Virus record (IMG/VR): IMGVR_UViG_2695420821_000006
Length of the DNA stretch: 7,082 nt
Reading direction: 5' to 3' (one strand)
Source of the DNA: a virus
Taxonomy: Duplodnaviria > Heunggongvirae > Uroviricota > Caudoviricetes
In this document: one piece after another, positions 1-7,082 of the stretch
Numbering within the stretch: position 1 is the first letter of the stretch
How the letters are laid out: each line of letters opens with the position of its first letter
Notes under the pieces: generated by a model
Databases searched by the model: none
Seen by the model: only the letters and a program-made list of their open reading frames with translations
Told to the model about the DNA's origin: nothing
Program-made: the position numbers and the translations under genes

Positions 1-26
1 GTAAGCGTGCAGCAAGAACCGTATTG
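1..26. repeat. IS66 terminal inverted repeat (tnpC-proximal end)
   Basis: Starts GTAAGCGTGCAGCAAGAACCGT; pairs imperfectly with the reverse complement of 2429-2454 (shared GTAAGCGT, then CAGCA and CCGT blocks). Exact IR length is uncertain. Confidence 0.55.
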
Positions 27-37
27 ACGGGGATGTG

Positions 38-1576
38 TTATTCAGTCGGCAGTGCTACGCGCCAGGGGAGCAGTTCGCCGACCCGGTTTATCGGCCAGTC
101 GGCTATGACGTCAAGGACATAGCGGAGGTAGCTTTCTGGCTCCACTCCGTTCAGTTTGCACGTCCCGATCAGGCTGTACAGCAGCGCTCCCCGCTCTCCT
201 CCATGATCCGAACCGAAGAACAGGTAGTTTTTGCGGCCCAGACTGACCATCCGCAACGCATTTTCAGCGATGTTATTGTCCGCCTCAGCCCAGCCATCAT
301 CTGCATAGTACGTCAGCGCCGGCCACTGGTTCAGGGCGTATGCGAACGCTTTCGCCAGTTCTGAGTGTCGCGACAGGGTTTTCATCTTTTCACGCAGCCA
401 GCTTTCCAGGGATTTCAGCAGCGGTTTCGTTTTCAACTGACGTTCGGCAAGGCGCTGCTCCGCCGTCATTCCCCTTATCTCTGCCTCGATGGCGTACAGT
501 TCGCCGATCCGTTTCAGCGCTTCCTCCGTCAGGGCTGACGGGGTGCGAACGTGCACATCGTGGATTTTACGGCGGGCGTGAGCCCAACAGGCGGCTTCCG
601 TTATCCGGCCATCCCGGTACAGCTCGTTGAACCCGGCGTATGCATCCGCCTGCAGTACACCACTGAACCCCGCAAGATGGGTCTGCGGATGGATGCCTTT
701 TCTGTCCGGGCTGTAAGCGAACCACACCGCCGGCGCCAGCGTTGACCCGGCGTTACGGTCGTCACGAACGTAGGTCCATAACCGCCCGGTCTTCGTTTTC
801 TTATTGCCTGGCAACAGCACCGGGACAGGCGTGTCATCAGCATGGAGCTTACCGTCAGTCAGCACATAGTCCTGAAGCGCTTCTTCCAGCGGTGACAGTA
901 GCCGGCAGCATGCATCCACCCAGCCCGACAGCAGTGAACGACTCAGCTCCACGCCCTGGCGGCCGTACATTTCAGACTGGCGGTACAGCGGGGTGTGCTC
1001 TGCATACTTTGAGATCAGCACGCGGGCCAGCAGCCCCGGTCCTGCGATACCCCGCTCGATGGGCCGTGAAGGCGCGGGGGCCTGCACGATGGCATCGCAC
1101 TGAGTACAGGCATGCTTTTCACGTACAGTCCGGATAACCCGGAAGGCGCTGCGCATCAGCTCCAGCTGTTCGGCGGCATCCTCACCCAGATAGCTCAGCG
1201 AGCCTCCACATTCCGGGCAGCATGACGCTGCCGGCAGCAGCCGTTTTTCATCGCGGGGGAGTGATTCGGGGAACGGTTTGCGGGTGCGGGTTTGACGCAG
1301 CGGGCGCTGCACGGCCGGGTCGTCAACCCGACCGGTAAGGGTATCACTTTCTTTCTGAAGTGCCTTCAGGTCAGCTTCCATCTGTGCGATACGACGGGAG
1401 ACTTTTTCCGAGCGGCTGCCGAAGTTCATCCGGCGCAGCTTATCCAGCTGTGCCTGCAGATGGTCTATTTCGCGTTCACGCTCGTTCAGCTTTTCCTGCA
1501 GGGCACGGTTCAGCGCCTCCTGTTCGGCAAGGAGACGTTTCAGTGCATTGATATCGTCAGGAAGTGAGCTGCTCAT
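38..1576 (-). CDS. tnpC: IS66-family transposase (TnpC / Orf3), 512 aa
   Basis: 512-aa ORF with an N-terminal coiled-coil-like region ([19 protein letters not shown]...), a CxxC...CxxC zinc-finger-like pair (CCPECGG...CTQCD) and a long catalytic core; matches my recollection of IS66 TnpC architecture. It is the last of three co-oriented IS ORFs. Confidence 0.88.
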
Positions 1577-1624
1577 ACCGGGTATATTACCAGGCTCATT
1601 CAGCGTCGACCAGGATAAAGAGGC

Positions 1625-1972
1625 TTACAACATAGTCAGGGACGTAAGCAGTCTTTTAGGCTGCCGCCAGTCGATACCTTCCAGCAGCATCGCCAGCTGT
1701 GCCGGTGTGAGGAACACTTTGCCATCCCGGGCTGACGGCCAGGCGAAGCGGCCGCGCTCCAGCCGTTTGGTCAGCAGACACAGTCCATCGCCGGTAGACC
1801 AGAGGAGCTTTACCTGACTGCCATTACGCCCACGGAAGATAAAAACGTGACCTGACATCGGATCGTCTTTCAGCGTCGTCTGCACCTTTGCCGCCAGGCC
1901 GTTGAAGCCGTTTCTCATATCGGTGATGCCAGCGACCAGCCAGATCTTTGTCCCTGATGGTAATGGGATCAA
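1625..1972 (-). CDS. tnpB: IS66 Orf2 (TnpB-type accessory protein), 115 aa
   Basis: Translation MIPLPSGTKIWLVAGITDMRNGFNGLAAKVQ... has the characteristic IS66 Orf2 N-terminus; its start overlaps the tnpA stop by 4 bp. Confidence 0.85.
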   Translation of the reverse strand: MIPLPSGTKIWLVAGITDMRNGFNGLAAKVQTTLKDDPMSGHVFIFRGRNGSQVKLLWSTGDGLCLLTKRLERGRFAWPSARDGKVFLTPAQLAMLLEGIDWRQPKRLLTSLTML

Positions 1973-2373
1973 CGTTTGAGCTCCCGTATCAGCAGGTTCA
2001 GGATATTTTCGCTGATGGCACCATTCAGACGGAGTGATCCGTGCCGGAACGTCACTTCACAGCTGATATTGAGTGATTCAGGTGTCGCAGCAGCTACAGG
2101 TTGTGACCGGGGGGAGGTTGTAGGGACAACATCTTCGGCATCAAGTGTTATCGGGAGCAGCTCAGGCACGTTGTTTTCTGTTGTTGAAGGAGGACGTAGT
2201 TTTCCTTCGCGCCAGTACTGGCGCCACTTGAACAGCAAATTATCGTTGATCCCATGCTCACGAGCGAGTTGCGCTACGGAGATCTCTGGTCGATGCGAGA
2301 GTTCAACCATTTTGATTTTGAACTCAACGGGATAATTAGGGCTTTTTTTACGCACTGCGGTTAATGATTTCAT
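1969..2373 (-). CDS. tnpA: IS66 Orf1 (TnpA, helix-turn-helix transposase accessory protein), 134 aa
   Basis: N-terminal HTH-like region (EFKIKMVELSHRPEISVAQLAREHGINDNLLFKWRQ) typical of IS3/IS66 orfA proteins; first ORF inside the tnpA-proximal IR. Confidence 0.82.
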   Translation of the reverse strand: MKSLTAVRKKSPNYPVEFKIKMVELSHRPEISVAQLAREHGINDNLLFKWRQYWREGKLRPPSTTENNVPELLPITLDAEDVVPTTSPRSQPVAAATPESLNISCEVTFRHGSLRLNGAISENILNLLIRELKR

Positions 2374-2428
2374 GGATAGCGTCCACCATATTTGGTGTCC
2401 ACTATTCTCTCAGGAATTTCAGGATCTG

Positions 2429-2454
2429 CCAGACGGTGCTGAGACGACGCTTAC
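2429..2454. repeat. IS66 terminal inverted repeat (tnpA-proximal end)
   Basis: Reverse complement of 2429-2454 reads GTAAGCGTCGTCTCAGCACCGTCTGG, matching the pos 1-26 terminus in the first 8 nt and in later blocks. Confidence 0.55.
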
Positions 2455-2470
2455 AAATGGCGGTAGTGAA

Positions 2471-2653
2471 ATGCGAAAATTCAAAATAATTATTGAAACG
2501 GGAATAGCTGGTGGAGATTTTGAGGATGTATTCGAAGTAGATGATGACGCAACACCTGATGAAATTCATGACGAAGCAAAAGAAATTTTCTTTAACTACT
2601 GCAATTACTCATACCACGAAATAAAAGACGAAGAGGAAGGACAAAATGGCTGA
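2471..2653 (+). CDS. Small strongly acidic hypothetical protein (60 aa); first gene of the coupled operon
   Basis: ATG at 2471 is the first in-frame start outside the IS; the longer ORF-track call (2372..2653) begins inside the IS and is taken as read-through artefact. About 18 of 60 residues are D/E against 5 K/R. The stop overlaps the next start (ATGGCTGA). The RBS is weak (GGTAG). Confidence 0.5.
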   Translation: MRKFKIIIETGIAGGDFEDVFEVDDDATPDEIHDEAKEIFFNYCNYSYHEIKDEEEGQNG

Positions 2654-2822
2654 TTTTGGTTCAACTAAATATAACGCCAGTTTTGAAGAATGGCATGAAC
2701 TGTTAATGGATTATGCAGAGTTACGCGGTGGAAGTGCCGCTGATGCTGAAGCATGGCGTGATGATTATGAAGCAGGGAAAACTCCGGTCGAAGCATATTG
2801 TGATGAGTGGGGCGATGAATGA
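2646..2822 (+). CDS. Small strongly acidic hypothetical protein (58 aa)
   Basis: ORF MADFGSTKYNASFEEWHELLMDYAELRGGSAADAEAWRDDYEAGKTPVEAYCDEWGDE, below the ORF-track size cutoff. About 16 of 58 residues are D/E against 4 K/R. Its start overlaps the upstream stop and its stop overlaps the next start (ATGA at 2819-2822). Confidence 0.5.
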   Translation: MADFGSTKYNASFEEWHELLMDYAELRGGSAADAEAWRDDYEAGKTPVEAYCDEWGDE

Positions 2823-3178
2823 GCGAGATTAATTATCAGGAAGGGCATGAAAAGGCAGGGCAGGCAAAACCAGTGGCATGGCGATATCGCTACGTGAAAA
2901 AAGGCGTTACAGACTTTCAGGGGAAGCAGTGGGCTGGTGACTGGAAATATGTCCAGACAAAAGAAGATTGTAACGACAGACCGAACTATGAAATTCAGGC
3001 GTTATTCACGGCCCCGCCAGCCCCGGTGACATCAGAAGGACTAGTTAAAGCCGTGCGCTTTTATGAACAGGTAAAGCGTGAGAATCCACCCGTCGAAACA
3101 GGTGCATGGAAAGATGCTGTTGACTGGGTACTCAAAGAGGCTTGTCAGGTTGTAAACATTCGCATCAAAGGAGAATGA
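2819..3178 (+). CDS. Hypothetical protein, 119 aa (not recognised)
   Basis: Uninterrupted ORF with ATGA overlap to the upstream gene; the next gene starts 2 nt after its stop. W/Y-rich, no family recognised. Confidence 0.6.
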   Translation: MSEINYQEGHEKAGQAKPVAWRYRYVKKGVTDFQGKQWAGDWKYVQTKEDCNDRPNYEIQALFTAPPAPVTSEGLVKAVRFYEQVKRENPPVETGAWKDAVDWVLKEACQVVNIRIKGE

Positions 3179-3179
3179 G

Positions 3180-3695
3180 ATGGCGTTAACACACCGCGAA
3201 CTCTGTCAGATTGCCTACAGGTTCCTTAAGCGCAACGGGTTCAAGGTTTGCTTTCATGACCGCTTTGTTGCTGTAACCAGTACTGGAGAACAACCAGATG
3301 CTATGGGATTCAGAAATTCAGCATCATGCCTGATAGAGGCGAAGTGTTCTCGTGCTGACTTGTTGGCAGATAGAAAAAAGCGTTTCCGTAAAAATCCCTC
3401 TCTTGGCATGGGGGACTGGCGATTCTTTATTAGTGAGCCGGGAATTATTTCAATTGAGGATTTACCACCTGGCTGGGGATTACTTCACGTTGTTAACGGA
3501 AGAGTACGGAAAGTATATGGGTGGCCCAAGGGTAATTGCTGTTGGGGTAATCCTGACGATAAGCCATTTACCGGAAATAAGCAGGTTGAATGCGATTACA
3601 TGTTATCTGCATTAAGGCGCATGGAGTTGAGAGGGCACCTTAATGAAATATATGACGGTGTAATTGTTAATAAGAAAGAAGGAAACGCGGCATGA
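3180..3695 (+). CDS. Putative PD-(D/E)xK-fold nuclease-like protein (possibly MmcB-like), 171 aa
   Basis: Contains QPDAMGF followed about 12 residues later by LIEAKCSRADLLAD, i.e. a D ... E-x-K arrangement resembling the restriction-endonuclease-like catalytic motif. Family assignment is motif-based only. Confidence 0.6.
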   Translation: MALTHRELCQIAYRFLKRNGFKVCFHDRFVAVTSTGEQPDAMGFRNSASCLIEAKCSRADLLADRKKRFRKNPSLGMGDWRFFISEPGIISIEDLPPGWGLLHVVNGRVRKVYGWPKGNCCWGNPDDKPFTGNKQVECDYMLSALRRMELRGHLNEIYDGVIVNKKEGNAA

Positions 3696-4261
3696 TCACT
3701 ATTACCAAAGAGCGACTACTGACAATCAAGCAGTGGCGCGAAACATACGGACCTGGTAGCAACGTTGTGCTTCCAGCAGAAGAAGCGGAAGAGCTGGCAC
3801 GGATTGCACTGGCATCACTGGCAGCAGTATCGGATGAACGAGCAGCCTATGAATTATTTATGGAGAAGCGTTTCGGAGAATCTGTAGATCGCCGCAGAGC
3901 AAAAAATGGCGATAGAGAATACATGGCATGGGATATGGCGCTTGGCTGGATTATCTGGTGTCACCGCGCCGCCATGCTTCAGGCTGGAAACTTTCGGGAA
4001 CATAAGGGTTCGTCAACCAATAATTTTCGGGAAATCTCGGAAACGTCAACCAACCATCCGGTAACTCCGGATGGTTGGATAAGCTGTAGTGAGCGAATGC
4101 CGGATGACGGGCAGTGGTGCGTAGTGAACACAGAATACGGGTATTACGTGCAATGCTGGTCTGAAGGTCAAGGATGGCTTGGTGATGATATCAGCATCCC
4201 TGAATGCGATGTAATCAATCGGATGCTTCTACCTGAACCGCCGCAGAAGGTGCGCCAATGA
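3692..4261 (+). CDS. Phage-type protein with C-terminal DUF551-like domain, 189 aa
   Basis: C-terminus PDGWISCSERMPDDGQWCVVN...YYVQCW fits the W-I-S-x-x-(D/E)-R-(L/M)-P signature I associate with DUF551, which is common in lambdoid nin/early-region proteins. ATGA overlap with the upstream gene. The linker between domains contains a DNA-level repeat. Confidence 0.7.
   Translation: MITITKERLLTIKQWRETYGPGSNVVLPAEEAEELARIALASLAAVSDERAAYELFMEKRFGESVDRRRAKNGDREYMAWDMALGWIIWCHRAAMLQAGNFREHKGSSTNNFREISETSTNHPVTPDGWISCSERMPDDGQWCVVNTEYGYYVQCWSEGQGWLGDDISIPECDVINRMLLPEPPQKVRQ
3989..4053. repeat. Two imperfect ~32-bp direct repeats inside the DUF551 gene linker
   Basis: 3989-4020 AACTTTCGGGAACATAAGGGTTCGTCAACCAA and 4022-4053 AATTTTCGGGAAATCTCGGAAACGTCAACCAA; about 23 of 32 positions identical, with conserved TTCGGGAA and CGTCAACCAA ends. 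Encodes NFREHKGSSTN / NFREISETSTN. Confidence 0.7.
4050..4078. repeat. Perfect 12-bp inverted repeat with 5-bp spacer inside the DUF551 gene
   Basis: CCAACCATCCGG-TAACT-CCGGATGGTTGG; the arms are exact reverse complements. Located directly 3' of the direct repeats. Confidence 0.8.
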
Positions 4262-4341
4262 ACTGGCCTGAAGCATTTGCAATTACAGGCGTTGCTATGG
4301 CTATCGCTTTTTTAGTATATGTTATTTGTCGGTGGGGGTAA
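4258..4341 (+). CDS. Putative small hydrophobic peptide (27 aa)
   Basis: MNWPEAFAITGVAMAIAFLVYVICRWG; its start overlaps the stop of the DUF551 gene (ATGA), suggesting translational coupling. One predicted transmembrane helix. Too short for confident calling. Confidence 0.4.
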   Translation: MNWPEAFAITGVAMAIAFLVYVICRWG

Positions 4342-4376
4342 AAACGTTCGCCGGGATTAACACCAAAGGAGGGAAT

Positions 4377-4475
4377 ATGTCGGATGATATTTCACTGGCA
4401 ATGGAAGGCGCGCTGGCCGTTATTTCTGTTGTGGGCGTTTACTGCCTGGTTGTGTTTTTGATGGATCGGATGTGA
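4377..4475 (+). CDS. Putative small hydrophobic peptide (32 aa)
   Basis: MSDDISLAMEGALAVISVVGVYCLVVFLMDRM; preceded by a strong RBS AAGGAGGG (4366-4373) 4 nt before the ATG. One predicted transmembrane helix. Confidence 0.45.
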   Translation: MSDDISLAMEGALAVISVVGVYCLVVFLMDRM

Positions 4476-4522
4476 AACTGAATTCATTGCGATATGGGCA
4501 TTCCCATATCGGGTAAAACGGT

Positions 4523-4550
4523 TTGCGGTAAAGCGAGAGTTAAGTAGAAT
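4523..4550 (+). promoter_or_regulatory. Putative sigma70 promoter of the hok/mok mRNA
   Basis: TTGCGG (4523-4528), 16-nt spacer, TAGAAT (4545-4550); predicted start near 4557-4560, where the sequence (GGGTGCTTGAGGCTGTCTGCCTC...) resembles the 5' end of plasmid R1 hok mRNA as I recall it. Confidence 0.45.
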
Positions 4551-4556
4551 TGCTGC

Positions 4557-4568
4557 GGGTGCTTGAGG
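4557..4568 (+). promoter_or_regulatory. hok mRNA 5' element (tac-like) complementary to the 3' fbi-like element
   Basis: GGGTGCTTGAGG is complementary, with one bulge, to CCTCAACGCACCC at 4931-4943. It is followed by a 9-bp stem CTGTCTGCC / GGCAGACAG (4570-4578 with 4596-4604). Confidence 0.45.
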
Positions 4569-4609
4569 CTGTCTGCCTCGGGCATGCCGACGTAAGGCAG
4601 ACAGAGAAA

Positions 4610-4676
4610 AGCCCCAGTTAACATTATGCGTCTTGCAGGACGCTTAACATTAATCTGAGGCCATATCTATGACTTG
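4610..4676 (-). ncRNA. sok: Predicted Sok-like antisense RNA (approximate boundaries)
   Basis: A minus-strand promoter (features 4684-4712) would start transcription near 4676, giving an antisense RNA across the mok SD and start codon as in hok/sok systems. The 3' end is not defined; only a weak hairpin (GCGTC…GACGC) and a short T-run are visible. Confidence 0.4.
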
Positions 4677-4881
4677 CACACTTAGATTAGCCTCTTACGC
4701 GCCGAAAGGCAAGGAGCAGCAGGCTATGAAGCAGCAAAAGGCGATGCTAATCGCCCTGATCGTCATCTGTATTACCGTCGTTGTAACGGTACTGGTAACG
4801 AGGAAAGACCTCTGCGAGGTACGAATCCGAACCGGCCAGACGGAGGTCGCTGTCTTCACAGCTTACGAATCTGAGAAGTAA
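4669..4881 (+). CDS. mok: mok-type reading frame (70 codons) that includes the hok frame and shares its stop
   Basis: ATG at 4669 with SD GAGG (4657-4660); in frame with hok. The arrangement is as I recall for chromosomal mokC/hokC. This is the target region for the antisense RNA. Confidence 0.5.
   Translation: MTCTLRLASYAPKGKEQQAMKQQKAMLIALIVICITVVVTVLVTRKDLCEVRIRTGQTEVAVFTAYESEK
4684..4712 (-). promoter_or_regulatory. Putative sok promoter
   Basis: On the minus strand: TTGCCT (complement of 4707-4712), 17-nt spacer, TAATCT (complement of 4684-4689); it lies inside the start of the mok frame, as expected for sok. Confidence 0.4.
4726..4881 (+). CDS. hok: Hok/Gef-family type I toxin (small membrane killer protein), 51 aa
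   Basis: MKQQKAMLIALIVICITVVVTVLVTRKDLCEVRIRTGQTEVAVFTAYESEK aligns by eye with Hok (…[27 protein letters not shown]): one transmembrane helix followed by the conserved TRK-LCE-R…EVA-F-AYES-K tail. RBS AAGGAG at 4711-4716. Confidence 0.88.
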   Translation: MKQQKAMLIALIVICITVVVTVLVTRKDLCEVRIRTGQTEVAVFTAYESEK

Positions 4882-4930
4882 GAGACCCGGCGAGGGAGAA
4901 ATCCCTCGCCACCTCTGATGTGTCAGGCAT

Positions 4931-4943
4931 CCTCAACGCACCC
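4931..4943 (+). promoter_or_regulatory. fbi-like 3' element of hok mRNA
   Basis: CCTCAACGCACCC is complementary to the mRNA 5' end (4557-4568). It lies between a perfect 9-bp hairpin (GGCGAGGGA-GAAA-TCCCTCGCC, 4889-4910) and the terminator. Confidence 0.45.
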
Positions 4944-4951
4944 GCACTTAA

Positions 4952-4976
4952 CCCGCTTCTGCGGGTTTTGTTTTTT
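4952..4976 (+). terminator. Rho-independent terminator of the hok mRNA
   Basis: CCCGC-TTCT-GCGGG stem-loop (4952-4965) followed by TTTTGTTTTTT (4966-4976). Confidence 0.7.
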
Positions 4977-4997
4977 CTTGACATTCTGGTTTACAAT
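4968..4997 (+). promoter_or_regulatory. Possible weak promoter for the downstream ORF
   Basis: TTGTTT (4968-4973), 18-nt spacer, TACAAT (4992-4997). A perfect TTGACA at 4978-4983 is too close to that -10 element to be its -35. Speculative. Confidence 0.25.
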
Positions 4998-5047
4998 TCG
5001 CACGCCAGCCTGAACAACTGGCACCTGCTGTGTCACCGGAGAACCCG

Positions 5048-5239
5048 ATGGCGCAACGTATAAAATCCCACAATTCTGAAGCCGTCCCGGCCATTAAGCG
5101 GGGGCGGCATTCGCACGTATTTAAAACCGACTGGTACCAGCATCCCCCATGCACTGAAGAACAGGCCGAATGGCTGATTCAGTGTTACCGCAGGCGCGGA
5201 TATTGGTGTGTCACGTTAACCGGAAAAAGGAAAGTTTGA
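5048..5239 (+). CDS. Hypothetical 63-aa ORF, possibly the 5' part of a frameshifted gene continuing into the TerB-like frame
   Basis: ATG at 5048 with RBS GGAGA (5038-5042); the ORF track starts it at an upstream GTG (5030). It ends at TGA 5237-5239, directly after an A5 run (5224-5228) where a +1 shift would enter the TerB-like frame. Confidence 0.3.
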   Translation: MAQRIKSHNSEAVPAIKRGRHSHVFKTDWYQHPPCTEEQAEWLIQCYRRRGYWCVTLTGKRKV

Positions 5240-5612
5240 GAAACGCGATCTGGCACAGGCGGTGATTAACGCCGCATACCTGGTGGCCTGTGCAGATGGT
5301 GAATGTGAGGCTTCCTAGAAAGCGAAGATCGAACAGGTACTGCGTAATCAGCCTGCGCTGTACGCGTTTACGTCAGAAATTAATGCGATTAGCGCAACCA
5401 TTATCGGTCAGCTGGATACGAACTTTAAAACTGGTCGTCGTGCGGCGTTACGTGAGATCGAGGATGTGAAACACGATACGCGTGAAGCGGAAGATGTGCT
5501 GGATGTGGCGGTGGCCATTGCGGAGGCAGACGGCGAAATTGAGCCGGAAGAGCGCAAGGTGCTGGAAGAGATTGCCGGTGTTCTGGGTCTTCGTCTGGAG
5601 AATTACCTGTGA
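5220..5612 (+). pseudogene. TerB-family (tellurite-resistance TerB-like domain) gene, apparently disrupted
   Basis: The frame reads …AQAVINAAYLVACADGECEAS*KAKIEQVL…VAIAEADGEIEPEERKVLEEIAGVLGLRLENYL*, i.e. two ADG-x5-E-x-(K/R) repeats typical of TerB-like domains. There is an in-frame TAG at 5316-5318 (probably from GAG), a TAA at 5217-5219 just upstream, and no ATG/GTG start before the domain. Confidence 0.55.
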
Positions 5613-5776
5613 CGGTAAAACTGCGCCTGACTGTGGCTGCACTCCTGCTGTTTCTGGTGGTGATGGTGGATTTCACCAGCAGAATCATGTCGGTGCTGGC
5701 GGATGGGGTGCTGGTCTGCGGCATTATGGTATTGCTGTGGCCGGTGATAAAAAGAAACAGCCTGCATAATGCTTGA
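5609..5776 (+). CDS. Putative small membrane protein (about 55 aa, GTG start) coupled to the TerB-like frame
   Basis: GTG at 5609 overlaps the TerB-frame stop (GTGA). Translation (M)TVKLRLTVAALLLFLVVMVDFTSRIMSVLADGVLVCGIMVLLWPVIKRNSLHNA is hydrophobic with two potential helices. Followed by a T-rich stretch (5777-5790). An alternative ATG start is at 5663. Confidence 0.3.
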   Translation: MTVKLRLTVAALLLFLVVMVDFTSRIMSVLADGVLVCGIMVLLWPVIKRNSLHNA

Positions 5777-6090
5777 TTTTTTTGTTTGCTGTTTATTAAA
5801 AACACTTCTGCATGGTGAATCCCCCTGTGCGGTGGGGCAATCAGCAAGAAGGAATATGGGGTAATCGCGGATTCAGGTGCTGATACTGAATTCACCGGGA
5901 GGCACCCGGCACCATGCTTTGCCACAAAAGTGTTATTTCTGTTTTTCTCAAACTATCATCGTTATCCCTTTATTTTCGGCTGCGCATGGCGCGGCCTTTT
6001 TTTTACGACCAGCCACTGGCAGATGGTCATCCTGTGATTTGATTCCGCTTCCGGCTTTTTAACTCTGTTCCTCTACACGGGAGAAATTCG

Positions 6091-7082
6091 ATGTCGATTA
6101 AACATTATGATGTTGTCAGGGCGGCGTCGCCGTCAGACCTTGCGGAAAAGCTGACACACAAACTGAAAGAGGGCTGGCAGCCATACGGCGGACCGGTTGC
6201 CATTACGCCGTACACACTGATGCAGGCGGTGGCTATTGAAGGAGAGCCACAGGTCGGCCCTTCATCTGAGCCGGATTGGTACTACGTCATCGTACTGGCC
6301 GGGCAGTCCAATGCCATGGCTTACGGTGAAGGGCTTCCGCTGCCGGATTCATACGATGCTCCGGATCCGCGCATTAAACAGCTGGCGCGCCGCAGTACAG
6401 TGACGCCGGGCGGGGCTGCCTGCAGATATAACGATATTATTCCGGCTGACCACTGTCTGCATGATGTGCAGGATATGAGTACGCTGAATCATCCGAGGGC
6501 TGACCTGAGCAAAGGGCAGTACGGCTGTGTCGGCCAGGGTTTACATATTGCCAAAAAACTGCTCCCGTATATCCCGAATAACGCGGGGATCCTGCTGGTA
6601 CCATGCTGTCGTGGTGGTTCGGCATTTACCCAGGGCGCGGAGGGGACATTCAGCGAGTCCACGGGGGCCAGTCAGGATTCGGCACGCTGGGGGGTGGGCA
6701 AGCCGTTATATCAGGATCTGATTTCCCGCACAAAAGCGGCATTGCAGAAAAATCCCAAAAACGTTCTGCTGGCCGTCTGCTGGATGCAGGGTGAGTTTGA
6801 CATGAGCGCCGCCACCCACGCACAGCAACCTGCGCTGTTTACAGCCATGCTGACACAGTTTCGTGCTGACCTCTCCGTGTTTAACGCGCAGTGCCATGGT
6901 GGCAGCGCTGCAGATGTGCCGTGGGTTTGTGGTGACACGACGTATTACTGGAAAAATACATACGCTACCCAATACGACACCGTGTACGGCGGGTATAAAA
7001 ACAGGGAGAGTGAGGGCGTTTATTTTGTGCCCTTCATGACAGACGGTAACGGCGTCAATACCGCCACTAACGCGCCGGCAGA
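6091..7082 (+). CDS. nanS: Prophage-type NanS-p-like 9-O-acetyl-sialate esterase (DUF1737-like N-terminal domain + SASA/GDSL-like esterase domain); 3' end truncated by the window
   Basis: RBS GGGAGA 8 nt before the ATG at 6091. N-terminus MSIKHYDVVRAASPSDLAEKLTHKLKEGWQPYGGPV… resembles the DUF1737 domain, followed by YYVIVLAGQSNAMAYGEG with the GQSN catalytic-serine motif of sialate O-acetylesterases. Open frame runs to the window end (330 codons, no stop). Confidence 0.78.
   Translation, partial: MSIKHYDVVRAASPSDLAEKLTHKLKEGWQPYGGPVAITPYTLMQAVAIEGEPQVGPSSEPDWYYVIVLAGQSNAMAYGEGLPLPDSYDAPDPRIKQLARRSTVTPGGAACRYNDIIPADHCLHDVQDMSTLNHPRADLSKGQYGCVGQGLHIAKKLLPYIPNNAGILLVPCCRGGSAFTQGAEGTFSESTGASQDSARWGVGKPLYQDLISRTKAALQKNPKNVLLAVCWMQGEFDMSAATHAQQPALFTAMLTQFRADLSVFNAQCHGGSAADVPWVCGDTTYYWKNTYATQYDTVYGGYKNRESEGVYFVPFMTDGNGVNTATNAPA

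Follow-up and report, generated by a model that had tools for sequence, protein, structure and literature searches.

What becomes of a row of phage genes when an insertion sequence (IS) comes to lie only a few nucleotides in front of one of them? The stretch of viral DNA analyzed here (7,082 nucleotides, referred to below as the window) raises this question, since an IS belonging to the IS66 family occupies its first third and a small gene starts with the ATG at position 2471, just beyond the end of the element. A preliminary description, made from the letters of the sequence, had presented this gene as the first one of an operon that had lost its promoter, perhaps truncated at its 5' end and perhaps expressed now from the IS. 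We have compared the window with genomes that carry the same site with and without the IS, and we have used the comparison to establish what was inserted, into what kind of locus, and with what expected consequences for the genes located downstream. The coordinates of all the features are collected in Table 1.

A complete copy of ISEc22

A megablast comparison of window positions 1–2454 with the complete E. coli genomes gave many matches with 100% identity across 2454/2454 bp, located in unrelated chromosomal and plasmid contexts. As the full-length matches are found in such unrelated contexts, both ends of the IS are fixed at window positions 1 and 2454; the end at 2454 is also given by the comparison with the empty site (see next section). 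The preliminary description had recognized an IS66 family element ending precisely here, and in this it was correct. ISEc22 is an insertion sequence of the IS66 family, common in E. coli and found also in other Enterobacteriaceae. The name used here is the RefSeq/PGAP label of the matching copies ("IS66-like element ISEc22 family") and does not come from a comparison with the ISfinder reference.

All the hallmarks of the IS66 family are present, i.e., a DDE transposase (TnpC), tnpA and tnpB upstream of it on the same strand, inverted repeats and an 8-bp duplication. The genes are arranged on the minus strand in the order tnpA-tnpB-tnpC, with a 4-nt overlap between tnpA and tnpB and a gap of 48 nt between tnpB and the start of tnpC. 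Besides the matches listed in Table 1, tnpA fits the NCBIfam model of IS66-like TnpA proteins (NF047595) with 82.8 bits over a cutoff of 74, and tnpC fits the transpos_IS66 model (NF033517) with an E-value of 2.8e-140 and 467.8 bits over a cutoff of 180, and contains in addition the Pfam domains LZ_Tnp_IS66, zf-IS66 and DDE_Tnp_IS66_C. Both termini start with GTAAGCGT, the first 8 nt being perfect and the rest imperfect up to ~25 nt, and the inverted repeats of the family have this same form (~20–30 bp, imperfect, beginning GTAAGCG). To judge from its sequence, the region 1–2454 is a complete ISEc22, and apparently a functional one.

A single difference was seen inside tnpC, where the window has a G at position 590 and the occupied relative described below (L011, position 4120) has an A. 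The G is presumably the base of the other ISEc22 copies, whose matches are given as a rounded 100%.

Table 1. Features of the 7,082-nt window, with the evidence on which each of them is based.
Feature	Position	Strand	Evidence or remarks
Complete ISEc22 (IS66 family), 2454 bp	1..2454	-	Full-length copies and Pfam/NCBIfam matches of its ORFs
Terminal inverted repeat, tnpC-distal end, GTAAGCGTGCAGCAAGAACCGTATT	1..25	.	Aligned to the reverse complement of 2430-2454
tnpC, DDE transposase, 512 aa, intact	38..1576	-	Pfam DDE_Tnp_IS66 5.2e-107
tnpB, 115 aa	1625..1972	-	Pfam TnpB_IS66 1.6e-38; NCBIfam IS66_TnpB 3.2e-35
tnpA, HTH accessory protein, 134 aa	1969..2373	-	Pfam HTH_Tnp_1 9.1e-12
Terminal inverted repeat, tnpA-proximal end, ...ACGACGCTTAC	2430..2454	.	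IS-end alignment
Target-site duplication, right-hand copy, AAATGGCG	2455..2462	.	L011/L006 comparison
Remnant of the native leader, 16 nt	2455..2470	+	Same as L006; 15/16 identical to L001, L002
DUF7167 gene, full length, 60 aa	2471..2653	+	Pfam DUF7167 2.6e-14, profile 1-60/60
Four tightly packed phage genes, 58, 119, 171 and 189 aa	2646..4261	+	ORF list; PHROG 519, 660, 9263/631 and 60
hok/sok type I toxin-antitoxin locus	4557-4881		Rfam sok RF01794, 114.8 bits, 4557-4731
Deletion junction, 2562 bp lost with respect to L011 8733-11294	5201..5202	.	Window/L011 alignment
TerB-family pseudogene	5250-5612		N-terminal part missing; 97 codons match Pfam TerB 9.1e-08
DUF3927/TciB-like small membrane protein gene	5609-5776		PHROG 1470
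STnc100, full-length match	5781-5953	+	Rfam RF02076, 100.8 bits
DUF1737 + SASA sialate O-acetylesterase-type gene	6091-7082		Runs past the end of the window

Occupied and empty insertion sites

Two genomes retrieved by the exact 60-aa product of 2471–2653 provided the site in both states. One of them (GCA_040813315.1, hereafter L011) carries this IS at the same position, within a contig of 5.29 Mb, with both flanks present, and its positions 3531–8732 correspond to window 1–5202 with one mismatch. The other (GCA_045610005.1, hereafter L006) has the gene order of the window without the IS and differs by 3 mismatches across positions 2455–5202 (2748 bp). In L011 the octamer AAATGGCG abuts the IS on either side, and in the empty site of L006 it is found in a single copy (...GGCCGTTCGAAATGGCGGTAGTGAAATG). 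When the IS and one of the octamers are taken out of L011, the result is a 70-nt stretch that is present exactly in L006. The octamer being paired in one genome and single in the other, and the reconstruction being exact, AAATGGCG is the 8-bp target duplication. Duplications of this size are the ones expected for IS66 elements, and the preliminary description had proposed to look for the empty site and for an 8-bp duplication.

The duplication is demonstrated in L011, the source genome of the window being represented by the right copy only. Actually, base 1 of the window is also base 1 of the IS, so that the DNA on the left side, with its copy of AAATGGCG, falls outside of the window; in the case of a simple insertion, the source genome would read ...CGTTCGAAATGGCG immediately before the IS. 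The insertion point of ISEc22 is the 3' end of a 93-nt intergenic spacer, and the octamer duplicated there, AAATGGCG, is located 9–16 nt before the start codon of the DUF7167 gene. The interval of 16 nt between the IS end and the ATG, already given in the preliminary description, was found to be right.

The 726 bp that follow the IS (2455–3180) are uninterrupted in 1525 complete E. coli genomes, with identities of 90–96%, and the junction between the IS and the DUF7167 gene was found in 0 complete E. coli genomes of the collection. The junction pattern was equally absent from the GTDB representative genomes. It does appear in two independent IMG/VR contigs (L003 and L004).

The 100% identity to other copies of the element, the perfect duplication, the exact restoration of the empty site and the rarity of the junction all indicate that the insertion is recent. 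The preliminary description had reached the same view from the higher GC content of the IS. The contrast is real, with 57.2% in the IS, 46.3% in the gene block 2455–4261 and 50.1% in the rest of the window, but it reflects the composition of the IS itself and says nothing about recency, so that the conclusion stands and the argument does not.

The early operon of a lambdoid prophage

In the uninterrupted loci (L001, L002, L005–L010 and L012–L014) the DUF7167 gene is found mid-way in a long co-directional series. The series starts at a divergent repressor with a cro/YdaS-like gene and YdaT, followed by replication genes (DnaT/P-like or IstB/DnaA-like), continues with DUF1627, DUF977, a 118-aa gene, the 93-nt spacer, DUF7167, small genes and DUF551, and ends with hok, DUF968, RusA and the antiterminator Q. 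On the leftward side DicB is present in L006 and L010, and DUF1391 in most loci. The same lambdoid early-operon synteny, from repressor/cro to rusA and Q, is found in the IS-bearing L011; the window keeps only the part of the operon downstream of the IS and is devoid of rusA and Q. From its gene order and gene families, the locus belongs to a Qin/Rac-like lambdoid prophage of E. coli and represents its rightward early operon.

This has consequences for what the IS has displaced. In the uninterrupted loci the early operon starts ~3.5 kb upstream of the insertion point, with the cro-like gene and the native promoter region next to it, and the gene at 2471, which had been taken as the first of its operon, turns out to be an internal one. 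It is indeed cut off from its native upstream DNA by the 2.45-kb IS, as had been proposed and as the comparison with the uninterrupted loci makes clear. What has been displaced is an operon-internal spacer together with the upstream genes, and not a dedicated promoter. Neither a promoter-like nor a terminator-like site was found in this spacer (93 nt in the empty site), and it showed no significant RNA structure (fold z-score -0.06).

The gene next to the IS and its transcription

Two readings would change the nature of the junction itself. Assemblies are often broken or mis-joined at IS copies, and the window has its own start at the very start of such an element, which might suggest that the junction is an assembly artefact or a chimera formed at a repeated IS. 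Against this, the 5.29-Mb contig of L011 contains the junction with both flanks and the perfect duplication, and L003 and L004 contain it independently; we give the artefact hardly any credence. It is just as improbable that the gene at 2471 has been 5'-truncated or converted into an N-terminally extended fusion starting at the ATG in 2372. As already noticed in the preliminary description, one of the plus strand frames runs without a stop from the IS into the gene, giving an ORF of 93 aa from that ATG. However, the 60-aa product spans the complete DUF7167 profile and also positions 1–56/57 of PHROG 1997 (1.4e-30), an identical 60-aa protein is found in 1071 blocks of the collection (9 of 10 listed places being without the IS), and PGAP annotated a gene of 183 nt at the matching position in the uninterrupted L001 and L002. 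Besides, the empty site has an in-frame stop 22 codons upstream of the ATG with no alternative start between them, and the ATG at 2372 overlaps in antisense the start codon of tnpA and is not preceded by a Shine-Dalgarno-like sequence. The truncated remnant was rejected given the full profile coverage, the identical protein at uninterrupted loci and the upstream stop. The frame open from the IS is there, but it is accidental, the antisense strand of the IS end happening to have no stop in it, and the gene should be annotated as coding for a normal 60-aa DUF7167 protein rather than as a pseudogene or a 93-aa ORF.

The alternatives regarding transcription are of a different kind. All three IS genes are located on the minus strand and point toward the phage early promoter region, with DUF7167 behind them, and this opposite orientation excludes that read-through from them reaches DUF7167, as had been suggested. 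The preliminary description had also considered that the IS end could supply an outward promoter, in which case the IS would drive the block from DUF7167 to DUF551, and might do so constitutively in lysogens. Outward or hybrid promoters occur in IS1, IS2, IS10 and ISEcp1. They are documented for IS1 (PMC8764528), and a promoter-trap study in Paracoccus ascribed terminal outward promoters to tested members of IS3, IS5 and IS21 (PMC3281130); the available text of these two studies names no IS66 member, and our literature search found no report of an outward promoter in this family. A standard consensus scan over the plus strand of 1–2700 found no promoter-like site, and a relaxed sigma-70 scan of the plus strand of 2200–2470 gave nothing better than 8/12 matches, the best pair (TTTTGA and GATAAT at 2310–2336, with a 15-nt spacer) being 140 nt from the IS end. 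Nearer to the end there are pairs of hexamers with 7/12 matches at 2364–2392 and 2382–2408. The 16 nt left between the IS end and the ATG are too few for a hybrid promoter. In this test, based on sequence motifs, neither an outward nor a hybrid promoter was recognized at the IS end. Consensus scans may overlook weak or non-sigma-70 promoters, so that some low-level outward transcription might still come from there. Weighing the precedents in other families and the weak 7/12 pairs against the outcome of the scans, the 16-nt gap and the families named in the Paracoccus study, we consider it unlikely that the IS provides a promoter for the block. Somewhat more doubtful still is a version in which the tnpA-proximal end of ISEc22 would contain a cryptic, non-consensus promoter making DUF7167–DUF551 constitutive, the insertion and the loss of Q representing a step of domestication. 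If that were true, the genes concerned would be a block otherwise silent under prophage repression, and the case would not be one of simple decay.

The reading that we prefer is that the insertion acts by polarity. The transcript started at the phage early promoter would have to cross the whole 2.45-kb IS, which would be antisense and untranslated. Untranslated stretches lower the expression of downstream genes by Rho-dependent polarity unless there is antitermination. Strong polarity on the downstream early genes would thus be expected at induction, and in a repressed lysogen there would be essentially no effect; the early genes are silent there anyway, so that the effect would become visible only on induction. 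Polar uncoupling of the downstream early genes from the phage promoter is therefore the likely outcome. The polarity would be weak if N-like antitermination in this phage allowed the early transcripts to run through the IS. The plus strand of the IS contains two weak terminator-like hairpins (1227–1241 and 2153–2178), to be compared with 3.0 expected by chance.

Some minor features were observed around the start of the DUF7167 gene. The GGCGG at 2459–2463, 7 nt before the ATG, may act as a weak Shine-Dalgarno-like ribosome-binding site. There is also a mini-ORF of 10 codons (2457–2489, MAVVKCENSK) that has its ATG inside the target duplication and extends, in another reading frame, across the DUF7167 start. 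In L006 (~5970–6020) a strong AGGAGG is located 9 nt upstream of the ATG of this mini-ORF, and in the window the IS splits the two. The mini-ORF and its AGGAGG may have arisen by chance, or they may form a leader for translational coupling.

Genes downstream of the insertion and loss of the Q region

The four genes of the block 2646–4261 overlap by 4–8 nt or are 1 nt apart, and their order is kept in L006 and L011. The one of 189 aa has a DUF551 C-terminus (Pfam). Short hydrophobic ORFs follow the DUF551 gene (4259–4475), one of ~27 aa from 4259 and another of 32 aa at 4377–4475, the latter annotated as a gene in both L006 and L011. In the hok/sok locus the Hok/Gef ORF (4669–4881) has 70 aa counted from the first ATG and 51 aa as annotated by PGAP (hokD) in the relatives. 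This locus probably has its own promoter, and hence would be independent of the IS.

Further downstream the window lacks the 2562 bp that L011 has between the two segments shared by both, and window 5201–6089 corresponds to L011 11295–12183. The only microhomology at the flanks of the deletion is TA. The deleted segment comprised the 3' part of a 90-aa gene, DUF968, rusA and the antiterminator Q, and what remains at the junction is a fusion ORF of 63 aa (5048–5239), for whose product the lookup found no record. The deletion junction was absent from the complete E. coli genomes and was found only in the IMG/VR contig L003, which is identical (100%) to window 2360–7078, deletion included. The contig L004 corresponds to L011 5354–10812 and has the IS and not the deletion. 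As L004 carries the IS without the deletion and L003 carries the deletion, the insertion most likely preceded the loss of DUF968, rusA and Q. With Q, the late-gene antiterminator, lost, the prophage is defective.

Beyond the deletion, the TerB pseudogene has an in-frame TAG (5316–5318) and its sequence is the same in L011. STnc100 is flanked by the DUF3927 gene and the DUF1737/SASA esterase gene, two genes of the kind that lambdoid and Stx-type prophages typically carry.

Comparison with known systems

Taking all the data into account, we find it very probable that a complete ISEc22 was recently inserted into the early operon of a Qin/Rac-like prophage, leaving the downstream genes intact but separated from their promoter and expected to suffer polarity, and that the Q region was deleted later. 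This is a known IS taking part in ordinary prophage decay, an event of an already known kind, and its importance beyond annotation is little. The locus does offer a clean case for ISEc22, with the site known in both its occupied and its empty state and with the 8-bp duplication in view. It also tells in which order a lambdoid prophage went through two steps of decay, most likely first the IS and then the loss of DUF968–rusA–Q.

Compared with the other copies of ISEc22, the one described here has the same 2454 bp, the same tnpA-tnpB-tnpC arrangement, the same GTAAGCGT termini and the 8-bp duplication, and only its insertion site is particular. The defective lambdoid prophages of the Qin/Rac type match the window in gene order and gene families, as seen in the uninterrupted L001, L002, L006 and others, and its hok/sok corresponds to the hokD annotated in L001 and L002, but the window differs from these relatives in carrying the IS and in lacking the DUF968–rusA–Q segment. 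Polar insertions of IS1 and IS2 in the early operons of phage lambda, such as r14 and r32, are classical. There too an IS interrupts a lambdoid rightward early operon in its promoter-distal part, and polarity uncouples the downstream genes; in contrast to those cases, the element found here belongs to the IS66 family, it resides in a defective prophage of the Qin/Rac kind, and the polarity is one that we infer.

Follow-up and report, generated by a model that had tools for sequence, protein, structure and literature searches.

A conserved pair of small acidic proteins in a mosaic, probably nin-type accessory block of a degraded lambdoid Escherichia coli prophage

The window analysed here, a stretch of 7,082 nucleotides of viral DNA, contains seven open reading frames (ORFs) on one strand within positions 2471-4475, the first two of which encode tiny, strongly acidic proteins. 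The locus raises two questions: whether the seven ORFs form one functional module, and what the two acidic proteins at its head might do. The initial annotation read the block as a translationally coupled operon and a candidate anti-defence or DNA-mimic module, possibly undescribed, of a lambdoid prophage or plasmid leading region. The ORFs, here called P1 to P7, are the following:

2471-2653, + strand: P1, 60 aa, acidic, Pfam DUF7167
2646-2822, + strand: P2, 58 aa, acidic, phrog_519
2819-3178, + strand: P3, 119 aa, protein of the Ea22-like slot, phrog_660
3180-3695, + strand: P4, 171 aa, basic, with a PD-(D/E)xK-type motif
3692-4261, + strand: P5, 189 aa, with a C-terminal DUF551
4258-4341, + strand: P6, ORF for a 27-aa hydrophobic peptide
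4377-4475, + strand: P7, ORF for a 32-aa hydrophobic peptide, behind AAGGAGGG

All coordinates and overlaps were verified, and the junctions described in the annotation match the sequence exactly. P1 and P2 share ATGGCTGA, an 8-nt overlap at 2646-2653; ATGA overlaps join P2 to P3 at 2819, P4 to P5 at 3692 and P5 to P6 at 4258; a single nucleotide at 3179 separates P3 from P4; and P7 starts 35 bp past P6, with the ribosome-binding site AAGGAGGG ahead of it. With an overlap or a 1-nt gap at five of the six junctions, the proposed translational coupling holds. It is real but not unusual, because consecutive genes overlap at 10 of 11 junctions in the lambda nin region, and overlapping chains of tiny ORFs are normal for this region in lambdoid phages. 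By analogy with lambda biology, ribosomes that finish one small gene would be handed on to the following one at such stop/start overlaps. P1 and P2 are genuine genes: among 80 related loci, pN/pS is 0.07 for P1 (37 alleles) and 0.09 for P2 (34 alleles), and both are under purifying selection. The cassette cannot be called undescribed, since P1 is a DUF7167 protein, P2 and P3 fall in PHROG 519 and PHROG 660, and identical copies of P1-P5 are already public under hypothetical or DUF names, in 57 to more than 1000 E. coli contigs per protein.

The prophage in the window is degraded, and the block is enclosed by the following features:

1-2454, - strand: right-hand part of an IS66-family element, whose terminal ...GACGCTTAC ends at 2454
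38-1576, - strand: tnpC, ORF in the IS66-family element
1625-1972, - strand: tnpB, ORF in the IS66-family element
1969-2373, - strand: tnpA, ORF in the IS66-family element
4557-4881, + strand: hok/sok type I toxin-antitoxin (Rfam sok, 114.8 bits; Pfam HOK_GEF, 3.9e-23)
4950-4967, after hok/sok: terminator-like hairpin, from a terminator scan
5203-5230, no strand: deletion joint, from alignment to the intact prophage L003

Matching E. coli records annotate tnpA, tnpB and the transposase of the IS66-family elements ISEc8/ISEc22. The element stops 16 bp short of P1, homology to intact phages begins at 2455, and the insertion severs the block from the early promoter and from the replication genes upstream. 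On the other side, hok/sok is the locus that usually follows the block. Alignment to L003 pairs window positions 4221-5202 with 7089-8078 and positions 5231-7082 with 10986-12837; at the joint, about 2.9 kb that intact prophages possess has been lost, and with it DUF968, RusA, Q and three tRNA genes. A scan of positions 1900-5300 revealed no sigma-70-like site on the + strand. The native promoter connection is gone, and the block may be silent in the window.

Three intact relatives (L001, L002 and L003), like those of the 80 IMG/VR loci that are sufficiently long, show the original setting of the block, with cro-O/P-type replication genes on one side and hok-DUF968-RusA-Q on the other. The window has lost both flanks of this nin-type position, one to the insertion sequence at 2454 and the other to the deletion at about 5203-5230. 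The position in the relatives bears out the earlier assignment of the segment to a lambdoid prophage, and it places the block in a delayed-early nin region, not in a defence or anti-defence island. The same map position is held by the lambda nin region (ren and ninB-ninI, between P and Q), which is likewise made of short ORFs chained by ATGA-type overlaps, encodes several proteins of 56-68 aa, comparable to P1 and P2 with about 60, has a junction-specific nuclease nearby (Rap in lambda, RusA in the intact relatives of the block) and is dispensable and highly mosaic in content, as is the block. This likeness is one of position and organisation only, not of homology. The Pfam matches of P1-P5 at E up to 0.1 include no Nin family (NinB, C, D, E, F, G, H and I), and the families of the block are instead DUF7167, PHROG 519, an Ea22-slot protein, a PD-(D/E)xK protein and DUF551; the copy in the window also differs from lambda nin in being isolated by the IS66-family insertion and the deletion of Q. 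In an intact phage, judging from lambda, the block would be read within the long delayed-early rightward transcript. We conclude that it is very probably the replication-proximal part of the nin-type accessory region of a Qin/Stx-type lambdoid E. coli prophage, composed of exchangeable modules.

Regarding the first question, the seven genes do not make up a seven-component machine; their combination is rare, a mosaic whose modules can be exchanged independently. P2 directly follows P1 in 79 of 79 related loci, with the ATGGCTGA overlap identical in 77 of them, and the P1-P2 pair is the sole fixed unit of the block in lambdoid prophages. The gene after this unit begins with an Ea22-type N-terminus (MSEI...), and in 63 of the 79 loci it is P3, immediately after P2. 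The remaining members are much scarcer downstream of the pair (P4 in 11 loci, P5 in 7 and P7 in 4), so the seven-gene operon does not stand as a conserved unit.

P3 matches phrog_660 (1.8e-45) and occupies a slot that is filled by Ea22-like genes in related phages. Its similarity to Ea22-like proteins is limited to the first 7-23 and the last 6-29 residues, and only the termini MSEINYQ... and ...IRIKGE are common to P3 and lambda Ea22. No Pfam family was matched by P3, so that the coiled-coil signature of Ea22 (PF13935, Ead_Ea22) is absent. P4 had been described as nuclease-like, and the description is supported by the motif GEQPD ... LIExK-SR-D, a D ... (D/E)xK arrangement whose residues D40, E53 and K55 do not vary among 29 homologues of 59-88% identity. 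The archaeal Hjc/MmcB-like nucleases have the same D ... E-x-K core followed by S-R-x-D, but the profile matches to them are weak and all under family thresholds. The Hjc family (PF01870) was matched by 13 of the 29 members, with a best E of 0.0029 that is below the family threshold, and the P4 profile reached the motif region of the PDB entry 3dnx at a sub-threshold E of 0.2; the single-sequence PDB search with P4 gave nothing above threshold. P4 also matches phrog_9263 and phrog_631, as well as phrog_5429 ('DNA repair protein') at E 0.003. On this sequence evidence, P4 is probably a PD-(D/E)xK nuclease of an uncharacterised prophage family; going by its motif, it would act, as do the regional nucleases Rap and RusA, on DNA structures of the phage or the host. 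The DUF551 label of P5 was also correct: residues 128-185 match PF04448 with 28.9 bits, above the Pfam gathering threshold of 22, and P5 belongs with the DUF551 proteins of the Ea22/YfdS kind; its gene carries an internal 33-nt tandem duplication (3989-4053). The P6 ORF is kept in relatives, where it is unannotated, and homologues of P7 are annotated as a 34-aa hypothetical protein. Among the PADLOC defence-system models, none was matched by P1-P6, and the match of P7 to Cmr5 (E 0.029) is at chance level only.

The small size and strong acidity of the first two products are as first described. P1 has 18 Asp or Glu among its 60 residues (30.0%) and 5 Lys or Arg, giving a net charge of -13 and a pI of 4.1, while P2 has 16 of 58 (27.6%) and 4, respectively, giving a net charge of -12 and a pI of 4.05. 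This acidity is kept across both families, down to 32-41% identity. P1 covers the whole DUF7167 profile (PF23768, positions 1-60) and scores 53.5 bits where the cut-off is 24.4; it also matches phrog_1997 at 1.4e-30. P2 matches phrog_519 at 8.5e-23 and no Pfam family, and its relatives number 61 representatives among 1.84 billion proteins. The AF2 models, of moderate confidence only, predict a beta-beta-alpha-beta fold for P1 (pLDDT 75) and a three-helix bundle for P2 (pLDDT 70). Both are tiny single-domain proteins with no catalytic motif.

Searches of Pfam, NCBIfam, PHROGs and PADLOC, and of the PDB by sequence and by profile, linked P1 and P2 only to families without an assigned function. 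No tie to Ocr, ArdA or anti-CRISPRs, the comparison offered by the initial annotation, or to another characterised protein was found by sequence or profile searches or by fold searches with the AlphaFold models, and homology to housekeeping proteins, the contrary possibility considered there, was not found in the searches either. The 'DUF5419' label of the P2 homologue of a Morganella phage was discarded, a Pfam scan to E 10 being empty. In the literature no mention of DUF7167, DUF1187 or the accession numbers was found, and the mentions of PHROG 519 are phage genome descriptions.

These results bear on the anti-defence proposal, in which P1 and P2, as DNA mimics whose acidic surfaces imitate DNA or as anti-defence proteins of another kind, would block restriction enzymes, BREX, RecBCD or similar systems in a newly entered cell. 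Their composition (28-30% Asp+Glu, net charges of -12 and -13), together with its persistence in diverged homologues, is in line with this proposal. Ocr (T7 gp0.3) and ArdA are likewise very acidic with few basic residues, and the pair can also be likened to them as phage- and conjugative-plasmid-borne, early expressed proteins. Ocr and ArdA are elongated helical dimers, however, and differ in fold from the predicted beta-beta-alpha-beta unit and three-helix bundle; P1 and P2 have no sequence or fold similarity to them and are about half their size or less, which as monomers makes them very small for a DNA mimic unless oligomeric. Known anti-defence families were not matched in Pfam, in the annotated PHROGs, in PADLOC or in PDB sequence searches. 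The weak fold matches of P1 do include the small phage inhibitors T7 Gp2, Dmd and AcrIE2. T7 Gp2 is a small acidic inhibitor of host RNA polymerase, but its resemblance to P1 is one of shape class only: hhalign of the DUF7167 profile against the Gp2 sequence returned a probability of 0.3%, just as good scores are obtained by many unrelated ferredoxin-like domains, and P1 was rejected as a Gp2 homologue. Nor does the pair head the early transcript; it comes after the replication genes.

The distribution of the two families extends well beyond the window. The P1-P2 pair is present in 1930 of 5426 complete E. coli genomes, approximately one third, whereas outside lambdoid phages P1 and P2 are found separately. 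P2 is common to temperate phages, to virulent Ackermannviridae and other phages, and to about 430 conjugative plasmids, mainly IncI2, the copy in IncI2 plasmids having 91% identity at the protein level; this breadth also speaks for an anti-defence role. Counted outwards from the presumed oriT of the IncI2 plasmid pG3216, in the direction opposite to the relaxase, the P2 copy comes about 26th among the listed ORFs, which has been taken to favour the same role. Against it, the oriT is presumed, and the IncI2 copy lies about 15 kb from it, beyond repA, where it heads an SPFH/NfeD/T4SS gene run; for a plasmid leading region, the alternative setting offered by the initial annotation, this evidence is ambiguous. 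We consider an anti-defence function of P1 and P2 unlikely, and mimicry of the Ocr/ArdA type, a specific version of the binding function discussed below, very unlikely.

The lambda exo-xis region offers a second comparison, as it also contains tiny overlapping early ORFs, of about 60 aa, without known mechanism. In the Stx phage ArgO145 a P1-P2-Ea22-like trio lies in this leftward region, a placement that also bears out the mosaicism, the pair standing beside Ea22-like genes; the termini of P3 are of the Ea22 type, and the DUF551 of P5 also occurs in the V2 variant of Ea22 (PMC10834534). P1 and P2 could accordingly be thought of as developmental modulators of the kind of lambda Orf60a, Orf61, Orf63, Ea8.5 and Ea22, which would tune the lysis-lysogeny balance or host physiology, not immunity. 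The two regions differ in several respects: the exo-xis operon runs leftward and the block in the window belongs to a rightward operon, P3 lacks the Ead_Ea22 coiled-coil signature, and comparison of P1 and P2 with Orf60a (DUF1317), Orf61 and Orf63 (DUF1382) showed no sequence similarity, so that homology to them was rejected. Homologues are, in addition, found in virulent phages and plasmids, neither of which has a lysogeny decision, and a more general role is therefore indicated. A developmental function of this kind appears unlikely.

A third possibility is that P1, P2 or both are accessory subunits or regulators of phage replication or recombination enzymes, for example a partner or inhibitor of P4 or of an exonuclease. 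In Guernseyvirinae phages of Klebsiella the DUF7167 gene overlaps a gene for a 454-aa exonuclease at the start of the latter, the two lying in the replication module between the helicase-primase gene and the SSB and DNA polymerase genes; this location fits an accessory role in DNA metabolism as well as a host-directed one. Similarly, rdgC lies two genes downstream of the P2 homologue in Morganella phage Mecenats66, and the lambdoid pair comes right after replication genes and upstream of nucleases. On the other hand, P4 accompanies P1-P2 in only the 11 loci given above, the neighbours of the IncI2 copy are the SPFH/NfeD membrane-protein genes and not DNA enzymes, and the two proteins do not travel together outside lambdoid phages. 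Such an enzyme-bound function seems quite unlikely.

Our own tentative reading, the favoured one although it falls short of probable, is that P1 and P2 may bind stoichiometrically to a host protein, possibly a nucleic-acid-binding one, and inhibit or modulate it. Such binding would be of use in host takeover, in the lysis-lysogeny balance or in counter-defence. The conserved acidity, together with the occurrence of P2 in virulent phages and IncI2 plasmids and of DUF7167 in unrelated phage groups, keeps a role in host interference plausible. Against it, the P2 homologue of Vi01-like phages lies right behind the major capsid gene, a position that is not obviously early. A bolder form of this binding reading, in which the two proteins are novel paired effectors that neutralise a host nucleic-acid-binding protein or immune component, and P2 serves enterobacterial mobile elements in general for establishment or counter-defence, is possible but improbable.

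Among the mosaic accessory regions of decaying E. coli prophages the block is a typical one, its proteins are already catalogued as hypothetical, and as it stands it matters little in itself. The useful lead is the P1-P2 pair only, which is strongly acidic, strongly conserved and widespread, P2 having a close copy in the mcr-1-spreading IncI2 plasmids. If P1 and P2 inhibit a host defence or DNA-binding protein, they would represent a widespread new establishment factor of phages and plasmids, and one that is easy to test.

Seven consecutive plus-strand open reading frames, P1 to P7, form a block at window positions 2471-4475, and every coordinate and junction proposed for them in the initial annotation was confirmed exactly.

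2471-2653, + strand: P1, 60 aa
2646-2822, + strand: P2, 58 aa
2819-3178, + strand: P3, 119 aa
3180-3695, + strand: P4, 171 aa
3692-4261, + strand: P5, 189 aa
4258-4341, + strand: P6, 27 aa
4377-4475, + strand: P7, 32 aa

P1 and P2 overlap by ATGGCTGA (2646-2653), ATGA overlaps occur at 2819, 3692 and 4258, a single nucleotide (3179) separates P3 from P4, and P7 follows P6 after 35 bp, preceded by AAGGAGGG. The first two products are indeed tiny and strongly acidic. P1 has 30.0% Asp+Glu and 8.3% Lys+Arg (net charge -13, pI 4.1), and P2 has 27.6% and 6.9%, respectively (net charge -12, pI 4.05).

The position of the block was established by comparison with intact relatives. In E. coli STEC434, phage vB_EcoM-606R7 and strain PS1Thumoskin9 it lies downstream of cro, YdaT, O/P-type replication genes, DUF1627, DUF977 and DUF4406. 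In all three it is followed by hok, DUF968, RusA and the antiterminator gene Q, whose place in STEC434 is taken by a DUF1133 protein. The 80 IMG/VR loci retrieved using the DUF7167 (P1 family) alignment all have this placement where the contig is long enough. This is the nin-region position of lambdoid phages, which bears out the lambdoid prophage origin suggested earlier. The translational coupling is real, but it is not a special mark: along the O-to-Q stretch of lambda, 10 of 11 consecutive junctions overlap, and NinD, NinE, NinF and NinH (56-68 aa) are close in size to P1 and P2. Coupled tiny ORFs are therefore the usual style of the nin region and no sign of a special system. By analogy with lambda, the block would be expressed within the delayed-early rightward transcript, and the overlaps would hand ribosomes over from one gene to the next.

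The prophage carrying the block is degraded, as its flanks indicate.

1-2454, - strand: IS66-family element, right-hand part (tnpC, tnpB, tnpA; ISEc8/ISEc22-like in matching E. coli records)
4557-4881, right of the block: hok/sok type I toxin-antitoxin locus, complete (Rfam sok, Pfam HOK_GEF)
about 5203-5230: deletion joint, from alignment to the intact prophage of PS1Thumoskin9

The terminal ...GACGCTTAC of the IS66-family element stops at 2454, its other end lying beyond the window, and homology to intact phages begins at 2455, 16 bp ahead of the P1 start codon. On the right is hok/sok (sok match at 4557-4731, 114.8 bits; HOK_GEF, 3.9e-23), which customarily lies downstream of the block in related prophages, and a terminator-like hairpin lies 3' of it (4950-4967). 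Relative to PS1Thumoskin9, the sequence skips from just past hok to a TerB-family remnant, so that about 2.9 kb with DUF968, RusA, antiterminator Q and three tRNA genes are absent. A scan of the plus strand from 1900 to 5300 gave no sigma-70-like site. Given the IS66-family end, the Q-region deletion and the lack of such a site, the block lies in a decayed prophage, severed from its native upstream sequences; the prophage is no longer able to switch on late genes. Further right are the TerB-family remnant ORF (5466-5612), a small ORF (5609-5776) that is DUF3927 in relatives and, 3' of both, an Rfam STnc100 sRNA match (5781-5953, 100.8 bits). A long ORF from about 6091 runs past the window end; it is DUF6645 in the PS1Thumoskin9 annotation, and a SASA-family esterase appears here in other matching records.

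The proposal that the seven genes form one operonic unit was examined using the 79 IMG/VR loci with room downstream of P1. P2 directly follows P1 in all 79, and the ATGGCTGA junction is present in 77. P3 directly follows P2 in 63 and an Ea22-like variant in approximately nine, while P4, P5 and P7 are found downstream of P1 in only 11, 7 and 4 loci. The seven-gene unit was consequently rejected, the P1-P2 linkage alone being invariant. The whole window was found in no E. coli complete genome, and a single record reaches 80% coverage or more of 2374-4660. Stx phage ArgO145 carries a P1, P2 and Ea22-like trio in another accessory region, between exo/ssb and int. The conserved unit is accordingly P1-P2 plus the start of the gene in the Ea22 slot, with the remainder interchangeable. 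Nor is the cassette undescribed, as had been suggested it might be: exact P1-P5 copies occur on 57 to more than 1000 public E. coli contigs, where they go under the names hypothetical, DUF7167 or DUF551.

P3 matches phrog_660, and no Pfam family was found for it. It resembles Ea22-like proteins only at its ends, MSEINYQ... and ...IRIKGE; the shared residues are MSEIN.Q at the start and IRIKGE at the end (window 2819-2840 and 3158-3178; lambda Ea22 locus L009 1048-1596). Since P3 and Ea22 are alike at the ends alone, the gene ends may be conserved joints for mosaic recombination, the bodies being exchanged. P4 belongs to a large protein family, found in Enterobacterales genomes and prophage-like contigs, that lacks a Pfam model. 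D40, E53 and K55 are invariant within GEQPD ... LIExK-SR-D, in line with the earlier description of the fourth gene as nuclease-like. Hjc is matched by 13 of 29 members (best E 0.0029), and there are further matches to the 3dnx motif region (E 0.2) and to a PHROG with a DNA repair protein annotation; all of these are sub-threshold. P4 is best read as a PD-(D/E)xK nuclease, with the motif present and the activity predicted. In P5 the expected DUF551 domain was found at the C-terminus; this domain also occurs in the Ea22 V2 variant and YfdS (PMC10834534). A 33-nt tandem duplication (3989-4053, copies 72% identical) encodes NFREHKGSSTN / NFREISETSTN in the linker ahead of it. P6 and P7 are conserved short hydrophobic ORFs immediately upstream of hok; the P7-like ORFs of relatives carry the label hypothetical protein, and P6 is kept in relatives and annotated in none of those examined.

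P1 belongs over its full length to Pfam DUF7167 (53.5 bits; cut-off 24.4) and also matches phrog_1997. Its homologues are carried by a Klebsiella temperate phage, there too behind replication genes, by an Enterococcus Herelleviridae phage, and by Guernseyvirinae Klebsiella phages (L004, L005 4001-5525), where the gene lies in the replication module and overlaps the 5' end of a 454-aa exonuclease gene. One Guernseyvirinae record mislabels its 55-aa DUF7167 protein 'PD-(D/E)XK phosphodiesterase'. P2 matches phrog_519 and has no Pfam family. Searching 1.84 billion representatives exhaustively with HMMER returned only 61 relatives, nearly all stand-alone and 50-65 aa long. By tblastn P2 is present in 198 phage records, chiefly virulent Vi01-like Ackermannviridae of Salmonella and Klebsiella; in Vi01 itself it lies directly downstream of the major capsid gene. 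A copy with 91% protein identity is carried by about 430 conjugative plasmid records, the inspected examples being IncI2.

11793-12177 of pG3216 (mcr-1 plasmid): P2 copy with DUF1187 neighbour
1090-1474 of R721: P2 copy with DUF1187 neighbour

The gene order in both is CaiF/GrlA-like regulator, DUF1187, P2-like, SPFH, NfeD and T4SS genes. The upstream gene, DUF1187, is different from P1 and ends in the same ...ATGGCTGA overlap; the junction moves together with P2. Both proteins are under strong purifying selection (pN/pS 0.07 for P1 and 0.09 for P2), and P1-P2 DNA is found in 1930 of 5426 complete E. coli genomes. Acidity is a trait of both families: DUF7167 members as distant as 41% identity have net charges of -10 to -14, and for P2 relatives as distant as 32% identity the values are -4 to -15.

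The initial annotation had put forward P1 and P2 as candidate anti-defence or DNA-mimic proteins. The conserved acidity and the spread of P2 across three kinds of mobile element favour an anti-defence role circumstantially. On pG3216 the P2 copy ranks about 26th among the ORFs in the PLSDB gene table, which is incomplete, counting from the presumed oriT in the direction away from mobC/relaxase. This would place it within the roughly 30-ORF zone enriched in anti-defence genes (PMC11541004), a slight point in favour, although it lies beyond repA. No homology to scaffold, chaperone or other housekeeping proteins, which the initial annotation had named as grounds for abandoning the proposal, was found for either protein. 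Ocr and ArdA are absent among the matches listed. AlphaFold2 models give a beta-beta-alpha-beta fold for P1 (pLDDT 75) and a three-helix bundle for P2 (pLDDT 70), for which Foldseek against BFVD returns uncharacterised phage proteins only. PDB profile searches and PADLOC gave no matches, and the literature searched does not mention either family, so these searches yielded no positive identification. T7 Gp2 was rejected as a relative of P1 (hhalign probability 0.3%). We consider an anti-defence function unlikely, and its subset, mimicry of DNA in the manner of Ocr or ArdA, improbable.

No function is assigned to P1 or P2 in the databases or literature searched. Their size, composition and distribution suggest that they would bind another protein rather than act catalytically, the most plausible partner being a nucleic-acid-handling host protein. 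That they are inhibitors or modulators in general is a tentative possibility. Developmental modulators of the exo-xis type are as doubtful as anti-defence proteins, and an accessory role for DNA enzymes is slightly less probable than either. These readings overlap, and the likelihoods given to them need not sum. The block adds one more example to a kind of region already known, and the leads that deserve a bench test are limited to P1-P2 as a pair and the P2 copy of IncI2 plasmids.

Follow-up and report, generated by a model that had tools for sequence, protein, structure and literature searches.

A conserved 44-bp block at a domain boundary of a mosaic prophage gene as a probable homology tract for the exchange of DUF551 modules

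Introduction

According to the modular theory of Susskind and Botstein, the exchangeable modules of lambdoid phages are separated by conserved linkers. Boundary sequences of this kind were reportedly described for phage HK620 by Clark et al. in 2001. Exchange at a conserved junction is also known from the polymorphic toxins, where C-terminal parts are swapped at short motifs, VENN in CdiA and PxxxxDPxGL in Rhs proteins. Two models of phage mosaicism are currently standing, one in which modules are exchanged homologously at short conserved flanking sequences and one in which illegitimate recombination is followed by selection (PMC3233612; PMC2327257). The lambdoid ea22 genes are mosaic and their DUF551 part has been called a “portable domain”; mosaic ea22 variants have been noted, as have C-terminal parts with no more than a 16-residue segment in common (PMC10834534).

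In this contribution, we describe a gene of this pool within a stretch of viral DNA of 7,082 nucleotides, referred to below as the window. The initial annotation of the window had drawn attention to two direct repeats and a perfect inverted repeat in the linker that precedes the DUF551 domain, and had proposed regulatory, partition and recombination roles for them. We conclude that the region is very probably the seam of a modular prophage gene, in which a 44-bp block overlapping the palindrome acts as the homology tract for module exchange; the crossover role is deduced from patterns in the population of related loci.

Results

The gene and its setting

The features of the locus are collected in Table 1. 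The only Pfam match of the encoded protein is DUF551 (PF04448), which covers residues 128-185 and, with 28.9 bits, passes the gathering cut-off of 22 bits; in relatives the domain scores 47-80 bits. The identical protein (P0001) is encoded on 171 contigs. The AlphaFold2 model obtained for the protein together with 24 homologues is poor (mean pLDDT 42). The closest annotated prophage, an Stx2d prophage carried by E. coli STEC434, has the gene between its replication genes and RusA; DUF7167 precedes it, hok follows it, and neither an origin nor a par locus adjoins it in this annotated neighbourhood, which also places the gene outside the ea (exo-xis) region. An IS66-family element is located upstream of the gene within the window.

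Table 1. Coordinates of the features of the locus (positions in the window)
Feature	Position	Strand	Content and basis
Mosaic prophage gene, 189 aa	3692..4261	+	N-terminal module, repeat-bearing linker and C-terminal DUF551; ORF list
Repeat unit 1, 33 nt, NFREHKGSSTN	3989..4021	+	In-frame tandem duplication of the linker; codon register
Repeat unit 2, 33 nt, NFREISETSTN	4022..4054	+	3' end TCAACCAAC gives the outer part of the left palindrome arm
Partial-conservation shoulder	4047..4057	+	Column identity 0.62-0.94; linked to upstream class, z = 8-17
Left palindrome arm	4050..4061	+	4050-4057 belong to the upstream (linker) module, 4058-4061 to the conserved block
5' junction block, CCGGTAACTCCGGATGGTTGGATAAGCTGTAGTGAGCGAATGCC	4058..4101	+	Encodes PVTPDGWISCSERMP; end of linker and start of DUF551; column identity, diversity, reassortment, linkage
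Right palindrome arm, codons P-D-G-W	4067..4078	+	Wholly inside the conserved block
Variable DUF551 core cassette	4102..4210	+	One of at least 18-23 sequence classes; no four-gamete squares between core halves
3' junction block	4211..4253	+	Consensus (GTAACC)CACTGGATGCCGCTACCAGAACCGCCGCAGGAGGTGAA, ~40 nt, encodes HWMPLPEPPQEV; window copy degenerate (NRMLLPEPPQKV)

A short block is shared by otherwise unrelated genes

Related loci were gathered from IMG/VR by an exact 20-mer from the block and aligned without gaps, and a second set was collected with the amino-acid-degenerate pattern P-D-G-W-I-S-x-x-E-R-M-P, in which any codons were allowed; each scan yielded at least 120 loci among the matches listed. 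Over 101 distinct loci, positions 4057-4101 have a column identity of 0.89 or more, and the value drops to 0.3-0.6 beyond the block and its shoulder. In the shoulder, where identity is 0.62-0.85 at 4047-4056, most upstream modules end with the codons GGC AAC TCT (G-N-S), and the window has ACC AAC CAT (T-N-H). Only the right arm of the palindrome and the inner 4 nt of its left arm fall within the block. Apart from one diverged copy, the any-codon pattern returned essentially one DNA sequence among the matches listed, differing by up to four synonymous changes, and a search of genome contigs with the peptide WISCSERM gave four confirmed loci, too few for judging codon variation across species.

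When the gene was compared by blastn with 50,697 phage records, 501 of them matched, none over 80% of the gene. In about half of an evenly spaced sample of these 501 records the match is confined to query positions 360-414 (window 4051-4105), with 89-100% identity, and it sits in genes annotated as EaA, Ea22, DUF551, DUF550 or dATP/dGTP pyrophosphohydrolase. We also note that the same 44-bp block is found in ea22/eaA genes. Of the 5,426 complete E. coli genomes, 2,597 show the same pattern of matches. With a query of 61 nt around the block, 4,765 places are detected in 2,405 of these genomes (44%), up to eight per genome, together with 374 plasmids; among the matches listed, the latter are mostly non-mobilizable and of ~90-100 kb, a group that we take to be P1-like. 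Altogether, the block is contained in nearly unchanged form in thousands of genes, which belong to lambdoid and P22-like prophages and to plasmids of Escherichia, Shigella and Salmonella, and Stx-converting phages carry it as well. Upstream of the block, N-terminal parts of 12 to 319 residues are found, among them dATP/dGTP pyrophosphohydrolases, Ead_Ea22 domains and many sequences with no Pfam match, and the DUF551 parts that follow it have 57-77 residues, or 15 in truncated alleles. In every case the DUF551 profile starts at the tryptophan of the block.

Modules reassort across the block and the core does not recombine internally

With flank classes set by ungapped identity thresholds over 60 nt on each side, the listed loci fall into 24 upstream and 18 downstream classes, which occur in 67 combinations and form 50 four-gamete squares, i.e., cases in which all four pairings of two upstream and two downstream classes are present. 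In a second partition, 111 such squares span the 5' block and 36 span the 3' block (core class against downstream gene), and the two halves of the DUF551 core, 5' and 3', form none and serve as an internal control. Since squares are abundant across both blocks and absent within the core, the core appears to move as a unit between two junctions. The next gene has its ribosome-binding site within the 3' junction block.

The position of the exchanges can be narrowed further by the linkage of single sites. Up to position 4057, polymorphic sites follow the upstream class (z = 8-24) and show no association with the downstream one; from 4102 on they follow the downstream class (z = 11-30) and not the upstream one, and sites 4062-4096 are weakly tied to either. 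Because linkage switches from the upstream to the downstream class within the block, the crossovers are placed inside it. The initial annotation had listed a recombination or domain-shuffling hotspot among the possible roles of the palindrome, and this idea is strongly supported for the overlapping 44-bp block by the reassortment and the linkage switch, though not for the palindrome as the cause of exchange.

The same junctions might have been formed by illegitimate recombination followed by selection for domain boundaries, in which case the block would owe its conservation to the protein sequence of the first DUF551 strand. Module edges at domain boundaries are predicted by the selection model too (PMC3233612), and the WISxxxxMP motif does belong to the start of the Pfam DUF551 profile. 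However, PVTPDG, the other half of the block, is not part of the Pfam domain, and illegitimate joins would recreate neither the same 44 nt of DNA with neutral-looking variation nor a gradual switch of linkage inside it, nor would they give 50-111 independent four-gamete configurations at one place and none in the core. We thus consider an origin of these junctions by illegitimate recombination to be quite unlikely.

Conservation of the block

Nucleotide diversity (π) in the block is 0.036 over all classes, and in its flanks 0.66-0.69 overall and 0.002-0.09 within classes, the value of the block falling into the span of the within-class values; collecting the loci by a match to the block lowers the diversity of the anchored part and leaves junctions without the block out of sight. 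The PVTPDG codons are not constrained by the search pattern, and the variant types seen in them comprise 6 synonymous and 14 non-synonymous ones; the resulting 30% of synonymous types is the value expected with no selection on the protein. In more distant genes the DNA is different: Enterobacter phage BUCT554 encodes IPDGWVACSERMP with other codons, and Edwardsiella phage GF-2 has the core class of the window behind a different junction, QPEWIERAEHTP. Given the neutral ratio of variants, the low diversity and the use of other DNA by distant DUF551 genes, the conservation of the block is best understood as the shared descent of a freely exchanging segment rather than as constraint on the protein. 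Alternatively, selection acting directly on the DNA or RNA may account for a block that is nearly identical in ancient classes.

The minimal segments for efficient pairing are 23-27 bp for Red-beta and 31-34 bp for RecA (PMC3945230). Being 44 bp in length, the block exceeds both minima and is therefore long enough for pairing by these recombinases.

The direct repeats are a tandem duplication in a variable linker

The direct repeats reported at 3989-4020 and 4022-4053 were recovered by a repeat finder at exactly these coordinates, with 72% identity and a spacing of 33 nt, although Tandem Repeats Finder does not output the 33-nt repeat at score 30. The period of 33 nt equals 11 codons and the copy number is polymorphic, as is expected of an in-frame coding tandem repeat. 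Relatives carry one, two or three units, which identifies the repeats as a real tandem duplication: the one-unit allele is represented by a protein of 178 aa (P0002) with the sequence AAMLQAG-NFREISETSTNYPV, whose N-terminal module also occurs with two units, and three units are found at one locus. The repeat-bearing linker is joined to at least five different upstream modules via the recurrent motif AAMLQ[AS]G, and other alleles have alternative linkers in its place, e.g., EPVSQTYKLNELSGNSPV. The 33-nt repeats have, in other words, arisen by tandem duplication, in frame, of a linker unit rich in S, T and N, whose copy number drifts between one and three. This drift and the neutral share of synonymous variants in PVTPDG agree with the initial description of the region as a low-constraint linker.

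The perfect palindrome is a rare allele

The inverted repeat reported at 4050-4078 is exact: its 12-bp arms, CCAACCATCCGG and CCGGATGGTTGG, are 100% complementary and are separated by a loop of 5 nt. No second perfect 12-bp inverted repeat with a loop of 3-10 nt is present in the window, and 100 dinucleotide-preserving shuffles did not yield a single one, which bears out the view that it is unlikely to occur by chance. It is translated as (T)N-H-P-V-T-P-D-G-W, the P-D-G-W of the right arm being at the very start of DUF551.

Among 157 sampled copies, the window alone pairs at 12 of 12 positions. In the commonest form, GCAACTCTCCGG-TAACT-CCGGATGGTTGG (G-N-S-P-V-T-P-D-G-W), nine of the 12 pairs are Watson-Crick, and the other upstream classes retain 4-7 pairs of the palindrome stem. 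Since about 23 inverted repeats with 9/12 pairing are expected per 7 kb from the shuffles, the stem of the consensus is at the level of chance. The exact 29-mer is found on five IMG/VR contigs, four with the allele of the window and one with a different mosaic, and none of the 5,426 complete E. coli genomes contains the exact 61-mer of the window. In the same collection, no genome matched the window over 2.9 kb with an identity above 94% across 85% of the length.

The origin of the perfect stem can be traced base by base. Positions 4050-4057 of the left arm consist of the end of repeat unit 2 (ACC AAC) and the His codon CAT, and the block contributes a weak dyad of its own, CCGG-TAACT-CCGG (formed by two CCG proline codons), with CAAC opposite GTTG. 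The stem reaches 12 bp because CAT (His) replaces the usual TCT (Ser) in front of the block and because the repeat unit ends in ACC. The perfect stem is thus a by-product, a coincidence peculiar to this allele that rests on a weak dyad inherent in the block. Alignment of homologous genes had been proposed as a way of telling whether the palindrome and the repeats are conserved as DNA or mark mosaic breakpoints; such an alignment reveals a palindrome that is not conserved, repeats that vary from one to three units, and a mosaic breakpoint in the overlapping block.

Could the hairpin nevertheless exert an effect in the mRNA, by attenuating transcription internally, by being processed by an RNase or by making translation pause, and in this way tune expression of the DUF551 domain or of the small peptides downstream? 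In the allele of the window the stem is strong: the folding energy of the 29-mer is -22.3 kcal/mol, the z-score of the 131-nt region against shuffles is -3.5, and most variants keep a residual hairpin of -8 to -18 kcal/mol. However, no U-run is present, the stem being followed by AUAAGCUGUAG, the promoter/terminator scan places no terminator-like site there, and an Rfam scan at E≤1 has no match at the site (elsewhere it reports sok, STnc100 and weak hits). In 74 distinct variants 74.3% of positions are paired against 74.5% after shuffling, covariation is 0.052 against 0.052, and the change GGT>GGC breaks a pair in at least seven distinct variants, with one compensated case. Furthermore, the perfect stem is confined to the five contigs mentioned above, and in the BUCT554 and GF-2 comparison the motif is kept by homologues that lack the stem. 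An RNA role of this kind is in our opinion very improbable. A promoter-like match on the minus strand (4049-4020) is weak and at chance level. Judging from its lack of conservation, the hairpin probably has no conserved function of its own, and the residual hairpin may play a weak structural role. It had also been asked whether the palindrome is conserved beyond the needs of the protein, with free variation of the DNA under a conserved protein named beforehand as the outcome that would speak against a role of its own; the latter is what is seen, as the Enterobacter and Edwardsiella phage homologues of DUF551 keep the domain, or even the motif, and have no palindrome.

The dyad might also bind a dimeric protein, either as an operator or as a site of the partition or iteron type, with the direct repeats as additional binding units. 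The inner dyad TCCGG-N5-CCGGA is indeed present in most copies of the block, and it occurs three times in the window against 0.23 expected. The other two occurrences, however, are inside the IS66 element, and the inner dyad is conserved by descent together with the whole block, with no excess over neighbouring block positions. The symmetry itself is not conserved, as it would be in an operator palindrome, the full 12/12 match being that single copy of 157. The site invariably lies in frame where a protein domain begins, in Ea22/EaA and DUF551 genes and on plasmids, and not near promoters. As for the direct repeats, iterons and partition repeats come as several well-conserved copies in non-coding DNA close to an origin or par locus, and here two units of 72% identity lie in frame within a gene and vary in number from one to three; the repeats are a duplication in a variable linker and not binding units. 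A binding site at this position is extremely unlikely, and the location of the gene between the replication genes and RusA, which is not a partition or operator region, agrees with this.

A different question is how the substitutions that perfected the stem arose. Mutagenesis by template switching in quasipalindromes has been documented in E. coli (PMC7202029), and it is possible, if on the whole doubtful, that the stem-perfecting changes were made by such intrastrand switching rather than by unbiased point mutation, which would complement the explanation given above. The changes concerned are TCT>TAT>CAT in the left arm of the window and GGT>AGT and GAT>GAG in the right arm elsewhere. At the two internal mismatched pairs, four of four perfecting substitutions are seen as compared to two of eight non-perfecting ones (hypergeometric p ~0.03, from counts that are not phylogenetically independent, as recombination spreads variants between classes). 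One lineage, L118 (GNSPVTPESW), has two adjacent right-arm changes that make this arm complementary to the left one at 11 of 12 positions. On the other hand, the single-step intermediates TAT and AGT exist, so that point mutations one after the other are sufficient, the C at 4050 was supplied by the repeat unit and not by a mutation, and no association between the arms is detected relative to the shuffle control.

Discussion

A coherent picture emerges if the palindrome is set aside and the 44-bp block is taken as the homology tract of the seam. Homologous recombination would cross over within the block, catalysed by phage annealases of the Red-beta, Erf or RecT type or by the host RecA, and would in this way join any N-terminal module to any DUF551 core. 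The 3' block would play the same role between the core and the next gene, which would allow the DUF551 core to travel as a cassette. By comparison of the related loci, the 5' block appears to have the properties of a boundary or linker sequence: near-identity amid unrelated flanks, reassortment across it, a switch of linkage inside it and sufficient length.

One may go further and suppose that the core is a long-lived polymorphism of at least 18-23 classes, maintained between two dedicated crossover blocks which re-pair an effector-like domain with N-terminal partners, and that the quasipalindrome, located where the 5' block begins on its left, aids the exchange, e.g., by replication stalling and the promotion of template switching, while itself being reshaped by templated mutation. 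We regard this extended scenario as speculative and rather improbable.

With regard to the mechanisms of mosaicism, the locus illustrates the linker-exchange model in nature with unusual clarity and in great abundance, inside a gene at a domain boundary and with an internal negative control. The block is a likely route by which early-gene modules pass between prophages, since it is present in 44% of the complete E. coli genomes, often in several copies per genome, and in Stx-converting phages. For annotation, the palindrome carries a warning that a statistically striking inverted repeat can be a rare allelic accident. Our literature search found no description of this DNA block or of its being a crossover site.

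Comparison with known systems

The quasipalindrome hotspots of E. coli (PMC7202029) resemble the left edge of the block in that an imperfect inverted repeat is involved and the observed variants tend towards a perfect stem; the statistics obtained here are suggestive and are not mutation rates. With the polymorphic toxins the locus shares, by analogy only, a short conserved coding motif in front of a highly variable C-terminal module and swapping by recombination at conserved DNA. However, the DUF551 cores, divergent as they are, all represent a single small domain and are not unrelated toxins, and no cognate immunity gene accompanies the core, as the downstream gene reassorts freely.

The relationship with the ea22 genes is a closer one, for the block is found in genes annotated as Ea22, EaA and ead/Ea22-like and all of them belong to one gene pool. 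The gene of the window differs from them in its location between the replication genes and RusA and in having no Ead_Ea22 domain. The mosaicism of ea22 was described at the level of proteins, with no DNA crossover block (PMC10834534), and the 16-residue segment in that description may or may not be PVTPDGWISCSERMP.

The closest counterparts are the boundary sequences of lambdoid phages, and the locus is a clear example of this known kind of element, a conserved linker for homologous module exchange. As in these sequences, short conserved DNA lies between unrelated modules at a functional boundary, reassortment takes place across it, and its length is in the range of Red and RecA. The difference is that the 5' block is intragenic, located at a domain boundary and translated (as PVTPDGWISCSERMP), and that together with the 3' block it brackets a single domain core.

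Junctions within and around the DUF551 gene

The left half (N/S-S-P-V-[TI]-P…) of the conserved 5' block, which encodes the end of the linker and the start of DUF551, is also found inside longer proteins of other collected loci (L025, L088, L046/L099 and L167, the latter from Enterobacter phage BUCT554), where it is fused to modules other than DUF551, e.g., GNSPVIPDGLSTVCAE…, TSSPVTPALLPGG… and NSPVIPDGLRLALS…. Judging from these fused sequences, the linker part of the block seems to be a junction for further modules too. Another recurrent junction motif, (R/E)AAMLQ[AS]G, is present in the gene. The Blast segments of relatives start or stop at this motif (positions 273-292 of the gene), and it links the NFRE linker to at least five different upstream modules.

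In the block-containing ORFs of four IMG/VR loci, L029, L073, L099 and L101, the 5' block almost directly abuts the 3' junction block at the gene end (…SERMPDDRQEVNQ*), and thus the entire DUF551 core is deleted in these alleles. The sequence ATGCCG is common to the 5' and 3' blocks, and it is possible that this shared stretch is the microhomology behind the deletion of the core.

The 3' junction block of the window (4211-4253) is degenerate: it codes for NRMLLPEPPQKV instead of the usual THWMPLPEPPQEV, and its ribosome-binding site is AAGG as opposed to the usual GGAGG. The low Pfam score of DUF551 in the window gene (28.9 bits, compared to 47-80 bits in relatives) fits with this degeneration.

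Genomic surroundings

Other features of the window are listed in the table. The DUF7167 gene is directly adjoined on its upstream side by a complete IS66-family element, whose transposase gene holds a second perfect TCCGG-N5-CCGGA dyad; a further inverted repeat pairs at 11 of 12 positions around a 9-nt loop. A type I toxin-antitoxin locus, hok/sok, and small RNA matches lie downstream of the DUF551 gene. A 48-aa ORF, which probably represents a gene fragment, matches the TerB domain in its C-terminal part only (profile positions 70-109 of 118).

Features of the window outside the 5' and 3' blocks
Feature	Position	Strand	Remark
IS66-family element	38-2373	-	three ORFs
DDE_Tnp_IS66 transposase	38-1576	-	part of element
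TCCGG-N5-CCGGA dyad	1129-1143		
TnpB_IS66	1625-1972	-	part of element
HTH_Tnp_1 ORF	1969-2373	-	part of element
(R/E)AAMLQ[AS]G motif	3964-3988		
hok/sok locus	4557-4881		
sok	4557-4731		Rfam, 114.8 bits
Hok/Gef ORF	4669-4881		Pfam, 81 bits
isrK-like	4890-4971	+	Rfam, 29.3 bits, sub-threshold (gathering score 50)
TerB-matching ORF	5466-5612	+	Pfam, 32.7 bits
Inverted repeat	from 5652		
STnc100 sRNA	5781-5953	+	strong Rfam match, 100.8 bits (gathering score 47)

In the closest prophage, that of E. coli STEC434, the place held by the IS66 element in the window is occupied by DUF4406 and a DNA-binding protein.

Follow-up and report, generated by a model that had tools for sequence, protein, structure and literature searches.

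The window, by which we mean the whole 7,082-nucleotide stretch of phage DNA that was analysed, carries two very short open reading frames between a DUF551-domain gene and a hok locus, ORF1 (27 aa) and ORF2 (32 aa), and we asked whether they are real genes and, if so, what their products may do. Positions 3800-5000 alone contain 24 ORFs of at least 20 aa; ORFs this short are expected by chance, so that only comparative evidence can raise ORF1 and ORF2 above chance. Both had been pointed out in an earlier note made from the letters of the sequence, whose coordinates, ATGA overlap and AAGGAGGG before ORF2 were all re-read and are correct. The region is laid out as follows.

3692..4261, plus strand: DUF551-domain gene (ORF list, Pfam PF04448), whose TGA at 4259-4261 overlaps the ORF1 start
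4246..4252, plus strand: Shine-Dalgarno-like GAAGGTG of ORF1, within the 3' end of the DUF551 gene and 5 nt ahead of its own ATG
4258..4341, plus strand: ORF1, 27 aa, product MNWPEAFAITGVAMAIAFLVYVICRWG, ATG at 4258-4260
4336..4351, unstranded: left copy of a direct repeat, GGGTAAAAACGTTCGC, flanking the ORF2 module (repeat search)
4366..4373, plus strand: Shine-Dalgarno of ORF2, AAGGAGGG (sequence reading), present in all subfamily A copies
4377..4475, plus strand: ORF2, 32 aa, product MSDDISLAMEGALAVISVVGVYCLVVFLMDRM, ATG at 4377, stop at 4473-4475
4492..4509, unstranded: 18-bp near-palindrome ATATGGGCATTCCCATAT, lying after ORF2 and before the hok promoter (sequence reading)
4511..4526, unstranded: right copy of the direct repeat, GGGTAAAACGGTTTGC, overlapping the -35 of the inferred hok promoter (repeat search)
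4522..4550, plus strand: inferred hok promoter, -35 TTTGCG at 4522-4527 and -10 TAGAAT at 4545-4550
4557..4971, plus strand: hok/mok/sok type I locus, with mok at 4669-4881, hok at 4727-4881 and a terminator at 4950-4967

The product of the upstream gene matches PF04448 over residues 128-185 (E = 2e-6, Pfam), and this gene is labelled as a DUF551 protein in the annotation of relatives too. The presence of a hok locus downstream of both ORFs was borne out by a sok/hok match at 4557-4731 (114.8 bits, Rfam RF01794) and by an NCBIfam Hok match, and the locus ends in a terminator-like hairpin (4950-4967). The hok promoter was placed at 4522-4550 because this site lies directly upstream of the start of the Rfam match at 4557; an equivalent TTGGCG-17-TAGAAT was picked up by the promoter scan in locus L232.

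Copies of ORF1 (n = 132) were retrieved by a pattern fixing codons 1-11 only, leaving codons 12-27 unconstrained. Results showed a family with the pattern M-x-WPEAF...G-x-AMAVA...Y-x-ICRWG, exactly 27 aa long in 117 of the 132 copies; the remainder are mostly 23-29 aa with the hydrophobic core kept, and length variants stay in frame, as in L005 and L006 (25 aa). In copies with a DNA identity of about 73%, frame, length, start codon and ribosome-binding site are all retained. Within codons 12-27 the entropy at codon positions 1/2/3 is 0.49/0.25/0.84, and outside the search pattern pN/pS is 0.36 in the ORF1 frame versus 0.92 and 2.4 in the other frames, values that, like those given below for ORF2, derive from pairwise comparisons of related sequences without phylogenetic independence. 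By these comparisons, ORF1 behaves as a real gene under purifying selection in its own frame only.

Two further interpretations of ORF1 were tried and rejected. A programmed frameshift producing a DUF551-ORF1 fusion is at odds with an ORF1 frame that is open for only 7 codons before the ATG and with the conserved ribosome-binding site. A lipoprotein signal was also discarded, considering that the V-I or S-I before Cys24 makes no lipobox and that only 3 residues would be left after cleavage.

We also looked at what precedes ORF1. A GGAGG-type site stands 5-8 nt before its ATG in several unrelated upstream sequence contexts (the Shine-Dalgarno is GGAGGTG in most relatives, versus GAAGGTG in the window), and the reading frame that the overlapping TGA closes has a median open length of 161 codons. 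Among 49 representative upstream proteins, Pfam recognises 28 as DUF551 proteins, 2 as Ead/Ea22 and 1 as a dATP/dGTP pyrophosphohydrolase, with no match for the others; their C-termini fall into at least 4 unrelated types. ORF1 resembles coupled overlapping gene pairs in its 4-nt stop/start overlap and in a Shine-Dalgarno located inside the upstream gene (the Klebsiella version uses a TAATG overlap), but it differs from them in having only 27 codons and in standing behind several unrelated genes, as a portable "tail" module and not as half of a fixed pair. The arrangement suggests that ORF1 has no promoter of its own and would be translated by coupling, through ATGA and GGAGG, to any early gene located upstream, so that the peptide would be made along with the products of the early operon, provided that the genes are co-transcribed.

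Searches by tblastn found ORF1 matches in 99 phage records, including 933W, VT2-Sakai, Min27, BP-4795, Klebsiella prophages and phage records of 99-106 kb such as Salmonella phage SJ46 (a partial, weak match). When one genome per species was scanned with a stricter ORF1 pattern, only E. coli, Shigella flexneri and two matches compatible with chance came up; the breadth of ORF1 past Escherichia/Shigella therefore rests on the weak tblastn matches in Klebsiella and Salmonella phages. ORF1 is in none of the RefSeq annotations of ten fetched E. coli loci, while a few GenBank submitters called it (ETJ68712.1, BAI35516.1, ASL59204.1). The description of both ORFs as unannotated thus holds for ORF1, those few calls aside, and fails for ORF2, which has 34-aa relatives in RefSeq.

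These relatives are "hypothetical proteins" (WP_001278450/54/59/60, WP_072097460 and Sakai ECs_5710). The family of WP_001278450, WP_001278454 and WP_072097460 is near-identical to residues 1-32 of ORF2, shares its ribosome-binding site and, as ORF2 does, lies between the DUF551 gene and hok (L001-L006). Judged by its sequence, ORF2 is this RefSeq 34-aa hypothetical protein (Sakai ECs_5710 / XECs145). The ORF2 of the window is a GGA>TGA allele, two codons shorter than the 34-aa form; the exact 32-aa protein is recorded on 184 contigs, and the exact 34-aa form is in the protein collection as well. The conserved ORF1 family is almost always missed by annotation.

ORF2 comes in two subfamilies. 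Subfamily A is the type found in the window. Subfamily B is a diverged form of 29 aa with a GTG start, preceded by AGGAGG and 5 nt, and it was unannotated in every record sampled; it lies directly upstream of hokD (its promoter) in Qin-like prophages. At least 80% of the query was present in 1769 out of 5426 complete genomes, so that roughly one complete E. coli genome in three has this arrangement. When homologues of ORF2 were collected by way of the hok promoter motif, all 45 full-length ones were intact. Within subfamily A, the ORF frame has a pN/pS of 0.18 and the other two frames have 1.1 and 4.0; within subfamily B the value is 0.36, also below the other frames. When A is compared with B, the sites that differ make up 0.42/0.18/0.50 of codon positions 1/2/3, and pN/pS in the ORF frame (0.51) is barely apart from that of the +1 frame (0.55). 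The two subfamilies have a common core and stop despite unlike starts and flanking sequence. From these alignments, ORF2 behaves as a real gene that keeps its frame and ribosome-binding site under purifying selection in its own frame.

Subfamily B is preceded by an invariant CATATT, with TTGAA(T/G) in most cases 17 nt ahead of that site, in surroundings that otherwise diverge; the promoter scan gave no convincing ORF2 promoter in the subfamily A arrangement of the window. A phmmer search of ORF2 against 1.84 billion representative proteins returned six close relatives only and no remote family. The idea that ORF2 is a diverged copy of ORF1 was dropped (hhalign of the two families gave 3% probability), as was that of a terminator-like hairpin inside ORF2 (4432-4448), such sites being no more frequent than expected by chance.

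We also asked whether published data speak to translation. Ribosome profiling had been proposed as a check, and for ORF2 it exists: footprints were reported on its relative XECs145 in O157:H7 Sakai (Huecker et al. 2017, PMC5597208). In LB, XECs145 has a transcriptome RPKM of 79, a translatome RPKM of 346 (PMC5597208 Table S2), a ribosome coverage value (RCV) of 4.35 and a coverage of 0.99, scored as a 54-codon extended ORF rather than as the 34-codon form, which, together with four Sakai copies of the region, makes the read assignment and the exact start codon of XECs145 uncertain. The same study predicted an inner-membrane protein with 1 TM helix, and it left out ORFs below 30 aa by design, so that the 27-aa ORF1 was outside its scope (PMC5597208). 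Neither peptide is in the EDL933 Ribo-seq supplements. Neither was found in the Rac, Qin and DLP12 prophages of K-12, and K-12 small-protein studies are therefore uninformative here. A literature search returned nothing relevant on the sequence of either peptide or on small proteins with DUF551. Conservation and synteny, a second proposed check, likewise came out in favour of both ORFs, which keep frame and ribosome-binding site across relatives under own-frame purifying selection.

Each peptide has one hydrophobic stretch of 17-19 residues, whose apparent insertion energy sums to about -3 to +1.5 kcal/mol, in agreement with the single hydrophobic helix read earlier in each of them. Matches in Pfam, PHROGs and NCBIfam were sub-threshold noise only (PTR2, ATP synthase subunit c and two PHROGs of unknown function). 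Taken with the conservation, we consider it probable, at roughly 65%, that ORF1 and ORF2 are two unrelated genuine small genes of the early region of lambdoid prophages, each encoding one TM helix located most likely in the inner membrane. Both single helices would insert into the inner membrane, insertion and topology being predicted. In ORF1, the acidic N-terminus (MxWPE) and the basic C-terminus (CRWG) suggest an N-terminus-out, C-terminus-in topology, and the small residues that line a conserved face, G-x-A-x-A-x-A, may serve to pack the peptide against a second helix in the membrane; as neither peptide matches a Pfam, PHROGs or NCBIfam family, this mode of action is read from composition.

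The most likely reading of the products is that of small inner-membrane accessory peptides. As ORF2 is highly translated in growing uninduced lysogens, it looks like a non-lethal small membrane protein expressed in the lysogen and not like a silenced toxin. Among the roles listed in the earlier note, regulator of membrane proteins is the best remaining guess for both peptides, with which their composition is consistent. AcrZ, MgtS, MgrB and CydX are examples of small single-pass inner-membrane regulators of E. coli (in part after a review, PMC12648545). Proteins of this type have fewer than 50 aa and a single TM helix, growing cells translate them, and those with a known action bind to a larger protein of the membrane. 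ORF1 and ORF2 differ from them in being phage-borne and without sequence similarity to them, and ORF1 would be coupled to soluble-looking early proteins and not to the operon of a membrane complex.

These small membrane-protein genes would make a clear case of real genes missed by annotation length cut-offs: a conserved 27-aa gene beside hokW in 933W-type phages and one of 29 aa that borders on the hokD promoter in about 1/3 of complete E. coli genomes are unannotated, and coordinates and consensus sequences are now at hand for adding both genes to annotation. hok/sok ranks among the textbook toxin-antitoxin systems, and Stx phages matter in medicine; should Hok activity, membrane physiology or phage release be influenced by one of the peptides, deletions or clones of the "hok locus" may unknowingly have removed or included that peptide.

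The closeness to hok, described as notable in the earlier note, proved so for one ORF only. At 74 of the 132 ORF1 loci, hok is absent within 400 nt. On the contrary, the hok promoter motif follows at a fixed distance in about 117 of some 125 informative ORF2 copies (22 nt from the ORF2 stop in subfamily B, 54-56 nt in subfamily A), so that ORF2 appears to be a separate module travelling with the hok locus, with a conserved promoter-like site of its own in subfamily B. Such a fixed distance would be explained if ORF2 were a third component of hok/sok, a membrane peptide modulating Hok by dampening or timing its pores or by guarding the lysogen from leaky Hok. The adjacency of subfamily B to hokD in Qin-like prophages points the same way, no terminator stands between ORF2 and hok, which makes read-through into hok plausible, and hokW has been reported to assist phage release and Sp5 lysis (PMC8621323), a setting where a modulator would be useful. 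We nevertheless hold this role to be unlikely: ORF2 is missing next to hok at 31 of the 92 loci sampled, and many arrangements, including 933W, run from ORF1 to hok without it; 8 copies of ORF2-B, of 2 architectures, have no hok; only the last 7 or so ORF2 codons are left beside hok in 14 loci; and, over short evolutionary distances, a common recombination module may be all that is behind such close linkage. Equally doubtful is the broader proposal that ORF2 (A and B) is an overlooked protein component of prophage hokD-type loci, a membrane peptide expressed in the lysogen that tunes Hok or protects against it, and that ORF1 is a portable membrane "tail gene". If it were true, many chromosomal "two-part" hok/sok systems would really be three-part, and lambdoid phages, Stx phages included, would attach the 27-aa ORF1 to diverse early genes, with a target in the host membrane.

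Type I toxins are typically kept translationally silent in normal growth. The earlier note named them among the possible identities of such peptides. That at least one of the two peptides is a membrane toxin of this type, normally silenced and depolarising the membrane when expressed, is quite improbable in the light of our results. Size and composition do fit, since small type I toxins have 19-60 aa and one TM helix (review PMC12648545), and a single hydrophobic helix of TM type, as in Hok/Gef, TisB, IbsC, ShoB and Ldr, was found in both peptides. Moreover, a genuine type I locus adjoins both ORFs, and one minus-strand promoter-like site (4401 to 4374) lies in the 5' end of ORF2. However, promoter-like sites are no more numerous than chance would give (4 found, 2.1 +/- 1.4 expected), and the minus-strand site is altered in natural variants (GCA>GTA, ATG>GTG) and missing from the subfamily B locus. 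No Rfam family matched within 4258-4475 at E <= 1, and the folding of either strand is not unusual (z = -0.37 and, for the minus strand, +0.31). Neither peptide has a Hok match in NCBIfam or Pfam, whereas the true hok at 4727-4881 does. Neither an antisense RNA nor a conserved antisense promoter, a long structured leader or similarity to the known toxins was thus found. The efficient translation of ORF2 in growing cells (RCV 4.35, LB) is the opposite of type I translational silencing, and ORF1, probably coupled to ordinary early genes, appears to have neither promoter nor transcription unit of its own.

We also considered that the ORFs yield no functional product and that their conservation reflects DNA- or RNA-level constraint or hitch-hiking in recently exchanged prophage modules. 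Most copies are more than 88% DNA-identical with surrounding intergenic DNA equally conserved, both ORFs are short enough for a chance origin, and the A-versus-B contrast of ORF2 is weak. This explanation is nonetheless very unlikely, given that ORF1 at about 73% DNA identity is still in frame and varies mostly at third codon positions, that the two ORF2 subfamilies retain core and stop between unlike starts and flanks, that ribosome footprints lie on ORF2, and that structured RNA was not detected on either strand.

Holins are not known to be as short as 27-34 aa. A holin- or antiholin-like role in lysis timing, also put forward earlier, is highly improbable, since every context examined is an early region, either nin-like (from the replication genes to the Q antiterminator gene) or ea-like near xis/int, outside any lysis cassette and with no endolysin or spanin alongside, the dual-start motif is absent, neither peptide matches a holin family (Pfam, PHROGs, E <= 1) and ORF2 is expressed in uninduced cells, even though each peptide is a single TM helix with charged ends and the adjoining hokW locus is reported to help Sp5 lysis and release (PMC8621323).

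Two observations concern the DNA around ORF2. In loci that lack it (L007, L008 and 933W), the ORF1 stop is directly joined to AAAACGGTTTGCGG and the hok promoter. The near-palindrome of the window is a perfect palindrome, ATATGGGAATTCCCATAT, in relatives.

As claimed in the earlier note, the two mini-ORFs lie at 4258-4341 (ORF1) and 4377-4475 (ORF2), the ATG of ORF1 overlaps the DUF551 stop codon (ATGA), and ORF2 is preceded by the ribosome-binding site AAGGAGGG at 4366-4373. Each peptide also carries the proposed single hydrophobic helix, as one stretch of 17-19 residues with charged residues on both sides. The window comes from an E. coli lambdoid prophage that has been rearranged, in which an IS66-family element is followed by a plus-strand series of small early genes:

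~38-2373, minus strand: IS66-family element with three ORFs of 512, 115 and 134 aa, abutting the first prophage gene
3692-4261, plus strand: DUF551 gene, last of the early-gene run, followed by both mini-ORFs and then hok/mok/sok
4258-4341, plus strand: ORF1, 27 aa, product MNWPEAFAITGVAMAIAFLVYVICRWG
4377-4475, plus strand: ORF2, 32 aa, product MSDDISLAMEGALAVISVVGVYCLVVFLMDRM
4557-4731: Rfam sok/hok match (114.8 bits) of a complete hok/mok/sok locus, with an NCBIfam Hok match
4950-4967: terminator-like hairpin of the hok locus
5781-5953: Rfam STnc100 sRNA match (100.8 bits)

In E. coli UC4224, O104:H4 and O157:H7 Sakai Sp6 the same block is flanked by replication genes and DUF968/RusA/Q genes, which places it in the nin-like part of the early-right operon in these close relatives. 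Downstream of hok, the window lacks these usual DUF968/RusA/Q genes, and the prophage is therefore deleted or rearranged.

Since ORFs this small are common by chance (3800-5000 alone has 24 ORFs of 20 aa or more), the case for ORF1 and ORF2 hangs on comparative evidence. Neither peptide matched a family in Pfam, PHROG or NCBIfam, no remote relatives of ORF2 were found among 1.84 billion representative proteins, and hhalign showed no relationship of the ORF1 family to the ORF2 family (probability 3%). Results showed that both ORFs are conserved in frame across related prophages and genomes. For ORF1, E. coli genomes carry distant copies (~73% DNA identity) that preserve an intact ORF of 24-27 aa with a common N-terminus, MxWPEAF, and a mostly retained C-terminus, ICRWG. 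A scan of viral contigs with a pattern constraining codons 1-11 only, to which the loci already in hand were added, gave 132 copies, with 71 different DNA sequences and some 50 different peptides. The length is exactly 27 aa in 117 copies, the others being mostly variants of 23-29 aa whose tail differs yet stays hydrophobic; only two or three copies look disrupted. Length also varies in frame, as in the 25-aa forms of the related loci L005 and L006. In the unconstrained codons 12-27, variation falls mainly on third positions (entropy 0.49, 0.25 and 0.84 at codon positions 1, 2 and 3), and pN/pS is 0.36 in the ORF1 frame vs 0.92 and 2.4 in the two alternative frames.

The translation signals of ORF1 are also conserved, with a GGAGG-type site 5-8 nt 5' of the ATG across several unrelated upstream sequences. 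The frame ending at the overlapping TGA is open over a median of 161 codons, and in Klebsiella prophage copies the overlap is TAATG. Among 49 representative upstream proteins, Pfam identified DUF551 in 28, Ead/Ea22 in two and a dATP/dGTP pyrophosphohydrolase in one, the remainder having no Pfam match; at least four unrelated C-termini are represented. By tblastn the peptide was found in 99 phage records, including 933W, VT2-Sakai, Min27 and BP-4795. In 933W the unannotated copy lies immediately 3' of L0139 and 5' of sokW/hokW, and further copies sit in the ea region near xis/int. Among phage records of 99-106 kb, vB_EcoM-813R1 gave a 26-aa match and Salmonella phage SJ46 a partial, weak one. 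As hok lies within 400 nt of only 58 of the 132 copies, the ORF1-hok adjacency of the window is one context among several. In the RefSeq records of the ten E. coli loci fetched, ORF1 is never annotated; a few GenBank submitters call it a hypothetical protein. ORF1 is a genuine and widespread family of genes that is nearly always overlooked in annotation, Stx phages included, and this is one of the two new points of our study.

The description of both ORFs as unannotated, correct for ORF1 in RefSeq, failed for ORF2, as RefSeq has 34-aa hypothetical proteins at its position (subfamily A). A GGA>TGA change in the window removes the last two residues; 184 contigs carry a record of the exact 32-aa protein, which is therefore a frequent allele with no obvious sign of being a pseudogene. 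Moreover, translation is supported by published ribosome footprints: XECs145, a 54-codon extended form of ORF2, is one of the 465 intergenic ORFs listed as translated in O157:H7 Sakai, with a predicted inner-membrane location and one TM helix (Huecker et al. 2017, PMC5597208). The 30-aa cut-off used there left out ORF1 by design (PMC5597208).

Expression of XECs145 (PMC5597208). RCV is translatome/transcriptome RPKM; read assignment is uncertain because Sakai has four copies of the region.
Condition; transcriptome RPKM; translatome RPKM; RCV; coverage
LB; 79.1; 346.1; 4.35; 0.99
BHI; 121.3; 150.1; 1.14; 0.84
BHI stress; 73.3; 1.1; 0.01; 0.37

The extended form corresponds in the window to a TTG-started, in-frame 49-codon extension (4326-4475) whose first codons overlap the last ones of ORF1. 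Translation more likely starts at the ATG of 4377, which has the strong ribosome-binding site; subfamily B has no such extension. In L004, a related locus of E. coli O55:H7 RM12579, ORF2 is tandemly duplicated (1638-1849, 107-bp period); both copies are WP_001278454.1 in RefSeq, and the second starts with TTG.

Local searches also revealed subfamily B, a diverged 29-aa form, MLVLKCALAIAAVMAIYCLAVVLMDRLSD, which starts with GTG 5 nt past AGGAGG and aligns to residues 6-34 of the 34-aa form. It matched 1769 of 5426 complete E. coli genomes at a coverage of at least 80%, and none of the 40 rows sampled at points throughout the ranking had an annotated feature under the match. In the Qin-like prophage locus examined it stands directly 5' of hokD (AAA ATPase, ORF2-B, hokD, rem, ydfU, ydfT). 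The second new point is an unannotated ORF2 subfamily adjoining the hokD promoter in about one third of complete E. coli genomes. On the 5' side of subfamily B, an invariant CATATT is usually preceded at 17 nt by TTGAA(T/G), in otherwise divergent surroundings; the pair lies ~45-75 nt 5' of the GTG, for example in the related loci L135, L136 and L232. It is the footprint of a predicted promoter of subfamily B itself, which fits expression in uninduced lysogens. The pair points to a separate transcription unit, which would run on into the hok promoter since no terminator intervenes. The promoter scan found no convincing promoter for the subfamily A arrangement of the window.

The position beside hok, which the earlier note had remarked on for both ORFs, is a consistent feature of ORF2 and not of ORF1: in nearly all copies the ORF2 stop and the hok promoter motif are 22 nt apart in subfamily B and 54-56 nt apart in subfamily A. 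In the subfamily B locus L232 the promoter scan flagged TTGGCG-17-TAGAAT right after the ORF2 stop. A second sample was drawn with the non-coding hok promoter motif alone, avoiding the bias of a back-translated search pattern. Among its 92 usable loci, 45 showed full-length ORF2 homology, intact in every case (27 subfamily B, 18 subfamily A), 31 lacked ORF2 and two had short fragments only. In the other 14, all viral contigs, only the last ~7 ORF2-B codons (...FMDHLSD*) are left, joined in frame to the 3' end of a larger ORF that is unrelated (...KKRRSDFMDHLSD*), indicating a recombination breakpoint inside ORF2 just 5' of the hok promoter. In this sample pN/pS was 0.18 for subfamily A (other frames 1.1 and 4.0) and 0.36 for subfamily B (0.64 and 0.70); the signal between A and B was weaker (0.51 vs 0.55 and 1.28), second codon positions being the most conserved (differences 0.42, 0.18 and 0.50 at positions 1, 2 and 3). 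A direct repeat, GGGTAAAAACGTTCGC (4336-4351) and GGGTAAAACGGTTTGC (4511-4526), flanks the 175-nt ORF2-A module, and ORF2-less loci have a single repeat copy, the ORF1 stop being joined straight to the second repeat and hok promoter. ORF2-A thus has the look of a cassette that entered a junction running from ORF1 to hok.

The broader proposal of the earlier note, small membrane-active peptides, stands; its suggestions of a toxin or a holin are not supported. A type I toxin is expected to have an antisense RNA and a structured mRNA that is silent in translation, and to be repressed while cells grow. We found no RNA family match within 4258-4475 and no unusual folding of either strand (z = -0.37 and +0.31); the only promoter-like site on the minus strand lies within chance expectation, is changed in natural variants and does not occur in subfamily B, and ORF2 is translated efficiently in LB (PMC5597208). 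Against a holin or antiholin stand the early-region position and the lack of a family match.

From these observations we infer that both products would most likely be single-pass inner-membrane peptides. ORF1 would be made by termination-reinitiation coupling at the end of whichever early gene precedes it, and so appear with any transcription of the early operons. Being acidic at the N-terminus and basic at the C-terminus, it probably has an N-out, C-in topology, and a conserved G-x-A-x-A-x-A face with a Tyr/Cys pair suggests helix-helix packing with a partner. ORF2 may be a lysogen-expressed accessory ('moron'-like) peptide travelling with the hok cassette. An action of ORF2 on Hok would be the most interesting possibility, and is an improbable one.

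We also noticed an 18-bp near-palindrome, ATATGGGCATTCCCATAT, at 4492-4509, in the stretch that separates the ORF2 stop from the hok promoter. The O104:H4 and Sakai copies, among others, have it in perfectly palindromic form, ATATGGGAATTCCCATAT; the arrangement of subfamily B lacks it. The site could bind a protein. A 65-aa ORF of L281, a Pseudobdellovibrionaceae MAG locus (7458-7655, minus strand), starts MTWPEAFAIVGVAFATGASIAAVVWACVF after GGGAGG and resembles the ORF1 N-terminus and TM segment past the pattern-fixed residues; the likeness may be coincidence, as ~0.5 chance matches are expected for that scan. In the ORF at 2372-2653, DUF7167 is confined to residues 35-86, and its N-terminus may therefore stem from the IS66-family insertion junction. 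A sub-threshold Rfam isrK match (29.3 bits vs a gathering score of 50) at 4890-4971 overlaps the hok 3' end and terminator. Finally, 5200-7082, 3' of hok, is 99.9% identical to late-region prophage DNA, with genes matching TerB-family, DUF3927 and SASA/NanS-type esterase.

Follow-up and report, generated by a model that had tools for sequence, protein, structure and literature searches.

Judging from its sequence, the segment between positions 4523 and 4972 of the window (by which we mean the whole 7,082-nt stretch of viral DNA analysed here) is a complete and apparently intact type I toxin-antitoxin locus of the hok/mok/sok kind, and belongs to the hokD/hokW type found in lambda-like prophages of E. 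coli. This module of the prophage hokD/hokW clade very probably works like the plasmid R1 paradigm, and the system is an ordinary, previously described one that is already known. A sequence-only reading of the same DNA had proposed a complete locus at 4523-4980. Every element that it named was recovered, in place or displaced by a few bases, and both the Rfam RF01794 and the Pfam PF01848 models matched; the start of its span stands, while the end has to be moved, since the transcript ends near 4972. The elements are the following.

4523-4550, plus strand: hok promoter, with -35 box TTGCGG (4523-4528), a 16-nt spacer and -10 box TAGAAT (4545-4550), read directly from the sequence.
4557-4972, plus strand: predicted full-length hok mRNA of about 416 nt, its 5' end taken from the start of the Rfam model and its 3' end placed in the T run past the terminator.
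4557-4568, plus strand: tac element GGGUGCUUGAGG, from the minimum free energy (MFE) fold and pair probabilities of 0.97-1.0; the tac/ucb stem is in the Rfam consensus structure.
4605-4677, minus strand: predicted Sok RNA of about 73 nt, its 5' end placed by analogy with sokC and both ends putative.
4609-4615, plus strand: ucb anti-Shine-Dalgarno box AAGCCCC, paired in the full-length RNA with probabilities of 0.98-0.99.
4627-4644, no strand assigned: an insertion particular to the clade, of 16-18 nt (…GCGUCUUGCAGGACGC…), as compared with the Rfam consensus.
4657-4881, plus strand: mok, 70 codons, with Shine-Dalgarno sequence GAGG at 4657-4660 (8 nt upstream), ATG at 4669 and stop codon at 4879-4881; the open reading frame 4669-4881 is in the frame of hok.
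4684-4712, minus strand: sok promoter, with -35 box TTGCCT (4712-4707), a 17-nt spacer and -10 box TAATCT (4689-4684), read directly and homologous to the sokW and sokC promoters.
4690-4694, plus strand: dcb box GCCUC, which pairs with the mok Shine-Dalgarno sequence and overlaps the sok promoter region 4684-4712.
4726-4881, plus strand: hok, encoding 51 aa (MKQQKAMLIALIVICITVVVTVLVTRKDLCEVRIRTGQTEVAVFTAYESEK; Pfam HOK_GEF), with Shine-Dalgarno sequence AAGGAG at 4710-4715.
4864-4867, plus strand: UACG motif, in which the UAC codon of Tyr47 precedes a G, read directly.
4931-4943, plus strand: fbi element CCUCAACGCACCC, the complement of tac except for a single bulged C (4937), from the MFE fold, pair probabilities and covariation.
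4950-4975, plus strand: intrinsic terminator, a 7-bp stem AACCCGC/GCGGGUU with loop UUCU followed by UUUGUUUUUU, from a terminator scan and the fold.

The identity of the locus is supported at the RNA, protein and nucleotide levels. The leader matches RF01794 over model positions 1-157 of 157 with 114.8 bits (gathering score 59, E = 2.4e-26), well outside what chance would give, and this match begins at 4557, 7 nt past the hok -10 box. The Hok protein matches HOK_GEF (PF01848) over profile positions 1-42 of 42 with 82.4 bits against a cut-off of 22 (E = 1.6e-23). Nucleotide identity amounts to 87-99.8% with annotated prophage hokD-type loci and with the experimentally tested hokW-sokW. Along the full-length transcript it is 99.8% with UC4224, 93.8% with a hokD-type locus, 87.5% with hokW and about 49% with R1. 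Among the 5,426 E. coli genomes holding at least 80% of the query, 3,818 carry the locus annotated as "Hok/Gef family protein" or "hokD". Taken with the predicted structure and the family-wide 5'/3' covariation described below, these matches agree with the earlier statement that the system is a known one. Membership of the hokD/hokW clade was judged on a 28-locus alignment, on protein identities and on the prophage context of four related loci (L001, L002, L004 and L009); the locus has the hairpin extension of 16-18 nt and GGGUGCUUGAGG as its tac, its toxin is 90% identical to HokD, above the 85% or so expected of the clade, and a lambdoid prophage surrounds it. The Rfam "sok" model RF01794 describes the hok leader in the sense orientation, as was seen when the same model was run on the K-12 hokC/sokC and sokB loci, and a strand conflict was rejected as an explanation of the plus-strand match because the model is sense-oriented on these loci with annotated sokC and sokB. 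A minus-strand match to this model at 4485-4615, of 20.6 bits, was treated as noise.

The proposed hok promoter, TTGCGG-N16-TAGAAT, is present, and hokW of phage Sp5 (L008), whose mRNA was detected, has the same two hexamers at the same spacing. A generic promoter scan called neither this promoter, which agrees with the consensus at 8 of 12 positions, nor the sok promoter, with 3 of 6 in the -10 box; these misses were not counted against them, since both are weak by design and were placed by homology to tested relatives. At the other end of the transcript, the intrinsic terminator named in the sequence-only reading was found as a stem-loop at 4950-4967 followed by the T run, and it also forms in the fold of the full-length RNA. 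An isrK-like match on the hok 3' untranslated region (29.3 bits, cut-off 50) was rejected as a generic hairpin-plus-terminator resemblance; our literature check gave no link between IsrK and hok, and the published origin of IsrK differs.

The mok frame does include the hok frame and has its own Shine-Dalgarno sequence, as proposed, in the same layout as the annotated in-frame mokC of K-12. Some relatives have one additional base, which leaves their mok in another frame than hok, like that of the hokB locus. The assignment of the 51-aa product to the Hok family is likewise well founded: the protein is 90% identical to HokD, 90% to HokW, 86% to HokC, 43% to R1 Hok and 39% to HokB, and it keeps 12 of the 12 invariant columns of a six-sequence alignment of HokC, HokB, HokD, HokW, R1 Hok and the Hok of this locus.

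The complementarity between the mRNA 5' end (4557-4568) and 4931-4943, which the sequence-only reading took for the tac/fbi arrangement, is the MFE structure of the 416-nt RNA, with pair probabilities of 0.97-1.0 and a single bulge at 4937. In our folds tac pairs with fbi when the RNA is full-length, with ucb (4609-4615) when it is open and with the segment 4575-4585 when it is nascent. In the closed form the ucb bases 4611-4613 pair with the mok Shine-Dalgarno sequence at 4659-4661, whereas in the open form ucb pairs with tac. Forcing the open fold on the full-length RNA costs 10.6 kcal/mol; with 42-57 nt trimmed off the 3' end, this cost falls to 1.9-2.4 kcal/mol above the MFE in constrained folding. 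When the trimmed RNA is folded without constraints, its minimum is a hairpin local to the 5' end or some other pairing, and the published open fold lies 2-5 kcal/mol higher. The leader alone has as its MFE exactly the Rfam open structure, and within the first 44 nt of the nascent RNA tac folds into a local hairpin. Of the three RNA states of the R1 model, the closed full-length form and the metastable hairpin of the nascent RNA were reproduced in silico; the open form becomes nearly equal in energy to the minimum only after trimming, and is not the unconstrained optimum.

The 5'/3' pairing recurs with compensating changes, at a constant position, in some 60 relatives of the locus that range from Escherichia to Photorhabdus, in which the offset of fbi past the stop codon is constant at 45-57 nt. 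The pairs at tac/fbi position 4 are U-A or C-G and those at position 12 are G-C or A-U, and the R1 class shows a compensating indel. In a formal count over 18 distinct sequences, 99.1% of the cells were paired, as opposed to at most 59% with a slid partner, a comparison that favours pairing because the fbi segments were picked by best duplex. One pair of the outer helix covaries (UA in 11, CG in 4 and UG in 2), with a score that was reached by 7 of 500 shuffles. Covariation in the outer helix is modest, consisting of a single variable pair; the compensating indel and the inner-helix changes, which could not be brought into a common register, are the stronger evidence.

The convergent antisense promoter that had been placed inside mok was also recovered, with its boxes at 4712-4684 on the minus strand. 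It is homologous to the sokW promoter that has been inactivated experimentally: the -10 box aligns with the sokW box TAACCT, whose mutation (primers YO-421 and YO-422) abolished antitoxin activity (PMC8621323). The predicted Sok RNA would start 7 nt past this -10 box (annotated sokC begins 9 nt inside mokC), and would consist of a single-stranded 5' tail from 4677 to about 4663, a long hairpin at 4662-4611 and then UUUUCU. Its fold has an energy of -28.4 kcal/mol (z = -4.84), and none of 200 shuffles was as good. In one respect the earlier description needs correction, as it expected an antisense RNA of roughly 65 nt. We predict about 73 nt, since the prophage clade has a hairpin insertion of 16-18 nt, located here at 4627-4644, which makes the Sok hairpin longer at its tip, and likewise the corresponding hairpin of the hok leader. 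In the 28-locus alignment every prophage locus of the hokD/hokW type has this insertion and the hokC-type loci lack it; R1 lacks it too. For sokW, 71 nt of complementarity have been described (PMC8621323).

For transcription, processing, Sok action and toxicity we infer the behaviour of the locus from its relatives, and propose the following mechanism. A weak constitutive promoter would give a stable hok mRNA of about 416 nt, whose 5' end is kept in a local hairpin while the RNA is nascent. In the complete RNA tac would pair with the 3' fbi element, and the upstream box GCCCC would lock the mok ribosome-binding site, so that the full-length RNA is neither translated nor bound by Sok. Slow exonucleolytic trimming from the 3' end would strip fbi and the terminator, upon which tac would capture the upstream box and the mok ribosome-binding site would move into a hairpin with the downstream box, permitting translation of Mok and, coupled to it, of Hok. 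Sok, an unstable RNA of about 73 nt made from the opposite strand inside mok, would pair with the mok initiation region, and degradation of the duplex by RNase III would block translation. When Sok synthesis stops, Hok would be made, insert in the inner membrane and kill or lyse the cell.

Four known systems can be compared with the locus. The closest tested one, hokW-sokW of the Stx2 prophage Sp5 in E. coli O157:H7 Sakai (Takada et al. 2021, PMC8621323), is also prophage-borne; northern blots showed both of its RNAs, and the toxicity of HokW is countered by sokW (PMC8621323). Its hok promoter hexamers, their spacing, tac and fbi are identical to those of our locus, and the 16-18 nt hairpin insertion, the sok -35 box and an in-frame mok are shared. 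The two loci differ at many positions between 4662 and 4683, where the 5' tail of Sok and the start of mok lie, in the sok -10 box (TAATCT here, TAACCT in sokW), in the C-terminal region of the toxin (FTAYESEK here, FVDYESEK in HokW) and after fbi, where hokW is without the terminator hairpin of our locus; moreover, hokW is near one end of Sp5, whereas our locus lies in a nin-like region. The second system, hokD (relF) of the cryptic Qin prophage of K-12, has a toxin 90% identical to that studied here and the same position, adjoining the DUF551 and DUF968 genes of lambdoid prophages, and, compared over their full length, loci annotated "hokD" in strains such as DETEC-S792 show 93.8-94.7% identity to our locus. 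K-12 hokD itself is truncated, with relBE directly upstream and no promoter, tac, leader, mok or sok, all of which are present in our locus, which thus shows K-12 hokD as it would have been before relBE displaced its control region. The third system, hokC/mokC/sokC (gef), has a toxin 86% identical to ours, an in-frame mok, a Sok that starts 9 nt inside mok and a leader scoring 118.3 bits with the Rfam model, against 114.8 for our locus. It is a core-chromosome locus rather than a prophage one, its K-12 copy abuts IS186, and, since it lacks the hairpin insertion, the annotated sokC is 59 nt long, compared with the 73 nt or so predicted here. Finally, plasmid R1 hok/sok (parB), whose mechanism is summarised in PMC9841398, shares the architecture (tac/fbi, ucb, dcb, mok coupling, sok promoter in mok, and fbi followed by a terminator). 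Its toxin and transcript are 43% and about 49% identical to those of our locus, its tac is one base shorter (GGCGC versus GGGUGC), which is compensated in fbi, and it is plasmid-borne and mediates post-segregational killing.

What might the locus do for the element that carries it? It could conceivably stabilise that element or exclude phages, as the sequence-only reading suggested. In lambdoid/Stx prophages the locus belongs to the early-right (nin-like) region, with the replication genes on one side and Q on the other. The prophage around it here is a decayed lambdoid one, which has an IS66-family insertion and lacks the Q region. An ISEc22-like element occupies 1-2455 of the window, and, relative to two related prophages (L001 and L004), about 2.9 kb comprising DUF968, rusA, Q and three tRNA genes are missing at about 5202-5231. 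We consider it possible, if somewhat improbable, that the locus is functional and directed at phages rather than at addiction, either as an early lysis aid on SOS or prophage induction, like hokW-sokW, or through abortive infection of incoming phages. Besides its position, this would fit with the behaviour of its nearest tested relative (87.5% identity in the transcript, 90% in the toxin), since hokW-sokW promotes lysis of the cell by the prophage that carries it (PMC8621323), speeding growth arrest and doubling Sp5 release after mitomycin C. It would also fit with the roughly fourfold enrichment of hok genes in prophages, and with the 42% reduction in T4 plating efficiency caused by R1 hok/sok on a high-copy plasmid. 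However, the surrounding prophage looks defective, so that a role tied to its induction may no longer apply: this copy carries an IS and has no Q where that gene is normally found, which makes productive induction doubtful within the window. In addition, hokW is placed elsewhere in Sp5, and a recent preprint reports no enrichment of hok near defence systems (bioRxiv 10.1101/2025.08.07.668861). A phage-directed function concerns the biological role and not the mechanism, and is compatible with the R1-like scheme that we prefer.

The same decay raises the question of whether the locus is a silent relic, intact in sequence and carried along in a degrading prophage, which makes no toxic level of Hok, does not stabilise the element and has no effect on phages. 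The chromosomal hok loci tested so far showed no post-segregational killing (bioRxiv 10.1101/2025.08.07.668861), and those of K-12 often persist in an inactivated state (hokD without its leader, hokC abutting IS186). Moreover, position 47 of Hok is Tyr and not Cys, so that the genome-encoded protein is without a second cysteine and its activity may depend on editing. UACG is the context of A-to-I editing by TadA and is conserved in Hok proteins (bioRxiv 10.1101/2025.08.07.668861); by analogy, editing here would replace Tyr47 by a Cys that partners Cys30, and full toxicity of this Hok probably also needs this step. RNA folding predicted no stable tRNA-like local hairpin around the motif. This known editing layer did not figure in the sequence-only reading. 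Against a relic, no inactivating lesion is visible (no stop codon, frameshift or IS within the locus, in keeping with the earlier description of it as apparently intact), all the regulatory elements and the residues invariant among the six Hok proteins are kept, and the protein is the same as that of UC4224 annotated WP_000813246.1. Differences among relatives amount to 0.03-0.08 per site in tac, fbi, the Sok hairpin and the coding sequence, against about 0.4 in unconstrained parts, and this lower divergence of the functional parts points to ongoing purifying selection in the clade. Furthermore, HokD, which like the toxic HokW is 90% identical to the protein studied here, and 42 of 45 tested homologues were toxic (bioRxiv 10.1101/2025.08.07.668861). 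We thus regard a silent relic as unlikely.

With an R1-like module as the preferred reading, the value of the result is mainly one of annotation: the decayed lambdoid prophage contains an intact, probably live toxin-antitoxin module, and the public annotations of near-identical loci give only the Hok coding sequence, leaving the antisense RNA and the mok frame unannotated. Such a locus can impede deletion or curing of the surrounding region and can add to membrane damage under SOS stress or a block of transcription. It opens no new biological question.

One variable segment deserves a comment. The 22 nt at 4662-4683, which encode the predicted recognition tail at the 5' end of Sok together with the first codons of mok, might be an antisense "specificity cassette" under diversifying selection that prevents cross-protection between the hok/sok copies of a genome, of which E. 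coli has a median of 2 and up to 10. We consider this reading doubtful; a simple lack of constraint fits the data equally well, since a cis-antisense pair stays complementary whatever mutates. If the cassette reading were true, the locus would represent a minority specificity type, found in 129 of the 5,426 genomes, mostly Shiga-toxin strains.

Judged by its sequence, the stretch 4523-4972 is a complete hok/mok/sok locus, and the sequence-only reading, which had proposed such a locus at 4523-4980, was borne out in observation and interpretation by the Rfam and Pfam matches, the mok ORF and the elements located:

4523-4550 (+), hok promoter, TTGCGG-N16-TAGAAT, read from the sequence
4669-4881 (+), mok, 70-codon ORF, an extension in frame with hok
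4726-4881 (+), hok, 51-codon ORF, Pfam HOK_GEF
4712-4684 (-), sok promoter, -35 TTGCCT (4712-4707), 17 nt, -10 TAATCT (4689-4684), aligned with the sokW -10 box
about 4677-4605 (-), predicted Sok, about 73 nt, from the sokC analogy and -10 spacing
4627-4644 (no strand), clade insertion of 16-18 nt, extending the Sok hairpin
4819-4822 (+), first UACG motif in hok
4864-4867 (+), second UACG motif in hok, spanning the Tyr47 codon
4950-4967, then a T run (+), intrinsic terminator of the hok mRNA

Rfam RF01794 matched over its full length at 4557-4731 (+) (114.8 bits, gathering score 59, E = 2.4e-26), and the hok ORF matched the whole HOK_GEF profile (82.4 bits, E = 1.6e-23). The mok/hok layout is that annotated for mokC/hokC of E. 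coli K-12. The encoded Hok is 90% identical to HokD (K-12), 90% to HokW (phage Sp5), 86% to HokC, 43% to plasmid R1 Hok and 39% to HokB, and retains all invariant columns of a six-sequence Hok alignment. The system is already known, including a near-relative tested by experiment, and the gain here is that mok, sok and the RNA elements, which public records leave out, can be annotated accurately.

The closest relative studied experimentally is hokW-sokW of Sp5, with 87.5% identity across the transcript. HokW is toxic and is neutralised by sokW; upon prophage induction sokW disappears, and hokW-sokW doubles phage release (PMC8621323). The hok promoter has the same hexamers and spacing as that of hokW, whose mRNA has been detected previously (PMC8621323); it matches the consensus weakly, was not called by a generic promoter scan, and its -10 box lies 7 nt upstream of the start of the Rfam model. 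The convergent antisense promoter inside mok, proposed earlier without coordinates, could be placed by alignment with sokW, TAATCT corresponding to TAACCT. Site-directed replacement of the latter box (primers YO-421 and YO-422) had removed the protection against HokW (PMC8621323). The terminator was also found where the mRNA would end. In contrast, the hokW locus (VT2-Sakai/Sp5, 2500-2960) departs from our sequence straight after the 3' element fbi and is devoid of this terminator hairpin, and hokW lies near one prophage end as against a nin-like region.

Sok should start near 4677, by the spacing from its -10 box and by analogy with K-12 sokC, annotated with its 5' end 9 nt inside mokC, and should end near 4605 in a UUUUCU run. 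It is predicted to consist of a long hairpin (-28.4 kcal/mol, z = -4.84) preceded by a 5' tail that stays single-stranded. The length of about 65 nt initially expected suits R1 and hokC, but has to be revised here, as the clade insertion lengthens the hairpin; the complementarity of sokW is 71 nt (PMC8621323). RF01794, named "sok", is built in the hok sense orientation, and on K-12 it matches the hokC and hokB strand, opposite the annotated sokC and sokB; therefore the match in the window validates the hok leader and places sok only indirectly.

In silico, folding recovers each of the three states that the R1 model describes (see PMC9841398 for a summary). The complementarity between the 5' element tac (4557-4568) and fbi (4931-4943), first noticed from the sequence alone, is real: the predicted minimum-energy fold of the full-length RNA (4557-4972, 416 nt) contains it as a helix with one bulged base (4937) and pair probabilities of 0.97-1.0, and the mok Shine-Dalgarno sequence is paired with the box GCCCC (4611-4615) at 0.98-0.99. 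In the first 44 nt of the nascent RNA, tac is predicted to lie in a local hairpin. The open fold, in which tac pairs with ucb (4609-4615) and the mok Shine-Dalgarno sequence (4657-4661) with dcb (4690-4694), costs 10.6 kcal/mol when forced on the full-length RNA. Once the 3' end is shortened by 42-57 nt, tac/ucb alone lies only 1.9-2.4 kcal/mol above the minimum, or 2.8-5.5 kcal/mol with the second pairing also enforced, and the leader by itself folds exactly into the open form, the Rfam consensus structure. Folded without constraints, the trimmed RNA did not take up the open form, so refolding after trimming is only plausible.

Comparison among relatives (79 loci, one genome per species, from Escherichia, Shigella, Kluyvera, Pseudocitrobacter, Pantoea, Photorhabdus and others) gave modest covariation evidence for tac/fbi at the sequence level. 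In about 60 of the 79, a segment lying 45-57 nt past the hok stop codon is complementary to the 12-13 nt at the 5' end of the leader, with compensating changes (GGGUGC/GCACCC versus GGGCGC/GCGCCC; GAGG/CCUC versus GAGA/UCUC); in the R1 class the pairing is one base shorter on each side. Over 18 distinct sequences the six outer pairs were 99.1% paired, against at most 59% with the partner slid, a figure biased towards pairing by choosing 3' segments for the best duplex. Formally, one of the six pairs covaries, a score reached by 7 of 500 shuffles.

For 16 distinct prophage-type loci, the pairwise differences per site averaged:

fbi, 0.03
Sok hairpin, 0.06
tac, 0.08
hok CDS, 0.08
4582-4594, loop of the 5' hairpin, 0.37
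4662-4683, Sok 5' tail and mok start, 0.40

The last is a hypervariable island in prophage hok loci (L002, L008-L029) that are elsewhere 90-95% identical, and 129 of 5,426 genomes, most of them from Shiga-toxin strains, contain the version present here (90-98% identity). This variation could reflect selection for copy-specific antitoxins. Lack of constraint could equally account for it, because a cis-antisense pair stays complementary under any mutation. In some relatives (L010, L020, L022, L029, L049) mok and hok are in different frames, owing to an extra base ahead of the hok Shine-Dalgarno sequence.

The sequence-only reading overlooked a possible editing layer, for which the sequence motif is confirmed. 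Hok has Cys30 and, at position 47, Tyr; the Tyr codon UAC (4864-4866) precedes a G, which makes it the known context for Tyr-to-Cys recoding by TadA. According to a preprint (bioRxiv 10.1101/2025.08.07.668861, citing Bar-Yaacov 2017 and Didi 2025), TadA A-to-I editing at UACG converts Tyr to Cys in hok mRNAs, and a disulfide between the two cysteines is required for full toxicity. Folding predicted no local tRNA-like hairpin at the motif. The first UACG spans Val32/Arg33, where editing would be synonymous.

A 521-nt region containing the locus is present at a coverage of at least 80% in 3,818 of 5,426 complete E. coli genomes (median two copies in those having any). The nearest copy, in strain UC4224, has 3 differences (4514, 4698, 4981) and lies within an Stx2a prophage, with replication genes on one side and Q on the other. 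Further copies, which carry the annotation hokD, share about 94% identity with the locus and occupy the same lambdoid-prophage position; K-12 hokD is a stump with its control region replaced by relBE.

The element around the locus is a lambdoid prophage that has suffered damage. Positions 1-2455 are taken up by an ISEc22-like IS66-family element, 99.8-99.9% identical to other E. coli copies:

38-1576 (-), tnpC
1625-1972 (-), tnpB
1969-2373 (-), tnpA
2372-2653, DUF7167 gene, adjoining the element

In strain MLI108K2 the same IS lies about 230 bp further along within the same gene region. At a breakpoint around 5202-5231, about 2.9 kb of related prophages is absent (DUF968, rusA, antiterminator Q and three tRNA genes), the GIY-YIG-like gene 3' of hok (279 nt in relatives) is shortened to an ORF at 5030-5239, and the sequence continues in a TerB-family pseudogene region. 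Prophages are reportedly about four times enriched in hok genes. Retention of the remnant, an aid to lysis on induction, phage exclusion or no role at all are candidates between which the sequence does not decide; the same preprint reports no post-segregational killing by the chromosomal hok loci tested and no enrichment of hok near defence systems.

The hok 3' UTR (4890-4971, +; hairpin 4889-4910, fbi and terminator) resembles isrK (RF01394) below threshold (29.3 bits versus 50, E = 0.0023). In the literature IsrK, an Hfq-binding sRNA, is assigned another origin and is not connected with hok; we rejected this identity, and the similarity is probably generic. A 32-aa hydrophobic ORF (MSDDISLAMEGALAVISVVGVYCLVVFLMDRM, 4377-4475, +) with a good Shine-Dalgarno sequence precedes the hok promoter by about 50 nt. 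It had no Pfam match and may encode a separate small membrane protein; three other prophages have a "hypothetical protein" annotated at this position. Between this ORF and the hok promoter lies a near-perfect palindrome (GATATGGGCATTCCCATATC, 4491-4510), which could be a terminator-like or operator-like element. Finally, the STnc100 sRNA family (RF02076) matched over its full length at 5781-5953 (+) (100.8 bits, gathering score 47). This site is 3' of the TerB-like fragment and corresponds to the stretch after Q in related prophages.

Follow-up and report, generated by a model that had tools for sequence, protein, structure and literature searches.

The TerB-like frame is a tciA pseudogene in prophage debris

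Positions 5048–5612 of the window, as we call the whole 7,082-nt stretch of DNA that was analyzed, are very probably (at roughly 93%) non-functional debris in a decaying lambdoid prophage, where three unrelated fragments would have been brought together by two illegitimate deletions and further damaged by one nonsense mutation. The 3′ part represents a gene of the phage TciA/TerB family that has become a pseudogene and, judging from the sequence, no TciA protein could be made from the window DNA. The original prediction saw here a TerB-domain gene inactivated by an in-frame amber codon and probably by a frameshift at a run of five A residues (A5) or, less likely, a programmed frameshift and read-through arrangement. 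Instead, two deletions and one point mutation in a cryptic prophage would have produced this tempting combination of frameshift plus amber codon, the biological importance of which is small. The amber allele is already known, since RefSeq annotates it as 'TerB family protein, internal stop', and the sole new element is a window-specific junction (junction 2 below), which is ordinary prophage erosion. The features of the region are listed here, with L numbers denoting the loci and contigs that were compared with the window.

5048–5202, + strand: 5′ fragment of a rem-like gene, 51 codons plus 2 nt of a 90-aa gene (identical to L003 5750–5904, with divergence after 5202)
5201–5202, no strand: junction 2, an illegitimate join with 'TA' microhomology (alignment; BLAST against L002)
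5203–5233, + strand: late-operon leader and Shine–Dalgarno region, about 30 nt, with the A5 run and an in-frame TAA at 5217–5219 (same sequence upstream of intact tciA elsewhere)
5231–5233, no strand: junction 1, an older deletion with 'AAA' microhomology, which joins the leader to tciA codon 18 (comparison with L016 and other prophages)
About 5231–5612, + strand: remnant of tciA (TerB family), codons 18–143, no start codon, Glu46 replaced by amber (Pfam TerB; alignments to intact 143-aa alleles; RefSeq 'internal stop')
5316–5318, + strand: amber codon, GAG to TAG at Glu46 (comparison with intact alleles)
5609–5776, + strand: tciB (DUF3927, 55 aa), intact, with a GTG start that overlaps the tciA stop (Pfam PF13064, E = 1.7e-16)

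The sequence facts behind the original prediction, namely a 63-aa ORF, the A5 run, the TAG, the missing start codon, and the ADG repeats, all hold where they had been placed. With codon starts at positions divisible by 3, the TerB frame extends from just after the TAA at 5217–5219 to a TGA at 5610–5612, has no ATG, GTG, or TTG ahead of a GTG at 5262, and is interrupted by the in-frame TAG at 5316–5318. Its translation contains two ADG…E…K units, CADGECEAS*KAKIEQ and EADGEIEPEERKVLEE. When the TAG is read as Glu, the frame matches the Pfam TerB profile PF05099 over most of the domain (profile positions 2–109 of 118), with E = 5e-12 and 46.6 bits for a cut-off of 24.4, which shows that it stems from a genuine coding sequence rather than being an ORF by chance.

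We next compared the remnant with intact members of the family. Intact alleles in lambdoid prophages, annotated as 'tellurite resistance TerB family protein', encode 143 residues (for example, L004 and L006, both at 1451–1882, with the N terminus MFGIFKKKTRRAATEIKKFEKRD), and the window remnant is 92–94% identical to them in protein. These alleles are in turn 42–51% identical, over the full length, to TciA of phage P1, which belongs to a tciA-tciB-tciC module and also falls within PF05099. A tblastn search of phage genomes found full-length homologues in 130 phage records; homologues are known from Erwinia, Pseudomonas, Vibrio, and Klebsiella phages, and the full-length ones are single 143-aa ORFs. 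While real TciA proteins begin with MFGIFKKK and the window remnant shares the two ADG motifs with the family, no complete ORF of ~143 aa with this beginning is found in the window: the ribosome-binding site, the ATG, and codons 1–17 are missing, the TAA at 5217–5219 is in frame, and codon 46 is a TAG. In intact alleles, the codon aligned to the TAG is GAG (Glu46), in the context TCC-GAG or TCA-GAG, and this Glu, which follows the first ADG motif, is kept in all five aligned homologues, including P1 TciA and the Erwinia-phage and Pseudomonas-phage proteins. The Glu that had been expected at this place from the repeat pattern is therefore confirmed.

Alignment to intact homologues, which had been proposed as the way to locate the lesions, did so and bore out the idea of a TerB gene in decay that has suffered more than one lesion. 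Relative to intact orthologues, the window gene carries two disabling changes, the nonsense codon and a 5′ truncation, and the NCBI pipeline PGAP flags the allele as a pseudogene. A GTG at 5466, which opens a 48-aa ORF over the second ADG unit, was considered as the start of an expressed remnant and rejected because the sole Shine–Dalgarno-like sequence, GAGG, is only 2 nt from it.

The gene that follows fits the same family. A DUF3927 gene, tciB, comes directly after tciA in the window (5609–5776), as it does in P1 and in Erwinia phage ChrisDB, although the overlap of the tciA stop with the tciB start (GTGA) is seen in the window and not in P1 or the Erwinia phage. The tciB gene also possesses a Shine–Dalgarno sequence of its own, a GGAG 8 nt ahead of the GTG start. 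In E. coli genomes, the RefSeq pseudogene is likewise followed by an intact DUF3927 gene and then by a SASA-family esterase. The loss of tciA would be tolerable, since tciA, tciB, and tciC of P1 were all scored as non-essential in a CRISPRi screen (PMC10695390).

The second lesion of tciA is a deletion of its start

The second lesion had been placed at GGAAAAAGG (5222–5230), as a frameshift in the A5 run at 5224–5228. A one-base deletion in A5 would mechanically fuse both frames, and A4 copies (L130 and L161) show such a fusion. However, the A5 run belongs to the leader of another gene and is therefore no lesion of tciA. In a scan of IMG/VR, the 25-mer TTGGTGTGTCACGTTAACCGGAAAA runs on in most prophages as ...GGGAAAAAGACATGCTGAAACAG, and its usual role is to provide the leader and Shine–Dalgarno sequence for a small late gene downstream of Q (MLKQQDMTETA...). 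Where a contig has an intact tciA as well (L016, L189, L067, and L013), this leader lies 1885–2498 nt upstream of the tciA ATG, with a methyltransferase ORF in between, and tRNA genes are found just upstream of tciA in comparable loci (L004, L007, and L008). The A4/A5 length polymorphism is present also at the leaders of intact-tciA loci, and the A5 version occurs in dozens of independent IMG/VR contigs. We also considered 5203–5233 ("GFFDKSYWCVTLTGK(G)KFEKRD", L001-type) as a diverged TciA N terminus in which A5 would be a +1 insertion relative to A4 in L130 and L161, which was rejected because the same sequence is the other gene's leader, 1.9–2.5 kb upstream.

The true second lesion of tciA is the deletion of its start codon and codons 1–17. 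This deletion, which ends at junction 1, spans ~1.9 kb relative to L016 (roughly 1128–3050). Lost with it were the small late ORF, a DNA methyltransferase gene, tRNA genes, and, from tciA itself, the ribosome-binding site, ATG, and first 17 codons. The same TAG and the same leader-to-codon-18 junction are found in RefSeq/PGAP pseudogenes of prophages in O157:H7 and other Shiga toxin-producing E. coli (STEC) strains (NZ_CP010134.1 450511–450873; NZ_CP016755.1 3099057–3099419), and these copies are 100% (L001) or 98.8–99.5% identical to window 5201–5800. They lie about 190–240 nt downstream of an intact Q antiterminator gene, whereas the window lacks Q, rusA, and DUF968 and has the stump of the rem-like gene directly against the remnant.

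Two further observations concern other tciA loci. Many copies with a native 5′ end (L007, L008, L127, and related ones) have an A7 run, GGTAAAAAAAGCC, ~20 nt into the gene; in-frame alleles have A6 there, and the ATG of A7 copies is thus out of frame. PGAP calls the L008 tciA 'intact' by way of a TTG 4 nt downstream (MVFLVKK...), and this A7 allele is probably frameshifted rather than functional. Upstream of the intact tciA of L004, RefSeq has a 'tRNA-OTHER' (1107–1187) where other prophages have tRNA-Arg(UCG); ARAGORN makes no call there, so this tRNA gene has probably degraded.

The upstream ORF is a fusion at a second, window-specific junction

The original prediction took the upstream ORF, which runs from an ATG at 5048 to a TGA at 5237–5239 and encodes 63 aa, to be the missing N terminus of the TerB protein. 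Its alignments instead identify codons 1–51 of a separate gene for a 90-aa protein, and the ORF would be an accidental chimera of these 51 rem-like codons and 12 codons of leader sequence; it should not count as a gene in annotation. Window 4300–5202 matches prophages with the gene order hok, a 90–92-aa gene, DUF968, rusA, and Q. The upstream gene and tciA are naturally separate, with DUF968, rusA, and Q between them, an arrangement that had been named as evidence against a single broken gene; the companion idea, that the TAG might be the genuine C terminus of a shorter protein, did not stand, since homologues have Glu46 at this position. RefSeq labels the 90-aa gene 'GIY-YIG nuclease family protein' or 'hypothetical protein', and some phage records call it 'rem'. 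Searches of Pfam and NCBIfam gave only a sub-threshold Pfam hit and nothing significant for the 63-aa fragment, and no family at all for the full 90-aa protein, which leaves the GIY-YIG name unverified.

The break between the rem-like fragment and the leader is sharp. By BLAST, window 4774–5201 corresponds to L002 3–437 and window 5201 onward to L002 3001 onward, so that 2563 bp (L002 438–3000) are missing at junction 2. They comprise the 3′ remainder of the rem-like gene, DUF968, rusA, the Q antiterminator gene, and the terminator-like hairpins after Q. The left flank is that of L003 (99.2% identical overall and identical across the ORF) and the right flank that of L001 (99.9–100%, in the region after Q); since the two flanks resemble different prophages, junction 2 might stem from recombination of one prophage with another, by illegitimate exchange, rather than from a deletion inside a single prophage.

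This junction is very rare. In a megablast search of 5426 complete E. coli genomes, no genome covered both sides of 5201, with identities of up to 100% from 5201 rightwards, and no complete E. coli genome covered window 2300–5260 at more than 84%. The junction 42-mer is absent from the GTDB species representatives, and exact-protein look-ups of the 63-aa and 69-aa ORFs gave no match. Only one IMG/VR contig, L156, has junction 2; with its 100% identity to window 2360–7078 (4.7 kb), this contig possibly derives from the same genome and does not count as independent confirmation of the junction.

The amber allele is widespread and shows relaxed constraint

We determined how common the amber allele is by counting 53-mers, with every 28-nt seed word spanning the site, in 5426 complete E. 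coli genomes. We found 1006 places with the TAG allele, spread over 577 genomes, compared with 772 for the TCC-GAG allele (493 genomes) and 135 for the TCA-GAG allele (124 genomes). The TAG allele thus makes up about half of all tciA copies, with up to five per genome, and O157:H7 and other STEC strains are heavily represented among its carriers. It is a real, widespread polymorphism, and its frequency shows that it is no read error.

Next, we classified the 5′ ends of 92 TAG copies (86 IMG/VR contigs, the window, and 5 RefSeq loci). The leader-to-codon-18 deletion is found in 55 of them (also in L001, L002, and L009), a native 5′ end with A7 in place of A6 in 31, and an in-frame native 5′ end in 4. 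The amber allele sits on at least four different 5′ contexts. Together with the accompanying deletion, it could serve as a marker of recombination among STEC lambdoid prophages.

Constraint after the lesion was assessed on 171 copies (88 TAG and 83 GAG, representing 25 and 38 distinct haplotypes, respectively), by counting the variants private to each allele class. TAG-private variants were 7 nonsynonymous and 3 synonymous, in contrast to 11 and 54, respectively, for GAG-private variants (Fisher P = 0.0012), in a test that has small numbers, is haplotype-based rather than tree-based, uses clonally related genomes, and ignores recombination and shared ancestry. One of the TAG-private variants replaces the D of the first ADG motif by N, and one TAG copy has an additional 1-nt deletion. 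These ratios indicate relaxed constraint on TAG alleles rather than recoding, while intact GAG alleles are under purifying selection.

The damage extends to the neighboring gene. A nonsense or frameshift lesion in tciB was seen in 25 of 86 TAG-linked copies (29%) versus 5 of 53 GAG-linked copies (9%), and the tciAB module appears to decay as a whole. Among IMG/VR loci L090–L178, the tciB lesion is a Trp-to-stop change or a frameshift. A search for an amber-suppressor tRNA was negative: tRNA genes are absent from the window, and those adjacent to tciA in Stx-type prophages have CAU, UCG, and UCU anticodons. The private-variant ratio, the tciB lesions, the missing suppressor tRNA, and the non-essentiality in P1 all fit neutral decay of a dispensable accessory gene and not functional read-through.

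Recoding, selection for loss, and artefact

Three other explanations deserve to be weighed against decay. Under programmed recoding, a +1 shift at A-AAA-AGG would lead from the 63-aa ORF into the TerB frame, and read-through of the amber codon would then yield a Rem′-TerB fusion. The geometry of the frames does allow a +1 shift at 5224–5229 to join them, and the TAG allele is common. A Lys codon AAA ahead of AGG, a rare Arg codon, is a context prone to shifting, as in rare-codon +1 frameshifting. Yet the likeness to programmed frameshift or read-through genes (prfB, dnaX-type slippery sites) is one of superficial geometry only, with frames that meet at a homopolymer by a rare AGG and an in-frame stop beyond: in the window, the frames come from unrelated genes, the A run is another gene's leader, and there is neither a stimulatory element nor downstream constraint. 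The two-frame arrangement and its site are not conserved among homologues either, since the juxtaposition is a deletion junction that is absent from complete E. coli genomes and GTDB representatives and was seen only in the window and L156. The codons downstream of the TAG show a neutral-like 7:3 ratio of nonsynonymous to synonymous variants, there is no suppressor tRNA, and full-length homologues are single 143-aa ORFs. The programmed arrangement that had been offered as the less likely option thus finds no support, and we regard it as barely credible. A weaker formulation, in which either a Rem′-TciA fusion is made at low level (by a +1 slip at AAA-AGG, 5225–5230, and natural amber read-through) or a positively selected null amber allele has spread through STEC, is very improbable, and the comparative data are strongly against its fusion half.

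The amber codon might also be a null allele favored by selection, if loss of TciA benefits the lysogen or prophage, and might have been spread among STEC prophages by recombination. Its presence at 1006 places in 577 genomes, with up to five copies per genome, and on at least four 5′ contexts, which shows that it has moved between backgrounds, would suit such a history. However, the genome collection is dominated by clonal O157:H7/STEC strains and lambdoid prophages recombine freely, so that hitch-hiking can explain the numbers, and intact alleles are about equally common and under purifying selection. We therefore consider selection for the null allele unlikely; it differs from decay only in why the allele is frequent and leaves the identity of the window DNA unchanged. 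That frequency is not explained by decay alone; hitch-hiking in STEC lineages that have been sampled heavily, or selection for gene loss, could lie behind it. An artefact, in which the TAG, the A5 run, or the 5201/5202 junction would be a sequencing or assembly error, is less likely still. Junction 2 is found only in the window and in L156, perhaps from the same genome, an IS66 element adjoins the region, and repeated prophage modules favor misassembly. Nevertheless, hundreds of independent sequences, both complete genomes and IMG/VR contigs, have the very same TAG and A5, which disposes of the homopolymer or read error that was to be checked at both sites (the TAG 53-mer alone is in 577 complete E. 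coli genomes and A5 in dozens of IMG/VR contigs), and the junction is a clean 2-nt microhomology in otherwise unique sequence, on a contig that reaches 2.8 kb to its left and 1.9 kb to its right.

A proposed history of the region

Decay by two deletions and a nonsense mutation can be set out as a series of events. The ancestral layout, an arrangement that is found intact in other prophages, would have been hok/sok, the rem-like gene, DUF968, rusA, Q, terminators, the leader, the small late ORF, the methyltransferase gene, tRNA genes, tciA, tciB, STnc100, and nanS-p. In one event, codon 46 of tciA would have changed from GAG (Glu) to TAG. In another, a ~1.9-kb deletion across an A-rich 3-nt microhomology would have joined the leader to tciA codon 18, at the cost of the tciA start and 17 codons. 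The existence of copies with the TAG and a native 5′ end suggests that the TAG arose first or was moved by recombination. A third event, in this genome only, would have attached the leader to codon 51 of the rem-like gene by a 2-nt 'TA' join, with ~2.6 kb missing. Q and the rest of the nin region would have gone with it, and with Q lost the prophage can no longer turn on its late genes via its own antiterminator.

Neighborhood of the pseudogene

The sequence to the left of the rem-like fragment contains a complete hok/sok locus (4557–4881), with a mok-like upstream extension from 4669, and its features are as follows.

4557–4731, + strand: match to the sok antisense-RNA family of hok/sok type I toxin–antitoxin systems (Rfam RF01794, 114.8 bits, gathering score 59)
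4726–4881, + strand: CDS of a Hok/Gef-family toxin, 51 aa, MKQQKAMLIAL... (ORF list; Hok/Gef or HokD in the homologous L002 and L003)
4950–4977, + strand: terminator-like hairpin (4950–4967) and T run after hok (sequence)

Further to the left, window 2372–4261 holds small early-region ORFs (93, 58, 119, 171, and 189 aa) that match DUF7167, DUF551, and hypothetical genes from other E. coli prophages at only 91–94% identity. These prophage genes are abutted by an IS66-family element on the minus strand (38–2373), with tnpC-like (512 aa, 38–1576), tnpB-like (1625–1972), and tnpA-like (1969–2373) genes, and the end of L156 at window 2360 is consistent with an assembly break at a repeat. An IS66-family tnpA is found also in L001 (E. 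coli D1), where 1–1613 has it beside a partial ORF and a frameshifted DUF968; this tnpA has no BLAST match to the IS66 element of the window, the right part of L001 is 100% identical to the window, and the locus looks like independent erosion of a related prophage.

On the other side, an STnc100 sRNA match (Rfam RF02076, 100.8 bits, gathering score 47) occupies window 5781–5953, between tciB and nanS-p. A short way downstream of STnc100 in homologous loci, the PGAP annotation has a partial pseudogene for a 'hypothetical protein', itself dubious, which is on the other strand and overlaps the nanS-p start. The start of the SASA-family carbohydrate esterase gene (nanS-p type) itself, at 6091–7082, runs off the right end of the window and, being open-ended, is absent from the ORF list; this stretch is 99.9% identical to prophages of E. 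coli D1 and O103:H2.

What the first reader, a model, noticed from the sequence alone, without database searches (positions are those of the whole stretch)
6091..7082. NanS-p-type sialate O-acetylesterase without an adjacent stx operon or Q antiterminator
The DUF1737-like N-terminus plus SASA/GDSL-like esterase (GQSN motif) matches the prophage-borne NanS-p family. In Stx phages this gene sits immediately downstream of stxAB in the late region. Here it is preceded by a hok locus and a decayed TerB-like gene, with no stx, tRNA or Q in the preceding 6 kb, which suggests a rearranged or stx-less late region or a different genomic context for this family. The gene continues beyond the window.
Basis: partly seen in the sequence, partly recalled or inferred. 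Interest (0 to 1): 0.45.

Follow-up and report, generated by a model that had tools for sequence, protein, structure and literature searches.

The report
Known prophage sialate esterase; Q region deleted
This is the first 330 codons of a well-known prophage sialic-acid O-acetylesterase (NanS-p type), identical to the one in the classic stx-free phage 434; the missing Q antiterminator is explained by a simple 2.6-kb deletion in a decaying prophage, so the finding is ordinary.

Summary
An ORF starts at 6091 and runs open to 7082, giving 330 codons. It has DUF1737 plus SASA domains and the GQSNA motif. It is preceded by hok/sok, a TerB pseudogene and a DUF3927 gene. The window contains no tRNA, stx or Q.

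It is not new. The 330 residues are 100% identical to the SASA esterase of phage 434 and 99.7% identical to a paralogue in a stx-less O157:H7 prophage. About a quarter of 5,426 complete E. coli genomes hold a near-full-length match. The literature already records NanS-p genes in non-Stx prophages.

The missing Q has a simple cause. The window is 100.000% identical to one public prophage (L007) in two collinear blocks. Between them, 2,562 bp are missing, with a 2-bp TA microhomology at window 5201/5202. The lost segment carried the 3' end of a 90-aa ORF, DUF968, RusA, Q, the putative late promoter PR' and its putative first terminator. In undeleted relatives the order is Q, TerB pseudogene, DUF3927, esterase, holin, lysozyme, spanin.

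This prophage also carries an IS66-family insertion (1-2454). The esterase is probably poorly expressed, because a strong terminator lies 85 nt upstream and no consensus promoter was found.

Verdict: already known, low interest.

The parts
1..2454 (-). Complete IS66-family insertion sequence (ISEc22 type): transposase 38-1576, tnpB 1625-1972, tnpA 1969-2373. The terminal repeats begin GTAAGCG.
   Evidence: 99.8% identical to annotated ISEc22 in L004. The ends and the empty site in L009 are shown.
2455..2462 (.). 8-bp target-site duplication AAATGGCG of the IS. The other copy lies just left of the window start in L007.
   Evidence: comparing L007 (IS present) with L009 (empty site).
2471..4261 (+). 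Early-right ('nin'-like) prophage genes of unknown function: DUF7167, two small ORFs, a 171-aa ORF and a DUF551 protein.
   Evidence: Pfam, PHROGs, and the same genes in L006-L014.
4557..4881 (+). hok/sok type I toxin-antitoxin locus. The Hok ORF is 4726-4881, with an overlapping mok-like extension from 4669. The sok hit is at 4557-4731.
   Evidence: Pfam HOK_GEF 3.9e-23; Rfam sok 114.8 bits; PHROG MokW-like.
5048..5239 (+). Truncated ORF. The first 52 codons come from a 90-aa prophage ORF, and 11 out-of-context codons follow after the deletion junction.
   Evidence: tblastn of the L007 90-aa ORF gives 100% over residues 1-52, ending at 5203. This fusion product is not on record elsewhere.
5201..5202 (.). 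Deletion junction with TA microhomology. 2,562 bp present in L007 (11512-14073) are missing here: the 3' end of the 90-aa ORF, DUF968, RusA, Q, and the putative PR' and tR'.
   Evidence: Two collinear 100.000% blocks against L007; junction sequences; gene content of the gap.
5220..5612 (+). TerB-like pseudogene with an in-frame TAG at 5316-5318.
   Evidence: Translation; Pfam TerB 1.4e-10; GAG in the intact O157:H7 allele; annotated as a pseudogene in D1, ESDR8 and others.
5609..5776 (+). DUF3927 / TciB-like small membrane protein gene.
   Evidence: Pfam DUF3927 1.7e-16; PHROG 1470.
5781..5953 (+). STnc100/PasD-family prophage small RNA.
   Evidence: Rfam RF02076, 100.8 bits against a gathering score of 47. 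The arrangement sRNA, then esterase, then holin/lysozyme is described in bioRxiv 10.64898/2026.05.13.724894.
5978..6005 (+). Intrinsic terminator (8-bp GC-rich stem, U8 tail), 85 nt upstream of the esterase ATG.
   Evidence: Scan; fold of -15.4 kcal/mol, z=-2.6; the same site is annotated as a terminator in the phage 434 record.
6091..7082 (+). 5' part (330 of 616 codons) of a NanS-p-type sialate O-acetylesterase gene. DUF1737 is at 6100-6237 and the SASA/SGNH domain starts at 6286. The Ser73 codon is at 6307-6309. Blocks GQSNA, RGGSAF and MQGEFD are present. The catalytic His and the C-terminal lectin-like domain lie beyond the window.

Best explanation
The region encodes the N-terminal 330 residues of a standard prophage NanS-p esterase. 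The full protein has three parts: a DUF1737 domain, an SGNH/SASA sialate 9-O-acetylesterase domain and, beyond the window, a lectin-like C-terminal domain. It belongs to a stx-less lambdoid prophage. In such prophages the gene is a late gene, normally transcribed from the late promoter PR' under Q antitermination, and it lies between Q and the holin/lysozyme/spanin cassette. In the genome sampled here, a 2,562-bp illegitimate-recombination deletion with 2-bp microhomology removed DUF968, RusA, Q, the putative PR' and its putative first terminator. That brought the hok locus next to the TerB pseudogene. An IS66-family element has also inserted upstream. The prophage is therefore a decaying, late-gene-silent remnant. 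The esterase reading frame is still intact over the part visible. Its transcription is probably reduced to read-through, because a strong terminator sits just upstream and no consensus promoter is seen. The following are shown: protein identity and domains, the deletion, the IS insertion and the terminator. The following are inferred: enzymatic activity (from paralogues reported active), loss of expression, and the downstream lysis genes (seen only in relatives).
For: Domains and motifs. The blocks GQSNA, RGGSAF and MQGEFD are identical to those listed for NanS 3PT5 in PMC10792757. The protein is 100% identical over 330 aa to the phage 434 esterase and 99.7% to an O157:H7 paralogue. The full-length relative, which is identical over the window's 330 residues, carries THFS (the catalytic His block) and a C-terminal domain matching PDB 6YP6 'NanS-p' at E=1e-29. 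The window equals L007 in two 100.000% blocks with 2,562 bp missing between them, and the lost genes are identified. The lost segment also holds a stretch with TTGATT...TAAATT hexamers and a GC-stem/T-run just after Q, which I read as PR' and tR'. Undeleted relatives with the same IS insertion show Q, TerB pseudogene, DUF3927, esterase, holin, DUF1327, lysozyme, Rz (L007, L008, L011, L013), as do D1 and O157:H7. The junction is present in a public IMG/VR record identical to window 2360-7078. Terminator. No plus-strand promoter-like site in 4200-6400. On the literature side, the review PMC8065619 states that all EDL933 and O104:H4 nanS-p alleles tested gave active esterases and are encoded in prophages. 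NanS-p in non-Stx prophages is noted in PMC10462455.
Against: The window ends at codon 330, so the catalytic His, the C-terminal domain and the downstream lysis genes are not seen in this genome. The deletion junction is absent from 5,426 complete E. coli genomes. The only other record with it (L015) is probably the same source, so the junction has no independent confirmation. The promoter scan is crude, and an unconventional or sRNA-associated promoter could still drive the gene. Activity of this exact allele was not traced to a specific published experiment, because the primary papers were not held.
Confidence: 0.88

Rival explanations
1. The Q-less arrangement is an assembly artefact. On this view the window is a short draft contig wrongly joined between two lambdoid prophage modules, and the real prophage still has Q.
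For: The window starts exactly at the first base of an IS. It ends inside a multi-copy gene family, with a median of 2 and up to 15 places per genome. That pattern fits a short contig bounded by repeats. No complete genome has the junction, and no gene call for the fusion ORF is on record.
Against: Both flanks are 100.000% identical to one and the same prophage, in the same order and orientation. The overlap at the join is only 2 bp, whereas graph-based misjoins need a shared repeat of k-mer length. A 2-bp microhomology is typical of real illegitimate-recombination deletions. Comparable natural losses of the Q region exist, namely L002 (Q absent) and L005 (only the last 159 nt of Q left beside an IS3).
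Confidence: 0.08
2. The gene is a domesticated, Q-independent host metabolic gene. It would be expressed from its own promoter or from the upstream sRNA promoter, and retained for growth on O-acetylated sialic acids while the rest of the prophage decays.
For: The reading frame is intact and identical to functional-phage alleles although neighbours have decayed: TerB nonsense codon, Q deletion, IS insertion. A conserved sRNA gene lies directly upstream. The review literature proposes a fitness benefit of NanS-p for lysogens.
Against: The flanks are 100% identical to the undeleted relative, which implies a very recent deletion, so intactness says nothing about selection. A strong terminator separates the sRNA from the ATG, and no promoter-like site was found. 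The protein has no hydrophobic N-terminal signal sequence (direct reading). Without lysis it would stay in the cytoplasm, unlike NanS, which is periplasmic (stated from my own knowledge; not checked here).
Confidence: 0.1
3. It is the chromosomal nanS (yjhS) gene of the nanCMS sialic-acid operon rather than a prophage paralogue.
For: The best solved-structure match is NanS 3PT5 at E=1e-107.
Against: Identity to NanS is only about 58% over the shared domain. An extra N-terminal DUF1737 domain is present. The full-length relatives are 616 aa with a DUF6645 C-terminus. The neighbours are all prophage genes. The protein is 100% identical to a phage 434 protein.
Confidence: 0.01

Closest known systems
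Phage 434 SASA family carbohydrate esterase (UMO75335.1, OL657226.1 43456-45306)
   Same: 100% amino-acid identity over the 330 residues in the window. The full-length protein of the window's undeleted relative L007 is 100% identical over all 616 aa. The terminator lies upstream in the same place and a DUF3927/TciB gene precedes it. The phage has no stx. Holin, endolysin and spanins lie downstream.
   Different: Phage 434 has a Q82-like antiterminator about 1.5 kb upstream and a membrane-protein gene where the window has the TerB pseudogene. DNA similarity to the window starts only at window 5643. The window has lost Q.
NanS-p paralogues of E. coli O157:H7 in stx-less lambdoid prophages (e.g. 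WP_000023257.1 in strain Rafaela_II)
   Same: 99.7% identical over the 330 aa and 99.5% over 616 aa. The module order TerB, DUF3927, esterase, holin, YdfR, lysozyme is the same.
   Different: The O157:H7 copy has an intact TerB gene, with Q plus three tRNA genes upstream. The window has a TerB nonsense codon and no Q or tRNA.
NanS-p of Stx2 phages (933W L0105/z1466; phi24B vb_24B_21/gp84)
   Same: The three-domain plan is the same: DUF1737, SASA esterase, lectin-like C-terminal domain. The late-region position upstream of the lysis genes is also the same. [quoted passage not shown]
   Different: Identity is only 62-76% over the first 330 aa. Identity is 56% over the full length to the 644-aa esterase of a different late region (L009). 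In Stx phages stxAB lies immediately upstream. A capsid-decoration role for DUF1737 has been shown only for the short-tailed phi24B (bioRxiv 10.64898/2026.04.10.717836).
Chromosomal NanS (YjhS), PDB 3PT5
   Same: Same SGNH/SASA catalytic domain, with identical block I-III motifs and about 58% identity.
   Different: NanS consists of the esterase domain alone (337-residue chain in 3PT5) and lacks DUF1737 and the C-terminal lectin-like domain. From my own knowledge, not checked here, it is a periplasmic enzyme of the nan regulon.

Membership tests
NanS-p (prophage-borne sialate O-acetylesterase) | N-terminal DUF1737 domain | tested here: met
   Pfam PF08410, E=1.1e-15, aa 4-49.
NanS-p (prophage-borne sialate O-acetylesterase) | Central SASA/SGNH esterase domain homologous to NanS, with the nucleophile and oxyanion blocks | tested here: met
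   Pfam PF03629 at 1.6e-13 and 3PT5 at E=1.2e-107. GQSNA (71-75), RGGSAF (174-179) and MQGEFD (232-237) are identical to the blocks listed for 3PT5 in PMC10792757.
NanS-p (prophage-borne sialate O-acetylesterase) | Catalytic histidine block (SHFS/THFS) | tested here: inconclusive
   It lies beyond the window end, at predicted aa 358-361 (nt 7162-7173). It is present in the full-length relatives, which are 100% identical over the first 330 aa.
NanS-p (prophage-borne sialate O-acetylesterase) | C-terminal lectin-like jelly-roll domain (DUF6645; PDB 6YP6) | tested here: inconclusive
   Outside the window. Present in L007 and phage 434 full-length proteins (Pfam DUF6645 4.5e-18; 6YP6 E=1.1e-29).
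NanS-p (prophage-borne sialate O-acetylesterase) | Location in a lambdoid prophage late region, between Q/PR' and the holin-endolysin cassette | tested here: inconclusive
   The upstream late-region module (TerB pseudogene, DUF3927, sRNA, terminator) is present, but Q and the putative PR' are deleted. The downstream part is not in the window. Relatives with 100% identical flanks have Q upstream and holin/lysozyme/Rz downstream.
NanS-p (prophage-borne sialate O-acetylesterase) | Esterase activity on Neu5,9Ac2 or O-acetylated mucin sialic acids | not testable with these tools
   Only review statements are available: all tested EDL933 and O104:H4 alleles were reported active (PMC8065619).
Stx-converting phage late region | stxAB operon (with tRNA genes) between Q and nanS-p | tested here: not met
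   No tRNA. No Stx2d A/B similarity in six frames. TerB and DUF3927 occupy that slot in this prophage type.
Chromosomal NanS (YjhS) | Esterase-domain-only protein without DUF1737 or a C-terminal domain, in a chromosomal (non-prophage) setting | tested here: not met
   Extra DUF1737 domain, 616-aa relatives with DUF6645, prophage neighbours, and about 58% identity only.

The most novel reading that the evidence does not exclude
The esterase could remain expressed without Q or PR', for example by read-through from the upstream STnc100/PasD-type sRNA gene. In that case a locked, lysis-incompetent prophage remnant would serve as a domesticated locus for using O-acetylated sialic acids.
Probability: 0.1. 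Interest if true: 0.3.

Novelty: already known. Interest (0 to 1): 0.08.

Why it matters
It matters little. The gene is a textbook member of a family already characterised in EHEC prophages, and an identical copy sits in phage 434. The only strain-specific feature is a small deletion that removes the late-gene regulator. That is one more example of how lambdoid prophages decay, here by loss of Q and the putative PR' plus an IS insertion. If the esterase were shown to be expressed without Q, it would be a modest example of prophage gene domestication. The case also shows that NanS-p genes should not be used as markers of Stx phages.

Tried and rejected
NCBIfam gave no model for the esterase, so Pfam, PHROGs and PDB were used instead.

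I looked for the deletion junction elsewhere:
- No place in 5,426 complete E. coli genomes covers it.
- The 63-aa and 69-aa fusion ORFs are not on record.
- Exact 40-mer scans of genome contigs and metagenome contigs found nothing.
- Viral contigs gave one hit, L015, which is simply identical to window 2360-7078 and is probably the same source.

I tried to read three primary papers: Saile 2016 (PMC5038053), Rangarajan 2011 (PMC3149194) and Feuerbaum 2018 (PMC7106450). None is held. I therefore could not assign this allele to a numbered EDL933 NanS-p, or cite Ser19/His301 from the source. The block table in PMC10792757 was used instead. A search for a paper on the phage 434 genome that mentions the esterase found nothing relevant.

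I considered that the window might be from an Stx phage, because its early region is 94% similar to an Stx2d prophage (L006). I rejected this because no stx or tRNA is present and the late module is the TerB/DUF3927 type.

I considered whether Q supplied in trans from another prophage could rescue expression. I judged it unlikely, because the segment that should hold PR' and its Q-utilisation (qut) site is also deleted.

No structure prediction or large protein searches were run. Identity to known proteins made them unnecessary.

Full report
**Observation**

An ATG at 6091, preceded by GGGAGA at 6079-6084, opens a frame that stays open to the last base of the window, giving 330 codons.

- Pfam finds DUF1737 at aa 4-49 (E=1.1e-15) and SASA at aa 66-262 (E=1.6e-13).
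- PHROG 143 matches at E=3e-219.
- The best solved structure is E. coli NanS/YjhS (3PT5) at E=1.2e-107, with about 58% identity.
- The SGNH blocks GQSNA (71-75, Ser73), RGGSAF (174-179) and MQGEFD (232-237) are identical to those tabulated for 3PT5 in PMC10792757.
- The N-terminus has no hydrophobic signal-like stretch (direct reading).

The upstream features are also as described.

- The hok/sok locus matches Pfam HOK_GEF at 3.9e-23 and Rfam sok at 114.8 bits.
- The TerB-like frame has an in-frame TAG at 5316-5318, where the intact O157:H7 allele has GAG.
- A DUF3927/TciB-like gene lies at 5609-5776.
- ARAGORN finds no tRNA.
- Six-frame searches with five Q types, DUF1133, Stx2d A/B, DUF968 and RusA find nothing.

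**What the gene is**

The 330 residues are 100% identical to the SASA esterase of the classic stx-free lambdoid phage 434 (OL657226). They are 99.7% identical to a paralogue in a stx-less prophage of E. coli O157:H7, and 62-76% identical to the NanS-p of Stx phages.

The full-length protein of the closest relatives has 616 aa. It is 100% identical to the window over the shared part and 100% identical to the 434 protein over all 616 aa. It adds the catalytic-His block THFS at 358-361. It also adds a C-terminal DUF6645 domain that matches PDB 6YP6, deposited as 'NanS-p', at E=1e-29. The gene is therefore a standard three-domain NanS-p.

In 5,426 complete E. coli genomes, 1,828 have a DNA match to this 992-bp stretch. 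Of these, 1,392 cover at least 80% of it, with a median of 2 and up to 15 places per genome.

The literature already covers this ground:

- nanS-p occurs in non-Stx prophages (PMC10462455).
- All EDL933 and O104:H4 alleles tested were prophage-encoded and active (PMC8065619).
- Fewer than 3% of chromosomal copies of the PasA sRNA gene, which flanks the esterase-holin-lysozyme cassette, lie adjacent to Shiga toxin genes (bioRxiv 10.64898/2026.05.13.724894).
- A 2026 preprint reports that in phi24B the DUF1737 domain anchors the protein to the capsid as a decoration protein. Whether that holds for this prophage type is unknown.

**Why Q is missing**

Looking up the window's DUF551 protein gave contigs that carry the same prophage. 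Against one of them, L007 (GCA_048120945.1), the window is 100.000% identical in two collinear blocks: window 1-5202 equals L007 6310-11511, and window 5201-7082 equals L007 14074-15955.

The 2,562 bp in between are absent from the window. The two blocks overlap by the dinucleotide TA. The lost segment carries:

- the 3' part of a 90-aa ORF;
- DUF968;
- RusA;
- a 273-aa Q antiterminator (Pfam Antiterm 1.3e-50);
- 188 bp downstream of Q, holding a TTGATT...TAAATT stretch and a GC-stem/T-run that I read as PR' and its first terminator.

What remains is a 63-codon fusion ORF at 5048-5239.

In undeleted relatives the order is hok, 90-aa ORF, DUF968, RusA, Q, TerB pseudogene, DUF3927, esterase, holin, DUF1327/YdfR, lysozyme, Rz. 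This is seen in L007, L008, L011 and L013, in strain D1 and in O157:H7, where three tRNA genes follow Q and TerB is intact. This is the ordinary late-region position, with TerB and DUF3927 occupying the slot that stxAB holds in Stx phages. Other natural losses of the Q region in this module exist: L002 lacks Q, and L005 keeps only its last 159 nt beside an IS3.

**Is the junction real?**

No complete E. coli genome in the collection has it. The fusion ORF is not on record. Exact scans of genome and metagenome contigs were empty. One IMG/VR record (UViG_2693429762_000001, 4,719 bp) is identical to window 2360-7078 and contains the junction, but it is probably the same source.

The window begins at the first base of an IS and ends inside a multi-copy gene, as a short draft contig would. 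A misassembly therefore cannot be fully excluded. Even so, collinear flanks from one prophage joined at a 2-bp microhomology fit a true deletion much better.

**Other anatomy**

- Window 1-2454 is a complete ISEc22-type IS66-family element with the target duplication AAATGGCG. It lies between a 118-aa early gene and the DUF7167 gene, and L007, L008 and L011 share this insertion.
- Between DUF3927 and the esterase lies an STnc100/PasD-family sRNA hit at 5781-5953 (100.8 bits).
- A strong intrinsic terminator follows at 5978-6005 (-15.4 kcal/mol, z=-2.6). It is annotated as a terminator at the same place in the phage 434 record.
- No sigma-70-like site was found on the plus strand in 4200-6400.

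**How it most likely works**

The product is a sialate 9-O-acetylesterase with Ser73 as nucleophile and, by inference, His359 as base. In an intact prophage it is made late, under Q antitermination. Its released form is thought to act on O-acetylated sialic acids, for example in mucin. This rests on review literature and on homology to tested paralogues, not on any test here.

Q and the stretch that should contain PR' with its Q-utilisation site are gone. The late operon should therefore be silent, and Q supplied from another prophage could not rescue it. The IS insertion would additionally hinder read-through from the early promoter. The esterase frame is intact over the visible part. Because the flanks are 100% identical to undeleted relatives, the deletion is recent, so this intactness says nothing about selection.

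**Verdict**

The situation is ordinary and already known: the protein is known, its stx-less context is the common one, and the lack of Q is a trivial deletion in a decaying prophage.

Noticed in passing
window 1-2462: A complete ISEc22-type IS66-family element with an 8-bp target duplication (AAATGGCG). The window's first base is the first base of the IS, which suggests the window starts at a contig end. Several public genomes (L007, L008, L011) share the same insertion site, while L009, L010, L012, L013 and L014 lack the IS there.
   Followed up: yes
window 5781-5953: Strong Rfam hit to the prophage sRNA STnc100 (100.8 bits, gathering score 47), directly upstream of the esterase. A 2026 preprint relates STnc100 to the PasD sRNAs and describes the arrangement pasD, esterase, holin, lysozyme as common. 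Its promoter and targets were not examined here.
   Followed up: partly
window 4890-4971: Weak isrK-like hit (29.3 bits, below the gathering score of 50) just after hok, ending in a terminator-like hairpin at 4950-4967. In Salmonella Gifsy-1, as I recall, IsrK controls an anti-Q protein. Whether this is a true homologue is open.
   Followed up: no
window 5316-5318: The TerB-like gene is inactivated by a GAG-to-TAG change relative to the intact O157:H7 allele. The same pseudogene is annotated in many E. coli genomes, so the decay is older than the Q deletion.
   Followed up: yes
window 5048-5239: The deletion creates a 63-codon chimeric ORF (52 native codons plus 11 new ones). It is not found among the gene products on record in the assembly collection that was searched.
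   Followed up: yes
L009 15500-17660 (also L010, L012): The same early-region backbone (99.9% identical to window 2455-5202) is joined to a different late region. That region has an N6 methyltransferase, two tRNA-like genes, and about 1.8 kb without any ORF of 80 aa or more and without similarity to stx2d. A 644-aa esterase follows that is only 56% identical. This looks like lambdoid module exchange, but the ORF-poor stretch was not explained.
   Followed up: partly
window 3180-3695 and 2819-3178: Two conserved prophage ORFs (171 aa and 119 aa) with strong PHROG matches but no Pfam or NCBIfam family and no known function.
   Followed up: no
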